Below are positions 1 to 64,000 of a DNA stretch of 64,000 bases, piece by piece. The DNA lies in contig JAGOZU010000002.1 in NCBI GenBank assembly GCA_018058545.1, positions 6,231 to 70,230 of the forward strand, given 5' to 3'. The DNA is from Promineifilum sp. (GTDB lineage Bacteria; Chloroflexota; Anaerolineae; Promineifilales; Promineifilaceae). A program made the position numbers and the translations under genes. The notes under the pieces are model-generated. The model was given only the letters and a program-made list of their open reading frames with translations, searched no databases and was not told the DNA's origin. The number at the start of each line of letters is the position of its first letter. Within the stretch, counting starts at the first letter, position 1.

Positions 1-468
1 CAGGAAGATGGCCGGGATATGGGAATGACCCACCAGGCAGGCAGGCGTGTCGAAATAGGCGAAATTTTCCAGCGCCGTCTGCAAGTCGAGGATGTACTCC
101 CACACCGGATGGCGTGGGCTGGCATGAGCCAGAGTGAAGGGAGGAGCCACGCTCAAGGGCGGCAGTCCGTCAAGATAGGCCCGGTTCTCCGCGGTCAGCG
201 TCTTGCGCGTCCAGTTGACGGCCCAGCGCGCGTCGTCGTTGAACTCCTCGGTGTCCAGCTTGCCGAGCACGGCCCAGTCGTGATTGCCCGACAAAGCGAC
301 CGCCGGCTCCAGTTCGCACAGCCGCTCGACGCATTCATTAGGATTCGGGCCATAGCCGATCAGATCGCCCAGAAACCAAAGGCGTTCCCAACGGCCACGG
401 GCGTCTTCAAGCACGGCTTCAAGGGCGACCCAATTGGCGTGAATATCAGAGAGAATCAGGGTTCGCAT
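1..468 (-). CDS. Metallophosphoesterase (YfcE/calcineurin-like), 3' end runs off the window
   Basis: Not in the ORF track. My translation of the minus strand from ATG at 468 gives MRTLILSDIHANWVALEAVL...FLGDLIGYGPNPNECV...LSGNHD...HASP...GHSH, i.e. the DxH, GDxxxxG, GNHD and GHSH metallophosphatase motifs. Confidence 0.9.
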   Translation of the reverse strand, partial: MRTLILSDIHANWVALEAVLEDARGRWERLWFLGDLIGYGPNPNECVERLCELEPAVALSGNHDWAVLGKLDTEEFNDDARWAVNWTRKTLTAENRAYLDGLPPLSVAPPFTLAHASPRHPVWEYILDLQTALENFAYFDTPACLVGHSHIPAIFL

Positions 469-689
469 GAGAGTTAATGACTACCGGTTGACGATATGTG
501 TTCGATGAATAGCAGGTTGATGCGCCACGGTTCATTCTTCGGATGCGTATATCATACCATCAAAGTATAATTGACGATCAAGCTTGCGATAATGCCGGTT
601 TCATGGTCGGCTCATGTCGGCTCGCAACCGGGACAGGTTGCGCAAGAGTGACTATTATAAGGATAACGAGTTAGGGCTTTCTCAAGCAT

Positions 690-1190
690 ATGGCGATCCT
701 GGACGAGCGAACGCTGGATTTTGTCAGCACAAGCCTGGCCCAGACAGAGCGCCTGGGCATTCGCCTGGGCGAATTGCTGGAGCCGCGCGACTTTGTTTGC
801 CTGTCGGGAGAGTTGGGCGCGGGCAAGACGGCGTTGGCCCGAGGCATCGGTCGCGGCTGGGGGACCCCTCTGCGCGTCACCAGCCCGACGTTCGTGCTGG
901 TCAATGAATACCCCCGCCCCAACGATGGCTGCATTCTCTACCACATTGATTGCTACCGGTTGGAGCGCGCGGCCGATGTCGAAAGCGCCGGCCTGGTGGA
1001 TATCTTCGACAGCGACGCGGCGGTCATGGTCGAATGGCCGGAGCATATTGTCGATCTGCTGCCCGCCGACCGTCTGTGGATCGGCATGATCTATGACAGC
1101 CCCACGCGCCGCCGGATGCGCATCAGCGCCACGGGAGAGCGCTCGTCCGTCCTGCTCGTTGATTTTCGCAAGAACGCTTTTGGCGTCTGA
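690..1190 (+). CDS. tsaE: tRNA t6A biosynthesis ATPase TsaE
   Basis: GELGAGKT Walker A, SPTF, YHIDCYRL and VEW motifs; adjacent to tsaB. Confidence 0.95.
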   Translation: MAILDERTLDFVSTSLAQTERLGIRLGELLEPRDFVCLSGELGAGKTALARGIGRGWGTPLRVTSPTFVLVNEYPRPNDGCILYHIDCYRLERAADVESAGLVDIFDSDAAVMVEWPEHIVDLLPADRLWIGMIYDSPTRRRMRISATGERSSVLLVDFRKNAFGV

Positions 1191-1276
1191 GGCGCCGACC
1201 GATTCACTATGACACGTTTGATGCACGCTCCGCTTATGAACAATACACCTCACCAAGGGGCGCGACCGGAGGCTCG

Positions 1277-1936
1277 ATGATCCTGGCAATCGACACCGCC
1301 ACCGACTGGGTGGGATTGGCCCTGCACGACGGAGGCTCCGTCCTGGCCGAGTTCGGCTGGCGCAATCACCGCACGCAGACGATCGAGCTGGCGCCGGCGG
1401 TGGCCCAATTGTGGTCGCGCGCCGGCGTGACGTCCGACGATTTGGCCGCGGTCGCTGTCGCCATCGGCCCCGGCTCCTATACCGGCTTGCGGGTGGGACT
1501 GGCGGTGGCCAAGGGGATCGCGCTGGGCCAAAAGCTGCCGCTCATCGGCGTGCCCACGCTCGATATCGTCGCCACGGCCGTCCCCGCGGCCGATACAGAC
1601 CTGATCGTCGTCGGGCAGGCGGGCCGCACGCGCCTGTGGGCCGGGCAATATAGCTGGAACGCCAAACGCGGCTGGGAAGCGGTCGGCGATCCCGTCATCA
1701 CGCAATGGGATGATCTGCTGGGCCGGGTCCAGGTGCCGGTGACTTTCGCGGGCGAGATCGACGTCGCTGCCGCCAAATTGGTCCGTCGAATCAACCGCCA
1801 GGCCGTGATCGTCTCGCCCGCGGCCGGGACGAGACGGGCGGCCGTGCTGGCCGAGATCGGCTGGGGCCGCTGGAAGAAGCAGCAGGTGACCGACGCCGGC
1901 GACCTCGCGCCACTCTACTTCCGCGAGCCGGCCTGA
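1277..1936 (+). CDS. tsaB: tRNA t6A biosynthesis protein TsaB
   Basis: ILAIDTAT N-terminus and GPGSYTGLRVG signature. Confidence 0.95.
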   Translation: MILAIDTATDWVGLALHDGGSVLAEFGWRNHRTQTIELAPAVAQLWSRAGVTSDDLAAVAVAIGPGSYTGLRVGLAVAKGIALGQKLPLIGVPTLDIVATAVPAADTDLIVVGQAGRTRLWAGQYSWNAKRGWEAVGDPVITQWDDLLGRVQVPVTFAGEIDVAAAKLVRRINRQAVIVSPAAGTRRAAVLAEIGWGRWKKQQVTDAGDLAPLYFREPA

Positions 1937-1942
1937 CAGCGC

Positions 1943-2485
1943 ATGCTGATATTGCCGCCTCCCTATTCGCTGCGGCCGATGGCCGTAGCCGATATCCCCG
2001 CCGTTTTGGCCGTCGACCGCCTCTCTTTTCCGACGCCCGGCACCGAGTTGCTCTATACCAACGAGCTGGTTAATAACACGCTGGCCCACTATCAGGTCCT
2101 GGTGCGCCATGACGAAGCGGGCGATCAACTCGCCGGTCACGCCGGATACTGGCTTATCGCCGGGGAGATCCACGTCAGCACCATCGCCGTCCATCCCGAC
2201 GAGCGCGGCCGCGGCCGGGGGGAGTGGCTAATGCTCAACCTGCTGCTGGAGTCGCTGGTGCATGATCCAATTCTGGTGACGCTGGAAGTCAGGACAAGCA
2301 ACGAGGTGGCCCGGAATCTCTATCGCAAGTACCGGTTCGAAGAGGTCGGGTTGCGCAAACGCTACTATCGCGATACGAACGAGGATGCGATCCTGATGAC
2401 CGTCGACTTCGCCACGCAACCGGATTACCGGCTATGGCTTGAGGAGCAGGCCGAAGCTCTGGCGGCGCGAGCGTCGGCGGACTGA
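1943..2485 (+). CDS. rimI: Ribosomal-protein-alanine N-acetyltransferase RimI (GNAT)
   Basis: IAVHPDERGRGRGE acetyl-CoA motif, LEVRTSNEVARNLY, GLRKRYY; conserved tsaE-tsaB-rimI order. Confidence 0.9.
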   Translation: MLILPPPYSLRPMAVADIPAVLAVDRLSFPTPGTELLYTNELVNNTLAHYQVLVRHDEAGDQLAGHAGYWLIAGEIHVSTIAVHPDERGRGRGEWLMLNLLLESLVHDPILVTLEVRTSNEVARNLYRKYRFEEVGLRKRYYRDTNEDAILMTVDFATQPDYRLWLEEQAEALAARASAD

Positions 2486-2549
2486 ACCGGGCGAGACTGT
2501 ATAATCATGCAGGTTGAGCATTCAATCTGTGATATGACCGGGATAATCA

Positions 2550-3596
2550 ATGAACAACGAGAATATATTCATCACCGGCGGGGCCGGATTCATCGGCAGC
2601 AACAGCGCCGACCATTTTTTGCAGCTAGGCCACGCCGTCACCATCTATGACAACCTGTCGCGCCGGGGTGGCCGGGCCAATCTGGACTGGCTCCACGAGC
2701 GCCACGGCAGCGAGCGCCTGCGCGTCATCGAGGCCGACATTCGCGATTATGACCGGCTCAGCGCGGCCGTGGGCGAGGCCGCGCCGGACGTGGCGCTGCA
2801 TCTGGCCGGGCAGGTGGCGGTGACATCTTCCGTCGTCGATCCGCGCGAGGATTTCGAAATCAACGCGCTGGGCACGTTCAATGTGCTGGAGGCGGTGCGC
2901 ACCGGCGCGCCGGAGGCGGCCCTGCTCTATGCCTCCACCAACAAGGTCTATGGCGGCATGGAGGATGTGGGCATCGTGCGCCATGGCTCGCGCTACGCCT
3001 ATGCCGATTTTCCCTATGGCATCCCTGAGGGCCTGCCGCTTGACTTCCACTCGCCATATGGTTGTTCGAAAGGCGCGGGCGACCAGTACACGCGCGATTA
3101 TGCCCGCATCTACGGCCTGCGAACGCTGGTGCTGCGCCAGTCGTGCATCTACGGCAAGCGGCAGTTCGGCGTCGAGGATCAGGGCTGGGTGGCCCATTTC
3201 GTCATCGCCACGGTACTGGGACGGCCGATCTCCATCTATGGCGACGGCATGCAGGTGCGCGATGTGCTCTACATCGACGACCTGGTGGCGGCCTATCAGG
3301 CGGGGATCGACCGCATCGACGAGTTGAGCGGCGAGATATTCAACGTGGGCGGCGGCCCCGACAACACACTGGCCGTCTGGAGCGAGTTCGGGCCGCTGCT
3401 GGAGGAACTGGCCGGGCGGCAGGTGCCGATCCACTATGGCCCCTGGCGGCCGGGAGACCAGCGCGTCTTCGTGGCCGATATTCGGCGGGCAGAGCATCTG
3501 CTCGGCTGGCGGCCGAAGGTCGCCCCGGCCGAGGGCATCCGCGCGCTCTATGCCTGGGTGGCGGAGAATCCGGGACTGTTCGATCCGGCTCCCTGA
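2550..3596 (+). CDS. NAD-dependent nucleotide-sugar epimerase, CDP-paratose 2-epimerase (RfbE)-like
   Basis: TGGAGFIG, HLAGQVAVTSS, STNKVYG, YGCSK (YxxxK), EDQGWVAHF, GDGMQVRD. Confidence 0.8.
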   Translation: MNNENIFITGGAGFIGSNSADHFLQLGHAVTIYDNLSRRGGRANLDWLHERHGSERLRVIEADIRDYDRLSAAVGEAAPDVALHLAGQVAVTSSVVDPREDFEINALGTFNVLEAVRTGAPEAALLYASTNKVYGGMEDVGIVRHGSRYAYADFPYGIPEGLPLDFHSPYGCSKGAGDQYTRDYARIYGLRTLVLRQSCIYGKRQFGVEDQGWVAHFVIATVLGRPISIYGDGMQVRDVLYIDDLVAAYQAGIDRIDELSGEIFNVGGGPDNTLAVWSEFGPLLEELAGRQVPIHYGPWRPGDQRVFVADIRRAEHLLGWRPKVAPAEGIRALYAWVAENPGLFDPAP

Positions 3597-3681
3597 GCGA
3601 ACGTGCGGGGCTCCCGATTCATACCATCGCACCATCGAACGTGGTATCTTTAGATTAATTCATCCGATTGGAGACTTTCCC

Positions 3682-5733
3682 ATGACCGATAACCAAACAG
3701 CGGCCGCGCCTCGCATGGCGACGACCGATGATCTCTACTCCTTCCACGTCCCGGCCGACCCGCAGATTTCGCCCGACGGCCGCCATGTGGCCTTCACCGT
3801 CCAGCGCGTCGAGCGGGAGACGGAGAAGAAATATACCAATCTGTGGCTGGCCGGCGTCGATGACGGTCAACTGCGGCAGTTCACCTGGGGCAAGCAGTCC
3901 GACAGCCAGCCGCGCTGGTCGCCTGACGGCCGCGTCATCGCCTTTTTGTCCAATCGTGGCAGCGAGGAGCAGGCTCAACTTTATCTGCTTCCCGTGGACG
4001 GCGGCGAGGCTCGGCCGCTGACCGAACTGAAGGGCAGTGTCGGCAGCTACGAGTGGTCGCCCGACGGGACGAAGTTCGTGGCCCAGTTTCGCAAGAAGGA
4101 CGCTGACGCCCTGGAACGCGAGAAGGACGAGGGCAAGAAGAAGCTCGGCATTTCCTTCCGCCACATCACCCGCACCGACTATAAATTCGACGGGATGGGC
4201 TATCTGCCCAAGGAGCATTGGCACGTCTGGGTCATCGACGCCGCGACGGGCGAGGCGAAGCAACTGACCGAGGGCGACAAGGACGAGACGGAGCCGCACT
4301 GGTCACCCGACGGCCGCTCCATCCTGTTTAACTCCAATCGCAGCGAGCGGCCTGATATGGACATGGATGTCACGGAGCTGTACCTCATCCCCGCCGAGGG
4401 AGGCGAGATGCGCCAGATTGAGACGCGCCCCGGCCGCAAGTTCGCCGCGACCTTCTCGCCCGACGGCCAGCATTTGGCCTGGCTGGGTCGGGACAAGCCG
4501 GGTCGCTGGTATCAGAACGCGCGGCTCTATGTCGCTTCCGTCGACGGTGGCGAGGTGCGCGATGTCAGCGAGAGCATCGACCTCCACCTGTCCCCGTCCA
4601 CGAACGGCGACATTTTCAACGGATCCGGGCCATACGCGCTGGTTTGGTCGGCCGACGGCCGGCGGGTCTATTGCATCGCCTCCTGGCATGGCGACGAGCC
4701 GCTGGTCTCGCTGCCCGCGTTTGATTCGGACGGCGTGGGCGGGTCACAGACCCGCCCCTGTGATCAGGTCATTCCCGGGCCGGGCGTCGTCGGCGGTTAC
4801 ACCTTCGACCGCGATCGGCGGCGCGTGGCTTATCTCTGGGCCACGCTCGGCGATCCGGCCCAGTTGCTCATCCGGGACATCGACGAGAGTGGCGCGGCCG
4901 GCGAGCCGCGGGTACTGACGACGCTCAATCCCTGGCTGGCCGAGGTCGAGGCGGGGGAGATCGAGGAAGTGTGGGTCAAGACGGCCGACGGCTTTGATTT
5001 ACACGGCTGGATCCTCAAGCCGCCCGGCTTCGACCCGTCGCGCAAGTACCCGTCCATTCTGGAGATCCACGGCGGGCCGCAGACGCAGTACGGCAACATG
5101 TTCATGCATGAGTTTCACTATCTGGCCGCGGCCGGCTATGTCGTTTACTGGAGCAATCCGCGCGGCAGCCAGGGGTATGGCGAGGGCGTGACCGGTGCTA
5201 TCTATGGCCGCTGGGGCACGGTCGATTATGACGACGTGATGGCCTGGACCGATTATGTGGAGGCATTGCCCTACATAGACCCGGAGCGCATGGGCGTCAC
5301 TGGCGGCAGTTACGGCGGCTACATGACCACGCTCATCATCGGCCGCACCCATCGTTTCAAGGCCGCCGTGGCTCAGCGCGCGGTGAGCAATTTCATCAGC
5401 TTCTACGGCTCCAGCGACCTGAATTGGGGGCTGGAGAACCTGGCCGGGACGCCGCCGCCGTGGGAGGACATCGAGATGAACTGGGCGCAGTCGCCCATCA
5501 GCGCCATCGGCAACGCCAAAACCCCGACGCTGGTGATTCACAGCGAGAACGACTATCGTTGCGACCAGGAACAGGGCGAGCAGGTGTTTATCTCCTTGCG
5601 GAAGCTGGGTGTGGATACGGAGATGCTGTTGCTGCCCGGCGAATCCCACGGAGTCAGCCGCGGCGGGCGTACGGACCGGCGGGTGGCGCGGCTGGAGTAT
5701 ATGCTGGGGTGGTTCGAGAAGTATTTGAAGTAG
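3682..5733 (+). CDS. S9 family prolyl oligopeptidase / acylaminoacyl peptidase with TolB-like (WSPDG) propeller
   Basis: Repeated WSPDG motifs, IHGGP, GGSYGG nucleophile elbow, catalytic Asp (ENDYRC) and His (ESHG). Start placed at ATG 3682 after GGAG. Confidence 0.9.
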   Translation: MTDNQTAAAPRMATTDDLYSFHVPADPQISPDGRHVAFTVQRVERETEKKYTNLWLAGVDDGQLRQFTWGKQSDSQPRWSPDGRVIAFLSNRGSEEQAQLYLLPVDGGEARPLTELKGSVGSYEWSPDGTKFVAQFRKKDADALEREKDEGKKKLGISFRHITRTDYKFDGMGYLPKEHWHVWVIDAATGEAKQLTEGDKDETEPHWSPDGRSILFNSNRSERPDMDMDVTELYLIPAEGGEMRQIETRPGRKFAATFSPDGQHLAWLGRDKPGRWYQNARLYVASVDGGEVRDVSESIDLHLSPSTNGDIFNGSGPYALVWSADGRRVYCIASWHGDEPLVSLPAFDSDGVGGSQTRPCDQVIPGPGVVGGYTFDRDRRRVAYLWATLGDPAQLLIRDIDESGAAGEPRVLTTLNPWLAEVEAGEIEEVWVKTADGFDLHGWILKPPGFDPSRKYPSILEIHGGPQTQYGNMFMHEFHYLAAAGYVVYWSNPRGSQGYGEGVTGAIYGRWGTVDYDDVMAWTDYVEALPYIDPERMGVTGGSYGGYMTTLIIGRTHRFKAAVAQRAVSNFISFYGSSDLNWGLENLAGTPPPWEDIEMNWAQSPISAIGNAKTPTLVIHSENDYRCDQEQGEQVFISLRKLGVDTEMLLLPGESHGVSRGGRTDRRVARLEYMLGWFEKYLK

Positions 5734-5827
5734 CGGCCGGCTTATGGTTGTGTCTTCTGCAGGAAGGCACATAGCGCTCTGCAATCGTGACCTGATATCG
5801 TGCTATACTAATGCGAAGGGCAGCAAT

Positions 5828-6124
5828 ATGATTCGTACTTATGAAGCAATCGTTGACGATAAAGGCAATATCCGCGTGAAGGCCCCACTTCAACTCATAT
5901 CCGGCCATCGCGTGCTGGTCACGATTCTAGATGAGCCGGCTATCGAGGCGGCCGGGACTGCTCTGTTGAGCGAGGATGCGCTAGCAGATCGGAGCCGACC
6001 GGAGGAAGATACCGCATGGTTCAACCTCTTCACATATACACTTGGCGCTGCATATGGAGAAAACGAACCGGATTATCCGCTAACCTCCATCAAGGAACCA
6101 AATCCGACATATGAAGGAGGGTGA
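5828..6124 (+). CDS. Putative antitoxin of a PemK/MazF pair
   Basis: Small acidic protein overlapping the toxin start. N-terminus (YEAIVDDKGNIRV...RVLVTILDEP) parallels the protein at 37400-37627. Confidence 0.65.
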   Translation: MIRTYEAIVDDKGNIRVKAPLQLISGHRVLVTILDEPAIEAAGTALLSEDALADRSRPEEDTAWFNLFTYTLGAAYGENEPDYPLTSIKEPNPTYEGG

Positions 6125-6449
6125 TATTATCCTGACACCGCTCCCACAAGCGGACGGACAAGTAAAGAATCGCCCCGCCTTGTTTTTGCGCGTGATGCCG
6201 CCGTTTGGGGATGCGCTGGTATGTGGCATTAGCACCCAAATCCACCAGCAGGTCGGCGGGTTTGATGAGGTTATTTCCAGCCAGGATGAGGATTATACGG
6301 AGAGTGGTTTAATCTCTGATTCTCTCATACGCCTTGGCTTCCTCACCGTTGTTCCCCAAAATAAACTGATCGGCAGTATCGGCTCGATTTCGGTGGAACG
6401 ACACAGGCGATTAATTGAACGCCTCAGCGAGTATCTTCTTAATCATTGA
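6111..6449 (+). CDS. PemK/MazF family toxin
   Basis: GDIILTPLPQADGQVKNRPAL...VCGIST...SLIRLGFL, a PemK-like SH3-fold pattern. Confidence 0.8.
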   Translation: MKEGDIILTPLPQADGQVKNRPALFLRVMPPFGDALVCGISTQIHQQVGGFDEVISSQDEDYTESGLISDSLIRLGFLTVVPQNKLIGSIGSISVERHRRLIERLSEYLLNH

Positions 6450-6544
6450 CCTAATCGCATTCGATAAACCCAGTCATCATTTCAATAATTTCGCTGCCAA
6501 ACGATCTTGAACCGTCATGCTCCTTGATGAGCAACGTATAGACT

Positions 6545-7624
6545 ATGAACAACCTTTTCGACAAACTGGATAAAGTCGTCGATCGCTTCAATGAAATTGA
6601 GCGTCAGATGGCCGATCCTGACGTATTGGCCGACCATACCCGGCTGACGGAGCTGGCTCAGGAGCGCATGGACCTGAGCGACCTGGTGGACACCTACCGG
6701 GAGTACGGCCGGATGGGCGAGGAACTGGCCCAGGCGCGGGAAATGAGCGAGGCTGAGGAAGACGATGAGCTGGCCGCGCTGGCTGCCGACGAGATCGATC
6801 GCCTGTCGGCTGAGACGGAACGGCTGGAGGGCCGCTTGCGCTCGTTGCTCATCCCCAAGGACCCGCGCGACGAGAAGAACGTCTTCATCGAAATCCGCGC
6901 CGGGACGGGCGGCGACGAGGCCGGCATCTTCGCCGGCGATCTGCTGCGCATGTACATGCGCTATGCCGAAGGCCGTCGCTGGAAGACGGAGATCGTCGAT
7001 GAGAACGAGACCGGCGTCGGCGGCTACAAGGAAGTGATCGTGGCCGTGAAGGGCAAGGGGGCGTATTCGCGCCTGAAGTTCGAGAGCGGCGTCCATCGCG
7101 TGCAGCGCGTGCCGCAGACGGAATCGCAGGGGCGCATCCACACCAGCGCCGCGACGGTGGCCGTCATGCCCGAACTCGACCCGGTGGACATCACCCTCGA
7201 CGAGAAGGATTTGCAGATCACGGCCGAGTTTTCGTCCGGTCCCGGCGGCCAGCATATGCAGAAGAACGCCACGGCCGCGCGCGTGGTTCACAAGCCGACC
7301 GGCATGTTCGTCAAGATTCAGTCCGAGCGCAGCCTGAGCCAGAACAAGCAGGTGGCCCTGGCCATCATTCAGGCCCGGTTGGAAGAGATGGAGCAGTCCA
7401 AACAGAGTTCGGCCGCCGCCGCCGATCGCAAGGCGCAGGTGGGCAGCGGCGATCGCAGCGAGAAGATACGCACTTATAATTATCCACAGTCGCGCGTCAC
7501 CGATCATCGGGTGAGCTTCACCAGCTATAATCTGCCGGTGGTCATGGACGGCGATCTCGACCCGTTTATCGACGCGCTGATCCTGGCCGATGAGGCCGAG
7601 AAACTGGCCGCTGCTACGGAGTAA
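6545..7624 (+). CDS. prfA: Peptide chain release factor 1
   Basis: EIRAGTGGDEA, ESGVHRVQRVPQTE (PxT), GGQ, GSGDRSEKIRTYN. Confidence 0.97.
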   Translation: MNNLFDKLDKVVDRFNEIERQMADPDVLADHTRLTELAQERMDLSDLVDTYREYGRMGEELAQAREMSEAEEDDELAALAADEIDRLSAETERLEGRLRSLLIPKDPRDEKNVFIEIRAGTGGDEAGIFAGDLLRMYMRYAEGRRWKTEIVDENETGVGGYKEVIVAVKGKGAYSRLKFESGVHRVQRVPQTESQGRIHTSAATVAVMPELDPVDITLDEKDLQITAEFSSGPGGQHMQKNATAARVVHKPTGMFVKIQSERSLSQNKQVALAIIQARLEEMEQSKQSSAAAADRKAQVGSGDRSEKIRTYNYPQSRVTDHRVSFTSYNLPVVMDGDLDPFIDALILADEAEKLAAATE

Positions 7625-7683
7625 TCTACTGCGTCATCCGCGCCATTCATCTGTTTTCTACTGATATTATCAATGAGGAATCC

Positions 7684-8148
7684 ATGACCGAGCTTGTCTA
7701 CCAGCCCAAGGGACTGTACTTTGAGGACTTCACCGTCGGCACGCGGCTGCGCACGGCCGGGCGGACGATCACCGAGGCTGACATCGTCGGCTTCGCCGGG
7801 TTGTCGGGCGACTTTAACCAGATCCACACCAACGCCGTCCATGCCGCGGCCGATACCTTCGGCAAGCGCGTTGCCCACGGGCTGCTGGTGCAGTCCATCG
7901 CCACCGGTCTGGCGGTGCAGTCGGGCGTCATCGAAGGCACGGTGCTGGCTTTCCGCGAGCTGGATTGCAAGTTCAGCCTGCCGGTCTTCATCGGCGACAC
8001 CGTCCACGTGGAGATCGAGATCATCGAGACGAAGGCCCTGCCGCGACTGAAGGGCGGCAATGTGACGATGAAGCACACCGTCGTCAATCAGGACGGCGCG
8101 GCCGTGCAGCGGGGCAACTGGGTGATGCTGGTCAAGAGCAGAGGATAA
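7684..8148 (+). CDS. MaoC/PaaZ C-terminal family (R)-enoyl-CoA hydratase
   Basis: RTITEADIVGFAGLSGDFNQIH...RVAHG, PVFIGDT hot-dog motifs. Confidence 0.88.
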   Translation: MTELVYQPKGLYFEDFTVGTRLRTAGRTITEADIVGFAGLSGDFNQIHTNAVHAAADTFGKRVAHGLLVQSIATGLAVQSGVIEGTVLAFRELDCKFSLPVFIGDTVHVEIEIIETKALPRLKGGNVTMKHTVVNQDGAAVQRGNWVMLVKSRG

Positions 8149-8212
8149 ACGGCGAGCGGCCGTGGCCGGCGCATAAGGAACCCAATGGCATCGACCGGCG
8201 TCAAGTACGTGT

Positions 8213-11200
8213 ATGCAAGACGATAAGGACCGTAAATCGGAGCAGGAATCCACCGGCGAAGGGCGGCGCTCTTCCCCTCTGCAACCATACCAAAAACCGG
8301 CGAACCCGCCCGAAGAGCCGGAAACCATTTCTCTGCTCGATTTAATGGCGGAACAGGCGGAGGAACAAGGCCGGGAGACGCCTCCCCTGCCGCCGGAAGT
8401 CCAGACGGTGCAGTTGCCGCCGCTGGTGGTTTCCAATCCGCCAATCCGGCCGTCGGCGACGGATATCCCGGCCGACGACGACGATCAGAATACGCCGACG
8501 GCCACGATTCGGCCGCCCGGAGAGCAACGCCCCCCGGCGAGCCAGGGCCGCACCGAACGGCCGCTGGCCCAGGAAGAGCTTCGCCCGCCCGAAACGACGC
8601 CCACCATTGACGATACCGAGGCGACGAAAGTGCAGCCGCGCGTGGCCTTTCCCGGGGCGACCCAACTGCGGCCGCCCGGTGCATCCGTGCCGCCGGCGTC
8701 ACCCCCTACTGTGACGAAACCGCCGAGCGAAGAACCCACGCAGGTTCGCCCGCGGCCGGGCGCATCGCCGGCGAGACCGCAGCCACAACAGCCTCCGCAA
8801 GGGGAGTGGCCGCGGCAACCCGTCCGGGAACAACCGCAACGGCCGCCACAAGCACAACCGCAACGACAACAGCGGCCTCCCGCGCCTCCTCCCACACGTC
8901 CCCCTGCGCCCTCGCAGGCCGCGCCCTCGCGGGCCAAGTCCTCGCAGGCCGCGCCTCCGCCCGTCCACACCAAGGCCCGGCGGCCAATGACCATCGGGCG
9001 CATCTTTCGCGGTTTCCTCCTCACGCTGCTGGCGATCTTCGTCGGCGCGTTGCTGGTGGCATCTGGCGCGGCCATCATCTACAGCGTCGTGGCTCGCGAT
9101 CTGCCGCGGCCGTCGGAATTACGCAACCGGGCCAGCACCTTCGAGACGGCTCGCATCTACGATCGCGACGGTCAGTTGCTTTACGCCATGGCCGATCCCA
9201 GCACCGGCAACCGCACCTATGTGCCCCTGAGCCACATCTCGTCCTGGCTCATCCAGGCGACCATCGATACCGAGGATCAGCGCTTTTATGAGAATCCCGG
9301 CTTCGACGTCATCAGCCTCGTGCGCGCTGTCGTCATGGCCGCGCGCAACCAGGAGGCCGTCGCCGGAACGAGTACCATCACCCAACAACTCGTCCGCGCC
9401 ACGTTGCTGGGCGAGGACGAGCGCATCGAACGCACCTACCGACGTAAAGTGCGCGAGATCATCCTGGCCGCTGAAATCTCCCGTACCTACAGCAAGGATG
9501 AGATCCTGGAGCTGTACCTGAACGAGATCTATTACGGCAGCCTGGCATACGGGATCGAGGCCGCGGCAAACACCTTCTTCAACAAATCGGCCGCTGATCT
9601 GACGTTGTCGGAGGCGTCGTTGCTGGCCGGACTGCCCCAGTCTCCGGCACAATGGGACCCCTACACCGCGCCCGACAAAGCGCTCGGCCGCCAGCGCGAG
9701 GTGCTCAGCCTGATGGTGGCCAACGGTCATATCACCCTTGAGGATGCCCAGGCGGCTTTGGACGATATGGCCGCCCGCGTCAACAGTCTGGAGCGGCCGC
9801 AGGTCACTATTCGCCACCCGCATTTCACCTTCACCGTGCTGCAACAGGCGGAAGAGCTGCTGGGGGCGCAGTCGATCTATCGCGGCGGGTTGAGCATTCG
9901 CACGACGCTGGATCCCGGGGCGCAACAGCTGGCCGAGGAGGCCGTGGCCGCCCATCGCGACCTGCTGGCTTCCGGCGGAGCCAACAACGCCTCGCTTGTT
10001 GTCCTGCAGCCGCAGACGGGCGAGATAATGGCCATGGTCGGCAGCGCCGACTTCAACAATGAAGCCATCAGTGGCCAGGTCAACATGGCCCTCGCCCCGC
10101 GACAAGCCGGATCGGCCATCAAGCCGCTGGTCTATCTGTCGGCCTTCGAGCGAGGCTGGACGCCGGCGACACTGTTGTGGGACGTGCAGACCGAGTTCCC
10201 CGACGGGGCCAATCCGCCCTACATACCCAAGAATTACGACGATGAGTTCCACGGCCCGGTGCGCATCCGGCCGGCATTGGGCAACTCCTATAACATCCCG
10301 GCCGTCAAGGCGATGGAGTTCGTCGGCGTGTGCAATTTCATCAACAACATGCAGAAGGTCGGCATGACCAGCCTGCAGGATGACGGCTGTCTGGAGGCGG
10401 GACAGCCGCGCAGCCACGGGTTGTCGCTGGCGCTGGGGGCGGGGGAGTTGCCACCGCTGCAGATGGCCGGGGCGTTCGGCGCGCTGGCCAACGGCGGCCG
10501 CTATATCGCCCCCTATGCCATTACCCGCATCGAGGATCGCAACGGCAACGTTCTCTATGATAACCTGTCGCCGGCGGCCACCGCGCCCCAGGCCGTGCGG
10601 CCGGAACACGCCTTTTTGCTGAGCAGCATCCTCAGCGACAATAATGCGCGCCTGGAAGAGTTTGGCCCGAACAACCTGCTGGATATCCCCGGCTACCAGG
10701 TGGCGGTCAAGACGGGCACGAGCGGCACCTCGGCCGATGATGTGCGCGATGGCTGGACGGTCGGCTACGCGCCGCAGGTGCTGGCCACGGTCTGGGTGGG
10801 TAACACCGATAACCGGCCCATCGGCGCGGGGCAATCGGGTTACCGGTTAGCGGCCCCCATCTGGAACCGATTCATGACCTCCTATCTGGCCGGTCGCGAG
10901 GCGTTGGGTTTCGCGCGGCCGCCGGGCGTAGTCGACCGCGAGGTCTGTGCCGACACCGGCGTCGCCGTCGATGCCACGTCGACCTGCGTCGTTCGTGTCA
11001 ACGAGTCGTTTGCCGCCGACCAGCCACCGCAAAGCGCCTCGATGGGAATCACCCGCATGGCCATCGACCTGTGGACGGGACTGCAAGCCAACCCGGCATG
11101 CACCGAAGCCGTCTATGAGGGCACGTTCGGCGGCGGCGTGCCGGTCAACGGCAATCCGGATGTGCTGGAGCGAGAGCGCGCCCTGGCCACGAACTGGATG

Positions 11201-11836
11201 CAAACAACGGCCGCCGGGCAGCAGTGGGCCGCGGCAACGGGACAGAGTACGGCGACGATCTCGCCGCCGAGTCAGGCCTGCGACGGCAACACGCCACGAC
11301 CGCGAGCGGAGATCACCCGGCCGCGCAACGAAAACGACGCCCTCGACCGCGCCGCCATCGAGATCTGGGGCACGGCGCTGGGGCCAAACTATCAGGGTTA
11401 TCAGGTGGAGTTCGGTCTGGGACAGAATCCGGGCGGATGGGGGATGGTTCAGGAGCGGCGAGGCGAGTCGGTTCAGGACGGCTTGTTGGCGGTCTGGAAC
11501 GCTTCGCTGATCGACTATAGCGGCCCGGTGACTATCCGCGTCATCGTTTTCGGTCCGGACAATCCGTTCACGCCGGAGTTCGATCCGGTACAACAAGAGG
11601 GGCGCACGGTGTTTACCTTGCAGCCGGCGACACCCACGCCGACGGCCACCGCCACGGAGACGCCCACGGCGACGCCGACCGCGACGATGACGACGACGCC
11701 TTCACCCACGCCGACGGTCACCGAGACGCCGACGGCGACGATGACACTGCCGGTTCCGGCGACGCTGCCGGTGTCGACCCCGGAGCCGCCGACGGCCGAA
11801 CCGCCGACGGTCGTGCCGCCGACGGCGTATCCCTAA
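8213..11836 (+). CDS. Class A penicillin-binding protein (PBP1A-like) with long Pro-rich N-terminal tail and Pro/Thr C-terminal tail
   Basis: GT51 motifs EDQRFY, GTSTITQQL, RKVREI, YLNEIYYG. Transpeptidase motifs GSAIK (SxxK), SYN and KTG. One TM segment near residue 270. Confidence 0.92.
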   Translation: MQDDKDRKSEQESTGEGRRSSPLQPYQKPANPPEEPETISLLDLMAEQAEEQGRETPPLPPEVQTVQLPPLVVSNPPIRPSATDIPADDDDQNTPTATIRPPGEQRPPASQGRTERPLAQEELRPPETTPTIDDTEATKVQPRVAFPGATQLRPPGASVPPASPPTVTKPPSEEPTQVRPRPGASPARPQPQQPPQGEWPRQPVREQPQRPPQAQPQRQQRPPAPPPTRPPAPSQAAPSRAKSSQAAPPPVHTKARRPMTIGRIFRGFLLTLLAIFVGALLVASGAAIIYSVVARDLPRPSELRNRASTFETARIYDRDGQLLYAMADPSTGNRTYVPLSHISSWLIQATIDTEDQRFYENPGFDVISLVRAVVMAARNQEAVAGTSTITQQLVRATLLGEDERIERTYRRKVREIILAAEISRTYSKDEILELYLNEIYYGSLAYGIEAAANTFFNKSAADLTLSEASLLAGLPQSPAQWDPYTAPDKALGRQREVLSLMVANGHITLEDAQAALDDMAARVNSLERPQVTIRHPHFTFTVLQQAEELLGAQSIYRGGLSIRTTLDPGAQQLAEEAVAAHRDLLASGGANNASLVVLQPQTGEIMAMVGSADFNNEAISGQVNMALAPRQAGSAIKPLVYLSAFERGWTPATLLWDVQTEFPDGANPPYIPKNYDDEFHGPVRIRPALGNSYNIPAVKAMEFVGVCNFINNMQKVGMTSLQDDGCLEAGQPRSHGLSLALGAGELPPLQMAGAFGALANGGRYIAPYAITRIEDRNGNVLYDNLSPAATAPQAVRPEHAFLLSSILSDNNARLEEFGPNNLLDIPGYQVAVKTGTSGTSADDVRDGWTVGYAPQVLATVWVGNTDNRPIGAGQSGYRLAAPIWNRFMTSYLAGREALGFARPPGVVDREVCADTGVAVDATSTCVVRVNESFAADQPPQSASMGITRMAIDLWTGLQANPACTEAVYEGTFGGGVPVNGNPDVLERERALATNWMQTTAAGQQWAAATGQSTATISPPSQACDGNTPRPRAEITRPRNENDALDRAAIEIWGTALGPNYQGYQVEFGLGQNPGGWGMVQERRGESVQDGLLAVWNASLIDYSGPVTIRVIVFGPDNPFTPEFDPVQQEGRTVFTLQPATPTPTATATETPTATPTATMTTTPSPTPTVTETPTATMTLPVPATLPVSTPEPPTAEPPTVVPPTAYP

Positions 11837-12071
11837 GGGTTTACTGCCGCGAATCCCATGATATGACTCCCTGAATCTGCCTAAGCTGTATGCAATGGGA
11901 TGGATTCACGTTAAACCATGAAATCCATGAATCCTCGCTCGATCTCGCCGGAGCCGTGAGATAACCAGAGTTGAAAAAACTCAAACTTTTCCAGATCGTT
12001 AGCCGGTTTGTAAGTTTTGGTTGGTAAAAAGGAATTATGGTGCGGAAGACTCGGCCATTATCCTGATACCA

Positions 12072-12860
12072 ATGGACGAACTAGTGGACGAGAGGAAACT
12101 GAGCGAGATGGAAGAGCAAAAGGTTTTACAATGGACGATGGGTCCGGCGATTGATGCCCAAAACGCCGATCCTCAATCGATGTATTTTATTGCCAAGCGA
12201 GCGATGGATTTGATCATCGTCACCCTTTCGATGATCTTCCTGTTGCCGTTGATGGCCTTTATCGCCTTGCTTATCAAGTGGGATTCCCCCGGGCCGGCGA
12301 TCTTTAAACAGGAACGAGTGACCGCCAAACGGCGCATCCGCAACGGGCAAGTCTATTGGGAAGAAGTGCCCTTCACCATCTACAAGTTTCGCACCATGCG
12401 AATGGATGCGAAGTCGACTATCCATCGCCAATTCATCGAAGCCTATATCGCGGGGGATGAGGCGCGGATGGCCGAGCTGCAAACGGCTCCGAAGACCGAA
12501 GGCGTCAAATACAAGTTGGTGAAGGATCCGCGCGTCACGCCAATTGGCAGTTTCCTGCGAAAGACCAGCCTGGATGAATTGCCGCAATTCTGGAATGTTA
12601 TGATGGGTCACATGAGCCTTGTAGGCCCCCGGCCACCCATCCCCTATGAAGTCGACCTGTACCAGTATCACCATCACGACCGGCTGCGCACCGTGCCGGG
12701 AATCACCGGATGGTGGCAAGTGAGGGGCCGCAGCGCCACCAATTTCGAGGAAATGGTGCGCATGGATGTAGAATATATCCGGCAACAATCTTTGTGGCTG
12801 GATATCAAAATCATACTTATGACGGTTTTGGCCGTCGTCAACGCAAGAGGTGCTCGCTAA
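12072..12860 (+). CDS. Polyprenyl-phosphate sugar phosphotransferase (priming GT, WcaJ/PglC-like)
   Basis: [50 protein letters not shown]. Start uncertain (12021 TTG, 12072 or 12108 ATG). Confidence 0.92.
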
Positions 12861-12861
12861 T

Positions 12862-13935
12862 ATGACCGACCTCCGTATCGGCGCCATTGGCTGTGGCTAT
12901 TGGGGCCCAAACCTTATTCGAAACTTCATCGAGATCCCCGGCGCTCAAGTGATCGCCATTTCCGATCTGCAGCAGGAATCGCTCAATCGTGTGGCGCAAC
13001 GCTTCCCGCAGATCGAGGTTGCGACACGGGATTATCGCGACCTGTTTGAACTGAACCTGGATGCTGTGGTTATCGCCACGCCGCCGGCAACCCACTACGC
13101 GATTGCTCGCGATTGCATGGAGCACGGCCTGCACGTGCTGGTGGAGAAACCGATCACGCTCAACAGCGAAGACGCCGGGCAGTTGATCCAGGTGGCTAGC
13201 GAAAACGATGTTCGTTTGATGGTTGGCCACACGTTTGAATATAACTCGGCCGTGCGCGCCATCAAGCAGATGATTCAGGATGGCGAACTGGGTGACATTT
13301 ATTACATCGATGCCATCCGCGCCAGCCTTGGCCTCTTCCAGACGAAGGCCAATGTCGTATGGGACCTGGCTCCGCATGATATCTCCATCTTGCGCTATCT
13401 GCTGGATGCCGATCCCATATCCGTTAATACCCACGGTTCGTCATGCGTGCAGGAAGGCATTGAGGATGTAGCCTATACCACCCTTATGTTTCCTAAAAAC
13501 ATCATGGCTCATATCCGCTCCAGCTGGCTCGATCCGTCGAAACAACGGCGCATTACTGTCGTCGGCAGCGAGAAGATGGTCATGTATGACGATGTCGAAC
13601 CGCTGGAGAAGATCAAGATCTATGATAAGGGAGTGAAGGCCATCCGGCACACGGATACTTTTGGTGAATTCAGCTTCGCCTATCATTATGGCGATGTGAT
13701 CATCCCCTACATCCGCTTTGAAGAACCGCTTCGGGTGCAATGCCAACATTTTCTCGACTGCATCAACAAGGGCGAGCAGCCGCAGACGGATGGTCTGAAC
13801 GGGATGCGCGTCGTCCAGGTTGTTGAAGCGGCGCAACGTTCGATGAAGAACGGCGGAAATACGGTATTTGTGAATCAAAACGGGCACGGTGATCCGGCCG
13901 ATATCAAGCGCAGCAGGGAACTGACCAATGCCTGA
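12862..13935 (+). CDS. Gfo/Idh/MocA NAD-dependent sugar-nucleotide oxidoreductase (WlbA/WbpB/GnnA-like)
   Basis: IGCGYWG, EKP, MVGH, DLAPHD; precedes an acetyltransferase and a DegT aminotransferase. Confidence 0.85.
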   Translation: MTDLRIGAIGCGYWGPNLIRNFIEIPGAQVIAISDLQQESLNRVAQRFPQIEVATRDYRDLFELNLDAVVIATPPATHYAIARDCMEHGLHVLVEKPITLNSEDAGQLIQVASENDVRLMVGHTFEYNSAVRAIKQMIQDGELGDIYYIDAIRASLGLFQTKANVVWDLAPHDISILRYLLDADPISVNTHGSSCVQEGIEDVAYTTLMFPKNIMAHIRSSWLDPSKQRRITVVGSEKMVMYDDVEPLEKIKIYDKGVKAIRHTDTFGEFSFAYHYGDVIIPYIRFEEPLRVQCQHFLDCINKGEQPQTDGLNGMRVVQVVEAAQRSMKNGGNTVFVNQNGHGDPADIKRSRELTNA

Positions 13936-14578
13936 TATCTCCGAGAATGTCCTGCTGGAGGAACCCGGCACGATTGACGAGGGCGTGTCGTTGGGATATC
14001 CCACCGGTCGCGCCATCGCCGACCAAACCCTGCGTATCGGCAGCGGGGCCAACATTCGTTCCGGCACGACCATCTATGCCGGCACGACGATCGGCCGCGG
14101 CTTGCAGACCGGGCATAACGTCGTCATCCGCGAGGAAAACGTCATCGGCGATAACGTCGGTATCTGGAGCAATTCGGTCATCGACTATGGTTGCCGCATC
14201 GGCAATAACGTCAAGATCCACAGCAACGTCTATGTCGCTCAATTCACCACGATAGAGGACGATGCTTTTCTTGCGCCGGGGGTCAGCGTCGCCAACGATA
14301 TGCGGCCGCTGTGCGCCGAATGCACGCATGCCGGTGGGCCGACCATCAAACGCGGCGCGCGCATCGGCGTCAATGTGACCATTCTGCCCCGCGTGGTCAT
14401 CGGGGAGTATGCCCTGGTTGGCGCGGGCGCGGTCGTCACGAAGGATGTGCCGCCGCACGCGGTCGTCTATGGCAATCCGGCTCGCGTGGTGACGACGGTT
14501 GATGAGATCGACTGTCCGCTGCATCCCGGCGAGAAGGCTTACATTAACGGGCTGAGGCACGACTGCAGCGCACAATAA
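13928..14578 (+). CDS. Hexapeptide-repeat acyltransferase (WlbB/WbpD-like)
   Basis: Left-handed beta-helix repeats (IGSGANI, IGDNVGI, IGNNVKI), GAGAVVTKDVP, YGNPAR. Confidence 0.88.
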   Translation: MPDISENVLLEEPGTIDEGVSLGYPTGRAIADQTLRIGSGANIRSGTTIYAGTTIGRGLQTGHNVVIREENVIGDNVGIWSNSVIDYGCRIGNNVKIHSNVYVAQFTTIEDDAFLAPGVSVANDMRPLCAECTHAGGPTIKRGARIGVNVTILPRVVIGEYALVGAGAVVTKDVPPHAVVYGNPARVVTTVDEIDCPLHPGEKAYINGLRHDCSAQ

Positions 14579-14685
14579 GTGATTTGGAAAACAACGCAAG
14601 ATCGGTTCATTATATCGAACGTCAGCCCGTGGAAAAATCGAAAGCTTAACCCCCAAACCCTCAAACAGTAAGGTAGAGAAACCAC

Positions 14686-15825
14686 ATGGAAATCCCATTT
14701 GTCGATCTGAAAGCACAATATCGCCAGATAAAGGACGAAGTCGACCCGGCCGTGTTGGCAGTCATGCAGCGCGGCGACTTCGTGCTGGGTGGCGCCGTAT
14801 CCGAGTTTGAGCGTGAATTCGCCGAATATTGCAACACAGAGCACTGCGTCGGCGTTGATTCCGGTTATTCGGCGCTGGAGCTTATCGTGCGGGCATATGA
14901 TATCGGCCCCGGCGATGAGGTCATAACCGCCGCCAATACGTTCATCGCCACGACGCTGGCGATATCCAACACCGGTGCGACGCCGGTGCTGGTCGATTGC
15001 GACCCACAGACCTACAACATCGACCCGACCAAGATCGAAGCGGCCATCACGCCGCGAACGAAGGCCATCATGCCGGTGCATCTCTATGGGCAGACGGCCG
15101 ATATGGACGCCATTGTTGGTATCGCTCGCAAGCACGGCTTGTTCGTTTTTGAAGATGCGGCCCAGGCCAGCGGCGCGCGATACAAGGGGCGCCCGGCTGG
15201 AAGTCTGGGTGATGCCGCCGCGTTTAGCTTTTATCCCGGCAAGAACCTGGGGGCCTATGGAGACGGCGGGGCGGTGACCACGAGCGATGCCGCCATCGCC
15301 GAGAAAATTCGGCTGCTGCGCAATATCGGTCAGAAGGTGAAGTACTATCACGAGGTGAAGGGATTTAATCATCGTCTGGATACAGTGCAGGCAGCGGTGC
15401 TCAGGGTGAAACTGCCGTACCTTGATGGCTGGAACGCCAGTCGCCGCCGTGCCGCCGCCACATACGCCGAGATGCTGGCCGGGCTGCCGATCGTCGCGCC
15501 GGAAACGACCGATTATGCCGAGCATATCTTCCATCTCTATGTAGTTCGGGTGTCCGGAGGGCGCGAGGCGCTGATGGACCACCTGAAGGAGATGGGAGTT
15601 GCCACCGGCCTGCATTATCCGATTCCTATCCACCTGCAGCCGGCCTACACCGAGTTGGGCTATAAACGGGGGGACTTTCCGGTGACGGAGGCTTATGCCG
15701 AGGAGATTGTATCTCTGCCGATTTTTCCGGAACTGGATGACGAGAAGGTGAGCTACGTCGTCAACGCCATTCGCGCGTTCATGGCGGAACATGAGAACTT
15801 GCCTGAGGCGGTAGCGGTCGGCTAG
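14686..15825 (+). CDS. DegT/DnrJ/EryC1/StrS PLP aminotransferase
   Basis: [34 protein letters not shown] (PLP lysine), NHRLD. Confidence 0.93.
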
Positions 15826-15889
15826 AAATATCGGTATACGTAGGGAATGGGCGGCACGGTGGATGTGTCGCCCACCCTCTGATCCTGTC

Positions 15890-17284
15890 ATGAGAAGCAC
15901 GGTTGAACAAGATAGTCCCTATCGAGGGATAGCAGCACCCCGATCAAGGCAACGAGCGGAACCAAAATACCCGTGGATGGGTGAGTGGTGGTTTCTCCTG
16001 TTGGCGTTCCTGTTCCTGGCCGAGTCATTTGTCCCGTTCCTTCGATGGCCTCTTGGGCTACCTAAAGCCGTGGAAATCAGTATTCACGGATTCACCGGGC
16101 TAATCTTATTGGCCGCCTTTGCGATTATGTTGAAAGAGGACAGGATTCCCAAAGGCATATTGGTTGTTTTAGGTATCACCTTTATCTGGGGCATCGTGGC
16201 CTTTTATGAGGGACAATCTATCCCTGCATTTATATGGGGGTGGTATCGGATGTTCAAGTATCCGCTTATCGGTTTATTTGCCTACTTGGTCATCGATGAT
16301 CCTAGGGACTTTGCCAAATGGTTTTTAAGATTTTGCCTGGCGTTTTTGGCGTTTCAGGTTAGCGTGCAGGTCATCATGTATGCATTAGGGTTTCCGACCG
16401 GCGATGCGATGGGAGGCACGTTCGGCTGGAAAGGGTCTGCCCCTTTTCTTATGTTGGTGTTCTTCATCACCAGCATAATGTTAGGACAATGGTTGGCAAC
16501 GCGCAGTGTGAAATATCTGGCGCTCGTTTTAGTGCTGGGTTTTTTGGGAAGCATCTTGAGCATAACCAAGTTCTACTTAATCGGATTGATTCTAATGCTT
16601 GGAGTAGCTGCCTTGATTCAGATCATTTGGAGCGGCAAGCTACGTCAGTTTTTGGTATTTCACCTGCTTTTTATCGTAATCGGAGCCGTCTTCCTGCCTA
16701 TTTATAATAATTTTCTGGTTCAACAAGGTATGTCGACAATCCAGGAATTTCTGCAAGACGACAAATTAGAGGCATACTTGTTTACCGTAAACGAAAATGT
16801 TGGCGGGAATTATTATTTGGGGCGTGGTCAGTCAATCGTCTATGGTTGGCAACAAATACAACGTGACTCTGTCACGACTATGTTCGGCCATGGATTAGGT
16901 AGCCGATCCAATAGCTCTTTCCTGGGAATAGGTGGAATCCGTTATCAGGACGATGTGTATGGTGGCGTTTCAAGTTCGGGTTTGGGGACCTGGATTCAGG
17001 AATATGGGTTGATTGGATTGATGGTGTTCCTGTTAATTGTAGTCCTGATTAACATGCGATTATTTAAGATCACACGTCGGATCACAGATCCCTATCAACT
17101 CTCACTCACATATGGCTTGATCCTTTTCACTTCCTGTTTGCCGGTCTGGTTATTCTATATTGATCTCACGGTCGCCAGTGCAATGGCGATTTTATACTGT
17201 GTATCTCTTGGCTATATTTTCCGCCTGGGTGCGCGGCCTGCCACGTCCACCATCCATTCGATACCTGGTCGTCTACAGCGATAG
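15890..17284 (+). CDS. Multi-TM O-antigen polymerase/ligase-like protein (Wzy/WaaL-like)
   Basis: About 10-12 hydrophobic segments, large loop, FGHGLG...WIQEYGLIGL Wzy_C-like pattern, AT-rich codon use, position in a glycan cluster. Confidence 0.65.
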   Translation: MRSTVEQDSPYRGIAAPRSRQRAEPKYPWMGEWWFLLLAFLFLAESFVPFLRWPLGLPKAVEISIHGFTGLILLAAFAIMLKEDRIPKGILVVLGITFIWGIVAFYEGQSIPAFIWGWYRMFKYPLIGLFAYLVIDDPRDFAKWFLRFCLAFLAFQVSVQVIMYALGFPTGDAMGGTFGWKGSAPFLMLVFFITSIMLGQWLATRSVKYLALVLVLGFLGSILSITKFYLIGLILMLGVAALIQIIWSGKLRQFLVFHLLFIVIGAVFLPIYNNFLVQQGMSTIQEFLQDDKLEAYLFTVNENVGGNYYLGRGQSIVYGWQQIQRDSVTTMFGHGLGSRSNSSFLGIGGIRYQDDVYGGVSSSGLGTWIQEYGLIGLMVFLLIVVLINMRLFKITRRITDPYQLSLTYGLILFTSCLPVWLFYIDLTVASAMAILYCVSLGYIFRLGARPATSTIHSIPGRLQR

Positions 17285-17545
17285 TCGATTGACCACTCCA
17301 TAGCCTCGGGCGCCATGTGAGCCGTGGCTCGGGTTTTCCGGGTTATGTGGATGATCTGGGATTATGTGGTTATTCCCGACTGGCCGCATCGCCTGTTCTT
17401 GCCGTTCCCTTTAGTTTTGTCGTAAGTCGCAGAGCCTATAATTTATTAGCTGGAGTCTGGGCGCAAACGCCACAAGTTTGCGGCGACAACAGGTATTTTC
17501 CGAGTCTGTGTCGGCTGATTCCGGAGTTTGTTGCTGGAGAATTAC

Positions 17546-18664
17546 ATGAGGAAAAAGAAGATCGCCTTCATTGGAGTTAAAGCATTACCCGCCAAAGCGG
17601 CCGTTGACGCTGTTGTGCAAAGAATCGCCACCTCCTTTGATCATGAGCGATTCGAGCCAACCGTTTATGTCAGCAATAAAGAGGTGGCTGAGGGGACGGT
17701 CGTGCCCGGCGTGCGTCTCATTCGAGTTCCAAGCGTACCAGGTAAGTTCACCCGGGCCACGGTTACTTTTCTAATGGCCGCCCTGCATGCGCTATTCCTG
17801 GGTGATTATGACCTTATCAATATCCACAGTGTGGAAACTGGTTTTGTGCTGCCGTTGTTACGCTTGCGCTATAAGGTGATCGCGACGTCGCATGGATTGC
17901 ACAGTTTGGTTCCCGTAGAGTACAACCAATGGGGGTTGGCAAGGTACTTCTTCAAGGCGTGTGAATATCCGTTCATGTATCTTTCGACTGTTCGAACCAG
18001 CGTTTCGCTGCCGGACGCGAATTTTCTGGAGGAGAGATATGGTCGTGATGTCAGGTATCTGCCTAACGGTATCCAGCTGGAGGAACTGAAGATCAAGGAA
18101 GCCCGTGATTTTTTGGCAGGCCAGGGCTTGCAGCCGGGCAACTATATGATTTTCACCGCGGGCCGAAATATCCCGCGCAAGGGCTGTCATTATGTCCTCC
18201 AGGCCATGCAGCAGATCGAGGATGATTTGCCGCTGCTTATCCTGGGCGACCCGGCATTTGATCTAAAGTATCATCAGCAACTTTTGTCGCTGGCTGATGG
18301 GCGGACGCGATTTGGCGGGTTTGTTTCCGATAAGGGATTGCTCTTCGCGCTGATGCAGATGTCCCGCCTCTTCCTGTTTCCGACTACCTATGAAGCGATG
18401 GCTATCACCCTGCTGGAAGTTGCCGCGCTGAAAACGCCACTCCTTGCCAGTGACCTGCCGGAGAATCGCGCTGTTTTGCCGGAGGAGGCGTTATTTTTCA
18501 AATCGGGCGATGTGGATGATTTGCGTGAGAAGATGATCTGGGCTTTGAGCCATCCGGATGAGATGCGTGATTTGGCGGAACGCGCCGAGAATGTCGTGCG
18601 CGAGCATTTCCAGTGGCGGCATGTGGTCGACCAATATGAAGAGGTGTACGAGGCTTTGCTATAG
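17546..18664 (+). CDS. Glycosyltransferase family 4
   Basis: GT-B pattern; YEAMAITLLE (ExxxxxxxE) and ASDLP motifs. Confidence 0.88.
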   Translation: MRKKKIAFIGVKALPAKAAVDAVVQRIATSFDHERFEPTVYVSNKEVAEGTVVPGVRLIRVPSVPGKFTRATVTFLMAALHALFLGDYDLINIHSVETGFVLPLLRLRYKVIATSHGLHSLVPVEYNQWGLARYFFKACEYPFMYLSTVRTSVSLPDANFLEERYGRDVRYLPNGIQLEELKIKEARDFLAGQGLQPGNYMIFTAGRNIPRKGCHYVLQAMQQIEDDLPLLILGDPAFDLKYHQQLLSLADGRTRFGGFVSDKGLLFALMQMSRLFLFPTTYEAMAITLLEVAALKTPLLASDLPENRAVLPEEALFFKSGDVDDLREKMIWALSHPDEMRDLAERAENVVREHFQWRHVVDQYEEVYEALL

Positions 18665-18820
18665 GCGGCCTGCTCGTGCAACCGGTGGATCACGCAAGAC
18701 ATCGCATGATTTGGTTGGCTTATGCGGAAAGCGCTCCCTATTTTCATGGATGATCGATGATATGGCCGGACAGTTTATGCCTTTTGTGAACGGTCTCTCC
18801 AGGAAGTGGACAGGATTGAA

Positions 18821-20047
18821 ATGAAAATTCTAATGGTTAACAGCTTTAACTATATGCGGGGAGGCGCCGAACGTTGTTTCTTCGACCTATCTGACTTACT
18901 TCGCAGTCATGGCCATGAGGTTATCCCTTTTTGCATGGACCATCCGCAGAATCTCCCCTCGGAATTCAGCGATGATTTTGTAAGCTATATTGACTTTCCA
19001 ACCGAGATGGGAAAGCCCGGCATCAGCTCCAAAGTACGCGTGTTGGAGCGGGTGCTCTATTCCCGAGAAGCGAAGCGAAAGGTTGAGGCGCTGATCGATA
19101 GGGTGAAGCCCGACCTGATACATATCCACGGCTTTATCCACGAGATGTCGACCTCGATCCTGCCGGCGATGAAGTCGGCCGGGTTGCCGGTGGTTCAGAC
19201 TTTGCACGATTATAAAATCGTCTGCCCGAATACATCTTTTGTGTCACACGGCCATATTTGTGAGGCCTGCAAAGGGGGCAAGTATTACAACATGACCCGC
19301 TATCGCTGCAAGCGTGGGTCGCTTAGCGCCAGTCTGCTGGCATCTGTGGAGATGTATTTCCACGAAGCCTTTCGCCTGTACGAGCCCAATGTTGATCTGT
19401 TCATCGCGCCCAGCCAGTTCTTAGCCGACAAAGTCGTTGAGCATGGTGTTCGCAAGCCGCTCACCGTCATCCCAAACTTCATTCGTCCGGACAGTTTTCA
19501 ACCCGCCTATGAAGCGGATAACTACTTTGTCTTTGCCGGACGCCTTGTACGCATGAAGGGGGTTCTCACCCTGTTGGAGGCGGTGCGTCGGGTGAAAACC
19601 GATGCCGAGCTGGTCATCGCCGGCGCGGGTGAACTGGAACCTGAATTGCATCAGTTTGTGGAAGATAACCATCTGACAAATGTGAGGTTTGCAGGGCATC
19701 TGAATACGGCCGACCTGGCTAAACTTGTCCAGCGAGCCATCTTCACCGTGATAGCGTCGGAAGGGTATGAGAATTATCCGATGACCGTCATCGAATCCTT
19801 TGCCTGCGGCACGCCGGTAATTGGTTCCAGGATCGGCGGCATTCCCGAACAGATCATCCACGGCGAAAACGGCCTCCTGTTCGAGCCGGGTGACGCCGCC
19901 GGTCTGGCGGAGCAGATGCAACGGTTGCTGGATAATCGCGCCGAGGCGCTGGAGATGGGCCGCGCCGGACGCAAACAAACGCAGGAACTTAATGGTCCTG
20001 TAGCCCATTATGAGCAGACTATCGCAGCTTACCAATCGGTCCTTTGA
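18821..20047 (+). CDS. Glycosyltransferase family 4
   Basis: MKILMVN..GGAE, TLHDYKIVCP, YENYPMTVIESFACGTPVIGSRIGGIPE. Confidence 0.92.
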   Translation: MKILMVNSFNYMRGGAERCFFDLSDLLRSHGHEVIPFCMDHPQNLPSEFSDDFVSYIDFPTEMGKPGISSKVRVLERVLYSREAKRKVEALIDRVKPDLIHIHGFIHEMSTSILPAMKSAGLPVVQTLHDYKIVCPNTSFVSHGHICEACKGGKYYNMTRYRCKRGSLSASLLASVEMYFHEAFRLYEPNVDLFIAPSQFLADKVVEHGVRKPLTVIPNFIRPDSFQPAYEADNYFVFAGRLVRMKGVLTLLEAVRRVKTDAELVIAGAGELEPELHQFVEDNHLTNVRFAGHLNTADLAKLVQRAIFTVIASEGYENYPMTVIESFACGTPVIGSRIGGIPEQIIHGENGLLFEPGDAAGLAEQMQRLLDNRAEALEMGRAGRKQTQELNGPVAHYEQTIAAYQSVL

Positions 20048-20288
20048 GGTGCCATCATCCGCACGTAAGAGGCGTTGTAAGCCAATCTGTATACTCTTGA
20101 GACGTAAGAGACAGGGTGTCTCAAGATAGATATGCGTTATCATATTGGGAGATTGGTGGCATTAAGCCAAACAGGGCAAGTATTCGAAATGGGTCAAGCG
20201 TTGCATCGCCTTGACCTAACATGTCTGGCTTGCTCCAGGGATAAGGCATTGAGCGTTTAACGAAGGACCACACCGGAATTATTGTCGT

Positions 20289-21311
20289 ATGAAAATGTTA
20301 CACATGACCAAAGAGCGCAAGGGGAAGTTCCATCCCGAACACATCAGAAATGTGGTGCGTCGCCGCTATTACCTGGACCTGTCGTCGGACTATCGGGACT
20401 CGCTGGTCCTTGCCGGAACAGGACGCAGCGGCACCACCTGGATATCCGAGGTTATTAACTATCGTAACGAATATCGGCTGATGGATGAGCCTGACCGTAA
20501 TGTTCGAATCGAAGCCTTCGCGCATTTCAACGCGATCCAGTACATCCGCCCCGATGACGATAACCCCGCCTGGATTGAGCCGGTGGGTCTGTCGCTATCC
20601 GGTCGATTGCGAAACGATTGGTCCGACCGCTTTAACACGCGCATCATATCCAATAAGCGACTGATCAAGTTCATTCGCGCCAGCTTGTATCTCAAGTGGA
20701 TGGTAAACCACTTTCCAGGCCTAAAAGTGGCCTTCCTGATGCGCCACCCATGCGCTGTTTGTCTCTCCCAGTCACGGCTCGAATGGGAAATAGACCTGAG
20801 CGATATTTTACTTGTCCAGCCGCAACTTATGGAAGATTTCCTGGAGCCGTTCCGCACCCAGATTGCTGCGGCCGATACGCTGTTCGAGAAGCGACTGTGG
20901 ATGTGGTGCGTCGATAATTATGTCGCGCTTTCTCAATTGGAAACCGGAGACGTACATCTGGCATTCTATGAATCATTCTGCGAGGAGCCGGAGCAAGAGA
21001 TCGAGCGCTTGTTCAACTTCTATGACAAGCAATGGGATATCTCGGTCTATGAGGCCATGCGGAAGCCATCGAATTCAAGCAAGCCCGACAGCGCCATCGT
21101 CACAGGTAAGAACCGTGTCGACAGCTGGATGAAGCATATCACCGATGAACAGCGTGAACTGGCTCGACGTATGTTGCATCAGTTTGGCCTGGATACCATT
21201 TACTCGGTTGATTCACCTTTGCCTGATACTGACGCTGCTTGGGAAATGTTGGCGCGCCCGGCGCAACCTGTCGCCTTCCAACCGCCCGCCCGCCAGCACT
21301 CTGGCTCGTGA
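20289..21311 (+). CDS. Sulfotransferase (Sulfotransfer_1/3-like)
   Basis: 5'-PSB loop LAGTGRSGTTW, 3'-PB MRHPCAVCLS, YESFCEEPEQEIERLFNF, and a terminal WMKH..DEQ pattern. Confidence 0.85.
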   Translation: MKMLHMTKERKGKFHPEHIRNVVRRRYYLDLSSDYRDSLVLAGTGRSGTTWISEVINYRNEYRLMDEPDRNVRIEAFAHFNAIQYIRPDDDNPAWIEPVGLSLSGRLRNDWSDRFNTRIISNKRLIKFIRASLYLKWMVNHFPGLKVAFLMRHPCAVCLSQSRLEWEIDLSDILLVQPQLMEDFLEPFRTQIAAADTLFEKRLWMWCVDNYVALSQLETGDVHLAFYESFCEEPEQEIERLFNFYDKQWDISVYEAMRKPSNSSKPDSAIVTGKNRVDSWMKHITDEQRELARRMLHQFGLDTIYSVDSPLPDTDAAWEMLARPAQPVAFQPPARQHSGS

Positions 21312-21347
21312 GCGAATTCTGAAACCTTTATGAGGAGTTGACGCCGT

Positions 21348-22118
21348 ATGAAAGTAGGGATTCTTGCCGGCGGCCACGGCACACGGCTGGCCGAAGAAAC
21401 GGAGATTAAACCCAAGCCTATGGTGGAGATCGGCGGCCGTCCGATTCTCTGGCATATCATGATGCATTATGCCCATTACGGCCATGAAAATTTTGTCGTG
21501 GCTCTGGGCTATAAGGGCGAGGTCATCAAGCGCTACATGGTCGACTACTGTTCACTGAACAGCAATTTGACGGTGAGCCTTAAGGACGGCCGTGTCGAGC
21601 AGCACGGCAACAACGGCATCCAGGATTGGACGGTTGAGCTGATCGACACCGGTCTGAACACCATGACCGGCGGCCGCATCAAGCGTCTGCAACCCTATAT
21701 GGGCGATTCGACGTTTATGCTTACCTGGGGCGACGGCGTCTCGACGGTCGATCTGGATCGCCTTCTGGCTTTCCATCGCCATCACGGCCGTTTGCTCACC
21801 ATGACCGCCGTGCGACCGCCCGCCCGCTATGGGCACATGGAGTTCGACGGCGACCGCATCCGCGAGTTCACCGAGAAGCCACAAACGGCCGAGGGATGGA
21901 TCAATGGCGCGTTCTTCGTCGTCGAGCCGCAGGTGTTTGACTATATCGACGGCGACGATACCCAATTTGAGAAGGAACCTCTGGAACGTCTGGCGGCCGA
22001 CGGCGAATTGATGGCCTACAAACATGAAGGGTTCTGGCAATGTATGGACACCCGGCGCGACAAGTATGTGCTGGAAAAATTGTGGGACAGCGGGCAAGCC
22101 CCCTGGAAGATTTGGTAG
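21348..22118 (+). CDS. rfbF: Glucose-1-phosphate cytidylyltransferase
   Basis: ILAGGHGTRLAEETEIKPKPMVEIG, TMTGGRIKR, FTEKP, GFWQCMDTRRD. Confidence 0.92.
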   Translation: MKVGILAGGHGTRLAEETEIKPKPMVEIGGRPILWHIMMHYAHYGHENFVVALGYKGEVIKRYMVDYCSLNSNLTVSLKDGRVEQHGNNGIQDWTVELIDTGLNTMTGGRIKRLQPYMGDSTFMLTWGDGVSTVDLDRLLAFHRHHGRLLTMTAVRPPARYGHMEFDGDRIREFTEKPQTAEGWINGAFFVVEPQVFDYIDGDDTQFEKEPLERLAADGELMAYKHEGFWQCMDTRRDKYVLEKLWDSGQAPWKIW

Positions 22119-22135
22119 GAGCTAAGTGAACTAAA

Positions 22136-23176
22136 ATGCGTGTATTAGTGACTGGTCATAACGGTTACGTGGGCACGGTTCTGGTGCCTATGCTTTTGGA
22201 AGCGGGTCATGATGTCGTTGGTCTGGACACGAATCTGTTCCAGGAGGCGACGTTCGGCGATGATGTCACCGCCGCTATTCCGGCCATCAACAAGGATGTG
22301 CGCGATGTGACTCACGCGGATGTCGACGGCTTCGACGCCATCCTCCATCTGGCCGGCCTCTCCAACGATCCGTTGGGAGACCTGAACCCCGAGTTGACGT
22401 ATGAGATCAACCATCGGGCTTCGGTTCGACTGGCGGAGATCGCCAAGGAGTTGGGCGTCGAGCGGTATATCTTCTCGTCTTCGTGCAGCAACTACGGCGC
22501 AGGGGTGGATGATTGGCTCAATGAGGAGTCGGCATTCAATCCGGTGACGCCTTACGGCCGTTCCAAGGTCATGGTCGAGCAAGATGTCGCCAAGCTGGCC
22601 GACGATAATTTCAGCCCAACCTTCCTGCGCAGCTCGACCGCCTATGGCGTATCGCCCCGGTTGCGTTTCGACCTGGTGATCAACAACCTGACCGCCTGGG
22701 CCTACACTACCGGACTGGTTTACCTGAAAAGCGACGGCACGCCCTGGCGGCCGGTGGTCCACATCGAGGACATGGCCTTGGCCTTCGTGGCCGCACTCCA
22801 TGCGCCGCGCGAGTTGATCCATAACGAGGCGTTCAACGTCGGCCGCCCGGAAGAGAACTATCGCATCCGCGAGTTGGCCGAGATCGTCGCCGAGGTCGTT
22901 CCCGGCAGCCGTGTCGAGTTCGCCGAGGGCGCCAGCGCCGACAAGCGCAACTATCGCGTCGACAGCAGCAAGATCGCCCGCACCCTGCCTGAATTCAAGC
23001 CCAAGTGGACGGCGCGCAAGGGCGCCCAGGAACTCTACGAGGCTTATCAGAAGATCGGCCTCCAGGTTGAGGAGTTCGAAGGACCTCGCTACCGTCGCAT
23101 CGACCACATCAAGATGCTTATTAATGAAGGGCGTCTTGATGAGCGGTTGCGCTGGCGCACCGCCGTGCCTGTCTGA
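22136..23176 (+). CDS. Extended SDR nucleotide-sugar dehydratase/epimerase/reductase
   Basis: TGHNGYVG, HLAGLSNDPLG, SSCSNYG, YGRSK, RFDLVIN. Confidence 0.85.
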   Translation: MRVLVTGHNGYVGTVLVPMLLEAGHDVVGLDTNLFQEATFGDDVTAAIPAINKDVRDVTHADVDGFDAILHLAGLSNDPLGDLNPELTYEINHRASVRLAEIAKELGVERYIFSSSCSNYGAGVDDWLNEESAFNPVTPYGRSKVMVEQDVAKLADDNFSPTFLRSSTAYGVSPRLRFDLVINNLTAWAYTTGLVYLKSDGTPWRPVVHIEDMALAFVAALHAPRELIHNEAFNVGRPEENYRIRELAEIVAEVVPGSRVEFAEGASADKRNYRVDSSKIARTLPEFKPKWTARKGAQELYEAYQKIGLQVEEFEGPRYRRIDHIKMLINEGRLDERLRWRTAVPV

Positions 23177-23260
23177 CAGCCGGTGGGGTCAAGAATTCCG
23201 GCTCGTTCCGCGCAAGCGCTCACCGATGGCCGGGGCAGGTTATCATCCCGCCCCGGCAAC

Positions 23261-24508
23261 ATGAAGAAAATTATGTCAATCTATAAAAATGAAACCACGG
23301 ACCGCATCTCCGGTTCTTCCAACCTGGAGACGATCATCGCTTTCGGCGAGACGCCACTGGCCGATCGGTTGCTTCGGGCCGATCAGCTTGACGAGCCGGA
23401 CTTGATGGCGCCGTTGACGCTGGTCTTCTGCCCCGACACATCGCTGGCCCAGATCCGCGAGACGGTCAATCCCGAGATTCTGTTTTACGCAGAATATCCC
23501 TATTTCTCATCCGTTTCGCCGTCGCTCCTGAAGCATTTCCGTGAGAGCGCCGAATACATCATGGACACGCGGCCGCTTGGCCCCGATAGCCTGGTAATGG
23601 AAGCGGCCAGCAACGACGGTTACATGCTGAAGAACTTCGCCGAACGAGGCATCCCCGTGCTGGGTATCGATCCGTCGGTCGCCCCGGCCACGGCGGCCCA
23701 GGAAGCCGGCATCCCCACGATGATCACCTTCTTCACCCGCGACCTGGCCCGGCAATTGGTGGATGAGGGCAAGGCGGCCGATGTCTTCCTGGCCAATAAT
23801 GTTTTGGCCCATGTGCCCGATCTCAACGGTTTTGTGGCCGGCATCAAGACCGTGCTGAAGCCGGCAGGGGTGGCCGTCATCGAGTGCCCCTACGTCGTCG
23901 ACCTGGTTGACCATGTGGAGTTTGACACCATCTATCATCAGCACCTCTGCTATTATTCGGTGACGGCGCTGGACAAGCTGTTTCGTCGGCATGGTCTGTA
24001 TCTGAACGACGTCAAGCGGACGAAGATCCATGGCGGGTCGCTGCGGCTGTTTGTCGAGCCGCAGGAGAACGTCAGCCCGGTTGTGCGGGAGCTTCTGGCT
24101 ACCGAGCGCGAGCGCAAGGTGGATCGCATCGACTATTACCTTGATTTCGCCGATCGAATACAGAATGTCAAGGACAACCTGCTGGCTATCCTGCGCGATC
24201 TGAAGGCGCAAGGCTGCCGAATCGCCGCCTATGGCGCTGCGGCCAAGGCCACGACGATGCTGGCCTATTGCGAGATCGATTCGTCGCTGGTCGACTATGT
24301 CGTCGATCTGAACAAATACAAGCACGGCCGCTACATGGGTGGCAACCACCTGCCAATCTATCCGGTCGAAAAACTCCTGGAGGATCAGCCAGACTATGTC
24401 CTGATCCTGGCCTGGAACTTCGCCGAAGAGATCATGCGCCAGCAGTCTGCCTATCGCGAGGCTGGGGGCAAGTTCATCATCCCCATCCCTGAACCGCATA
24501 TCGTTTGA
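23261..24508 (+). CDS. NDP-hexose 3-C-methyltransferase-like (class I SAM, C-methyltransferase C-terminal domain)
   Basis: [56 protein letters not shown]. Confidence 0.88.
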
Positions 24509-24523
24509 AATGAGTGTTGGAAC

Positions 24524-25501
24524 GTGACATCGACTACACAGCAAGCTGGAACATCGAACAACGAGGGGCGCACTTTGCATAAATGGCTCCGTAAATTGAG
24601 GGCAATCGGCAAGCAGTTTGTCCTCACTGTTATCGGCGAAGATCGTTTCCTGCGGCGACGCGCTGCACGACAGATTGCGAGCGGTAAGCCGTTGTTACTC
24701 GTACATACGATGGGTAAGGTGGGGTCAACCTCCATTGCCGCCTCGCTGAAAGCCAGCGATCTGCGACGGACGATGACGATTTACCAGCCTCACTTCCTCA
24801 GTGATGAGGGCATCGCCTTTGCCGAAGCGCTGGCCATCAGTAACGCCGGCAGTTGGGACAATCTGACCCAAAAAGGTCGAGCGGGGTATCTGCGCAACCG
24901 CTTGCTAAATGATGAGTTGCTCCGGTTGCGGGCGGCAGGCGGTCGAGTCAAGATCATTACTGTCGTACGCGACCCGCTGGCGACCAATGTCTCCGGCTTC
25001 TTCCATAACTCTCGCTGGTGGCCGGCCGAGCTAAACGCTCGTTGCCAATCGGCCACACCGGACTGCCTGGCTGCCCTGGAACGCTATTTTCTGGATCACT
25101 ATACCCATGATGTACCCAATACATGGTTTGATATGGAAGTGAAGGCGCTCTACGGCATTGACGTGTTCGCTGAGCCGTTTGATATCGCTCGTGGGTATAC
25201 TATCTACCGTAATGACTTCGCTGATGTTCTGGTCATGAAGCTGGAGCGGATGAACGAGTGTGTCGCCGACGCTATGCATGACTTCCTTGGCCTGAAGAAC
25301 TTCCAATTGATGGAGAGCAACACGGCCGATGATAAAGGATACGCCGATGTCTATGTTGCTTTCCGCAAGCGAGTGGCGCTGCCGGAATCCTATCTTGACC
25401 GCATGTACACCTCACGCATTGCCCGCCAATTTTACTCGCCGGAAGAGATCGCTGCCTTTCGTCAAAAATGGTCAGTGGCTCGCGTTCCGGAGGTTAAGTA
25501 A
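24524..25501 (+). CDS. Sulfotransferase-like capsular polysaccharide synthesis protein
   Basis: HTMGKVGSTSI (PAPS-loop-like), IITVVRDPLATNVSGFF, WFDME...GIDVF. Confidence 0.72.
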   Translation: MTSTTQQAGTSNNEGRTLHKWLRKLRAIGKQFVLTVIGEDRFLRRRAARQIASGKPLLLVHTMGKVGSTSIAASLKASDLRRTMTIYQPHFLSDEGIAFAEALAISNAGSWDNLTQKGRAGYLRNRLLNDELLRLRAAGGRVKIITVVRDPLATNVSGFFHNSRWWPAELNARCQSATPDCLAALERYFLDHYTHDVPNTWFDMEVKALYGIDVFAEPFDIARGYTIYRNDFADVLVMKLERMNECVADAMHDFLGLKNFQLMESNTADDKGYADVYVAFRKRVALPESYLDRMYTSRIARQFYSPEEIAAFRQKWSVARVPEVK

Positions 25502-25507
25502 GCCCAA

Positions 25508-26338
25508 ATGCCTCGATCGTCGCTGCGGCAAAGCGTCACGCGCGTCACGATGCGCACCTACCATACGTTGCGACATCAAGCTCAGGATAGTGGGCTGCTC
25601 CCGGCTTCGACTGATTACACCCGCTTTCTGTGTGTCGGCAATCCACGCACCGGCTCCACCTTACTCATGCGCTCGCTCAACAACCACAGCCGCATTGTTG
25701 GCTATGGCGAGATCGTCAAGGATATTGACCGCTACCCCGGTCATTACCACGAGTTTGGCAATGGTGAGACAATCTTCCAGCGCGATCCGGCGGCTTTTCT
25801 GGAGACCAGAGTATTTTGTAAGTATCCGCCAATCGTTGATGCAGTGGGCTTTAAAATATTCTATCATCATGCGCCACGCGACACGGCCTGGGGACAGGCC
25901 GTATGGGATTATGTGCTGGGTCAACCCAATCTGAAAATTCTGCATCTCAAGCGCCACAACCTGCTTAAAGTATTTTTGTCCAGGAAGCAGGCTCGCCGTT
26001 CGGGAGAGTATATAAAATACTCCAATGACGTTGATGACGCGATGGAGCTTGACCCAGACGAAGCCAGGGAATTTTTTGAATACATGCGAGCGAGTGAGGC
26101 GGAGTATGATGTCCTACTGAGCGGACGGCCGCTGATGGAGGTCATTTACGAGGAGCTATCTCGTGATTATGACGGCATCATGCGCGACATCCAGTCATTC
26201 CTGGGGGTCAACTATGAAGATGTGAAGCACGGCACTGAGAAGCGTCACAAACGCTCGCTGGCTTCCCAGATCAAGAACTACGCTGAGTTAAAAGATCGCT
26301 TTCTTGGCTCACCCTGGGAATCGTTCTTCACTGAATGA
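25508..26338 (+). CDS. Stf0/NodH-like sulfotransferase
   Basis: VGNPRTGSTLLMRSLNNH...GE, GFKIFYHH, ILHLKRHNLL..FLS, YEELS. Confidence 0.82.
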   Translation: MPRSSLRQSVTRVTMRTYHTLRHQAQDSGLLPASTDYTRFLCVGNPRTGSTLLMRSLNNHSRIVGYGEIVKDIDRYPGHYHEFGNGETIFQRDPAAFLETRVFCKYPPIVDAVGFKIFYHHAPRDTAWGQAVWDYVLGQPNLKILHLKRHNLLKVFLSRKQARRSGEYIKYSNDVDDAMELDPDEAREFFEYMRASEAEYDVLLSGRPLMEVIYEELSRDYDGIMRDIQSFLGVNYEDVKHGTEKRHKRSLASQIKNYAELKDRFLGSPWESFFTE

Positions 26339-26387
26339 ATTGGCGCGGTCCAGTGAACCGTCCGGCCATCGATCGCAAATAACAACC

Positions 26388-27698
26388 ATGAAACGATCTG
26401 CCCTTCTCCTGACCATGCTGCTCCTGGCGACCATCCTGCCCGCGCGGCTGTGGGCCGAACCGGCCACATCTCTCGCCAACATCCCGCCTTCCGCCTTTTT
26501 CCCCATCTACGAGACCGGCGCAGGTTGGGACGCGAAAGAGTACACGACGGCCATCGCCTTTGGCGACGTGGACGGCGACGGCCGCGACGAGGCGGTGATC
26601 GGCCGCCACGGGGCGACCGGTCCGCGCCTGTTAATGATCGATGACGCCGCGGCCGGGTATGCCTTGCTATGGACTTTCGGGGAAGGGTGGGGTGTGGCCG
26701 CCTGGCCAACAGCCGTGGCTTTCGGTGACCTGGACGGCGACGGCCGCGACGAGCTGGCTGTGGCCCGATTCACGGGTTATAACGAGCGCGTCCTGGTCTT
26801 CGATGACGCGACGGCCGGCTTCGCTCTTCTGGCTCAGTTCGGCAAGGAATGGTCTTCGGCGGTTCACGCCACCGACATCGCCCTGGGGGATATCGACGGC
26901 GACGGGCGCGACGAGCTTGGTATCGCCACCAATGCCACCGAGGGGCCGCGCATCTTCATCCATGAGGATGCCGAAGTCGAATTTGCACCGCTGTGGAGCA
27001 CCGGCGAGACCTGGGGCGCGGCGGCGATGGCCACGGCGATAGCTTTCGGCGATGCCGACGGCGACGGCGTGGATGAGATCGCCATTGGCCGCAACCACGA
27101 TGCCCACGCGCGCTATTTCGTCCATAACGGCGCGCCGGATTTCGGGCTGCTGCTGCAGGCGGGCGAGACCTGGGGGCCAGGTCCCTACACCACTGATGTC
27201 GCATTCGGCAATGTGGACGACGACCCGGCCGAGGAGCTGGGCGTGACCCGCAAAGCCAGCCTCAATGCGCGCGCTTTTATCTACGATGACGCCGCCGCCG
27301 GATTTGCCCTCCTGACGCAGTTTGGACAGACATGGGCTTTCAACGCCTACGCGACGAGCATCGCCTTTGGTGATGTGGACGGTGACGGCCGCGACGAGAT
27401 CGGGCTGGCGCGGGTGGCCACGATCAACGAGCGGTTCGCCGTGTTTGACGACGCCATGCCCGGCGGCAGATTGCAACCATTCGATGAGCTATGGGGCGGC
27501 GGCGACGAGTGGCCGGGAGAACATTATGCGACGTCGATCGCCTTTGGGCATGTCGATCCGGCCACCCCGGAGGCGGAACTGGGCGTGGGTCGCTTCGCGG
27601 ATAGTGAGGCGCGCTATTTCATCCTGTCGCGCGGCTGGACGGGATGGGCGCCATTTGTGGGTGGGTCGACCATGGCGGAAGGGCCGTTGAACCCTTAA
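26388..27698 (+). CDS. Secreted FG-GAP/VCBS repeat beta-propeller protein
   Basis: Signal peptide MKRSALLL...LWA. Seven repeats of roughly 57 aa with T(A/S/D)(I/V)A(F/L)GD.DGDG.DE Ca-binding loops. Confidence 0.85.
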   Translation: MKRSALLLTMLLLATILPARLWAEPATSLANIPPSAFFPIYETGAGWDAKEYTTAIAFGDVDGDGRDEAVIGRHGATGPRLLMIDDAAAGYALLWTFGEGWGVAAWPTAVAFGDLDGDGRDELAVARFTGYNERVLVFDDATAGFALLAQFGKEWSSAVHATDIALGDIDGDGRDELGIATNATEGPRIFIHEDAEVEFAPLWSTGETWGAAAMATAIAFGDADGDGVDEIAIGRNHDAHARYFVHNGAPDFGLLLQAGETWGPGPYTTDVAFGNVDDDPAEELGVTRKASLNARAFIYDDAAAGFALLTQFGQTWAFNAYATSIAFGDVDGDGRDEIGLARVATINERFAVFDDAMPGGRLQPFDELWGGGDEWPGEHYATSIAFGHVDPATPEAELGVGRFADSEARYFILSRGWTGWAPFVGGSTMAEGPLNP

Positions 27699-27747
27699 AT
27701 CGGCCGCCGGCTTGTCCGGCCCATATTTGTCGCGAGGTATCCGGCAT

Positions 27748-29379
27748 ATGGCTGTTGCTATGATGAACCTGAAGGATTTACTGGCGAGCTGGAAAGCGGC
27801 CGTCGATGGCACAACCCACCCGCAGCCTCCGGACTATGGCGGGCCGGACGTCATGTTCGATCGCTTCACGGAGAAGTCGGGCGAGGTCGAGACGGGCGCG
27901 TGTTTCGTGGCTCGCGTGCGCACCGGCAGCGACGGACATCCCTACATCGGGCAAGCCATCGAGCGCGGCGCGCGCCTGATCCTGGCCCAACGGCCGGCGG
28001 CCGAGGTGGGGGTCATCGTGCCGGAGGACGTCGGCTATCTGCTGGTGGAGGACACGGCCGAGGCGCAGGCGTGGCTGGCCGCCGCTGCGGAACGCTTCCC
28101 CAGCCGGGAGCTGATGATGATCGGCATCACCGGCACGGACGGCAAGACGACGACGGCCAATATCCTGTTCAATATATTGCGGGCGGCGGGGATTCAGGCC
28201 GGGTTGCTGAGCACGATCAAGGCCGACATCGGCGGGGCGGAGGAGCTGCTGGAGCTGCACGTGACCACGCCGGAGTCGCCAGTGGTGCAGCGCTATTTGC
28301 GACGTATGGCCGACGCAGGTCTGACTCATTGCGTGCTGGAGGTGACATCGCACGCGCTGGCGCAGCACCGGGTGGCCGCTGTGGATTTCGATATGGCCGT
28401 GGTGACCAACATCACCCACGAACATCTGGACTATCATGGCAGCTACGAGGCCTATTTCGCCGCCAAGCGGAGGCTGTTTGAGTATCTGTCGGCCGATTTC
28501 ATCCATGTCCCCACGCACAACAGAGACAAGATCGAGCTGAGGCGAACGGCCATCCTGAACCGCGACGACCGCTCTTTTGGGCCATTGGATGAGTTCCTGG
28601 CGGGCCTACCGGTGGAGGTGGTCACCTACGGCCTGGATGCCGAGGCAAACGTGACGGCGAGCGACATCGTGTATGGGCCGTATGAGACGGCGCTGACGGT
28701 GCGCGTGGACGGGAAGTCGCTGCTGGTGCGCGCGCCACTGCCGGGATCTTTCAACGTTCATAACATGCTGGCGGCGTCGGCCGCGGCGTCGGCGTTGGGC
28801 GTCGCGCCGGAGACGATCCGCGAGGGGCTGGAAGGAATGGGGACACTGAGCGGCCGCATGGAGCGCATCGACCGTGGGCAGCCGTTTCTGGTGGTGGTGG
28901 ATTTTGCCCACACCCCCAACGCGCTGGAACGGGCGATTGGGGCGGCGCGGGGGATGATCGATGGCGGCCGGGTCATCGCCGTGTTCGGCAGCGCGGGCAA
29001 GCGGGACGTGGCCAAGCGACGTTTGATGGCCGAGGCGTCGGCGCGAACGGCCGACTTGTCGGTGCTGACGGCCGAGGACCCGCGCACGGAGTCGCTGGAC
29101 GAGATTCTGGCGATGATGGCCGGGGCGGCCGAGGCGACGGGGGGCGTCGAAGGTGAGACATTCTGGCGGGTTCGCGACCGGGGGCGGGCGATTCATTTCG
29201 CGCTGGGGCTGGCGCGGCCGGGGGATGTGGTGCTCATCTGCGGCAAGGGACACGAGCAGTCGATGTGCTTTGGCGTGGTGGAATATCCCTGGGACGACCG
29301 GCAGGCGACGGTGACGGCGCTGGAAGCATTTCTGGCGGGCGGGGAGATGGCCGACCTGGGCCTGCCGACATTTGATTAG
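27748..29379 (+). CDS. murE: UDP-MurNAc-tripeptide synthetase MurE
   Basis: GITGTDGKTT, HVTTP, EVTSH, TNITHEHLDYH, GRME, VDFAHTP, EDPR, GKGHE. Confidence 0.95.
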   Translation: MAVAMMNLKDLLASWKAAVDGTTHPQPPDYGGPDVMFDRFTEKSGEVETGACFVARVRTGSDGHPYIGQAIERGARLILAQRPAAEVGVIVPEDVGYLLVEDTAEAQAWLAAAAERFPSRELMMIGITGTDGKTTTANILFNILRAAGIQAGLLSTIKADIGGAEELLELHVTTPESPVVQRYLRRMADAGLTHCVLEVTSHALAQHRVAAVDFDMAVVTNITHEHLDYHGSYEAYFAAKRRLFEYLSADFIHVPTHNRDKIELRRTAILNRDDRSFGPLDEFLAGLPVEVVTYGLDAEANVTASDIVYGPYETALTVRVDGKSLLVRAPLPGSFNVHNMLAASAAASALGVAPETIREGLEGMGTLSGRMERIDRGQPFLVVVDFAHTPNALERAIGAARGMIDGGRVIAVFGSAGKRDVAKRRLMAEASARTADLSVLTAEDPRTESLDEILAMMAGAAEATGGVEGETFWRVRDRGRAIHFALGLARPGDVVLICGKGHEQSMCFGVVEYPWDDRQATVTALEAFLAGGEMADLGLPTFD

Positions 29380-29488
29380 CGCCGTTTATTCGATCTCTTA
29401 TTTCGTATCCGCTCATTTGTGTTACAATGGCCGCATTATTGCGAGGCTGCAATAGTGCGCCGGAAACAGCAAGTCATCGAGGGGTCTC

Positions 29489-30037
29489 ATGATCGAGGTT
29501 ATAATCGACAGCATACGCGTCAGCCTGGTGTCCCAGCATCGGATTGTGCTCCTGCGCGAGATGGACAGCGACCGACAACTTCCCATTTGGATCGGGCCTT
29601 GTGAGGCGGACGCCATCACCATCGAATTGCAGGACGTCAAGGTGGCGCGTCCATTGACCCAGGATTTACTCAAGATCGTCATCACCGAATTGGGCGGCAC
29701 GCTCTCCCATGTGCTGATTAAGGAACTGAACGAGAGCGTCTTCCATGCTCGCCTGTTCATCAATATGGAGGACGAGGACGAGCCGCGCGAGATCGATTGC
29801 CGTCCGTCGGATGCCATCGCCCTGGCCGTGCGGGCCAAGGTGCCGATCTTCATCTCCGAGGAGGTCATGAATGTGGCCGGCGTGGAGCCGGAGCCGGATA
29901 TTCAGACAGCCGGAGATGAATCGGGCGAGGAACTGATCGATGCCGCCGACCTGGATGCCTTCAGTGACTTCCTTAACACACTGGATTTCGGCGACTTTGG
30001 CGGCGAACCGGACGAGCCGGGCGACGACCCGCTCTGA
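29489..30037 (+). CDS. Bifunctional nuclease family protein (DUF151/BFN)
   Basis: LPIWIGPCEADAI, RPLTQDL, DCRPSDAIALA; acidic tail. Confidence 0.9.
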   Translation: MIEVIIDSIRVSLVSQHRIVLLREMDSDRQLPIWIGPCEADAITIELQDVKVARPLTQDLLKIVITELGGTLSHVLIKELNESVFHARLFINMEDEDEPREIDCRPSDAIALAVRAKVPIFISEEVMNVAGVEPEPDIQTAGDESGEELIDAADLDAFSDFLNTLDFGDFGGEPDEPGDDPL

Positions 30038-30147
30038 GCGACCGGCCGGAATCATCGGCGGATGCGTGCCGCCGCCTGTTGTTATGCGGTCTGTGACGTG
30101 AAACGCGCCCCATTTGGCCCGCGCGTTCCACGTCTTGTTTTTCTCTG

Positions 30148-31491
30148 ATGGATACGATAGAAGAACGCCTGCCCCCCCATAGCGTCGAGGCCGAGGAAGC
30201 CGTCCTGGGTTCCCTGATCATCGATCCCGATGCGATATTCGAGGTATCCGGTTTTCTGAAGCCGGAGGCCTTCTATCGCGCCCAAAACCGCTGGATCTAT
30301 GAATCGATCCTGGCCCTGAACGAGCGACGGGTCCCCCTCGACGTGGTTACGCTAATCGAGGAACTGCGCCGCCGCGAGCAACTGAACGAGATCGGCGGCG
30401 AGCCGACGGTGATCAACCTGCTGAACGCCGTGCCGACGTCGATCAACGTCGAGGCCTACGGCAGGATGGTGGACGCGGCCGGCATCCGGCGCAAGCTCCT
30501 CCTGGCGGCCGGGTCCATCGCCCGGCTGGCCTACGACGAGGCTGAGGATATCAACGTCGTACTCGATCGGTCGGAGCAGGCGCTATTCAGCATCAGCGAG
30601 CAGCGCACCGACCGCGCTCTGAAGCCGGTGAAGGAGATCGCCGGGGAGTATCTGGAGCGCATCGAGCTGTTGCGGGAGCGGGGCGACGAGTTTATCGGCA
30701 TTCCCACGGGCTTCATCGAACTGGACCGGATGCTGAGCGGCCTGAACAAATCCGATCTGATTATCATCGCCGCGCGGCCGGGTATGGGCAAGACGGCGCT
30801 GCAGAACGCGGTGGCCCTTCACGCGGCGCGACGCTACGACAAGCGGGTGGCCATGTTCAATCTGGAGATGAGCGGCGAGCAGCTGGTGCAGCGCATGATC
30901 GCCGCCGAGACGCGCATCGATTCCCAGCGCTTGCGGCGGGGTGATCTGGCCGATCATGAGTGGGCCATCTTCCTGGAGGCGCTCGGCCGTCTGAGCGAGT
31001 CGAAGATCTTCATCGATGATACCCCGTCGATCACCCCCATGCAGCTGCGGACGAAGTGCCGCCGGCTGTATGCCGAGCACGGGCTTGATTTGGTGATGAT
31101 CGACTACTTGCAGTTGATGCAGGCCGAGCATCCGACCAGCAATCGGGTGCAGGAAGTCAGCGAGATTTCGCGCGAGCTGAAGGGGTTGGCCCGCGAGCTG
31201 AATGTGCCGGTGGTGGCCGCGGCGCAGCTCAGTCGAGCGGTGGAGTCGCGGCAGAACAAGCGGCCGGTGTTGTCTGACCTGCGTGATTCGGGAAGTATCG
31301 AACAGGACGCCGACGTGGTCATGTTCATCTACCGCGATGATTACTATAATCCGGAGACATCGGAACGGCCGAATGTCGCCGAGGTCAACGTGGCCAAGCA
31401 TCGTAACGGCCCGACGGGGGCCATCGACCTGTTTTGGCACGGCCAGCTGGCGACCTTCCGTAATTTGCACCGGCAGGAAGTTGAACTATAA
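30148..31491 (+). CDS. dnaB: Replicative DNA helicase
   Basis: PPHSVEAEEAVLGS, ARPGMGKT, LEMS..QL, IDYLQL, QLSR, DLRDSGSIEQDAD, KHRNGP. Confidence 0.97.
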   Translation: MDTIEERLPPHSVEAEEAVLGSLIIDPDAIFEVSGFLKPEAFYRAQNRWIYESILALNERRVPLDVVTLIEELRRREQLNEIGGEPTVINLLNAVPTSINVEAYGRMVDAAGIRRKLLLAAGSIARLAYDEAEDINVVLDRSEQALFSISEQRTDRALKPVKEIAGEYLERIELLRERGDEFIGIPTGFIELDRMLSGLNKSDLIIIAARPGMGKTALQNAVALHAARRYDKRVAMFNLEMSGEQLVQRMIAAETRIDSQRLRRGDLADHEWAIFLEALGRLSESKIFIDDTPSITPMQLRTKCRRLYAEHGLDLVMIDYLQLMQAEHPTSNRVQEVSEISRELKGLARELNVPVVAAAQLSRAVESRQNKRPVLSDLRDSGSIEQDADVVMFIYRDDYYNPETSERPNVAEVNVAKHRNGPTGAIDLFWHGQLATFRNLHRQEVEL

Positions 31492-31516
31492 ATCGAATCG
31501 AGGTTCATAGGTTCTT

Positions 31517-31551
31517 CATTCGAAATTCGACATTCGTCATTCGTCATTGGG
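31517..31551. repeat. Heptamer tandem array between dnaB and dnaD
   Basis: cattcga aattcga cattcgt cattcgt cattggg. Confidence 0.85.
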
Positions 31552-31561
31552 AAGTCATGAT

Positions 31562-32290
31562 ATGTCCGGTTCACTAGCAATGCAGGGTTTTGCCGGCTTC
31601 CCCGATGGAAAGCAACGGCTCACGCTTGTCCCGAATCTGTTCTTCAGCGACCTGCTGCCCGCGATCGACAATCTGGCCGAACTGAAGGTGACGCTCTATG
31701 CCTTCTGGGCGTTGGGGCGGCGCGAGGGAGATCTGCGCTACCTGCGGTTGCCGGACTTCATGAACGATCCCGTTCTGCTGAAGGCGATGGGCGAGGCGAA
31801 CATCCAGTCGGGCGTCGAGATGCTGCTGGACGGCATCGAGCGCGCCGTGGCTCGCGGCACGTTTCTGCAGGTTACGATAGAGGGGGCCGGCGGGCAGATG
31901 GAGCTGTATTTCCTGAATACAGAGCGGGGCCGGGCGGCCGTCGAAGGCATCAGCCGTGGCGAGTGGCGGCCGTCGCCCGACGACGAGGAGCCGATCACCC
32001 TGCTGGTGGAGCGGCCCAATATATTCGTCCTTTATGAACAAAACATCGGCGCACTGACGCCGATGATCGCCGAAGAGCTGCGCGAGGCGGAGCAAACCTA
32101 CTCGCCCCAATGGATTGAGGAAGCCATCCGGCTGGCGGTCACCAACAACGTGCGTCGCTGGCGTTATGTCCAGAGCATTCTGGAGCGCTGGCGGCAGGAA
32201 GGAAAGCAAGATGCGCTCGGCCAACGAGATTCTCAACGGGACCTCAAACGGCAAGTCCCGCCCGAATATGACGACATCGTCAAACGCTAA
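31562..32290 (+). CDS. DnaD domain replication protein
   Basis: C-terminal NIFVLYEQNIGALTPMIAEEL...WIEEAIRLAV.NNVRRWRYVQSILERW, the DnaD/DnaB_2 YxxxILxxW motif. Start 31562 or 31580. Confidence 0.85.
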   Translation: MSGSLAMQGFAGFPDGKQRLTLVPNLFFSDLLPAIDNLAELKVTLYAFWALGRREGDLRYLRLPDFMNDPVLLKAMGEANIQSGVEMLLDGIERAVARGTFLQVTIEGAGGQMELYFLNTERGRAAVEGISRGEWRPSPDDEEPITLLVERPNIFVLYEQNIGALTPMIAEELREAEQTYSPQWIEEAIRLAVTNNVRRWRYVQSILERWRQEGKQDALGQRDSQRDLKRQVPPEYDDIVKR

Positions 32291-33674
32291 CCCCGATGGT
32301 GGCCGTCGGGACGACGGCGGCCATCGCAACGATGGCGACCATCGCAACGATGGCGACCATCGCAACGATGGCGGCATCGGCCGGCCGGACTGCCCCCACT
32401 GCGGCGGCCTGGGTTACGTCCTGCCCGCCGTGGGGCCGGATGACCCGGGCTTTGGTCGTGCCGTGGTCTGTGTCTGCCGCGCGGCCGATCTGGAGAGCAA
32501 GCGCCTCCGGGATGTCATTGGCGTCACCCAGGCGGGCATGCTGGAGGAGATGACTTTCGATAGCTTCATGACCGATCCCGGCGGTCTGACGGCGGCCGAA
32601 AAAAACAGTCTGAAGATGGCCCGACGCGAGGCCGAGGCCTTCGCCGAGAACCCGGCGGGCTGGTTGCTATTGCGTGGCGGCTACGGCTGCGGCAAGACCC
32701 ATTTGGCGGCGGCCGTCGCCAACTATCGCCTGCAACATGGTCAGGTGGTGCTCTTCCTGACCGCGCCCGATTTGCTCGACCATCTGCGGGCTACGTTCGG
32801 CCCCGATTCGGCCGTCAGCTATGACGATCGATTTGAACAGGTTCGCAACGCGCCGCTGCTTATCCTCGACGACTTTGGCGCACAGAGCAACACCGCCTGG
32901 GCCGACGAAAAATTCTATCAGATCATCAACCATCGCTATGTCCTGCGCCTGCCGACAGTCATCACCACCAATCTCGATGAAGAGGATTTCGAGCCACGTT
33001 TGCGCTCGCGCCTGGGGCATGTCGGCAATCAGGGCGTGGTGAAACTGGTGGAGATCAGCTCGCGCGATTTCCGTCACGGCACGCATCTGTCCGACCTGTC
33101 GACGCTGAATCTCCATGCCGACAAGACCTTCAATACGTTCGACCTTCGCGAGACCGAGCTGCCGAAGGCGCAGGCCGATAATCTGCGGCGAGCGCTGGAG
33201 CTGGCGGTGGCTTTTGCCGACCAGCCGGAAGGTTGGCTGGTGTTTAACAGTGTGGCCTATGCCAACGGCAAGACTCATCTGGCGGCGGCCATCGCCAACT
33301 ATGTGGCCGATGACGGCGAGCCGGTGCTGTTTGTGGTTGTGCCCGACCTGCTGGACTATCTGCGGGCGTCCTTCAGCCCCAGCAGCCAGAGCCGGCTGGA
33401 CAAGCGGTTCGATGAGGTGAAGCGCGCGCCGCTGCTGGTGCTGGACGATTTGGGCACGGAGAGCGCCACGGCCTGGGCGCGCGAGAAGCTCTACCAGCTC
33501 TTTAACTATCGCTATAACGCGCAACTGCCGACGGTGATCACCACGGCCGTGCCGATTGAGCAGATCGATCCGCGTCTGGCGTCACGGATGCTGGACGGCC
33601 GCCGCTGCACGTTCTTCGTACTGGAGGCCCCCAGCTATCGCGGAAAGGGCAAGCAAAAGCCAAGAAGACGATAG
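32211..33674 (+). CDS. DnaC/DnaI/IstB-like helicase-loader ATPase with Zn-binding N-terminus and two tandem AAA+ domains
   Basis: CPHCGG...CVC. Domain 1: GGYGCGKT, LILDDFG, ITTN. Domain 2: AYANGKT, LVLDDLG, ITT. Start placed at ATG 32211 (SD-like GGAAGG); 32268 is the alternative. Confidence 0.85.
   Translation: MRSANEILNGTSNGKSRPNMTTSSNANPDGGRRDDGGHRNDGDHRNDGDHRNDGGIGRPDCPHCGGLGYVLPAVGPDDPGFGRAVVCVCRAADLESKRLRDVIGVTQAGMLEEMTFDSFMTDPGGLTAAEKNSLKMARREAEAFAENPAGWLLLRGGYGCGKTHLAAAVANYRLQHGQVVLFLTAPDLLDHLRATFGPDSAVSYDDRFEQVRNAPLLILDDFGAQSNTAWADEKFYQIINHRYVLRLPTVITTNLDEEDFEPRLRSRLGHVGNQGVVKLVEISSRDFRHGTHLSDLSTLNLHADKTFNTFDLRETELPKAQADNLRRALELAVAFADQPEGWLVFNSVAYANGKTHLAAAIANYVADDGEPVLFVVVPDLLDYLRASFSPSSQSRLDKRFDEVKRAPLLVLDDLGTESATAWAREKLYQLFNYRYNAQLPTVITTAVPIEQIDPRLASRMLDGRRCTFFVLEAPSYRGKGKQKPRRR
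32311..32379. repeat. 18-bp minisatellite (~3.8 copies) in the dnaC-like 5' region
   Basis: acgacggcggccatcgca acgatggcgaccatcgca acgatggcgaccatcgca acgatggcggcatcg. Confidence 0.92.
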
Positions 33675-33686
33675 AGGCGCGCTCCC

Positions 33687-33721
33687 CATTCGTCATTCGT
33701 CATTCGTAATTCGTAATTTCC
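33687..33721. repeat. Heptamer tandem array after the dnaC-like gene
   Basis: cattcgt cattcgt cattcgt aattcgt aatttcc. Confidence 0.9.
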
Positions 33722-35494
33722 CTAGTGTGACAGGATAACCCAGGTCGGCCCGCGCATTTCCAGCACCAGACTGGTCAGCCGGTTCTGCGGGGGTTGGGTA
33801 GCGACGGCCTGGGCTTTGTCGCCCATCAGATCGACCTGTTGCAGCACATAGCCGTATTCGGCCGCCGCCCGCACGATCCCCAAATAGCTCGTGGCCATCG
33901 GGTCGATGATCGCGCCGTTGTTGTCGAGAATATTGGCGACGCTGTCGAGAATGACGTTGGCCTTGTCGTAGCGGCCCTGTCGCAGGGCGGCGTCGGCCGC
34001 GGCCAGCATCACTTCCAGCATGATGTTGATCTCTTCCTCCGGTCGCCGCGTCAGGTCGGCCGGGTTGCCGAACTCGCGCACTTGCGTCGGATGGGGCAGC
34101 CAGGCGCTCAGGTAGTGGGCCGTCGGGTCGTACATCTCCTGATAGCGCCGAGCCACATTGTAGTAGCGGATCGTCGTCCGCAAGTCCTCCACCACGGCCG
34201 GATCGGGCGGGGCGCTTTGCAGCATGTTCAGCCATTCGGCCTCGAGTTGGGCTAGCGATGCCCCGTAGTAATGCTGCAGGTTGACATCGACGGCATCGGC
34301 CAATGTAGGTCCGTCTCCGGCCGAGATGTCGCTGTAGAACTCCCTGAAGGTGTTCCAGCCGGATCGGTCGATGAGATAGGTGATGAACCCCGCCGCCTCC
34401 AGATAGCCGATCTCGTGCTGGATGGGGTAGAAGTCGTTGATGAGCGTGGCCAGCGGCACATATTGGTTCAAGGCCACCAGCGCGGCCGAACGTTTGGTCA
34501 GGTCTTCCGGCTTGTAATGGCCGCCACTGACCCACACCGCCAGCCCTTCGGCCAAAAACGACAGACGGCGCGGGGCAAACTGCTGGTCGAGGATGTGGGT
34601 GGCCTCATGGACGAGCAGTTCATAGATGCCGCCGCCCGCATAGCGTCGGTCGACGTAGGAGACGACGATGTCCGTGCCGGCAAAACCGCCCTGGCCCACG
34701 ACGCGGTCGATGAAGTAGACGTGGAGCTTCTGGCTGGGCTGCACCGAGAGCCGGTTGGCCGCCTGCTGCACGGCCGACTCCAGCAGCGGAGCCAGCGACG
34801 GCAGATCGCGGGCCGCGGCCGTGTCGCTGACGACGTGGATGAAGCAGCAGTCGATCTCCCTGGTCTGCCAGCCGGCGGCGGCGTCGCGGGCCGCCTGTCC
34901 GGTGGGGATGTTCACCGTGGCGGTGATGACGGTGGCGTTGTTGGCCGGGTCGTCGTCACCGGCCTGGATGGTGTCGAACGGATCGAGGACGACCTCGATG
35001 CGATAGTCGCCCGACAGGCCGGTGGTGTCCCAGGCCCATTCATAGATGCCTTCGGCCTGGCCGTTCCAGTTGCGGCGATCGAGCGGCCCGCCGGCCACTT
35101 GCACCCCGTCGACTAGGATGGTGGCGGTCACGTCGCTGACCTGGACGCCCGCGGGCACGAACGGCAGGAGCTGGAAGGTTACTTTGTCCCCGGCGTAGAT
35201 GACGGGCACGGGGTACAGGACGACGTCGGTATGATTCAGCGACAGGTCGGCGGCATCCGTTGGGTCGGGCGGAATCGTCGGCAAGGATTCCGGACTGGGT
35301 GGCGGAGGCTGGGTATCGGTGGGCAGGGCGGGCACGGTGGCCGGGTCGGTGGGGGGAACGGCCTCGGCCGCCGGGAGGACGGAAACGGGGACGGCCGTCG
35401 CGACGGCGGGGGGAGAAGTCGCGGCGGTCGAGCCGTTGCAAGCAACCAGCCCCAAGGTGATCATGGCCAGGACGACGAGCGTGATCCGGTGCAT
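33722..35494 (-). CDS. Lipoprotein with Pro/Thr linker, CARDB-like domain and zincin (peptidase MA-like) domain
   Basis: Lipobox LVAC; VVLDPFDTI..GDDDPANN; HEATH plus downstream LAEGLA. Confidence 0.7.
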   Translation of the reverse strand: MHRITLVVLAMITLGLVACNGSTAATSPPAVATAVPVSVLPAAEAVPPTDPATVPALPTDTQPPPPSPESLPTIPPDPTDAADLSLNHTDVVLYPVPVIYAGDKVTFQLLPFVPAGVQVSDVTATILVDGVQVAGGPLDRRNWNGQAEGIYEWAWDTTGLSGDYRIEVVLDPFDTIQAGDDDPANNATVITATVNIPTGQAARDAAAGWQTREIDCCFIHVVSDTAAARDLPSLAPLLESAVQQAANRLSVQPSQKLHVYFIDRVVGQGGFAGTDIVVSYVDRRYAGGGIYELLVHEATHILDQQFAPRRLSFLAEGLAVWVSGGHYKPEDLTKRSAALVALNQYVPLATLINDFYPIQHEIGYLEAAGFITYLIDRSGWNTFREFYSDISAGDGPTLADAVDVNLQHYYGASLAQLEAEWLNMLQSAPPDPAVVEDLRTTIRYYNVARRYQEMYDPTAHYLSAWLPHPTQVREFGNPADLTRRPEEEINIMLEVMLAAADAALRQGRYDKANVILDSVANILDNNGAIIDPMATSYLGIVRAAAEYGYVLQQVDLMGDKAQAVATQPPQNRLTSLVLEMRGPTWVILSH

Positions 35495-35752
35495 CGCGCT
35501 CGATGGTAACTGGTTGTTGTCGGTACTACTCAACGGCAATCAGTTCCTTACTCAACCCTCAATATTCTATACGCCAACGATCGGCCGCCGTTGCAGGGGA
35601 ATGGGATGTTCACTGTTTATTAAGCAACAGGAGGTTGCTTGTCTTTACCCAAACCGGCCAAACTGGCGTATAATCACCACGCTTGCATATATAACACTTG
35701 TTGCGCCCAAAAAGTACGCTCAACAACAAAATAGTCAGGAGACCTTTGAACC

Positions 35753-36994
35753 ATGCCGTTTAAGAATATTCAAGTGCCTGCCGGCGAAAAAATAACTTAT
35801 GAGAATGGCCGGATCCATGTGCCGGATCATCCGATCGTCGCCTTTATCGAGGGCGACGGCATAGGCGTTGACATCACACCCGCTTCCATCATGGTATGGG
35901 ACGCCGCTGTCGAGAAAGCTTACGGCGGCAAGCGCCAGATCGCCTGGATGGAGATCTATGCCGGGGAGAAGGCGGCTGACAAGTATGACGGCAACTATAT
36001 GCCCGAAGAGACCTTCGACGCCATGCGGGAGTATATCGTCGGCATCAAGGGGCCGCTGACCACGCCCATCGGCGGCGGCTTCCGCAGCCTCAATGTGACC
36101 CTGCGCCAGGTGCTTGATCTCTACGCCTGCGTGCGGCCGGTGCGCTACATCCCCGGCACGCCCAGCCCGGTGAAGCATCCGGAGAAGATGGATATCGTCA
36201 TCTACCGCGAGAACACCGAGGACGTCTATTCCGGCATCGAGTGGGAAGCCGAGTCCGACGGGGCCAAGGCGGTCATCGAGTTCATCAACGGCAAACTGGG
36301 CAAGAACATTCGCGAAGGCTCGGCCATCGGCATCAAGCCGGTCTCTGAGTTCGGCAGCAAGCGGCTGGTGCGCCAGGCGATTCAGTACGCCGTCGACCAC
36401 CAGCGGCCGTCGGTGACGTTCGTCCACAAGGGCAACATCATGAAGTTCACCGAGGGGGCGTTCAAGAACTGGGGCTATGAGGTGGCGGCGCAGGAATTTG
36501 GCGACTACACCGTGACCGAGGACGACCTCTGGAACAAGTATGACGGCAAGGCGCCCGAGGGCAAGATCGTCATCAACGACCGCATCGCCGACAACATGCT
36601 GCAGCAGATGTTGACCCGCACCGACGAGTACAGCGTGCTGGCCACGCTGAACCTGAACGGCGACTACATCAGCGACGCGGCCGCGGCGCAGGTGGGCGGG
36701 CTGGGCATGGCTCCCGGCGGCAACATCGGCGACGGCGTGGCCCTGTTCGAGGCCACCCACGGCACGGCCCCCAAGTACGCCGGCAAGGACATGGTCAACC
36801 CCGGCAGCCTCATCCTGAGCGGGGCGATGATGCTGGAGTACATGGGCTGGCAGGAAGCGGCCGACCTGGTGGCCGAGGCAATGGCCAAGACCATCCAGGA
36901 CAAGGTCGTGACGTATGACCTGCACCGGCAGATCGAAGGGGCGACGAAGGTGGGCTGCTCGGGGTTTGCGAAGGCGATTGTGGGGAATATGTAA
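35753..36994 (+). CDS. icd: NADP-dependent isocitrate dehydrogenase
   Basis: [53 protein letters not shown]. Confidence 0.97.
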
Positions 36995-37035
36995 TTATTT
37001 GGGGCAAGATTTCCAGCTTGCCGTTTGAAAGAAAA

Positions 37036-37072
37036 AAGACCTCTGGGGTTTTCGGCAAACCTCAGAGGTCTT
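37036..37072. repeat. 16-bp-stem palindrome (REP-like), probable bidirectional terminator between convergent icd and mazF
   Basis: aagacctctggggttt-tcggc-aaacctcagaggtctt pairs fully with one G-U; A-tract before, T-rich after. Confidence 0.85.
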
Positions 37073-37088
37073 AATTTTTGTGGCTGAA

Positions 37089-37433
37089 TTAATTGGGCAT
37101 GTTGCGCCGCAGAGATTCGATTGTCACAGTCAAAATTGCTTTGAATGTGTCGTTATCCAGTATGGCGACACGGCGGACAATCAGATCGATATTGGCCGTA
37201 AACAGTTTCATGGGACGCGCAAAACTATCGACGTTCAATGAACCTTCTTTCAAGTTAGCATTCGTCAATCGTACAACAGTTAGATCGATGGGCGCTCGAC
37301 TTGTAATTTGACACAAGAGCCAATCATCTTGCCCCGTGGCAGCCAAGACAACGGCCGGCCGGAGTTTTGTGGCCGACAAATCAGAGAACGGAAACGGTAT
37401 CACAACGATGGAAGCTGGACCAAGTGTGACCAT
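37089..37433 (-). CDS. PemK/MazF family toxin
   Basis: VVIPFPFSDLSATKLRPAVV...LCQITS...SFARPMKLFT. Confidence 0.88.
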   Translation of the reverse strand: MVTLGPASIVVIPFPFSDLSATKLRPAVVLAATGQDDWLLCQITSRAPIDLTVVRLTNANLKEGSLNVDSFARPMKLFTANIDLIVRRVAILDNDTFKAILTVTIESLRRNMPN

Positions 37434-37627
37434 GCTTCATCCTCCTCGGGCAGATCCCAGTCCCGTGCCAGGGCCGGTTCGCTCAATAGAGTAAAATAGT
37501 GGGCTTCATCTTCCGGTTCTTCATCCAGAATTGTAATGAGTACCCGGCGTGATTTGGAGAACTTGACCTGATCAAGCAGCCGGAGTTTACCATCCGGATC
37601 AATGATGCCTTCGAAAGTTTGCAACAT
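37400..37627 (-). CDS. Putative antitoxin
   Basis: 75 aa, overlaps the toxin start, acidic tail LLSEPALARDWDLPEEDEAW; SD CAGGAG upstream. Confidence 0.75.
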   Translation of the reverse strand: MLQTFEGIIDPDGKLRLLDQVKFSKSRRVLITILDEEPEDEAHYFTLLSEPALARDWDLPEEDEAWSHLVQLPSL

Positions 37628-37637
37628 AACACACGCT

Positions 37638-37667
37638 CCTGATTTCAGATTATACCTGAAAATCAGG
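37638..37667 (-). promoter_or_regulatory. TA autoregulatory operator overlapping a -10 box
   Basis: Inverted repeat cctgatttcag / ctgaaaatcagg brackets a minus-strand TATAAT (37649-37654) just upstream of the antitoxin. Confidence 0.6.
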
Positions 37668-37718
37668 TTCTTCGAGGGTCTTGAGGTTTCGGCTCAGTCA
37701 AGTTATTTTCGGGTATCG

Positions 37719-39074
37719 TTATTCCATAATTATATGATAACAGTTCGTCCATTGGTTGTTCGAATCCAGACCAACGGCTTCAGAGAGATCTACTACTTTT
37801 TTTCGCATACCGTCATCAAAGCTGACCAAATAGATTCCCTCATAGTCAGTCACCAGCAGATGCGCGCCATCAGGCGTGAAACCGCAGACCTCATCTCCCC
37901 TATTGAGAGGGGCAGTGCTCACAGCTACCCCATCTGAAATTCGCACAAGAGTGACATAATCGTCAGTTACAGTTAGGTTTCCATTGTCAATAGACTCCGC
38001 TAATATAACGGCAACGTGGGTACCTTCAGGATTCCAGTAAATCGCGTCACCACGGAGACTCCAATCCATGGAATTGGCTAGTTCATCATCAGTATGAAAA
38101 TGGGGCAAACGACTGACAAGCCTGGGTGACGTTATTTCACTGTCCTCTGCATCGGTCACAAACAGTAGATCTTTCCAGTTTAAGGCCATCAAGCTTTGAT
38201 CGGGAGAAGCGGAGAAGGAATCAAGATTGGGTGTATACTGCCTGCTGGCTTCTCGTCTCCCCAATGGTCTGTCTTCGCTCGGTGTATATGCACCAAACGC
38301 CTCTAGATTGAGTGGCTTTATGCTGGTTCCATCTATGTTCGCCATCCACTGATCTCTACCATCTCGCCGTGTGTAGTAAACTTTTGAGCCATCCGCAGAA
38401 AAGCCGATGTCTCGCCCATCAAAACCAGCGCTGATCACTACAGGATCTTCCCCATTGATCGGTTGAAATCCAAGTGTTCCACTAGAACTCCTGAGGAGTA
38501 TCAAATTCCCGTCGGGTGAGAAACTCTCGAAGTATAGATCCCCCGTGTTAATGCTTCGCGTGATCTGCCAGTCTTCGGTAACGGCGTGAAGTCCATTAAG
38601 GGTCATCAGAAAGCCTTGATTGTTGTTCACTTGGTAGCTGGCAAACCAGTCATAGTGATCACCCAGAATCTCCTTCAACTGTGTTCGTGATAGAATCTGT
38701 GTCAGTTGGGAACCATCGGAGTGAACGCTCCACACGCCGTCAATATCGCTTTCTGGTTTTCCGCGCCATGGGTTTATGGAAAAGATAACAATTCCGTTCC
38801 CTCCCCCCATCGGCGTCGGCGTAGGCGATGGCGTCTCCGTGGCCGTCGGCATCGGCGTCAGGGTCGGCGTCGCCGTGTCGGTTGGGATGGGAGTTGGTGT
38901 CGGTGTCGCCGTCGGTTCGGCCGTAGCGGTGGCTGTCGGCGCGGCGGCGGTCTGGGCGGTGGTCGTTTGAGTGACGGCGGCAACTTCCGTCGCAGCCGGA
39001 TCGATTTGCGAACTCCCGCAGCCCATCATTATAAAGCTCAATGCGATTAGAAATGCAAACCATATTTGTCTCAC
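37719..39074 (-). CDS. Lipoprotein with Pro/Thr linker and TolB/WD40-like beta-propeller
   Basis: GTG start with GGAGG SD, lipobox MMGC, (PT)n linker, repeated FSPDG/FSADG/SPDQ/WNPEG/FTPDG motifs; AT-rich. Confidence 0.72.
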   Translation of the reverse strand: MRQIWFAFLIALSFIMMGCGSSQIDPAATEVAAVTQTTTAQTAAAPTATATAEPTATPTPTPIPTDTATPTLTPMPTATETPSPTPTPMGGGNGIVIFSINPWRGKPESDIDGVWSVHSDGSQLTQILSRTQLKEILGDHYDWFASYQVNNNQGFLMTLNGLHAVTEDWQITRSINTGDLYFESFSPDGNLILLRSSSGTLGFQPINGEDPVVISAGFDGRDIGFSADGSKVYYTRRDGRDQWMANIDGTSIKPLNLEAFGAYTPSEDRPLGRREASRQYTPNLDSFSASPDQSLMALNWKDLLFVTDAEDSEITSPRLVSRLPHFHTDDELANSMDWSLRGDAIYWNPEGTHVAVILAESIDNGNLTVTDDYVTLVRISDGVAVSTAPLNRGDEVCGFTPDGAHLLVTDYEGIYLVSFDDGMRKKVVDLSEAVGLDSNNQWTNCYHIIME

Positions 39075-39455
39075 GCTGATCACCCTCCGTTTTGACCGGT
39101 TCACCAAAGACTTGTCGAGTTGACGACGTGGATCATATGAAACTGCCCCGACCGGGGTCAAGGCGGCTCTAACTATCAAACTCACAGTGTAGCACATACG
39201 CAAAAAACAAGAGGCGGCAACCTTAAAATATGACTCTATATCCATGAGATATACGGCCGCGCCCGGCAATATTACTTGACCCGACTGGAGCATGCCGACG
39301 ATCTTGGCATGGAAGGACAGATCGACGTTAGCTGCAACGAACTCCATGAGCGATAATCCTCGACAGGCGGTACGGTCGGACGATCAAACTATTTTCTCCT
39401 TGAATTTCTATGAAGCCGCTTCGCTCCGCATCGAGAAAAGCGCTATACTTTGAGA

Positions 39456-39734
39456 ATGGAGTATGAATGGGATACCAACAAGGCAGCCGCGGATTTGCAC
39501 AAGCATGGCGTTTCTTTTGATAAAGCCGCGACGGTTTTGTCGGACCCATTATCGATTACAGTCCCTGACCCGGGTCATTCGAGTGAAGAAGATCGATACA
39601 TTACGGTTGGTCTATCAGCCAATCAACGCTTGCTCATTGTGGCCCACACGGAGCGCGACTTGAGTATTCGGCTCATTAGTGCGCGGGAATTAACCGCGAC
39701 CGATCGAAGTGCATATGTACACGGAAACTTCTGA
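39456..39734 (+). CDS. BrnT family toxin
   Basis: EYEWDTNKA...KHGVSF..AA...DP.HS.EEDRYITVG...IRLISAR. Confidence 0.88.
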   Translation: MEYEWDTNKAAADLHKHGVSFDKAATVLSDPLSITVPDPGHSSEEDRYITVGLSANQRLLIVAHTERDLSIRLISARELTATDRSAYVHGNF

Positions 39735-39912
39735 CATCGATGATGATTTGCTTCCCGAATACGACTTGACCATTTTGCTGGCGGGTGGAGTTCGCGGCAA
39801 ATATGCTGACGCCTATGCTCGAGGTACGAACCTCGTACTCCTGGCCCCTGATGTGGCAAAGGCATTTCCAACAGAGGAATCGGTGAACGAGGCATTGCGG
39901 CTCGTCATGTGA
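39715..39912 (+). CDS. BrnT-partner antitoxin (possibly C-terminally truncated)
   Basis: PEYD...GVRGKYA..Y..GTNLVLLAPDVAKAFP...VNEALR; overlaps the brnT end. Confidence 0.7.
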   Translation: MYTETSDIDDDLLPEYDLTILLAGGVRGKYADAYARGTNLVLLAPDVAKAFPTEESVNEALRLVM

Positions 39913-40092
39913 TTGGCCGAGATGCCTGTTGCTCGGCCGTAACTCGTCGATTTCCCCTTTCCCCCTCCCTGGTCAGCCGAACAATTGGAGGCGGCCCGTG
40001 GCTGAACGCGGCAAGATATTGCGACCTGGTTCTTCATATCCTCCTCATCGCCATCCCTAACTCCGACGGCCGCCACGCGACAATCCCACCCG

Positions 40093-41658
40093 ATGAAACG
40101 TCTCTTCCTTCTCCTGATCATCATGTTGGCCATCCTGCCGGCCTGTCGACGAGCCGCTCCCGCCTTACCGGCCGGACCGAAGACCACCCCTGCGACCCAA
40201 ACGGCCACGGCCGTCCCGGCCCTGCCCACGGCCGACCGGCCGCAGCAGCCGACCGCGCAGGCATCCCCCCTCGACGCATCGCCCGACGACCGCAGCGTCT
40301 ACGCCTCCGGGCTGGTCACCGCCGAGCGGGGCGTGCTGGAGGCGTTGCCGGGCGCGCCGGTCTATCATCTGGAGTTTACCATCGCCGACTCCCTCGACGC
40401 ACTCGAAGGGCGACAGACAGTGAACTACACCAATCGGGAAGATGTGACTCTGGAGGAGGTCTACTTCCATCTGCATCCCAAGACGCTGGGCGGGGCGATG
40501 GCCGTCAGCGATGTCACCGTCGATGGTCAGGTGTTTGAGGCCGCGGTGGAGGATACCGTCTTGCGCGTGCCGCTGCCTGCGCCGCTGCCGCCGGGCGAGA
40601 CGATCGACATCGCCATGCGGTTTCAGACGACCGTGCCCACGGAGATCGGCCGTAACTATGGCGTTCTGGCCTATTTCGACGATATCCTGGCCCTGGCCCA
40701 TTTCTACCCCATGTTGGCCGTCTACGATGACGAGGGCTGGAATCTCACTCCGCCGGACATTCAGGGCGATCTGACCTACAGCGACGCCGCTTTCTATCTG
40801 GTGCGCGTCACGGCTCCGGCGGAGCTTGTCCTGGTCGGCTCCGGCGTGGCCGTGGCCGAGGAGAGCGACGGCGACCGGCAGACCATCACCTACGCTCTCG
40901 GCCCGGCCCGCGACTTCTTCCTGGCCGCGGGCGACTTCGCCGTCACCAGCGGCCGGGTGGGTGAGACGACGATCAACAGCTACGCGCCGGCCGCTCTGGC
41001 CGAGGGCGCGGCCGCGGCCCTCGACGTGGCTTCGGCGGCCCTGTCGGACTTCAGCGAGCGCGTGGCTCCTTATCCTTACACCGAACTCGACATCGTCACC
41101 ACGCCTACGAGCGCCCTGGGTATCGAGTATCCCGGCCTCATCGTGGGTACGTTAAGGATGTACGATCTGGATGGCGCGACGGCGGACGGCCGACCCTATG
41201 TGACCAATCTGGAATCGACCACCGCTCATGAGGTGGCGCATCAATGGTTCTATAACCTCGTGGGTAACGACCAACTCGACGAGCCGTGGCTGGATGAGTC
41301 GCTGGTTTCCTACTCCACCTATCGCTACTTTCTGTCACGCTATGGGGCGAGTGTGGCCGATAGCTACTTCCGGCGGTACTACGATCGTTTTGCCCAGGCG
41401 AGCGAGGAGTTGCCCATCGGCCTGCCGGTGGCCGCCTATCGCGGCGGCGAATATGGCGCGTTTGTCTACGGCCGTGGGCCGGTCTTTCTGCGCACGCTGG
41501 AGGAGTTCATGGGACGCGACGTCTTTGATGCCTTCCTGAGAGATTACAGTCGCCGCTACCGGTGGCAAATCGTCGATACGGAGGCGTTTCGCGCGCTGGC
41601 CGAGGAGCATTGCGGCTGCGATTTGGGTCCGATGTTCGCGGAATGGGTCTATGAGTAA
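40093..41658 (+). CDS. M1 family (gluzincin) aminopeptidase lipoprotein
   Basis: Lipobox LPAC, GIEYPG (GxMEN variant), HEVAHQW...WLDES, VYGRG. Confidence 0.87.
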   Translation: MKRLFLLLIIMLAILPACRRAAPALPAGPKTTPATQTATAVPALPTADRPQQPTAQASPLDASPDDRSVYASGLVTAERGVLEALPGAPVYHLEFTIADSLDALEGRQTVNYTNREDVTLEEVYFHLHPKTLGGAMAVSDVTVDGQVFEAAVEDTVLRVPLPAPLPPGETIDIAMRFQTTVPTEIGRNYGVLAYFDDILALAHFYPMLAVYDDEGWNLTPPDIQGDLTYSDAAFYLVRVTAPAELVLVGSGVAVAEESDGDRQTITYALGPARDFFLAAGDFAVTSGRVGETTINSYAPAALAEGAAAALDVASAALSDFSERVAPYPYTELDIVTTPTSALGIEYPGLIVGTLRMYDLDGATADGRPYVTNLESTTAHEVAHQWFYNLVGNDQLDEPWLDESLVSYSTYRYFLSRYGASVADSYFRRYYDRFAQASEELPIGLPVAAYRGGEYGAFVYGRGPVFLRTLEEFMGRDVFDAFLRDYSRRYRWQIVDTEAFRALAEEHCGCDLGPMFAEWVYE

Positions 41659-41844
41659 TAATACTCAAGATAAATGACGGATTTTGCGGATATACAAAAT
41701 GCCCATTCCGATCTATAAATTGCTCTGTATCTTGTTGTGGATTTTGGCCATAGCAACCAACAACGAAGTCACATCAAGGCCAACATAGCAGCATCAACAC
41801 AGCATCATAGACGCCAACCAGAGCGCACACGAGATATAAGAAGA

Positions 41845-41872
41845 CCGGGCATAACCCGGCCTTTTTATTTTC
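41845..41872. terminator. Bidirectional intrinsic terminator
   Basis: ccggg-cataa-cccgg stem; ctttttattttc follows on +, tcttctt follows on -; lies between convergent genes. Confidence 0.7.
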
Positions 41873-41892
41873 CGATCTGGTCCCGCCCCCCG

Positions 41893-42330
41893 CTACGCCA
41901 CCAGATGATCGAGCAGGGCCATCAGGCCCAGCCGGTAGCTGTGGCGGCCGAAGCCGCTGATCTGCCCCAGGCAGACCGGCGCGATGACAGAGTTGCGCCG
42001 AAACTCCTCGCGGGCGTGGATATTGGACAGATGTACCTCGACCGCCGGCAGCCCGACCGCGGCGATGGCGTCGCGCAGGGCGTAGCTGTAGTGCGTCAGC
42101 GCGCCGGGGTTGATGAGAATGCCGTCGCCCCAGCTCTGTGCGTCCTGTATGGCGTCGATGAGCGCGCCCTCGCTGTTCGATTGCAGGAACCGCATCTCAG
42201 CGCCGGCGGCCCGGGCCTGCTCCAGTAGCATGTCGTCGATCTCCGCCAGCGTCCAGCGGCCGTAGATCTCCGGCTCGCGGCGGCCCAGCAGGTTCAGGTT
42301 GGGGCCATGCAGGACAAGGATGCGCATCAT
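41893..42330 (-). CDS. aroQ: Type II 3-dehydroquinate dehydratase
   Basis: [47 protein letters not shown]. Confidence 0.96.
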
Positions 42331-42348
42331 GTATCTCCTTAATTGCGG

Positions 42349-43959
42349 TCAGCGATCGGCCGTGGCTCGCGTGGCCTCTAGCGTCGCCATCACCAATTCA
42401 TCGGGCACGTCGCCGCGCACGAATACCTCGCCGATATTGCGGATGAGGACGAACCGCAGGCGGCCCGACTGCCGCTTCTTGTCCGTGCTCATCGCCGCGT
42501 GGAGCGCCATCGGGTCGAGCGCGCGAGGGATACGCACCGGCAGGCCCAGGCGGGACAAAACCGCCTCCACCTCGCCCGGCACGGCGGGGGACGACTCCCC
42601 CAGCGCGGCCGACAGATGGGCCGCGACGACCAGTCCCATCGCCACCGCCTCCCCGTGCCGGACGACATAGCCCGAAACCTGCTCGATGGCGTGGCCGAAG
42701 GTGTGGCCCAGATTCAGCACGGCCCGTCGCCCGGCCTCGAACGGGTCTTCCTCCACCACGTCGCGCTTGACGCGGATGGCGCGGGTCACCAGCGATTGCA
42801 CGTCGGCGCGCAGCAGCCGGTCGTCGGCAAGCCGGCGCGGGTCGATGGCCCAATCCTCGGCCGTCAATCGCTGCCACAGGACGGGATCGGCGATGAAGCC
42901 GTGTTTGGCCACTTCGGCCATGCCCGCGGTGAACTCAACGGCCGGCAGCGTCGCCAGTGTGGCGATGTCGGCCACTACCAGCCGCGGCTGCTTGAACGCG
43001 CCCACCAGGTTCTTGCCTTGCGGCAGGTCGACGCCGGTCTTGCCGCCGATGCTGGAATCGACCATCGACAGCAGGGTGGTGGGGCAAAGCACGAAGTCGA
43101 CGCCGCGCAGGAAGGTGGCGGCCACAAAACCGGCCACGTCGCCGGCCACTCCGCCGCCCAGGGCGATGATCGTCCCGTCGCGGCCGATCCCGGCTTGCAG
43201 CAGCCCGTCATAGAGCGCGCGAACGGTGTCGAGATGCTTGTGGCCTTCGCCGGCGGGAAAGGTCAGGACGGGCGGCCCGGCGTTGTCCCCTCGCCGGATG
43301 CGTGCCGCGTGCAGCGGCCCGACCTCGCTGTCGGTGATGATCGCCACCGGCCCGTCGACGCCCGCCCGCTCCAGGACGCGCTCCAGCAATCCTTCACCGA
43401 CGACGACGTCGTATTGGCCCTCCGGATGGCGCACCGGAAGCGTGTCGCGTAGCCCGCCCGCCAGCGCGTCGAGGATGGTCTGGGCCACGTCGCCCGCCGC
43501 CAGCCCGCCGGTATCGATGGCGCGGAAGCGGGCGTAAGCGGGAGCGCGTTGTCGCAGCAAGGTCGCGATATTCGCCGCCGCGTCGCCCACGGCAAGCAGC
43601 GGTCGCGGTTCCTCCCCGGCGGCTGCTCGCTGGAGGATATCGGCCGGATCGGCCGACAGACAGAACACGGGGCCGGTCGCGCCTAATACGGTGACGTTAG
43701 CCGGGTCAAGCATCAGCCCCCCGCCGGTGGCGATGACCAGTCCACGCCGCTGCGCCAGTTCGGCCGCCGTTTGCCGCTCCAGTTCCCGGAAGCGCGCCTC
43801 GCCGTCCTCGCGGAAGATGGCGGCGATGGAGCGGCCGTCACGCGCGACGATCAGCGTGTCGGTGTCGACGAAGTTACGACCGAGCCGTTGGGCCAGCTCG
43901 CGCCCGACGGCCGTCTTGCCGGTGGCCATGAAGCCGGTGAGGATGATGTTGTCGCTCAT
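42349..43959 (-). CDS. aroKB: Bifunctional shikimate kinase / 3-dehydroquinate synthase (AroK-AroB fusion)
   Basis: N-terminal GFMATGKT, DTD and IATGGG. C-terminal GGGVAGD, PTTLLSMVDSSIGGKTG, KNLVGAF, LNLGHTFGHA. Confidence 0.93.
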   Translation of the reverse strand: MSDNIILTGFMATGKTAVGRELAQRLGRNFVDTDTLIVARDGRSIAAIFREDGEARFRELERQTAAELAQRRGLVIATGGGLMLDPANVTVLGATGPVFCLSADPADILQRAAAGEEPRPLLAVGDAAANIATLLRQRAPAYARFRAIDTGGLAAGDVAQTILDALAGGLRDTLPVRHPEGQYDVVVGEGLLERVLERAGVDGPVAIITDSEVGPLHAARIRRGDNAGPPVLTFPAGEGHKHLDTVRALYDGLLQAGIGRDGTIIALGGGVAGDVAGFVAATFLRGVDFVLCPTTLLSMVDSSIGGKTGVDLPQGKNLVGAFKQPRLVVADIATLATLPAVEFTAGMAEVAKHGFIADPVLWQRLTAEDWAIDPRRLADDRLLRADVQSLVTRAIRVKRDVVEEDPFEAGRRAVLNLGHTFGHAIEQVSGYVVRHGEAVAMGLVVAAHLSAALGESSPAVPGEVEAVLSRLGLPVRIPRALDPMALHAAMSTDKKRQSGRLRFVLIRNIGEVFVRGDVPDELVMATLEATRATADR

Positions 43960-43968
43960 CCGCGGCCG

Positions 43969-44925
43969 TCACTCCACCGTCAGCCCGGCCACCAGTAAAT
44001 AGAGCGCGGTCAGCAGGTCGGCCTTGCCTGTTTTGGCGTCGACGTCGATGTCCAGCAGGCGGCCGTAGATTTGTTCCAGTTGCGGCAGGGTGTAGTTGCG
44101 GGCTTGCCGCACCAGCTTGTCGGCCACAAACGGCCGCTGCTTCAGCTGCTCGGCGATCCTTGCCGGACGCTCGCCCGTTTCCAGCAGCGACTTGGTCTGG
44201 AGCAGCAGCCGGAACTGGCGAATGAACATCGAGAACAGGTAAAACGGGTCGACACCCTCGTTGATTTTCTTGTGGAACAGTTCGGCGGCGCGAGCGGCCT
44301 GGCGGTTGCCGAGCGCATCGACCAGATCAAAGATACTGCTCTCGGCGGCGTAGGGGGAGAGCAACTCGACGTCGGCCGCCTCGATGGTCCCTTCCTCGCC
44401 CTTGTAGAGCACCAGTTTCTCGATCTCGTTGGTCATCGCCGGCAGATTGCCGCCGACGTTGACGGCCAGCATATTGACCGCCTGAGGGGTGATGCGGCCG
44501 CCGCGCTCGGCCACGTGATCGCGCACCCATCGCTCCAGCTCGTTCCCCTGCGGCAGCTCGAACTTTCGCACATAGCCGATGCGCTCTTTTTCGGCCAGCC
44601 GGATGATGCGATGCGAGTCCGACAGCGCTTGCGACTCCAGGAAGATCAGGCGCGTCGTCCCCGGCAACTGGGGCAGATAGGCCTCCAGTTTGTCCATGAA
44701 CGCCTTGTCGGGGATGCTCGTGAACAGATTTTCCACCAGCACGACGCGGACCCGGGCCAGGAACGGCATGGCATCGCAGGCGCCTTGCAGCTCGGAGAAG
44801 GTGACCCTGGCGTCCAGCCGGGTCGTATTGAGCGACAGCATGTCGGCGTCCCCCTCCTTGGCCAGCAGTCCGGCCAACGTCTCCCGCTGCGAGTATCCGT
44901 CCGGGCCGTGGAAGAGGTGGAACAT
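43969..44925 (-). CDS. holA: DNA polymerase III subunit delta
   Basis: FHLFHGPD, AMPFLA..RVV, NEIEKL.LY, IFDLVDA, DVDAKTG. Confidence 0.9.
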   Translation of the reverse strand: MFHLFHGPDGYSQRETLAGLLAKEGDADMLSLNTTRLDARVTFSELQGACDAMPFLARVRVVLVENLFTSIPDKAFMDKLEAYLPQLPGTTRLIFLESQALSDSHRIIRLAEKERIGYVRKFELPQGNELERWVRDHVAERGGRITPQAVNMLAVNVGGNLPAMTNEIEKLVLYKGEEGTIEAADVELLSPYAAESSIFDLVDALGNRQAARAAELFHKKINEGVDPFYLFSMFIRQFRLLLQTKSLLETGERPARIAEQLKQRPFVADKLVRQARNYTLPQLEQIYGRLLDIDVDAKTGKADLLTALYLLVAGLTVE

Positions 44926-44946
44926 GGCGATGGGGAATGGCCCGGT

Positions 44947-45528
44947 TCAGCCGTCGCCGCCGGCGGTCTGGACGAAGTACGATTTGGCCTGTAGCTCAGA
45001 GTTGCCGCCGGTCAGCAGCAGATGAAAAAGGCGGGTGATGGGCGAGGGCGGGATCCGGCGCACAGAGACGACCTCCAGATCGCGCAGATCGCCGTCGACG
45101 GTGTAGCGTTCCTGCAGTTGGACGCCCAACGGCCGTCCCACGATGAGAGCGACGACGACGGCCACGATCGCGCCGGGCATGGCATTGAGGAAAGACGCCG
45201 GTCCCACTCGTCCCGCTTTGGGTTCGCGCCAATTCTCGACGGCCAGGACGGTCTGCGCCGCCAGTGTGGCCAGCGCGGCCGTCGTCACCAGCACTGTGCC
45301 GCAGTTGGGGTGCACGGCCAGATGATGCTCGCCCGCGTTCAGGCGACGATGGGCTTCGGCGACGGCCGCGGCCACTTCCGCCTCGGTCACATCGCCGTAG
45401 ACGTTCAGATGGAAGCCGCGATGATCGGAGTTGCCCTGGGCGCTGAAGCGCTTTTGGCCCTCCGACAGGACGTGGATGGTGGCGTGTTCCAGGCCGTGGT
45501 TACGGCGGATACGAGAAAGGACCGACAT
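44947..45528 (-). CDS. DUF6391-like membrane-associated protein
   Basis: RRNHGLEHATIHVL...LAVHPNCGT pattern with hydrophobic segments; family recalled from memory. Confidence 0.65.
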   Translation of the reverse strand: MSVLSRIRRNHGLEHATIHVLSEGQKRFSAQGNSDHRGFHLNVYGDVTEAEVAAAVAEAHRRLNAGEHHLAVHPNCGTVLVTTAALATLAAQTVLAVENWREPKAGRVGPASFLNAMPGAIVAVVVALIVGRPLGVQLQERYTVDGDLRDLEVVSVRRIPPSPITRLFHLLLTGGNSELQAKSYFVQTAGGDG

Positions 45529-45536
45529 AATGGTTG

Positions 45537-45959
45537 TTACTTGACCAGCCTGGCGTTCAGGGTGATCTCCGAGACGGCCGCCAGGGCCTTCGACACCGGG
45601 CAGTTCATCTTGGCCCGGTTAGCATACTCCTGGAACGCGGCATCGTCCAGCCCGGGGATGTTCGCCTCAACCTCAAGGTCGATCTTGGTGATGGTGGGGC
45701 CGTCGCCCAGATGGACAGACGATTTGGCGTCGATGCGCGTCGGCGTGATGTTATCCTTGGTCAGAATGGCCGACAGGAACATGGCATAGCAGCCGGCATG
45801 GGCCGCGCCGACCAGTTCTTCGGGGTTCGTGCCCCGGCCGTCGGCGAAACGGCCGGCCCAGGTGTAGGGACCGGAATAGACGCCGCTCTCCAGGCTCAGG
45901 TAGCCGCCACCTTCTTTTAACGAGCCTTCCCAACGGGCTTCTGCATAACGAATAGCCAT
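45537..45959 (-). CDS. osmC: OsmC family peroxiredoxin
   Basis: AEARWEGSLKEGGG, TNPEELVGAAHAGC, CPVSKAL; start placed at ATG 45959. Confidence 0.92.
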   Translation of the reverse strand: MAIRYAEARWEGSLKEGGGYLSLESGVYSGPYTWAGRFADGRGTNPEELVGAAHAGCYAMFLSAILTKDNITPTRIDAKSSVHLGDGPTITKIDLEVEANIPGLDDAAFQEYANRAKMNCPVSKALAAVSEITLNARLVK

Positions 45960-46103
45960 AACGAGCATTCTCCTTAATTGTGTAAAACGATTATCGGCAA
46001 TGGAGAGTTGATTCTGCCATCGCCGCCTCAAATCTTAAATAAGTTTCGGCCGGGAATCAAGCCGGTAGCAGATTATAAGCCCGTCCCGACCAAGGGCAAG
46101 GAT

Positions 46104-46121
46104 TTGTGAATAATTGCACAA
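46104..46121. promoter_or_regulatory. Rex operator (ROP) upstream of ndh
   Basis: TTGTGAA-TAAT-TGCACAA, one mismatch from the consensus TTGTGAA-N4-TTCACAA. Confidence 0.75.
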
Positions 46122-46223
46122 TCGGGGTAAGATTCGCCCAGGGCGAAACATCAAGCGGATAGAGGTAATGATGAGATCATCGCGACCCGGCCCATTCGGC
46201 GGGGTCGCCGAGGCAGAAGAGAG

Positions 46224-47573
46224 ATGAGTGCGAAACGAAAAGATGAAGTCGTGATTATCGGCGGGGGCTTCGGCGGTCTGTATACGGCCCACGCCATGCG
46301 CCATGCGCCGGTGAATGTGACGCTCATTGACCGGCGAAACTTCCATTTGTTCCAGCCCCTGCTTTATCAGGTGGCGACCGGAGGCCTGTCCCCCGAGGAT
46401 ATCGCCTCCCCCCTGCGCGCCGTGTTGAAGAAGGCGAAGAACACCCGCGTGCTGACCGGCCAGGTGGTCGATATCGATCCGGCGCGACAGGTTGTGGTGC
46501 TTGAGGATGGCGATGAGATCGCCTACGATGACCTGATCGTGGCCACGGGATCGAGTCACCACTACTTCGGCCGCGATGCCGAGTGGGAGGGGCTGGCCCC
46601 CGGCCTGAAGACCATCGAGGACGCTGTCCGCATTCGCCGTCAGGTATTGCTGGCGTTTGAGGCGGCCGAGCGCGAGCCTGATCCCGATCGACGGCGGGCC
46701 TTGCTGACTTTCGTCATCGTCGGCGGCGGGCCGACGGGCGTCGAGCTGGCCGGCGCGATGGGCGAGCTGTCGCGCACGACCTTGCCCGGCGAGTTCCGTA
46801 CGTTCGATCCGGCCGAGGCGCAGATATTTCTGGTAGAGGGGATGGATCGCATCCTGACGGCGTACCCCGAGGATCTGTCGGCCGCGGCCACGAAGGCGCT
46901 GGTCGGGCTGGGCGTGACGGTCAAAACCAACACGCTGGTCACCGACGTCACCGAGGATTACGTCATTGTGAAGGATACGCGCTCGGAGGAGCGGACGCTC
47001 ATCCCCACGCGAACGGTGCTGTGGGGCGCGGGCGTCAAGGCGTCGCCGCTGGCCGGAGTGCTGGCGCGGCAGGCGAACGCCGAGCAGGATCGCATGGGGC
47101 GCGTCATCGTCCAGCCCGATCTGACCCTGCCCGATCATCCCAATATCTTCGTCATCGGCGACCTGGCCCATTATGCCCACCAGACGGGCGAACCGCTGCC
47201 GGGCGTGGCCCAGGTGGCGATGCAGATGGGCGAGTATGTGGCCGATGTCTTGCGGCGGCGGCGCTTGGGGAGGAACATCCGGCCGTTCCATTATCGGGAC
47301 AGGGGGCTGCTGGCGGTCATCGGCCGCAACAAGGCGGTGGCCGACATCGGCGATCTGCATTTCTCCGGCTTCCCGGCCTGGCTCATCTGGGTTTTCGTCC
47401 ATATCCACTTCCTGATCGAGTATGACAACAAGCTGAAGGTGATGACCCAGTGGGCCTGGAGCTACCTGACGCGACGGCAGGGCGCCCGGCTCATCACCGG
47501 CGAAGCCCACCCGGTGTGGATGGATCTGCCTATCGAGCATGTTCACCTCCCCGAAAAGGTCGAGGTGGACTAG
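46224..47573 (+). CDS. ndh: Type II NADH dehydrogenase
   Basis: GGGFGG, FQPLLYQVATG, GGGPTGVELAG, IFVIGD, AQVAMQ. Confidence 0.92.
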   Translation: MSAKRKDEVVIIGGGFGGLYTAHAMRHAPVNVTLIDRRNFHLFQPLLYQVATGGLSPEDIASPLRAVLKKAKNTRVLTGQVVDIDPARQVVVLEDGDEIAYDDLIVATGSSHHYFGRDAEWEGLAPGLKTIEDAVRIRRQVLLAFEAAEREPDPDRRRALLTFVIVGGGPTGVELAGAMGELSRTTLPGEFRTFDPAEAQIFLVEGMDRILTAYPEDLSAAATKALVGLGVTVKTNTLVTDVTEDYVIVKDTRSEERTLIPTRTVLWGAGVKASPLAGVLARQANAEQDRMGRVIVQPDLTLPDHPNIFVIGDLAHYAHQTGEPLPGVAQVAMQMGEYVADVLRRRRLGRNIRPFHYRDRGLLAVIGRNKAVADIGDLHFSGFPAWLIWVFVHIHFLIEYDNKLKVMTQWAWSYLTRRQGARLITGEAHPVWMDLPIEHVHLPEKVEVD

Positions 47574-47748
47574 GCTTATCGTCGCCGATTAAGCCCTCTC
47601 TCATGCTCCGCGCGAATTTTGGTATTAGCTCCTAACTGCTGCTACCATAGCGTGTTGCTTATTCGGGCGTTCAGAACGACCCATCCGGCCCGCCGCCCGT
47701 CTGTTGACCAAGGGGTGGTGGTCCTTATCTAGGAGATTAGGTAGTAAA

Positions 47749-48627
47749 ATGCGCAAGACATACCTGCCGCTTTTGGCTGCGCTTGGCCTGCTGTTAGCCG
47801 GCCTGATCACTTTTGCCGGGCCTGCCCAGGCTCAGGACCAGCCGGCCCCCACCGCAGTGCCGGGGACGCGACCCGACGGATCGATCGTCCACGTCGTGAA
47901 GGAGGGCGAATCCCTGTGGTTGATCGCCATCCAGTATGCCGAGGTGTTGGGTATGTCGGCCGAGGACGCGCTGCCCTACCTGCAGGAACTGAACAACAAC
48001 CCGGCGTTCATCAATCCGGGGGATGAGATCCTCATCCGCGCGGGCAACCCCGCCACCCCGACGGAGGCCAGCGGGGGAGAAGCAACCCCCGAGCCGACCG
48101 TGGCGCCCCCCACCGAGGTGCCCACCGAACCCCCGCCCACGGAGCAAATCGCCGGGACCATTTGCGTGGGCGCATTCCATGACGCCAACGGTGACGGCCA
48201 GCGCAATCAGGACGAGGCGCTGGTGGCCGACGCCGCCATCGCCATCTCCCGCACGGGCGCGACTGTCTCCACCTATATCACCGATGGCGAGAGCGAGCCG
48301 TTCTGCTTCGAGCTGACCGAGGCCGACTCGTATCAATTGCAACTGTATCCGCCCGCGGGCTTCACGGCGACCACCGAGGATAACTGGGCCGTCTCCATCG
48401 CCAATGGCGAGTCCTACACGGTCCTGTTCGGGTTGAGCGATGTCCAGGCTCCGGCCGATGCAGCCCCGACCGACGCGGCCGATCCCGGCCAAACGGCCCC
48501 GACCGGGGAGGCGGCTCCGGCCGCGAGCGGCGGTTTGCCCGGCAATCTGGGGCTAATCATCCTGGGCGTGGTGGTCGTACTTGTGGTGCTGGCGGTGATC
48601 GGCGTGGTGTTGCTGCGTCGCGGGTGA
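47749..48627 (+). CDS. Secreted LysM + SdrD-B-like domain protein with C-terminal TM anchor
   Basis: Signal peptide; HVVKEGESLWLIA...I.PGDEILI (LysM); FHDANGDGQRNQDE (SdrD-B-like); hydrophobic C-terminus followed by RR. Confidence 0.78.
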   Translation: MRKTYLPLLAALGLLLAGLITFAGPAQAQDQPAPTAVPGTRPDGSIVHVVKEGESLWLIAIQYAEVLGMSAEDALPYLQELNNNPAFINPGDEILIRAGNPATPTEASGGEATPEPTVAPPTEVPTEPPPTEQIAGTICVGAFHDANGDGQRNQDEALVADAAIAISRTGATVSTYITDGESEPFCFELTEADSYQLQLYPPAGFTATTEDNWAVSIANGESYTVLFGLSDVQAPADAAPTDAADPGQTAPTGEAAPAASGGLPGNLGLIILGVVVVLVVLAVIGVVLLRRG

Positions 48628-48660
48628 GTTGGTTTTGCGCTATTAGCCGGATCGATTCAA

Positions 48661-48690
48661 AGGGGAGCCTTCGAGGCTCCTCTTTTTATT
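48661..48690 (+). terminator. Intrinsic terminator
   Basis: ggggagcc-ttcga-ggctcctc followed by tttttattt. Confidence 0.85.
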
Positions 48691-48834
48691 TACCCAAATT
48701 CAGCGATGAAATTACAAACCGGTCATTTCATCGCCTTAGCATCGACTAAACGTTTCCCCGGCGCATAGCAGCACTTCATGCTATCTTCTACACTGGAAGA
48801 TGGAACCAATTGACTTGCTTAATTCGTCTCTATC

Positions 48835-51630
48835 ATGATGCAGAATAATCCTCAACCTCCCGTTCAATATATCCCCGCCACGCCGCCACCGGCGCGTCCG
48901 AAGCGCGGCTGCGGCTGCGTAGGCGGCGCGATTCTGGGCATCATCGCCCTGATCCTGATCGTCGTGGTCGGTGGCGCGGCGGCCGCCGGCGGTCTGGTCT
49001 ATGCCAACTGGTCGCGCGAGATCGAGTCCGGCATCGCCGCTCTCGACACGGCTCGCGACCGCGAAACCTTCGAGACGACCCGGATCACCGACCGCAACGG
49101 CGAATTGTTGTGGGAGATATTCGGGGAGGGCAAGCGCACGGCCGTGCCTCTCGACCAGATTCCGGCCCATCTCATTGCCGCCACCGTCTCTGTGGAAGAC
49201 GACACCTTCTACGAGAATATCGGTCTCGACGCCCCCTCGCTGGCAGCGGCCATCCTGGCCAACCTCCGTAACTCCGACAGCCGGCCGGTCGGCGGCAGCA
49301 CCATCACCCAGCAAATCGTCCGCCATATCGCCTTTGATTATGAGGAGCGCACCTCCGTCTCCTATGAGCGCAAGATCAAGGAGATCGTGCTGGCCTGGAT
49401 GATGAACCGGGATTTCACCAAGGACGAGATCCTGGAGATGTACCTGAACGAGATCTATTACGGCAACCTGGCCTATGGCATCGAGGCGGCCGCCAACACC
49501 TACTTCGGCAAGAGCGCGCGAGACCTGACGTTGGGTGAGGCGAGCCTGCTGGCCGGGCTGCCGCAAAGCCCCGTCGAGCTGGACCCGTTCACCAATCTTG
49601 AGGGGGCCAAGGAGCGCCAGTGGCTGGTGCTCAATCTGATGATCAGCGAAGGCTACATCGATCGGGCGCAGGCCGAAGCCGCCTATCTGGAGCCGCTTCG
49701 TTTCGCGGCCCAGGAGGTCAGCCTGGACGCGCCGCATTTCGCCATTTACGTGCGCCAGCTGCTGGAGGAGCAGTACGGGGCGGAGATGGTGGCCAACGGC
49801 GGCTTGCGGGTGACGACCTCGCTGGACATGGGTTTCCAGCGTCTGGCCGAAGATCTGGCGCGGCAGCATGTCGGCGCGGTTGACCCGGCCAAAAATTTGA
49901 ACAACGCCGCGCTGGTGGCCATGAAGCCGGGCAGCGGCGAGATTCTGGCCATGCTGGGCAGCGTGGATTATCGCAACGAGGCCATCGACGGCCATGTGAA
50001 CGTGACCTTGTCCCCCCAGCAACCGGGCAGCGCCATCAAACCCCTGACCTATGCCGCGGCGCTGTCGCCCACGGACCCGGCCGGTCCCGCCGGCGGCGAA
50101 CCGCGCTGGACGGCGGGCGATATTCTGTGGGACGTGCCGGTGGAGTACAAGCAGTTCAACGGGGAGAGCTATGCGCCGGTCAATTACGACGGCGTCTTCC
50201 ACGGCCCGGTGCGGCTGCGCGCGGCGCTGGCCAACAGCTACAACATCCCGGCCGTGCTGCTGCTGCAAGACATCGGCGTGCCGCGCCTGCTGGAGTTCGG
50301 CCGCTCGCTGGGTCTCGACTCCTGGACCGGCGACTCCAGTCAATATGGCCTGTCGCTGACGCTGGGTGGCGGCGAGGTGACGCCGCTGGAGCTGACGACG
50401 GCTTACGCGGCCCTGGCCAACGGCGGCATGAAGGTCGCGCCGGTCGCCATCCTGCGCGTGGAACGCACCAACGGCGAGGTGCTCTATGAGTACCAACCGG
50501 CCGAATCGCAACGGGTCATCGACGAGCGCGTGGCCTATCTGATCGGCAATATCCTCGATGACGACCGGGCGCGCATCCCGGCTATGGGGTCGCCCAATCC
50601 GATGGAGCTGCCCTTCCCGGCCGCGGCCAAGACGGGCACGACCAACGACTTCCGCGATAACTGGACGATGGGCTACACGCCGGGGCTGGTCGTCGGCGTG
50701 TGGACGGGTAACACCGACAACAGTCCCATGGTCGGGGTTAGCGGTCTGGAGGGAGCGGCGCCGTTGTGGGGCAGTTATATGCAGGGGGTGTACAGCAATG
50801 GCGGCTTGGTGGCGCGGCTGGAGGTGAACGGGCTGGTGCCGCCGACGGAGTTCGTCCGTCCGGCAGGCGTCGTCGAACGGCCGCTTTGTGCGCTGACCAG
50901 CGCGACCGTCGGCTCATTTGACTGCCAACCCGGAGGCAATGAGCTGTTTCTGGAGAGTGCTGCGGCCCCCACGCCGGTGCCGACCGTCGATCGGCCGTCG
51001 GCTTTTTGGGAGAAGCTCGACCCGGCCATGTGGCGCGCCGTGGCCGTGCCGCTGCCGCCGCCCACGCCGGAACAGATAGCGCTCATCTCGCCGGAACAGC
51101 TGGAGGACCAATTGCCGCCGCAGCTCTTCTGCCACTTTGCCGAGGGCACGGCGCTGGAACTGTTGCCGCCGGAGGCCGTGCCGCAGATCTTTCTGGTCCC
51201 GCCGCGCAACGAGGAGAGCCTGAAATCGGCCCATGAATGGGCGCAGGCCAACAACATCGCCATCCTGCCGGCCTCGATCTGCACCGAGGAGTTGCTGGCG
51301 CAAGGGGTGGGGGAAGGGCAGACGGCCGTGTGGCGCATCACCTCTCCAGCCAACGGCGATACCGTCAGCGGTGACGTGCCCATCATCGGCACGGCCAGCT
51401 TTGACCCAGCCGTGGTGGAGTTCTACAAGGTCGAGTTGGGCATCCCCAACGGTGGGGAAATTCAGTGGCTGACGCTGGGGGAGACGCACAACACGCCCGT
51501 GGTCAATGGGGTGCTGGAGGTGTTGCAGTCGGGTGGCCTGGCGCCGGGGGTTTATTACCTGCGGCTGATCGTCATTGAGGACAGCAATTACGTGGGCGAA
51601 CCGCACCAGATTCAGATCATGGTTGAGTAG
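48835..51630 (+). CDS. Class A penicillin-binding protein (second PBP1A-like paralogue)
   Basis: EDDTFY, GGSTITQQ, RKIKE, YLNEIYYG, GSAIK, SYN, KTG; C-terminal Ig-like domain. Confidence 0.92.
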   Translation: MMQNNPQPPVQYIPATPPPARPKRGCGCVGGAILGIIALILIVVVGGAAAAGGLVYANWSREIESGIAALDTARDRETFETTRITDRNGELLWEIFGEGKRTAVPLDQIPAHLIAATVSVEDDTFYENIGLDAPSLAAAILANLRNSDSRPVGGSTITQQIVRHIAFDYEERTSVSYERKIKEIVLAWMMNRDFTKDEILEMYLNEIYYGNLAYGIEAAANTYFGKSARDLTLGEASLLAGLPQSPVELDPFTNLEGAKERQWLVLNLMISEGYIDRAQAEAAYLEPLRFAAQEVSLDAPHFAIYVRQLLEEQYGAEMVANGGLRVTTSLDMGFQRLAEDLARQHVGAVDPAKNLNNAALVAMKPGSGEILAMLGSVDYRNEAIDGHVNVTLSPQQPGSAIKPLTYAAALSPTDPAGPAGGEPRWTAGDILWDVPVEYKQFNGESYAPVNYDGVFHGPVRLRAALANSYNIPAVLLLQDIGVPRLLEFGRSLGLDSWTGDSSQYGLSLTLGGGEVTPLELTTAYAALANGGMKVAPVAILRVERTNGEVLYEYQPAESQRVIDERVAYLIGNILDDDRARIPAMGSPNPMELPFPAAAKTGTTNDFRDNWTMGYTPGLVVGVWTGNTDNSPMVGVSGLEGAAPLWGSYMQGVYSNGGLVARLEVNGLVPPTEFVRPAGVVERPLCALTSATVGSFDCQPGGNELFLESAAAPTPVPTVDRPSAFWEKLDPAMWRAVAVPLPPPTPEQIALISPEQLEDQLPPQLFCHFAEGTALELLPPEAVPQIFLVPPRNEESLKSAHEWAQANNIAILPASICTEELLAQGVGEGQTAVWRITSPANGDTVSGDVPIIGTASFDPAVVEFYKVELGIPNGGEIQWLTLGETHNTPVVNGVLEVLQSGGLAPGVYYLRLIVIEDSNYVGEPHQIQIMVE

Positions 51631-51702
51631 GCTTATTCAACTTTGTCCAGTATGTCCGGGGATTGCTGAAAGCAGGAATATCCTGAGAAATTCGAATTCT
51701 TG

Positions 51703-51734
51703 AACGCGGGGTTGTCTGCCCCGCGTTTTATTTT
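51703..51734 (+). terminator. Intrinsic terminator
   Basis: aacgcgggg-ttgtctg-ccccgcgtt followed by ttatttt. Confidence 0.85.
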
Positions 51735-51737
51735 CCC

Positions 51738-51784
51738 TTGACGGGCTGGAGTATTAGTTGCATAATGGTTCCAATATGGAACCA
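51738..51784 (+). promoter_or_regulatory. Sigma70-type promoter with palindromic operator for vapBC
   Basis: TTGACG-17 nt-CATAAT; perfect inverted repeat TGGTTCCA-ata-TGGAACCA at 51766-51784. Confidence 0.85.
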
Positions 51785-51798
51785 CGTCGGAGATACAG

Positions 51799-52041
51799 AT
51801 GACTACAATCACGGTAAAAAATATCCCTGAAGATCTTTATATGCTCCTAAAAGAAACTGCCGCGGCCAATCGCCGCAGCATCAACAGCGAGATCATCGCC
51901 TGCCTCGAGCGTAGCGTCAGGGCGAGGCCGGTTGATATCGATGAGTTCCTCGAACGCGCCCGCGAACTGCGAGAGTTAACGGCTGACTACGTTATCACCG
52001 ACGACAAGTTGACCGAGGCCAAAAACACGGGCAGGCCATGA
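51799..52041 (+). CDS. Arc/FitA-type ribbon-helix-helix antitoxin
   Basis: MTTITVKNIPEDLY..LKETAAANRRSINSEII..LE; ATGA overlap with the PIN gene. Confidence 0.88.
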   Translation: MTTITVKNIPEDLYMLLKETAAANRRSINSEIIACLERSVRARPVDIDEFLERARELRELTADYVITDDKLTEAKNTGRP

Positions 52042-52439
52042 TCATCACCGACACAAACGTTATCGCCTATCTGTTGCTCACAGGCGAATACTCGGCCCAA
52101 GCTGAAAAGGCGCTCCGATTAGACCCTGTCTGGGCCGCGCCGATACTCTGGCGCAGCGAGTTTCGCAACGTGCTTGCTCTCTACATACGAAAAAAAAGCC
52201 TGACCGTTGGTCAGGCAATTCAGATATTCGACAGGGCGGATGCGCTCCTGGACGGGCGAGAATACACGTTGTCATCGCGTTCGGTGCTTGAACTGGTAGC
52301 CCGGAGCAATTGCTCTGCCTATGATTGTGAGTTCGTAGCTCTGGCTCAGGACCTTGGCGTCTCGATGGTCACGGTTGATAAACGAATTCCGGCCCAGTTC
52401 CCCGATGTAGCCGTCTCGCTTGTGGATTATATCGCTTGA
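52038..52439 (+). CDS. VapC PIN-domain toxin
   Basis: IITDTNV, SEFRNVL, SAYDCEFVALA, VTVDK acidic PIN residues. Confidence 0.9.
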   Translation: MIITDTNVIAYLLLTGEYSAQAEKALRLDPVWAAPILWRSEFRNVLALYIRKKSLTVGQAIQIFDRADALLDGREYTLSSRSVLELVARSNCSAYDCEFVALAQDLGVSMVTVDKRIPAQFPDVAVSLVDYIA

Positions 52440-52443
52440 TGAA

Positions 52444-53034
52444 TTAGCGCCCCTCCGCGCCCCACACATCTTCCAACATCTTCTGCACCGCTTCCGGCAA
52501 TGACCAGGCGACATGAGCGCCTTGCTCATCGCGCATGACCAGCCCCTGGGAGGACAGCTGGTCCAGCGCCACAAGGACCGTGGAACGGGTCAGTCCGCTC
52601 TTGAGACTGATCTTCCGCGTCACCGCCGGCAGGGGCAGCAACCCCATCGTCAGCACGACCTTGAGTTGTGTGCCCGACAGCCGGCGAACCAGCGTCTCCA
52701 GTTTCAGGGGATCCGGTTCGTATTCGTTGTTCAATCGTCTTTCCTTGCGATAGGCGCTCAGGTCGACGCCCACCGGCAGCAGATCGTCCGGCAAGTTAAA
52801 CACCTGTAGCGTCGTGCGATAGACGGGGGAGCGAGCGAAGTAGAGGGCGGCGCTCATTTGTTCCGACGGATCGTCGCCGAAATAGTCGATGACCGACTGG
52901 CGAAGGATGGCCAGCAACAGGCGTCTGTCGGGCGACAGATTGCCGGGGATATCGAGATCGAGCAGGAACTGAATCCAGGCATCGGTCCCGTCATCGTTGG
53001 TATCATCCATGTGGTCCATATAGTTCATCGCCAT
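52444..53034 (-). CDS. Hypothetical protein with C-terminal winged-HTH-like domain
   Basis: C-terminal ISLKSGLTRSTVLVALDQLSSQGLV. N-terminal PDRRLLLAILRQSVIDY...AALYFARS motif. Start 53034 (GGGTG SD) or GTG 53043. Confidence 0.6.
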   Translation of the reverse strand: MAMNYMDHMDDTNDDGTDAWIQFLLDLDIPGNLSPDRRLLLAILRQSVIDYFGDDPSEQMSAALYFARSPVYRTTLQVFNLPDDLLPVGVDLSAYRKERRLNNEYEPDPLKLETLVRRLSGTQLKVVLTMGLLPLPAVTRKISLKSGLTRSTVLVALDQLSSQGLVMRDEQGAHVAWSLPEAVQKMLEDVWGAEGR

Positions 53035-53141
53035 TTGAAGCACCCACTTCGAAAAATTTCAATAAACATTGTATATGGAAACAGAACATTTGTGCTATTC
53101 AATTTTCGACACATTTTCGAAATTGGTTACAATTGCCGCCT

Positions 53142-53747
53142 ATGTTGACCTATCGAGTACGGCGACTGCCGACGGCCGAGGATGAAGATGCCCGGCGGTA
53201 TCATCTGTTCGACCGTTCGGACCAATTGTTGCTGGTGGCCGATCAGGGCAGCGCCTGGCTGCCCGACGGCGAAGCGCCGCAAGTGCGTTTCTCCGGGCCG
53301 GGCGGCACACGTCGCGCCTCGATGGACCTGCCGCGCTCGGGGGACCATCGCCAGGGCAAGAAGCAGAATTTCGCCATCATCTTTGAGCATGCCGTCTACG
53401 CGCTGATCACGGCAATGGATCTGTCCAGCGGCACAAGTCCGCTGATCCCGCAACCGTCGACGACCGGCAAGTTCGATCGGCTGTCGATCGAGGTGGAGGG
53501 CAACCGCTGGCTGGCCTTGCGCGGGATCGGTGGGGAAGAAGGGCCGTTATTGACCCTGTATGACGCGGACGCGGCCGACCTGTCCGTGACTGTTGACCCC
53601 GAATCGGCCGATCTGCCCGAACCGATTGGCCTCATCGAGAAAGAGACAGGCGACTATCAGTTTGGCCTGACGCTGCCTGCCGGGCGGCTGGCGCAAGGAC
53701 CATTGTTGGGATTGGCGCTGGTCTATCTGATCGACAGCAGGGATTGA
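53142..53747 (+). CDS. Hypothetical protein
   Basis: Open frame with plausible codon use; ends LGLALVYLID like tubby/LURP-type barrels (weak). TCGACA/TACAAT promoter just upstream. Confidence 0.55.
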   Translation: MLTYRVRRLPTAEDEDARRYHLFDRSDQLLLVADQGSAWLPDGEAPQVRFSGPGGTRRASMDLPRSGDHRQGKKQNFAIIFEHAVYALITAMDLSSGTSPLIPQPSTTGKFDRLSIEVEGNRWLALRGIGGEEGPLLTLYDADAADLSVTVDPESADLPEPIGLIEKETGDYQFGLTLPAGRLAQGPLLGLALVYLIDSRD

Positions 53748-53825
53748 CCTTTCGGCCGACACCTGACCCCCAATTGCTGTTCCCGCTCTGCTGACAAAGC
53801 AAACGTATAACGGTACAATCAGGCC

Positions 53826-54602
53826 ATGTCGTTTCGCCAGATGCTCCCCTTCCTGTTTCTGAACGTGGTCGTCTCCGCCCTGGTCGTGCTGTCCATCCTG
53901 TTCTGGTGGGAAAACCGCGACCGGCGAGGCGAGTTGGCGGCCGGGCCTACAGCGGCCGCTATCACCGATGGCGGGCTGCCGACGCCCAACATCGCCGCGC
54001 CGCCCTCCGGCACGATCCCCGCCGCGCCCGAGGCCCAATCGGGCGGCGAGGAGCCGGTCACCCATGTCGTCCAGGCGGGCGAGACGCTCAACATCATCAG
54101 CCAACGGTATGACGTCAGCGTCGAAGACATCATGCAGGTCAACGGAATGGACAATCCGAACTTCATCGCCGTCGGCCAATCGTTGACCATTCCCGTGGGC
54201 GGCATCCCCGAACCGACGGCCGCTCCCACCGAGACGACCGTGGCCTTGCCGTCGCCCATCCCCACCGAACCGGCGGCCGCCGGCGGCAGCGGGCGAATCG
54301 GCGTCGCGGCCGTCCTCGATCCCGGCATCCTGGAGACGGAAGTCGTGGAGCTGGTCAACAGCGGGACCGAGCAGCAATCGCTGGCGGGCTGGAAGATACG
54401 CGACGAGGACAGCAATGTCTACACCTTCGGCAACGTCACGGTCTTTGGCGAGGGGGCGGGCATCCGGCTACTCACCCGGGCGGGCGCTGATACCTCCGGC
54501 GAATTGCATTGGGGGCTGGGCGAAGCGGCCTGGCGCAGCGGCGAGATGTTGACGCTTTGGGACGCGGCCGGGCAGGTGGTCGCCACGTTTGTTGTCCCCT
54601 AG
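53826..54602 (+). CDS. Membrane-anchored LysM + lamin-tail domain protein
   Basis: N-terminal TM; THVVQAGETLNIISQRYDVS..DIMQVN...GQSLTIP (LysM); EVVELVN...SLAGWKIRD...YTF (LTD). Confidence 0.82.
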   Translation: MSFRQMLPFLFLNVVVSALVVLSILFWWENRDRRGELAAGPTAAAITDGGLPTPNIAAPPSGTIPAAPEAQSGGEEPVTHVVQAGETLNIISQRYDVSVEDIMQVNGMDNPNFIAVGQSLTIPVGGIPEPTAAPTETTVALPSPIPTEPAAAGGSGRIGVAAVLDPGILETEVVELVNSGTEQQSLAGWKIRDEDSNVYTFGNVTVFGEGAGIRLLTRAGADTSGELHWGLGEAAWRSGEMLTLWDAAGQVVATFVVP

Positions 54603-54741
54603 AAGCTCGCGTTCACGCTTGACCGCAGGCAGGCGAGAAACGGGATCCTCGTCGCCTCGCGGCCTTTCTCATTTGTCTCCAATCCGGCTCTGGTATAGTG
54701 GTAATGTGCTTGACATGACAAACGGCAATGGAGGTGAAACC

Positions 54742-54966
54742 ATGCGCGGAATAGTCAGCCCCAAGGGCGAACAGTTCGGCTACATCATCGGCGACACGCT
54801 CTACACGCTGGATGACGAACCCAGCGGCCGTATCCGGGGCGAGGTTGTGGTTGATATGGCCGGCAACCCCGTTTGGCGAATCGTCGGCGACGGCCTCTAC
54901 TCCCTGAACGGCATGGAGACCATCGGCTATATGACCGGCGCGCGGATCGACGAGTACGATCGGTAA
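54742..54966 (+). CDS. Small beta-repeat (beta-flower-like) hypothetical protein
   Basis: Strong SD GGAGGTG; about four repeats of 16-17 aa (G.x.x.G.I.GD.LY). Confidence 0.65.
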   Translation: MRGIVSPKGEQFGYIIGDTLYTLDDEPSGRIRGEVVVDMAGNPVWRIVGDGLYSLNGMETIGYMTGARIDEYDR

Positions 54967-55067
54967 CGATCTGCGCCGCCATCGAAACGAGCAGGCGATG
55001 GGGAATCGTCCCCTTCGCCTGTTTCAACGAGCAAATCTAACGTTGAAGCAACAAGAGGTAATGACTC

Positions 55068-55943
55068 ATGCGACTTGGCGCACACATTAGCGCGGCCGGT
55101 GGGGCGTATAAGGCTTTTCAGCGCGCCCGCGAGGCCACTTGTGACTCTTTTCTCATCTTCACCAAAAGCAATCGACAATGGGCGGCCAAGCCGCTGAGCG
55201 ACGAGGATATCGCGCTCTACAAAGAGGCCGCGGCCGAAAATGCCGACCTGTATCCGGTGGCGGTTCATGCCGCCTATCTGATCAATGTGGCCTCGCCGGA
55301 TGAGACGCTTTGGGAGAAGTCATATTTGGCGCTGAAGGATGAGATCGAGCGCGCGGCCGCTCTGGGCATCGGCATGGTCACCTTCCATCCCGGCTCCTAC
55401 ATGGCCGGCGACGAGACAACCGGGCTGGATGCCATCGCCCGGGCCATGCGTCGCCTGCTGGACGAGACGGCCGCGAGCGCTCCCGACACGGCCGTGTGTC
55501 TGGAGACGATGGCCGGGCAGGGCACGAACCTGGGCGGCCGCTTTGAGCATCTGGCCCATATCATCCGGCAGGTCGGGCCGGACGAGCGGCTGCGGGTCTG
55601 CTTCGACACCTGCCATGTCTTCGCCGCCGGCTATGACATCCGCACCCCGGAGACTTACGCGGCCACGATGGCTGAGTTCGACCGGGTAGTCGGCCTCGAC
55701 AAAATCCGCTGTTTTCATTTCAACGACAGCAAACACGATCTGGGCGAAGGCAAGGACCGCCACGAGCATATCGGCCAGGGCCGGATCGGGCTGGAGGGCT
55801 TTGCCAACTTCGTCAATGACCCGCGCTGGGCTGACTTTCCCGCCCATCTGGAGACGCTGCCGACCGAAGAGGCCGAGGACGGGACGACGATCGATATGAA
55901 TCAGATCAATCTGGCGACCTTGCGATCGTTGATGCGCGCCTAG
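55068..55943 (+). CDS. nfo: Endonuclease IV
   Basis: GAHISAAGG, HAAYLIN, FHPG, ETMAG, DTCH, HFNDS, DRHEHIG. Confidence 0.96.
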   Translation: MRLGAHISAAGGAYKAFQRAREATCDSFLIFTKSNRQWAAKPLSDEDIALYKEAAAENADLYPVAVHAAYLINVASPDETLWEKSYLALKDEIERAAALGIGMVTFHPGSYMAGDETTGLDAIARAMRRLLDETAASAPDTAVCLETMAGQGTNLGGRFEHLAHIIRQVGPDERLRVCFDTCHVFAAGYDIRTPETYAATMAEFDRVVGLDKIRCFHFNDSKHDLGEGKDRHEHIGQGRIGLEGFANFVNDPRWADFPAHLETLPTEEAEDGTTIDMNQINLATLRSLMRA

Positions 55944-56101
55944 GGCGGTTGGCTGTGCTTCGACAAATCCAACGAGCTTCCGGAATTTGACATAACGCCG
56001 GAAATTTATCCCGGGCCGCCCGCAGCCGGATTGGCTGTGCGACAGGCGGCCGGCCAAACCCACACCGACCGATCAGATGACCGGCCACCAGGAGTTGATC
56101 C

Positions 56102-57157
56102 ATGTTCATCGTTGATTCTCATCTCGACCTCGCTTATAACGCCATCGTTAAGGGGCGCGATCCACGTCTGGGCGTGGCCAAAATCCGCGCCGCGGAAGGA
56201 CCCACGGCCAAGAACTTGGCCACGGTTGGCCTGCCGGAGATGCGGCGGGCGGGCGTCGGCCTCATCTTCGGCACCGTTTTTGTCTCCCCGGCGACGGCTT
56301 TGTTCGATCCCGATCCGCCTGAATTCGCCTACGACACCCCGGACAAGGCGCACAAGCTGGGCATGGAGCAGGTCGACTATTACCGGCGGCTGGTCGATGA
56401 AGAGGAAGACCTGCGGCTGGTGACGAACACGGCCGAGCTGGATGAAGTCGTGAAGAGCCACGAAGAGGGCAACGACCCGCTGCTGGGCATCGTGATACTG
56501 ATGGAGGGGGCCGATTACATCCGCAAGCCGGAGGAAGCGGCGCTGTGGTACGAGCGCGGCGTGCGGCTCATCGGCCCGGCTTGGGACGACACCCGCTATT
56601 GCGCCGGGGCCTGGCGCGACAGCAAGCAAGGACTAACCAAAGAAGGCTACGCGCTGCTGGAGGTGATGGCCGGGCTGGGGATGATCCTCGACCTGACGCA
56701 CATGAGCGAGGTCGGCACCTTTCAGGCGCTCGATGCTTACCCCGGGGCGATCGTGGCCACCCATGCCAACGCCCGGGCCATCGTGCCCCGCGAGCGACAG
56801 CTGAACGACCGGCAGATCCGGCTCATCGGCGAGCGGGACGGGATAGTCGGCGCGGTGCTGGCCAACTTTTTCCTGAAGGCGGATTATGAGCGCGGCCGCA
56901 AGGAGAGCGTGCCCGTGGCGCAACTGGTGGCCCATATCGACCACGTCTGCCAGGTCATCGGCGACGCCCGTCACGCCGGTATCGGAAGCGATCTGGACGG
57001 CGGCTTCGGCATGCGCGACATACCGGACCCGATGGACAGCATCGCCGACCTGCCGCTTATCGCCGCCGGATTGCGGGAAAAGGGCTATACCGATGAGGAT
57101 ACGGCCGGGATCATGGGCGGCAACTGGGTGAATTTGTTGCGGCGGGTGTGGGGTTGA
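56102..57157 (+). CDS. M19 membrane (renal-type) dipeptidase
   Basis: VDSHLD, MEGA, LDLTHM, THAN, IDH, GIGSDLDG, MGGNW. Confidence 0.9.
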   Translation: MFIVDSHLDLAYNAIVKGRDPRLGVAKIRAAEGPTAKNLATVGLPEMRRAGVGLIFGTVFVSPATALFDPDPPEFAYDTPDKAHKLGMEQVDYYRRLVDEEEDLRLVTNTAELDEVVKSHEEGNDPLLGIVILMEGADYIRKPEEAALWYERGVRLIGPAWDDTRYCAGAWRDSKQGLTKEGYALLEVMAGLGMILDLTHMSEVGTFQALDAYPGAIVATHANARAIVPRERQLNDRQIRLIGERDGIVGAVLANFFLKADYERGRKESVPVAQLVAHIDHVCQVIGDARHAGIGSDLDGGFGMRDIPDPMDSIADLPLIAAGLREKGYTDEDTAGIMGGNWVNLLRRVWG

Positions 57158-57183
57158 GCGATCGGCAGCATCGTGGTGGCGAC

Positions 57184-59058
57184 ATGTTGAAGGAAATCGG
57201 TGAGAACATCAGGAAAGTCCTGAGCGGCCGCTTCAAGGCCTACGATCGCAGCAAGCGGCCGTCGCTCAAGGCCGGCATGGGCCCGATCGCCCACGAGCGA
57301 GGGACGACGTTCCGGGTGTGGGCGCCCCATGCCGATGCGGTGCACGTCGTGGGAACCTTCAACGAGTGGAACGAGCGGGCCAACCCGCTGGCGCACGAGG
57401 TCGACGGCTACTGGTCGACCGACGTGGCCGGGGCGCGGCCGGGCCATGAATATAAATACCTCATCGTCAACGGCAAGCAGAAGCTCTACCGGCTCGATCC
57501 CTATTCGCGACAGGTGACGAGCACGGTGGGCAACAGCCTCATCCACGACCCAAATTTCGATTGGGGCGACGATGACAGCTTCCGCAGTCCCAACTGGAAC
57601 GAGCTGATCATCTATGAGATGCATATCGGCACGTTTAACCCGGCGGCCGACGGCCAGGTGGGCACGTTCCAGCGCGCGGCCCGGAAGCTGTCCTACTTGC
57701 GAGCGCTGGGGGTGAACGCGGTGCAGATCATGCCGCCCATGGAGTTCCCCGGCGGCCGCTCATGGGGCTATAACCCGGCGCTGCCCTTTGCCGTGGAGAC
57801 GGACTACGGCGGGATGCTGGGTCTGAAGCAGTTTGTGAAGACGGCCCACAAGCACGGCATCGCCGTCATCCTCGATGTGGTCTATAACCATTTGGGGCCG
57901 GGCGATCTGGACTTGTGGCGTTTCGACGGCTGGTGGGAGAACGACGGGGGCGGCATCTACTTCTATAACGACCGGCGCAGCGAGACTCCCTGGGGACACA
58001 CGCGACCCGACTACGGCCGCCCCGAAGTCCGCCAGATGTTGCGGGATAACGCCCTGTCATGGCTCCACGAGTATCACATCGACGGGTTGCGCTGGGACGC
58101 TACGGCCTACATCCGCAACGTCCTCGGCAACGATAACGAACCGGCCAACGATCTGCCCGACGGCTGGAGCCTGATGCAGTGGATCAATGCCGAGGTCAGC
58201 GAGTTCGCCCCCAATCATCTGACCATTGCCGAAGACCTGAAGAACAACGAATGGCTGGTGAAGGACGATAGCGTGGGCGGGGCGGGCTTTGGCTCGCAGT
58301 GGGACGCCAACTTCGTCCATCCGGTGCGGACGGCGATCATCACCAATGATGATCAAAGCCGTGATATGGAGGCCGTGCGGGACGCGCTGACCTTTCGGTA
58401 CAACGGCGACGCCTTCAAGCGCGTAATCTATACCGAATCCCATGACGAGGTGGCCAACGGCAAGGCGCGCGTTCCGGAGGAGATATGGCCAGGCAACAGC
58501 CGCCACTGGTTCGCCAAGAAGCGCTCCACGATGGGGGCCGTGCTGGTCTTCACCGCGCCGGGCATCCCCATGATCTTCCAGGGGCAGGAGTTTCTGGAGG
58601 GCAAATGGTTCAGCGACACCGACCCGCTGGACTGGGAGGAAGCCAAGGCGCAGGAGGGCATCCTCTATCTCTACCGCGACCTGATGCGCCTGCGGCGCAA
58701 TTTGGAGGGGACGACGCGCGGGCTGACCGGCCAACATATCAGGGTCTACCACGTCGATCAGGCCAACAAGGCGCTGGCCTTCCAACGCTGGTATGACGGC
58801 GGTCCCAACGATAGCGTCGTGGTCGTGATGAACATGGCTAACCGGACGATAACGAATTACACCGTCGGCTTTCCGGCCGAGGGACTGTGGTCGTTGCGCT
58901 TCGACAGCCACGCGACCGCCTATAGCGCCGATTATGAGGGACAGGTCAGCGTGGATGTGGTGGCCAGGGCGGGCGAATACGACGGCCTGCCCGCCCACGG
59001 CAAGGTCTCCCTGGGGCCATACAGCGGGGTCATCTTCTCGCAAGGTTCCAGGTCCTAG
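57184..59058 (+). CDS. GH13 alpha-amylase family protein with CBM48 (TreZ/GlgB-like)
   Basis: FRVWAPHA, YEMHIGTF, SWGY, DVVYNH, GLRWDAT, IAED, SHDE, PMIFQGQE. Confidence 0.88.
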   Translation: MLKEIGENIRKVLSGRFKAYDRSKRPSLKAGMGPIAHERGTTFRVWAPHADAVHVVGTFNEWNERANPLAHEVDGYWSTDVAGARPGHEYKYLIVNGKQKLYRLDPYSRQVTSTVGNSLIHDPNFDWGDDDSFRSPNWNELIIYEMHIGTFNPAADGQVGTFQRAARKLSYLRALGVNAVQIMPPMEFPGGRSWGYNPALPFAVETDYGGMLGLKQFVKTAHKHGIAVILDVVYNHLGPGDLDLWRFDGWWENDGGGIYFYNDRRSETPWGHTRPDYGRPEVRQMLRDNALSWLHEYHIDGLRWDATAYIRNVLGNDNEPANDLPDGWSLMQWINAEVSEFAPNHLTIAEDLKNNEWLVKDDSVGGAGFGSQWDANFVHPVRTAIITNDDQSRDMEAVRDALTFRYNGDAFKRVIYTESHDEVANGKARVPEEIWPGNSRHWFAKKRSTMGAVLVFTAPGIPMIFQGQEFLEGKWFSDTDPLDWEEAKAQEGILYLYRDLMRLRRNLEGTTRGLTGQHIRVYHVDQANKALAFQRWYDGGPNDSVVVVMNMANRTITNYTVGFPAEGLWSLRFDSHATAYSADYEGQVSVDVVARAGEYDGLPAHGKVSLGPYSGVIFSQGSRS

Positions 59059-59090
59059 TTGTCGGAAGGCCCGGATGAAACCACGTTCCC

Positions 59091-61226
59091 TTAGGGCACG
59101 ACAACCAGCGGCGGTGATGGCGCCGAGGTTTCACTGCCGTTTGCTACCGGCAATCGCACCTCCGAGGCGCGGTCATACAGGCCGACAATGACGGCGTAAT
59201 CGCCGGGCGCGGCCGATTCCGGCACGCGCATCGGGTGAATCTGGGCGATCAGCTCGCCCGTACGCCAGGCCCATGACGGCGCGTCCAGCCGGTCGCTCTG
59301 GGCCAGGATGCCGCCCGCGCCGTCGAGCACGTGGGCGAACATCACCGCGTCGGTGGTGAAGCTGGGGGGCACGACCGGCCCGGCTCGTGTCGGGTCGAGC
59401 ACGCGCCAGACGGTCAGCAGTTCGGCCGTCTCCCCCGGGCGGACGCTATCCGACAGCCAGCGCGCGGCCGTCAGTTCAATCGCCCCGTTGAAATCGACCG
59501 GTTGGGCCAGCGCACTCCCGGCCGTTAATGTCGTCGCCGCCGGCGAGCCGTCGAGCCGGTAGAGTGTGAAGCGCGGATCGAGATCGTCCGGCCGCAGATC
59601 GACGGTTTCGATGGCTTGCAGCAGGGGGATGAACGCCGGATGCGGCGGCGTGGAGGCGGGGATGACGGCCAGCGTTCGCGCCGGCGGCAATACCAGCGCG
59701 TAGCGACCATCGACCCAGCGGGCTGTCTCGCCGACGGGCGGATGGTCGGCGGCCGTGACCAGGGCGATGGATGAGTCGTGGGCCGGGCCGGGATAGACGG
59801 TGGAGAAGAGGACAGGGTCGGCGTCGGAGTAGTTGGCCGTCACATGCCGGATCGACTCAACCAGTGTGTGCTGGTAGGCCCCGCGAACCTCGGGCGACTC
59901 GCCCCAGCGTATGAAATAATCGCGCCCGGAGACAAAAGCGACCCAAAGAACCAGGAGGAGAGAGAGGGAGACGGGGAGACGGGGAGCTGGGGAGCGGGGG
60001 AGCGGAGGAGCGCCCCTGCCCCTCTGCTCCTCTGCTCCCCAGCCCCTCATCACTCCTGCAGCGACGATTAAATACACCGCCGGCAGCGCGGCCATGTTAC
60101 GCGTGGTGTTGGCCGTCGGGCCGGTGACGAGCGACGGGACGATGCCCGCCAGAAACCACAGCAGCAGAAAGGCATGGGCCGGCTGCCGCAGGCGCACGAG
60201 GCAAACGACCAGCCCGATGACGAAGAAGACGGCCGAGACGATATCCAGCACCGGCCGCCCGGGGATATTGTAGGCCAGGAACGTATCGCCAAAGCCGGGC
60301 CAGACGAAGGCCAGCAGCGCGTCGCGGACATTGAGCAGGATGGGGACGAAGTTGCCCGCGCGGACGGCTCCCAGCGGGCCGTCGAACATGTCCAGCCGCG
60401 TCTGCATCTCCGGATGGGCGCGCAGGTAAAGGAACATCGGCGCGACCAGCAGCCCGGCCAGCAACAGCCCCGCCAGCACCGGCCGCCATGACCGACGGAA
60501 GGCCGATCGATGGAACAGCGCCAGATAGGCCATGAACGCCGGAAACATCAGCCAGCTCACCCGCGCCGCCAGATAGGTGTGGAACGTCAGGGCGACGGCC
60601 AGGCCAAAGAGGATGACGAATGACGAGCGACGAGTGACGAGCGGGGAACGGGGTGTGGAAATGCTCCCCTGCTCCTCCGCTCCCCTGCTCCCGCGCTCAT
60701 TCGTCATTCCGAGAATTTTCCAAAAGGCCCACACCGCCAACAGGGTGAAGAACGGCAACATGCCGACCCGCAGCGCCTCGCGGCTGGAAGCCAGCGGCCA
60801 GAAGGAGACAGCCATCAGCGCCGAAGCCAACAGAGCCGTGGCGCGGCCGAACCGCGGGGAGGCCCAGGCACAGGTCAGAGCGATGGCCAGCGTGCCGAAG
60901 GCGACGTTGACCAGCCGCAGGGCGAACAAGCCACGGCCGAACAGAGCCATGAACAGGGCCACGGTATAGCTGTAGAGCGGCTCGCTGCCGTAGTTGAGCG
61001 GGAAGAAGTAGAGGAGGACGCCGTTGAGGATGCCGATGGCCTCGCGGCCGTGGTTGGCCTCGTCGTGGGTCAGCCCCGGCGGGATTCCGGTCAGGTTCCA
61101 GACGCGCAGGGCGAAGGCGACGAGAAGAATGATGAGGAGCAGAGGAGCAGGGGAACGGAGGAGAGAGGAACTAACTGCTCTCCCTTTTCTCCCTTCACCG
61201 CTTTCCCTCCGCGCCCCATGCGTCAT
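59091..61226 (-). CDS. GT39/ArnT-like (PMT-type) multi-TM glycosyltransferase
   Basis: ALRVWNL...PPGLTHDEA.HG, R...A.FGTL, multiple TMs, and a C-terminal FAHVLD...QSD...W..GE domain. Confidence 0.8.
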   Translation of the reverse strand: MTHGARRESGEGRKGRAVSSSLLRSPAPLLLIILLVAFALRVWNLTGIPPGLTHDEANHGREAIGILNGVLLYFFPLNYGSEPLYSYTVALFMALFGRGLFALRLVNVAFGTLAIALTCAWASPRFGRATALLASALMAVSFWPLASSREALRVGMLPFFTLLAVWAFWKILGMTNERGSRGAEEQGSISTPRSPLVTRRSSFVILFGLAVALTFHTYLAARVSWLMFPAFMAYLALFHRSAFRRSWRPVLAGLLLAGLLVAPMFLYLRAHPEMQTRLDMFDGPLGAVRAGNFVPILLNVRDALLAFVWPGFGDTFLAYNIPGRPVLDIVSAVFFVIGLVVCLVRLRQPAHAFLLLWFLAGIVPSLVTGPTANTTRNMAALPAVYLIVAAGVMRGWGAEEQRGRGAPPLPRSPAPRLPVSLSLLLVLWVAFVSGRDYFIRWGESPEVRGAYQHTLVESIRHVTANYSDADPVLFSTVYPGPAHDSSIALVTAADHPPVGETARWVDGRYALVLPPARTLAVIPASTPPHPAFIPLLQAIETVDLRPDDLDPRFTLYRLDGSPAATTLTAGSALAQPVDFNGAIELTAARWLSDSVRPGETAELLTVWRVLDPTRAGPVVPPSFTTDAVMFAHVLDGAGGILAQSDRLDAPSWAWRTGELIAQIHPMRVPESAAPGDYAVIVGLYDRASEVRLPVANGSETSAPSPPLVVVP
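59963..60048. repeat. Inverted arrays of an 8-mer inside the GT39 CDS
   Basis: acggggag acggggag ctggggag cgggggag cggaggag | cgcccctg cccctctg ctcctctg ctccccag. Confidence 0.85.
60611..60709. repeat. Composite 7-mer/8-mer element inside the GT39 CDS (99 bp)
   Basis: atgacga x2, gcgacga, gtgacga, then gctcccct-type 8-mers x4, closed by cattcgtcattc (inverse of the left end). Confidence 0.85.
61134..61217. repeat. Degenerate inverted 8-mer arrays at the GT39 5' end
   Basis: gaggagca gaggagca ggggaacg gaggagag ... ctgctctc ccttttct cccttcac cgctttcc ctccgcgc. Confidence 0.7.
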
Positions 61227-62053
61227 TTCCGAGTGGTTGCCACAGCAAATACCTCGCGCTCGAAGAACCAGCGGAACGGCGGTACGTCGAAAGCCAGACG
61301 TCGTAACCCGGCCATCAGAGCCGACTCGTCGCGGTTCTGCGGCGGCGAATCAAGCCAGACCTTGATGCCGGTGTAGCCCGCCTGCTTCAGCCCCTGCCGC
61401 ATGCGAATCAGGTCTTGCTCGTTGACATGAACGTCCTGGTTCACCGGGGTGATGGCGCGCGGGTCCTTGGGATAGGCGTCGCCCTGTCCCATGAGCATGC
61501 GCACGCGGCGCACCCAGGGGTAGGCGTAGGCGTCGTACCAGCGATTGGGGGCGGTATGGATGATCAGGCGGCCGCCCGGCTTCAGCACGCGGCCGATCTC
61601 CAGATAGGCCTGGTGCAGCTCCCACGGGAAGAGGTGCTCCACCACGTCGAACATCAGCGCACGGTCAAAATAGTTGCTGGGGAAGGGCAGGCTCTTGGCG
61701 TCGGCCTGCAGCACGCCGGGTTGCATCGACGGCCGCTCGTCTCCGGATTCCGATCGCTGCAACTCCGCGGCGACGACATCGCGCGACATCCGGGCGGCGG
61801 CGACGGCGTAGTCCATGCCGTGGGCCTCCACGCCGAGGCGCATGCAGTGGCGCAGGATTTCGCCGCGGCCGCAGCCCACATCGAGCACGCGCATGCCCGG
61901 CCGGACGTCGGCCAGCGCGAAGGCATCGTGCAAGCGGCGCGACAGATGCGCGCCTTCCGATTCGATGAATACGTCATAACCCTCGCACGCCGTCAGGAAG
62001 TATTCTTCCGTATAGAGCGAGGACGGCAAGGACTTTCTTTCTGTTTCACTCAT
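61223..62053 (-). CDS. Class I SAM-dependent methyltransferase
   Basis: VLDVGCGRGE, ADAKSLPF, DVVEHL, LKPGG. Confidence 0.9.
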   Translation of the reverse strand: MSETERKSLPSSLYTEEYFLTACEGYDVFIESEGAHLSRRLHDAFALADVRPGMRVLDVGCGRGEILRHCMRLGVEAHGMDYAVAAARMSRDVVAAELQRSESGDERPSMQPGVLQADAKSLPFPSNYFDRALMFDVVEHLFPWELHQAYLEIGRVLKPGGRLIIHTAPNRWYDAYAYPWVRRVRMLMGQGDAYPKDPRAITPVNQDVHVNEQDLIRMRQGLKQAGYTGIKVWLDSPPQNRDESALMAGLRRLAFDVPPFRWFFEREVFAVATTRK

Positions 62054-62211
62054 GGATTCTCTATCGCCGAGGCCGTCGGGCATGGCGCCACGGCCTGTAC
62101 CGATTCTATACCTGGGGTGATTTTATCAGCATGTCGGCCGCCGGTCATACTCTTGGCATAAACGTTTTTCTAACAATCGACCTTCATACTCACAAGTTGG
62201 AACAGGGCTGC

Positions 62212-62238
62212 GAAACCTTCGGTCATGTTCTCCGTATA
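62212..62238 (+). promoter_or_regulatory. ECF (sigmaW-type) promoter, probable autoregulation
   Basis: GAAAC-16 nt-CGTATA matches the TGAAAC-N16-CGTA architecture. Confidence 0.7.
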
Positions 62239-62267
62239 GAATGGTGAAGACACAGGAGATTGGAACG

Positions 62268-62852
62268 TTGAATGATGAGCAGGCCTGGCTTGAACAAGCC
62301 AGGCGCGGCGACAAAAACGCATTCGGTCAGCTGATTCAGGCCTATATGGGCCCGGTCTATAACCTTGCCTATCGTATGTTGGGAAATTCGGGAGAAGCTG
62401 AAGAAGCCGCTCAGGAAGCGTTCATCCGGGTCTATACCCGGCTGGACAGCTATGACCCTGAGCACAAGTTCAGCACCTGGGTTTTATCGATCACGTCGAA
62501 CTACTGCATCGACCAGATTCGCAAGCGACGGGCCGTCCTGTTGTCCATCGACGAGCCGCTGCCGCCCCACCCGGCGCTGCATAGCGACAACAGTAAGGGG
62601 CCGGAAGCGGAATATATGGCTCAGGAACGGGAAGAACTGGTGCAAGGCTTGCTGAACACGCTGCCCGAGGAATACCGGCACGCGGTCGTTCTGCGCTACT
62701 GGTACGACATGTCCTATGAGGAGATCGCCGACGTGCAGGCGACGACGGTCAGCGCCGTGAAATCGCGCCTGTTTCGTGCCCGCCGGTTGCTGGCCGATGC
62801 CGGACTCGAAAGAGGCATGGTCGCCCCGGCTGAGGTGGCCGTGCCCGCCTGA
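62268..62852 (+). CDS. ECF RNA polymerase sigma factor (SigW-like)
   Basis: GDKNAF, AEEAAQEAF, FSTWV..I..NYCID, SYEEIA, VKSRLFRAR. TTG start at 62268 with GGAG SD preferred over ATG 62241. Confidence 0.92.
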   Translation: MNDEQAWLEQARRGDKNAFGQLIQAYMGPVYNLAYRMLGNSGEAEEAAQEAFIRVYTRLDSYDPEHKFSTWVLSITSNYCIDQIRKRRAVLLSIDEPLPPHPALHSDNSKGPEAEYMAQEREELVQGLLNTLPEEYRHAVVLRYWYDMSYEEIADVQATTVSAVKSRLFRARRLLADAGLERGMVAPAEVAVPA

Positions 62853-62898
62853 TTGAGAGCGAGCGAAAGGATGAGAAGGGTTTCGATGGAGAGATGCC

Positions 62899-63450
62899 AT
62901 GGAGCATGAAGAACGATTCTATACGATGATGATGGACGCGCTCGACGACAAGCTGGCGCCCGGCGAACAGACCGAGCTGGAAGCTCACCTGCGCACGTGC
63001 ACGGACTGCACCCAGGAGTGGCGCGCTCTGGTGGCCATCGAAATGCTGTTTCGACAGACGCCGATGCTGATGCCGGCGGTGGACTTTGCCGAGCGCACGC
63101 TGGCCCGCCTGCCCAATCGCCGGACACGCCGCATGGCCCTGGGGGCGATATATACCATCCTGCTGTTGAGCGGCATATTCCCGTTGCTCATCGGCGTCTT
63201 CCTGGCGATTCGCTACGCGCCTATCCTGAGCCAACCGGCGCTGTTGGGCGGCATCTGGGCCTCTGTTTCCGGCATCGGCCGGGCCTTTGCCACGGTTATC
63301 GGGGCGTTGTTCGCCGGCGCGGGCCATCTTGTTATTGAGCAACCGGCCGTGATCGGCTGGTTTATCGTCCTGGCAGGTCTTGTATTCCTGTGGGGCGGCG
63401 TTTTCCAGCGGCTGCTTGTGCAACCTTTGGACGCCTCCTCACGTAACTGA
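62899..63450 (+). CDS. ZAS (zf-HC2) membrane anti-sigma factor
   Basis: HLRTCTDC (HxxxCxxC) followed by several TM segments, directly after the ECF sigma gene. Confidence 0.88.
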   Translation: MEHEERFYTMMMDALDDKLAPGEQTELEAHLRTCTDCTQEWRALVAIEMLFRQTPMLMPAVDFAERTLARLPNRRTRRMALGAIYTILLLSGIFPLLIGVFLAIRYAPILSQPALLGGIWASVSGIGRAFATVIGALFAGAGHLVIEQPAVIGWFIVLAGLVFLWGGVFQRLLVQPLDASSRN

Positions 63451-63498
63451 TTACAGGACGCAGGAGTAATGGAAACATGATCTGCAAGGAGCAGTGAA

Positions 63499-64000
63499 AT
63501 GAGTAAACGTGTCCTGATATCATTGGTGGCGGTGCTGTTGTTTATCACGGCGCTAACCCCCGTGGTGCTTGCCGCCCCATTGGCCGATACGATCGTCGGC
63601 GAAAACGAGGTCGTCAATAACGACGTCGTGGTGTTCGACGGCGATCTGGAAGTCCGGGAAGGGGCCGTGGTCAACGGCGACGTGGCCGTGTTCAACGGCG
63701 ACGCCATCATCGACGGCCAGATCAATGGCAGCATGACGCTGTTTAACGGCGATCTGGTGGCCGGAAGCAACGCCGCTATCTCCGGTGAATGTGTGTTGCT
63801 GAACGGCGAAGTGACCGGGGACGGCGCGACGTCGAGACAAAGCGCCTGCACCGCCATCTCCAATATGGAGCTGGCGCCTCTGGCCGGATTGGCCCCGGGC
63901 ATGTTCAAAAACTTTGAGAACCTGCCCGATCTTGCGCCCGTGCCTACTGTGCCCGCGATACCGGATATGCCCGCCGCGCCGGAACCGCCGGTCGTGCCGC
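63499..64000 (+). CDS. Signal-peptide protein with bactofilin-like (polymer-forming cytoskeletal) beta-helix repeats; truncated by window end
   Basis: Not in the ORF track because it has no stop in the window. My translation: MSKRVLISLVAVLLF...DVVVFDGDLEVREGAVVNGDVAVFNGDAIIDGQINGSMTLFNGDL... Confidence 0.72.
   Translation, partial: MSKRVLISLVAVLLFITALTPVVLAAPLADTIVGENEVVNNDVVVFDGDLEVREGAVVNGDVAVFNGDAIIDGQINGSMTLFNGDLVAGSNAAISGECVLLNGEVTGDGATSRQSACTAISNMELAPLAGLAPGMFKNFENLPDLAPVPTVPAIPDMPAAPEPPVVP

Follow-up and report, generated by a model that had tools for sequence, protein, structure and literature searches.

Cyanobacterial STRR heptamer repeats were reportedly described by Mazel et al. 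in 1990, and how such heptamer families come to occupy hundreds of sites has been an open question ever since. In Nostoc, fixed repeats of 21 to 27 nt are said, by Elhai et al. in 2008, to be nested in tandem heptamer arrays and to occur in hairpin contexts; that work is mentioned in PMC3116915. The Rickettsia palindromic elements (RPEs) reportedly described by Ogata et al. in 2000 are palindromic repeats that lie in frame in genes, are translated, and are tolerated in loops. RPEs are regarded as selfish DNA and form families of 100 to 150 bp with a conserved full-length consensus. These elements are cited in PMC1779305 and reviewed in PMC10969869. REPs of Escherichia coli are targeted by the insertion sequence IS1397. 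More generally, REPs and REPINs are short, hairpin-forming dispersed repeats that are mobilized by RAYT transposases (PMC3116915). Arrays of TAACTGA occur in Beggiatoaceae, cyanobacteria, and Bacteroidetes, with one orientation closed by stops and the other translatable (PMC4679880). The GGGAATC and GGGGAYT repeats of Xanthomonas and Nostoc form G4, and “tandemly inverted” copies have been noted (PMC4692102). We found no literature on such repeats in Chloroflexi or Promineifilum.

The window analyzed here is a stretch of 64,000 nt from the genome of a Promineifilum population present in activated sludge (referred to as G000), and all coordinates without a contig name refer to this window. At 60611–60709, it contains a 99-nt composite hairpin element that is best read as a hairpin-forming combination of two dispersed short-tandem-repeat families that pervade a Promineifilum subclade (Chloroflexota, Anaerolineae) and, in terms of described systems, as STRR-like dispersed repeats in a novel form. 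The composite is probably an older heptamer hairpin whose center was later filled by octamers, and which is carried as a translated, tolerated passenger at the DNA level. Like STRR and other long simple sequence repeats, the Promineifilum repeats consist of 7-nt units arranged head to tail in many dispersed arrays, with one unit per genome, are enriched between genes, and are restricted to one lineage; one orientation is closed by stops and the other is translatable, and some arrays are intragenic. They differ in phylum and in unit sequence: the published STRR units (CCCCAGT, TTGGTCA, TAACTGA, GGGAATC, and others) have no match among the Promineifilum units, which are of the same kind but form another family by sequence. 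They also differ in that the 7-nt family is accompanied by, and forms combinations with, an 8-nt family, that a hairpin form (i.e., an inverted array) of fixed polarity is common, and that many arrays lie in frame within conserved, even essential, genes. Like RPEs, the 99-nt element is palindromic, in frame, and located in a loop, but it is assembled from units of 7 and 8 nt and lacks a full-length consensus. As in the small dispersed repeats of Nostoc, one small repeat class is nested in another, the difference being that the nested part of the composite is itself a tandem octamer array. REPs are different in being single palindromes of fixed sequence rather than tandem micro-units.

The element lies in an ORF on the minus strand (59091–61226) that encodes a 711-residue membrane glycosyltransferase with a GT-C fold (PMT_2/ArnT-like), contains three repeat patches, and has orthologs throughout the genus Promineifilum. 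The Pfam PMT_2 match covers residues 83–172 of this protein and ends where the 99-nt insert begins. The top PDB matches of the AF2 model were ArnT structures (5f15 and 5ezm), followed by OST and PglB. The 33 codons of the element correspond to about residues 173–206 (GMTNERGSRGAEEQGSISTPRSPLVTRRSSFVIL). In the model, pLDDT is below 50 at residues 177–193, which are flanked by helices 151–181 and 196–217, and the element is predicted to form a loop between two transmembrane helices, a loop that is modeled at low confidence. The second patch (59960–60056) is a pure octamer hairpin with 39-nt arms that are 77% complementary; it encodes GWGAEEQRGRGAPPLPRSPAPRLPVS, with pLDDT below 50 over residues 398–417, and in the orthologous gene of genome G010 a heptamer-type peptide is found in its place. 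The third patch (61131–61169) is an octamer array close to the N terminus and encodes SSSLLRSPAPLLL.

The preliminary description had presented the element as exactly 33 codons long with inverted ends carrying one mismatch, and as a 7-mer array that grades into G-rich 7-mers and then switches to four 8-mers. Both statements were confirmed, the latter by the sequence and by Tandem Repeats Finder. The termini (ggatgacgaatg ... cattcgtcattc) differ at one of the 12 nt compared, and 11 bp of the outer stem are perfect, the left arm ATGACGAATGA (60613–60623, plus strand) being 100% complementary over 11 nt to TCATTCGTCAT (60697–60707). On the plus strand, a purine-rich heptamer array (TGACGAA TGACGAG CGACGAG TGACGAG, 60614–60641; period 7, 4.0 copies) leads into the hairpin center (60642–60661), which comprises the G-rich 7-mers CGGGGAA (60642–60648) and CGGGGTG (60649–60655) and the loop TGGAAA (60656–60661). 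This center is followed by a C-rich array of four GCTCCCCT-type octamers, TGCTCCCC TGCTCCTC CGCTCCCC TGCTCCCG (60662–60693, plus strand; period 8 with 3.9 to 4.5 copies across 60662–60698), and by a short pyrimidine-rich heptamer tail of the TTCGTCA type, CGCTCATTCGTCATTC (60694–60709, plus strand). The heptamer array matches other heptamer arrays in the genome at 92 to 100%, and 32 nt of the octamer array recur with 100% identity at C66:1204–1235, inside an MFE-2-like gene.

Folding of the 99 nt yielded RNA minimum free energies of −52.5 kcal/mol for the plus strand and −56.5 kcal/mol for the minus strand (z = −4.4 and −5.1, respectively), and on both strands the element was more stable than all 200 shuffles. 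One idea is that this strong predicted structure belongs to a functional RNA or peptide module. Translation might, for example, pause between the two transmembrane helices at an mRNA hairpin or a G-quadruplex, or the peptide might be a flexible linker under selection. Conservation in three genomes (G000, G003, and G004) would fit such a role, and the G-tracts of the coding strand (GGG, GGGG, and GGGG plus GG tracts, the G4 criterion being at least four tracts of at least three G) resemble the G4-forming heptamer repeats of Xanthomonas and Nostoc (PMC4692102). However, these three genomes are only 3 to 6% diverged overall, and the content of the site is freely replaced between species and absent in many homologs. 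In addition, an Rfam scan of 59800–61300 gave no known RNA family, with sub-threshold matches to generic hairpins (miRNA precursors) only, and the peptide region is modeled with low confidence. We consider such a module highly improbable, and the element would have no function beyond being tolerated.

The 99 nt preserve the frame of the host ORF, which suggests that they are translated, and the insert is probably read through as a low-complexity, disordered peptide. On the coding strand, the heptamer array (CTCGTCA...) corresponds to LVTRRSSFVI, the G-rich octamers correspond to RGSRGAEEQGS, and the tail, GAATGACGAATGAGCG, corresponds to GMTNE, neither of its TGAs being in frame. In coding-sense heptamer arrays, none of the 34 units in frame begins with TGA, compared with 40 of 89 that are out of frame and 138 of 272 that are intergenic. 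Selection probably acts as a filter only, passing inserts with a total length that is a multiple of three and with no heptamer that has TGA in frame. It is not necessary to suppose that octamers took the place of forward heptamers because TGA closes all frames of (TGACGAA)n, since relatives avoid the stops by having TTACGAA or GTACGAA as every third unit.

Unit lengths that are not multiples of three, inside an envelope-glycan gene, could also indicate a phase-variation (contingency) locus, in which slippage of a single 7- or 8-nt unit toggles a surface glycosyltransferase. Heptanucleotide tracts act as phase-variation switches in other bacteria, for example, at neuO (PMC13001214), simple sequence repeats in Haemophilus offer a further precedent (PMC2651432), and the GT-C paralogs in the present genome are rich in arrays. 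Against such switching, the units are imperfect, which lowers slippage, and arrays also occur in essential genes such as pheT, where the off state would be lethal. Moreover, unit numbers in all three patches are equal and in frame in G000, G003, and G004, which show 94 to 96% protein identity in this gene, with no frame-shifting change among these genomes; the sole indel in the whole-gene alignment is +9 nt and lies, together with a substitution cluster, at the hairpin center (60642–60661), which varies more than any other part among close relatives. A slippage frameshift had been suspected in the orthologous gene of G011, which appeared to be split at the second patch, but the split is a run of N, that is, a scaffolding gap. 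On this evidence, a phase-variable switch is very unlikely.

The genome of the window contains about 98 heptamer arrays (92 to 98 across counts), with the units TGACGAA, TTACGAA, TGACGAG, and TTAGGAA, and 63 arrays of the octamer family, which is of the GGGGAGCR type. The reversed genome was not used as a control for octamer counts because octamers are nearly symmetric on reversal, which renders this control uninformative. The heptamers had been described beforehand as an intergenic family. By the crude ORF-based gene calls made in this analysis, this holds for about half of the arrays (49 of 104, vs. about 10% for random 30-mers) but not for the copy at 60611–60709, which is coding, and at least 35 genes contain in-frame arrays that are separated from both ends by more than 50 codons. 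Array-carrying genes include pheT and genes for a P-type ATPase, ABC exporters, a Type ISP restriction enzyme, and an RlmI-like methyltransferase. Repeat units that are not multiples of three can thus persist, and presumably be translated, within the loops and linkers encoded by dozens of genes, both ordinary and essential, which is relevant to how linkers and loops diversify. The arrays are also relevant to annotation, because of low-complexity inserts and split Pfam matches, and to MAG assembly, as they are points where contigs and scaffolds break.

Abundant TGACGAA arrays (34 to 147 matches) were found in 7 of the 41 genomes searched, all belonging to one subclade of Promineifilum. In G010 and G011, TGACGAA arrays are plentiful, and GGGGAGCR has about one match genome-wide in each. 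The orthologous gene of G011 carries, elsewhere in the gene, octamers of a different type (GAGAAAGG), so the statement that this genome lacks octamers is true for the GGGGAGCR type alone. The heptamer and octamer families thus have separable distributions among genomes. What they have in common is their hairpin architecture, their polarity, and the permissive sites that they occupy; the purine-rich arm comes first in 18 of 18 homotypic hairpins.

A genome-wide search for other combinations of 7-mers and 8-mers revealed hybrids in G000 (C179, C160, C29, and C8) and at loci in G003, G004, G010, G015, and G018. Heptamer–octamer adjacency was observed four times, compared with an expectation of 0.26 (P = 1.5 × 10−4), which is about 15 times chance. 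At about seven independent loci in eight genomes, the octamers lie 3′ of the purine-rich heptamer array, which is its loop side, and never 5′ of it. These data bear on whether two unrelated arrays simply landed or expanded side by side in a permissive loop, their joint presence being a coincidence of tolerance that involves neither nesting nor a shared process. The loop has indeed been occupied repeatedly, given that the arrays in the homologous loop are different in three G000 paralogs (28–44% identity) and that orthologs show many unit types. The linker of the RlmI-like PUA-MTase, a second hybrid-bearing site, behaves similarly, being empty in outgroups and filled with alphabets that differ between species, and the separable distributions of the two families point the same way. 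Nevertheless, the excess of adjacency, the non-random orientation, and the fact that the octamers in the window are enclosed by heptamer ends on both sides make this coincidence unlikely.

A different possibility is that the composite is a discrete mobile element that resembles a MITE or an RPE, is bounded by terminal inverted repeats, and was inserted as a unit. The inverted ends of 11 to 12 nt and the in-frame insertion into a loop, as in the Rickettsia elements, would agree with this, as would the junction ACGAGCGGGGAAC of the composite center, which was seen again outside this gene and genome, in the RlmI-like gene of G015. In a blastn search against the whole genome, however, no second copy of the 99-nt composite or of its center was found, and matches were limited to element positions 3–31 and 52–88, which are array parts; this result led us to reject insertion as a unit. 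No target-site duplication or other direct repeat is visible at the ends of the element, the ends are mere units of the heptamer family, and the interiors differ between the same boundaries in relatives. Furthermore, the genome has two RAYT-like genes (Y1_Tnp matches), and both are flanked by other, longer repeat families rather than by heptamer or octamer repeats. A mobile unit is already largely refuted and very unlikely, and RAYT as a mobilizer of the arrays is rejected on present evidence.

The homologous loop was compared among relatives. More distant homologs, at 50 to 57% identity, have an empty-like site, with a short, repeat-free loop and 50 to 56 residues between the anchors, compared with 74 in the window. 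A pure heptamer hairpin occupies the loop in G011, G010, and G018; in G002, it is filled by a pure octamer hairpin whose right boundary coincides with that in the window; and other heptamers are present in L088, L018, L057, L061, and L084. The hybrid state of this loop is restricted to G000, G003, and G004. The right junction, ...TTCGTCAT(T/C) CT(C/G) TT(T/C) G, is common to the window and its relatives, and the heptamers of relatives also start with ATGACGAATGA, one to four codons past a conserved Trp codon (one in L012 and L015, four in the window). No presence/absence polymorphism was found among near-identical genomes, and no event was caught in the act. A single structural loop can be compared over a graded series of genomes, from empty to heptamer hairpin, hybrid (the lineage of the window), and octamer hairpin (G002), and this series, combined with the strict polarity rule, leads to a testable model of growth or insertion at the hairpin center.

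The preliminary description had suggested either that one mechanism underlies both repeat alphabets or that one element was inserted within the other. Nested insertion fits best, because the outer ends made of heptamers and the right junction occupy positions shared with the pure heptamer hairpins in the loop of G011, G010, and G018, because G010 and G011 are almost without GGGGAGCR arrays, and because the octamers are always on the loop side. A single mechanism for both alphabets is unproven, given the separable distributions of the families across genomes. An ancestor of the subclade would have gained a heptamer hairpin, consisting of a purine-rich arm, a loop, and a pyrimidine-rich arm, in the GT-C loop, and the hairpin center would subsequently have been rebuilt from octamer units in the lineage of G000, G003, and G004. 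Either an octamer mini-hairpin may have been inserted into the loop, or new units may have been added at the hairpin tip by slippage or template switching, possibly followed by unequal gain and loss of units between the two arms. The outcome would be old heptamers on the outside and younger octamers on the inside. Since heptamer arms are alike everywhere, the common outer ends could also reflect repeated independent colonization of a permissive loop rather than common descent. For the octamer hairpin of G002, wholesale replacement or conversion fits as well as central growth.

A more far-reaching and doubtful idea is that a lineage-specific process adds 7- or 8-nt units at hairpin tips, such that arrays grow outward from the center. 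Such a process might be repair synthesis with template switching that follows cleavage of a hairpin or cruciform, or it might depend on an unrecognized enzyme. Growth at tips would explain why the purine-rich arm comes first, why octamers lie on the loop side, and why the centers are hypervariable. If it were true, each hairpin would be a layered record, with old units outside and active units inside, and the hybrid would mark the point at which the lineage of G000, G003, and G004 changed its active unit from heptamer to octamer. As a further observation on the hairpins of this genome, an IS3-family element appears to target them, which is reminiscent of IS1397 in the REP system.

The 99-nt composite element (33 codons; window positions 60611–60709, ggatgacgaatgacgagcgacgagtgacgagcggggaacggggtgtggaaatgctcccctgctcctccgctcccctgctcccgcgctcattcgtcattc) is a staggered nested palindrome, whichever strand is read. 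Its parts follow in the order purine-rich heptamers, G-rich units, loop, C-rich units, and pyrimidine-rich heptamers, and its two arms differ in unit number. The inverted outer ends and the switch from 7-mers to 8-mers named in the preliminary description were both recovered: the ends comprise 12 nt with one mismatch, including a perfect 11 nt (60613–60623 and 60697–60707), and Tandem Repeats Finder returned a 7-nt array (60614–60641, 4.0 copies) followed by an 8-nt array (60662–60698, 3.9–4.5 copies). Between these arrays lie the G-rich 7-mers CGGGGAA and CGGGGTG and then a 6-nt loop. Folding, proposed earlier as a check, gave a single long imperfect hairpin predicted from each strand (−52.5 and −56.5 kcal/mol; z = −4.4 and −5.1 relative to shuffled sequences, none of which was equally stable).

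The element is enclosed by a minus-strand ORF (59091..61226) of 711 aa. The Pfam match of the host protein, PMT_2, ends at residue 172, right at the start of the insert, and the top PDB matches of its AlphaFold model (mean pLDDT 70) are ArnT, oligosaccharyltransferases, and PglB; the protein is a GT-C membrane glycosyltransferase. The 99 nt encode GMTNERGSRGAEEQGSISTPRSPLVTRRSSFVIL (about residues 173–206), which the model locates between helices 151–181 and 196–217, with pLDDT < 50 at residues 177–193. The gene has a second repeat patch, an octamer hairpin at 59960–60056 (pLDDT < 50 at residues 398–417), and a third, an octamer array at 61131–61169.

Within the genus, genomes G003 and G004, at 96% and 94% protein identity, keep the hybrid; across the whole gene, these and the source genome, G000, show a single indel (+9 nt), which falls at the element centre together with a substitution cluster. 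In G011 (77%), the loop carries a compact heptamer-only hairpin (AATGACGAATGACGAATTACGAATGACGAATG–loop–TCATTCGTCACTCGTCACTCGTCATTCGTCATTC), with TTA in place of a would-be in-frame TGA. The hairpins of G010 and G018 (72%) are likewise built of heptamers, around longer loops; G002 (75%) has an octamer-only hairpin, and CAGACCA-, CCACGCG-, or TCGGTCA-type arrays occur in other relatives. The window shares the heptamer start ATGACGAATGA with G011 and G010; the right junction, ...TCGTCAT(T/C)CT(C/G)TT(T/C)G, recurs in all three and also in G018. Counted from a conserved Trp codon, the array starts one codon later in G011 and G010 and four codons later in the window. In homologues at 50–57% identity, 50–56 residues separate the anchors REALRxG and HxYLAAR, compared with 74 in the window; therefore, a short, repeat-free loop exists, as the preliminary description had expected of an empty site. 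In three G000 paralogues (28–44% identity), the homologous loop is occupied by different arrays.

The second repeat site of the gene in G011 is a GAGAAAGG-type octamer hairpin. The break in this orthologue (L012, G011:C107, ~1400–1500) consists of a string of Ns between duplicated flanks, within the second repeat patch, and is an artefact that the repeats produced in the assembly, not a frameshift. The compared genomes are mostly fragmented MAGs, whose assemblies break at heptamer and octamer repeats.

TGACGAA arrays are limited to the subclade of G000, G002–G004, G010, G011, and G018. GGGGAGCR arrays occupy a partly different set of genomes, being nearly absent in G010 and G011 and numerous in G001, G009, and G014, which are without TGACGAA arrays. 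One mechanism may underlie both alphabets, as had been suggested: although the two can be told apart by the genomes that carry them, architecture, polarity, and sites are common to both, and GACGAGC and GGGGAGC are just two positions apart. The data fit an old heptamer hairpin whose centre was later rebuilt with octamers. The heptamer hairpin would be old in this subclade, and octamer units would have rebuilt its centre in the G000/G003/G004 lineage, either through insertion of a small hairpin into the loop or by growth at the hairpin tip, through template switching or slippage; unit number would then have changed unequally in the two arms. Selection holds the length in frame and purges in-frame stops.

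Arrival of the element as a single mobile unit was rejected, since blastn of the 99 nt against G000 matched array parts only (positions 3–31 and 52–88), including a perfect 32-nt match in an MFE-2-like gene; the same search found no further copy of the centre or of the whole element. No target-site duplication is visible at the element.

Hybrids do occur elsewhere, as had been anticipated. Heptamer and octamer arrays lie ≤45 nt apart at four places in G000, where 0.26 would be expected by chance (P = 1.5e-4), the hybrid loci being C78 (the element), C179, C160, C29, and, more weakly, C8. Pattern searches of eight genus genomes placed octamers 3′ of purine-rich heptamer arrays, on the loop side, at ~7 independent loci, a small number that includes one spotted by eye in G015, and none 5′, on the outer side. 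The C179 hybrid is also in frame, at residues 96–119 in the PUA-MTase linker of an RlmI-like methyltransferase (L111, G000:C179:61982–63250). This linker has 8–11 residues in outgroups and 21–62 in the genus (orthologues L113–L130); as in the host-gene loop, outgroups are empty and alphabets differ between species. The element junction ACGAGCGGGGAAC was found again in the RlmI-like gene of G015.

The 3.6-Mb G000 assembly contains about 98 heptamer arrays (TGACGAA, TTACGAA, TGACGAG, and TTAGGAA units) alongside about 63 GGGGAGCR-type octamer arrays. By crude gene calls made within this analysis, approximately half of the heptamer arrays lie between genes, compared with 10% of random segments, and octamer arrays are mostly within ORFs; the term "intergenic heptamer family" therefore describes about half of the arrays but not the element itself, which is inside an ORF. 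Hairpins formed by adjoining arrays have one polarity only, the purine-rich arm being 5′ in 9/9 heptamer and 9/9 octamer cases. Heptamer hairpins include C16:13144–13213, C60:4688–4782, and C136:2715–2794. Five of the nine are asymmetric, with TTACGAA in one arm and the complement of TGACGAA in the other (a T:C mismatch per unit), so that one strand has no stop codon in any frame and the other has all three closed. By the crude calls, two of these asymmetric hairpins are intergenic. In the window, TTCGTCA-type arrays of ~5 units at 31512–31548 and 33687–33718 flank a gene pair in the same orientation and are ordinary heptamer-family members.

At least 35 G000 genes carry arrays >50 codons from either end. 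According to Pfam, these are ordinary genes; besides those for the RlmI-like methyltransferase and the MFE-2-like enzyme, they include genes for five PMT_2 proteins, a Type ISP restriction enzyme, a copper P-type ATPase, and two ABC exporters that have the array in the linker between TMD and NBD. In the essential gene pheT (L098, G000:C28:22041–24614), a heptamer-derived insert, MTNDELRMTNEE (residues 161–172), separates the tRNA-binding and B3_4 domains. In-gene arrays appear to be read through, because none of 34 in-frame units in coding-sense heptamer arrays starts with TGA, compared with 40/89 out-of-frame and 138/272 intergenic units; the in-frame units start with TTA, GTA, or TCA. No evidence for a function of the element was found, and it has no Rfam family. 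A role in phase variation is unlikely, because the units are imperfect, their number is unchanged among G000, G003, and G004, and arrays also occur in pheT.

The element is of the same kind as STRR, the cyanobacterial heptamer repeats, and other heptamer simple-sequence repeat families. It resides in frame in loops, as do Rickettsia palindromic elements, but lacks the full-length consensus that defines them. TAACTGA arrays occur in Beggiatoaceae and cyanobacteria, where the stop-codon asymmetry was already pointed out (PMC4679880), and G-rich heptamers in Xanthomonas and Nostoc (PMC4692102). Our literature search found no paper on such repeats in Chloroflexota.

Outside the window, an IS3-family insertion sequence has ends that directly abut arrays, of G-rich octamers in C160 and of TTAGGAA/CTAATTC heptamers in the other contigs (G000 contigs C29 and C38, first ~170 nt; C108, C136, and C160, first ~200 nt). 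One end consists of the orfB 3′ end and right inverted repeat, the other of the orfA start and left inverted repeat. All five ends seen adjoin arrays, as if this insertion sequence entered repeat hairpins, and contigs break there. IS1397 likewise inserts in REP elements. The minus strand of C29 (about 141–290) also holds three tandem copies of a 50-nt unit with GAAGAGGGGGG, a separate repeat family. Neither heptamers nor octamers flank the RAYT-like Y1 transposase genes L131 (G000:C110:537–776) and L132 (G000:C156:224–463); their flanks hold other, longer families, a 47-nt tandem repeat at one and REP-like palindromes with GTAGCTCAACCTGTCAG-type motifs at the other.
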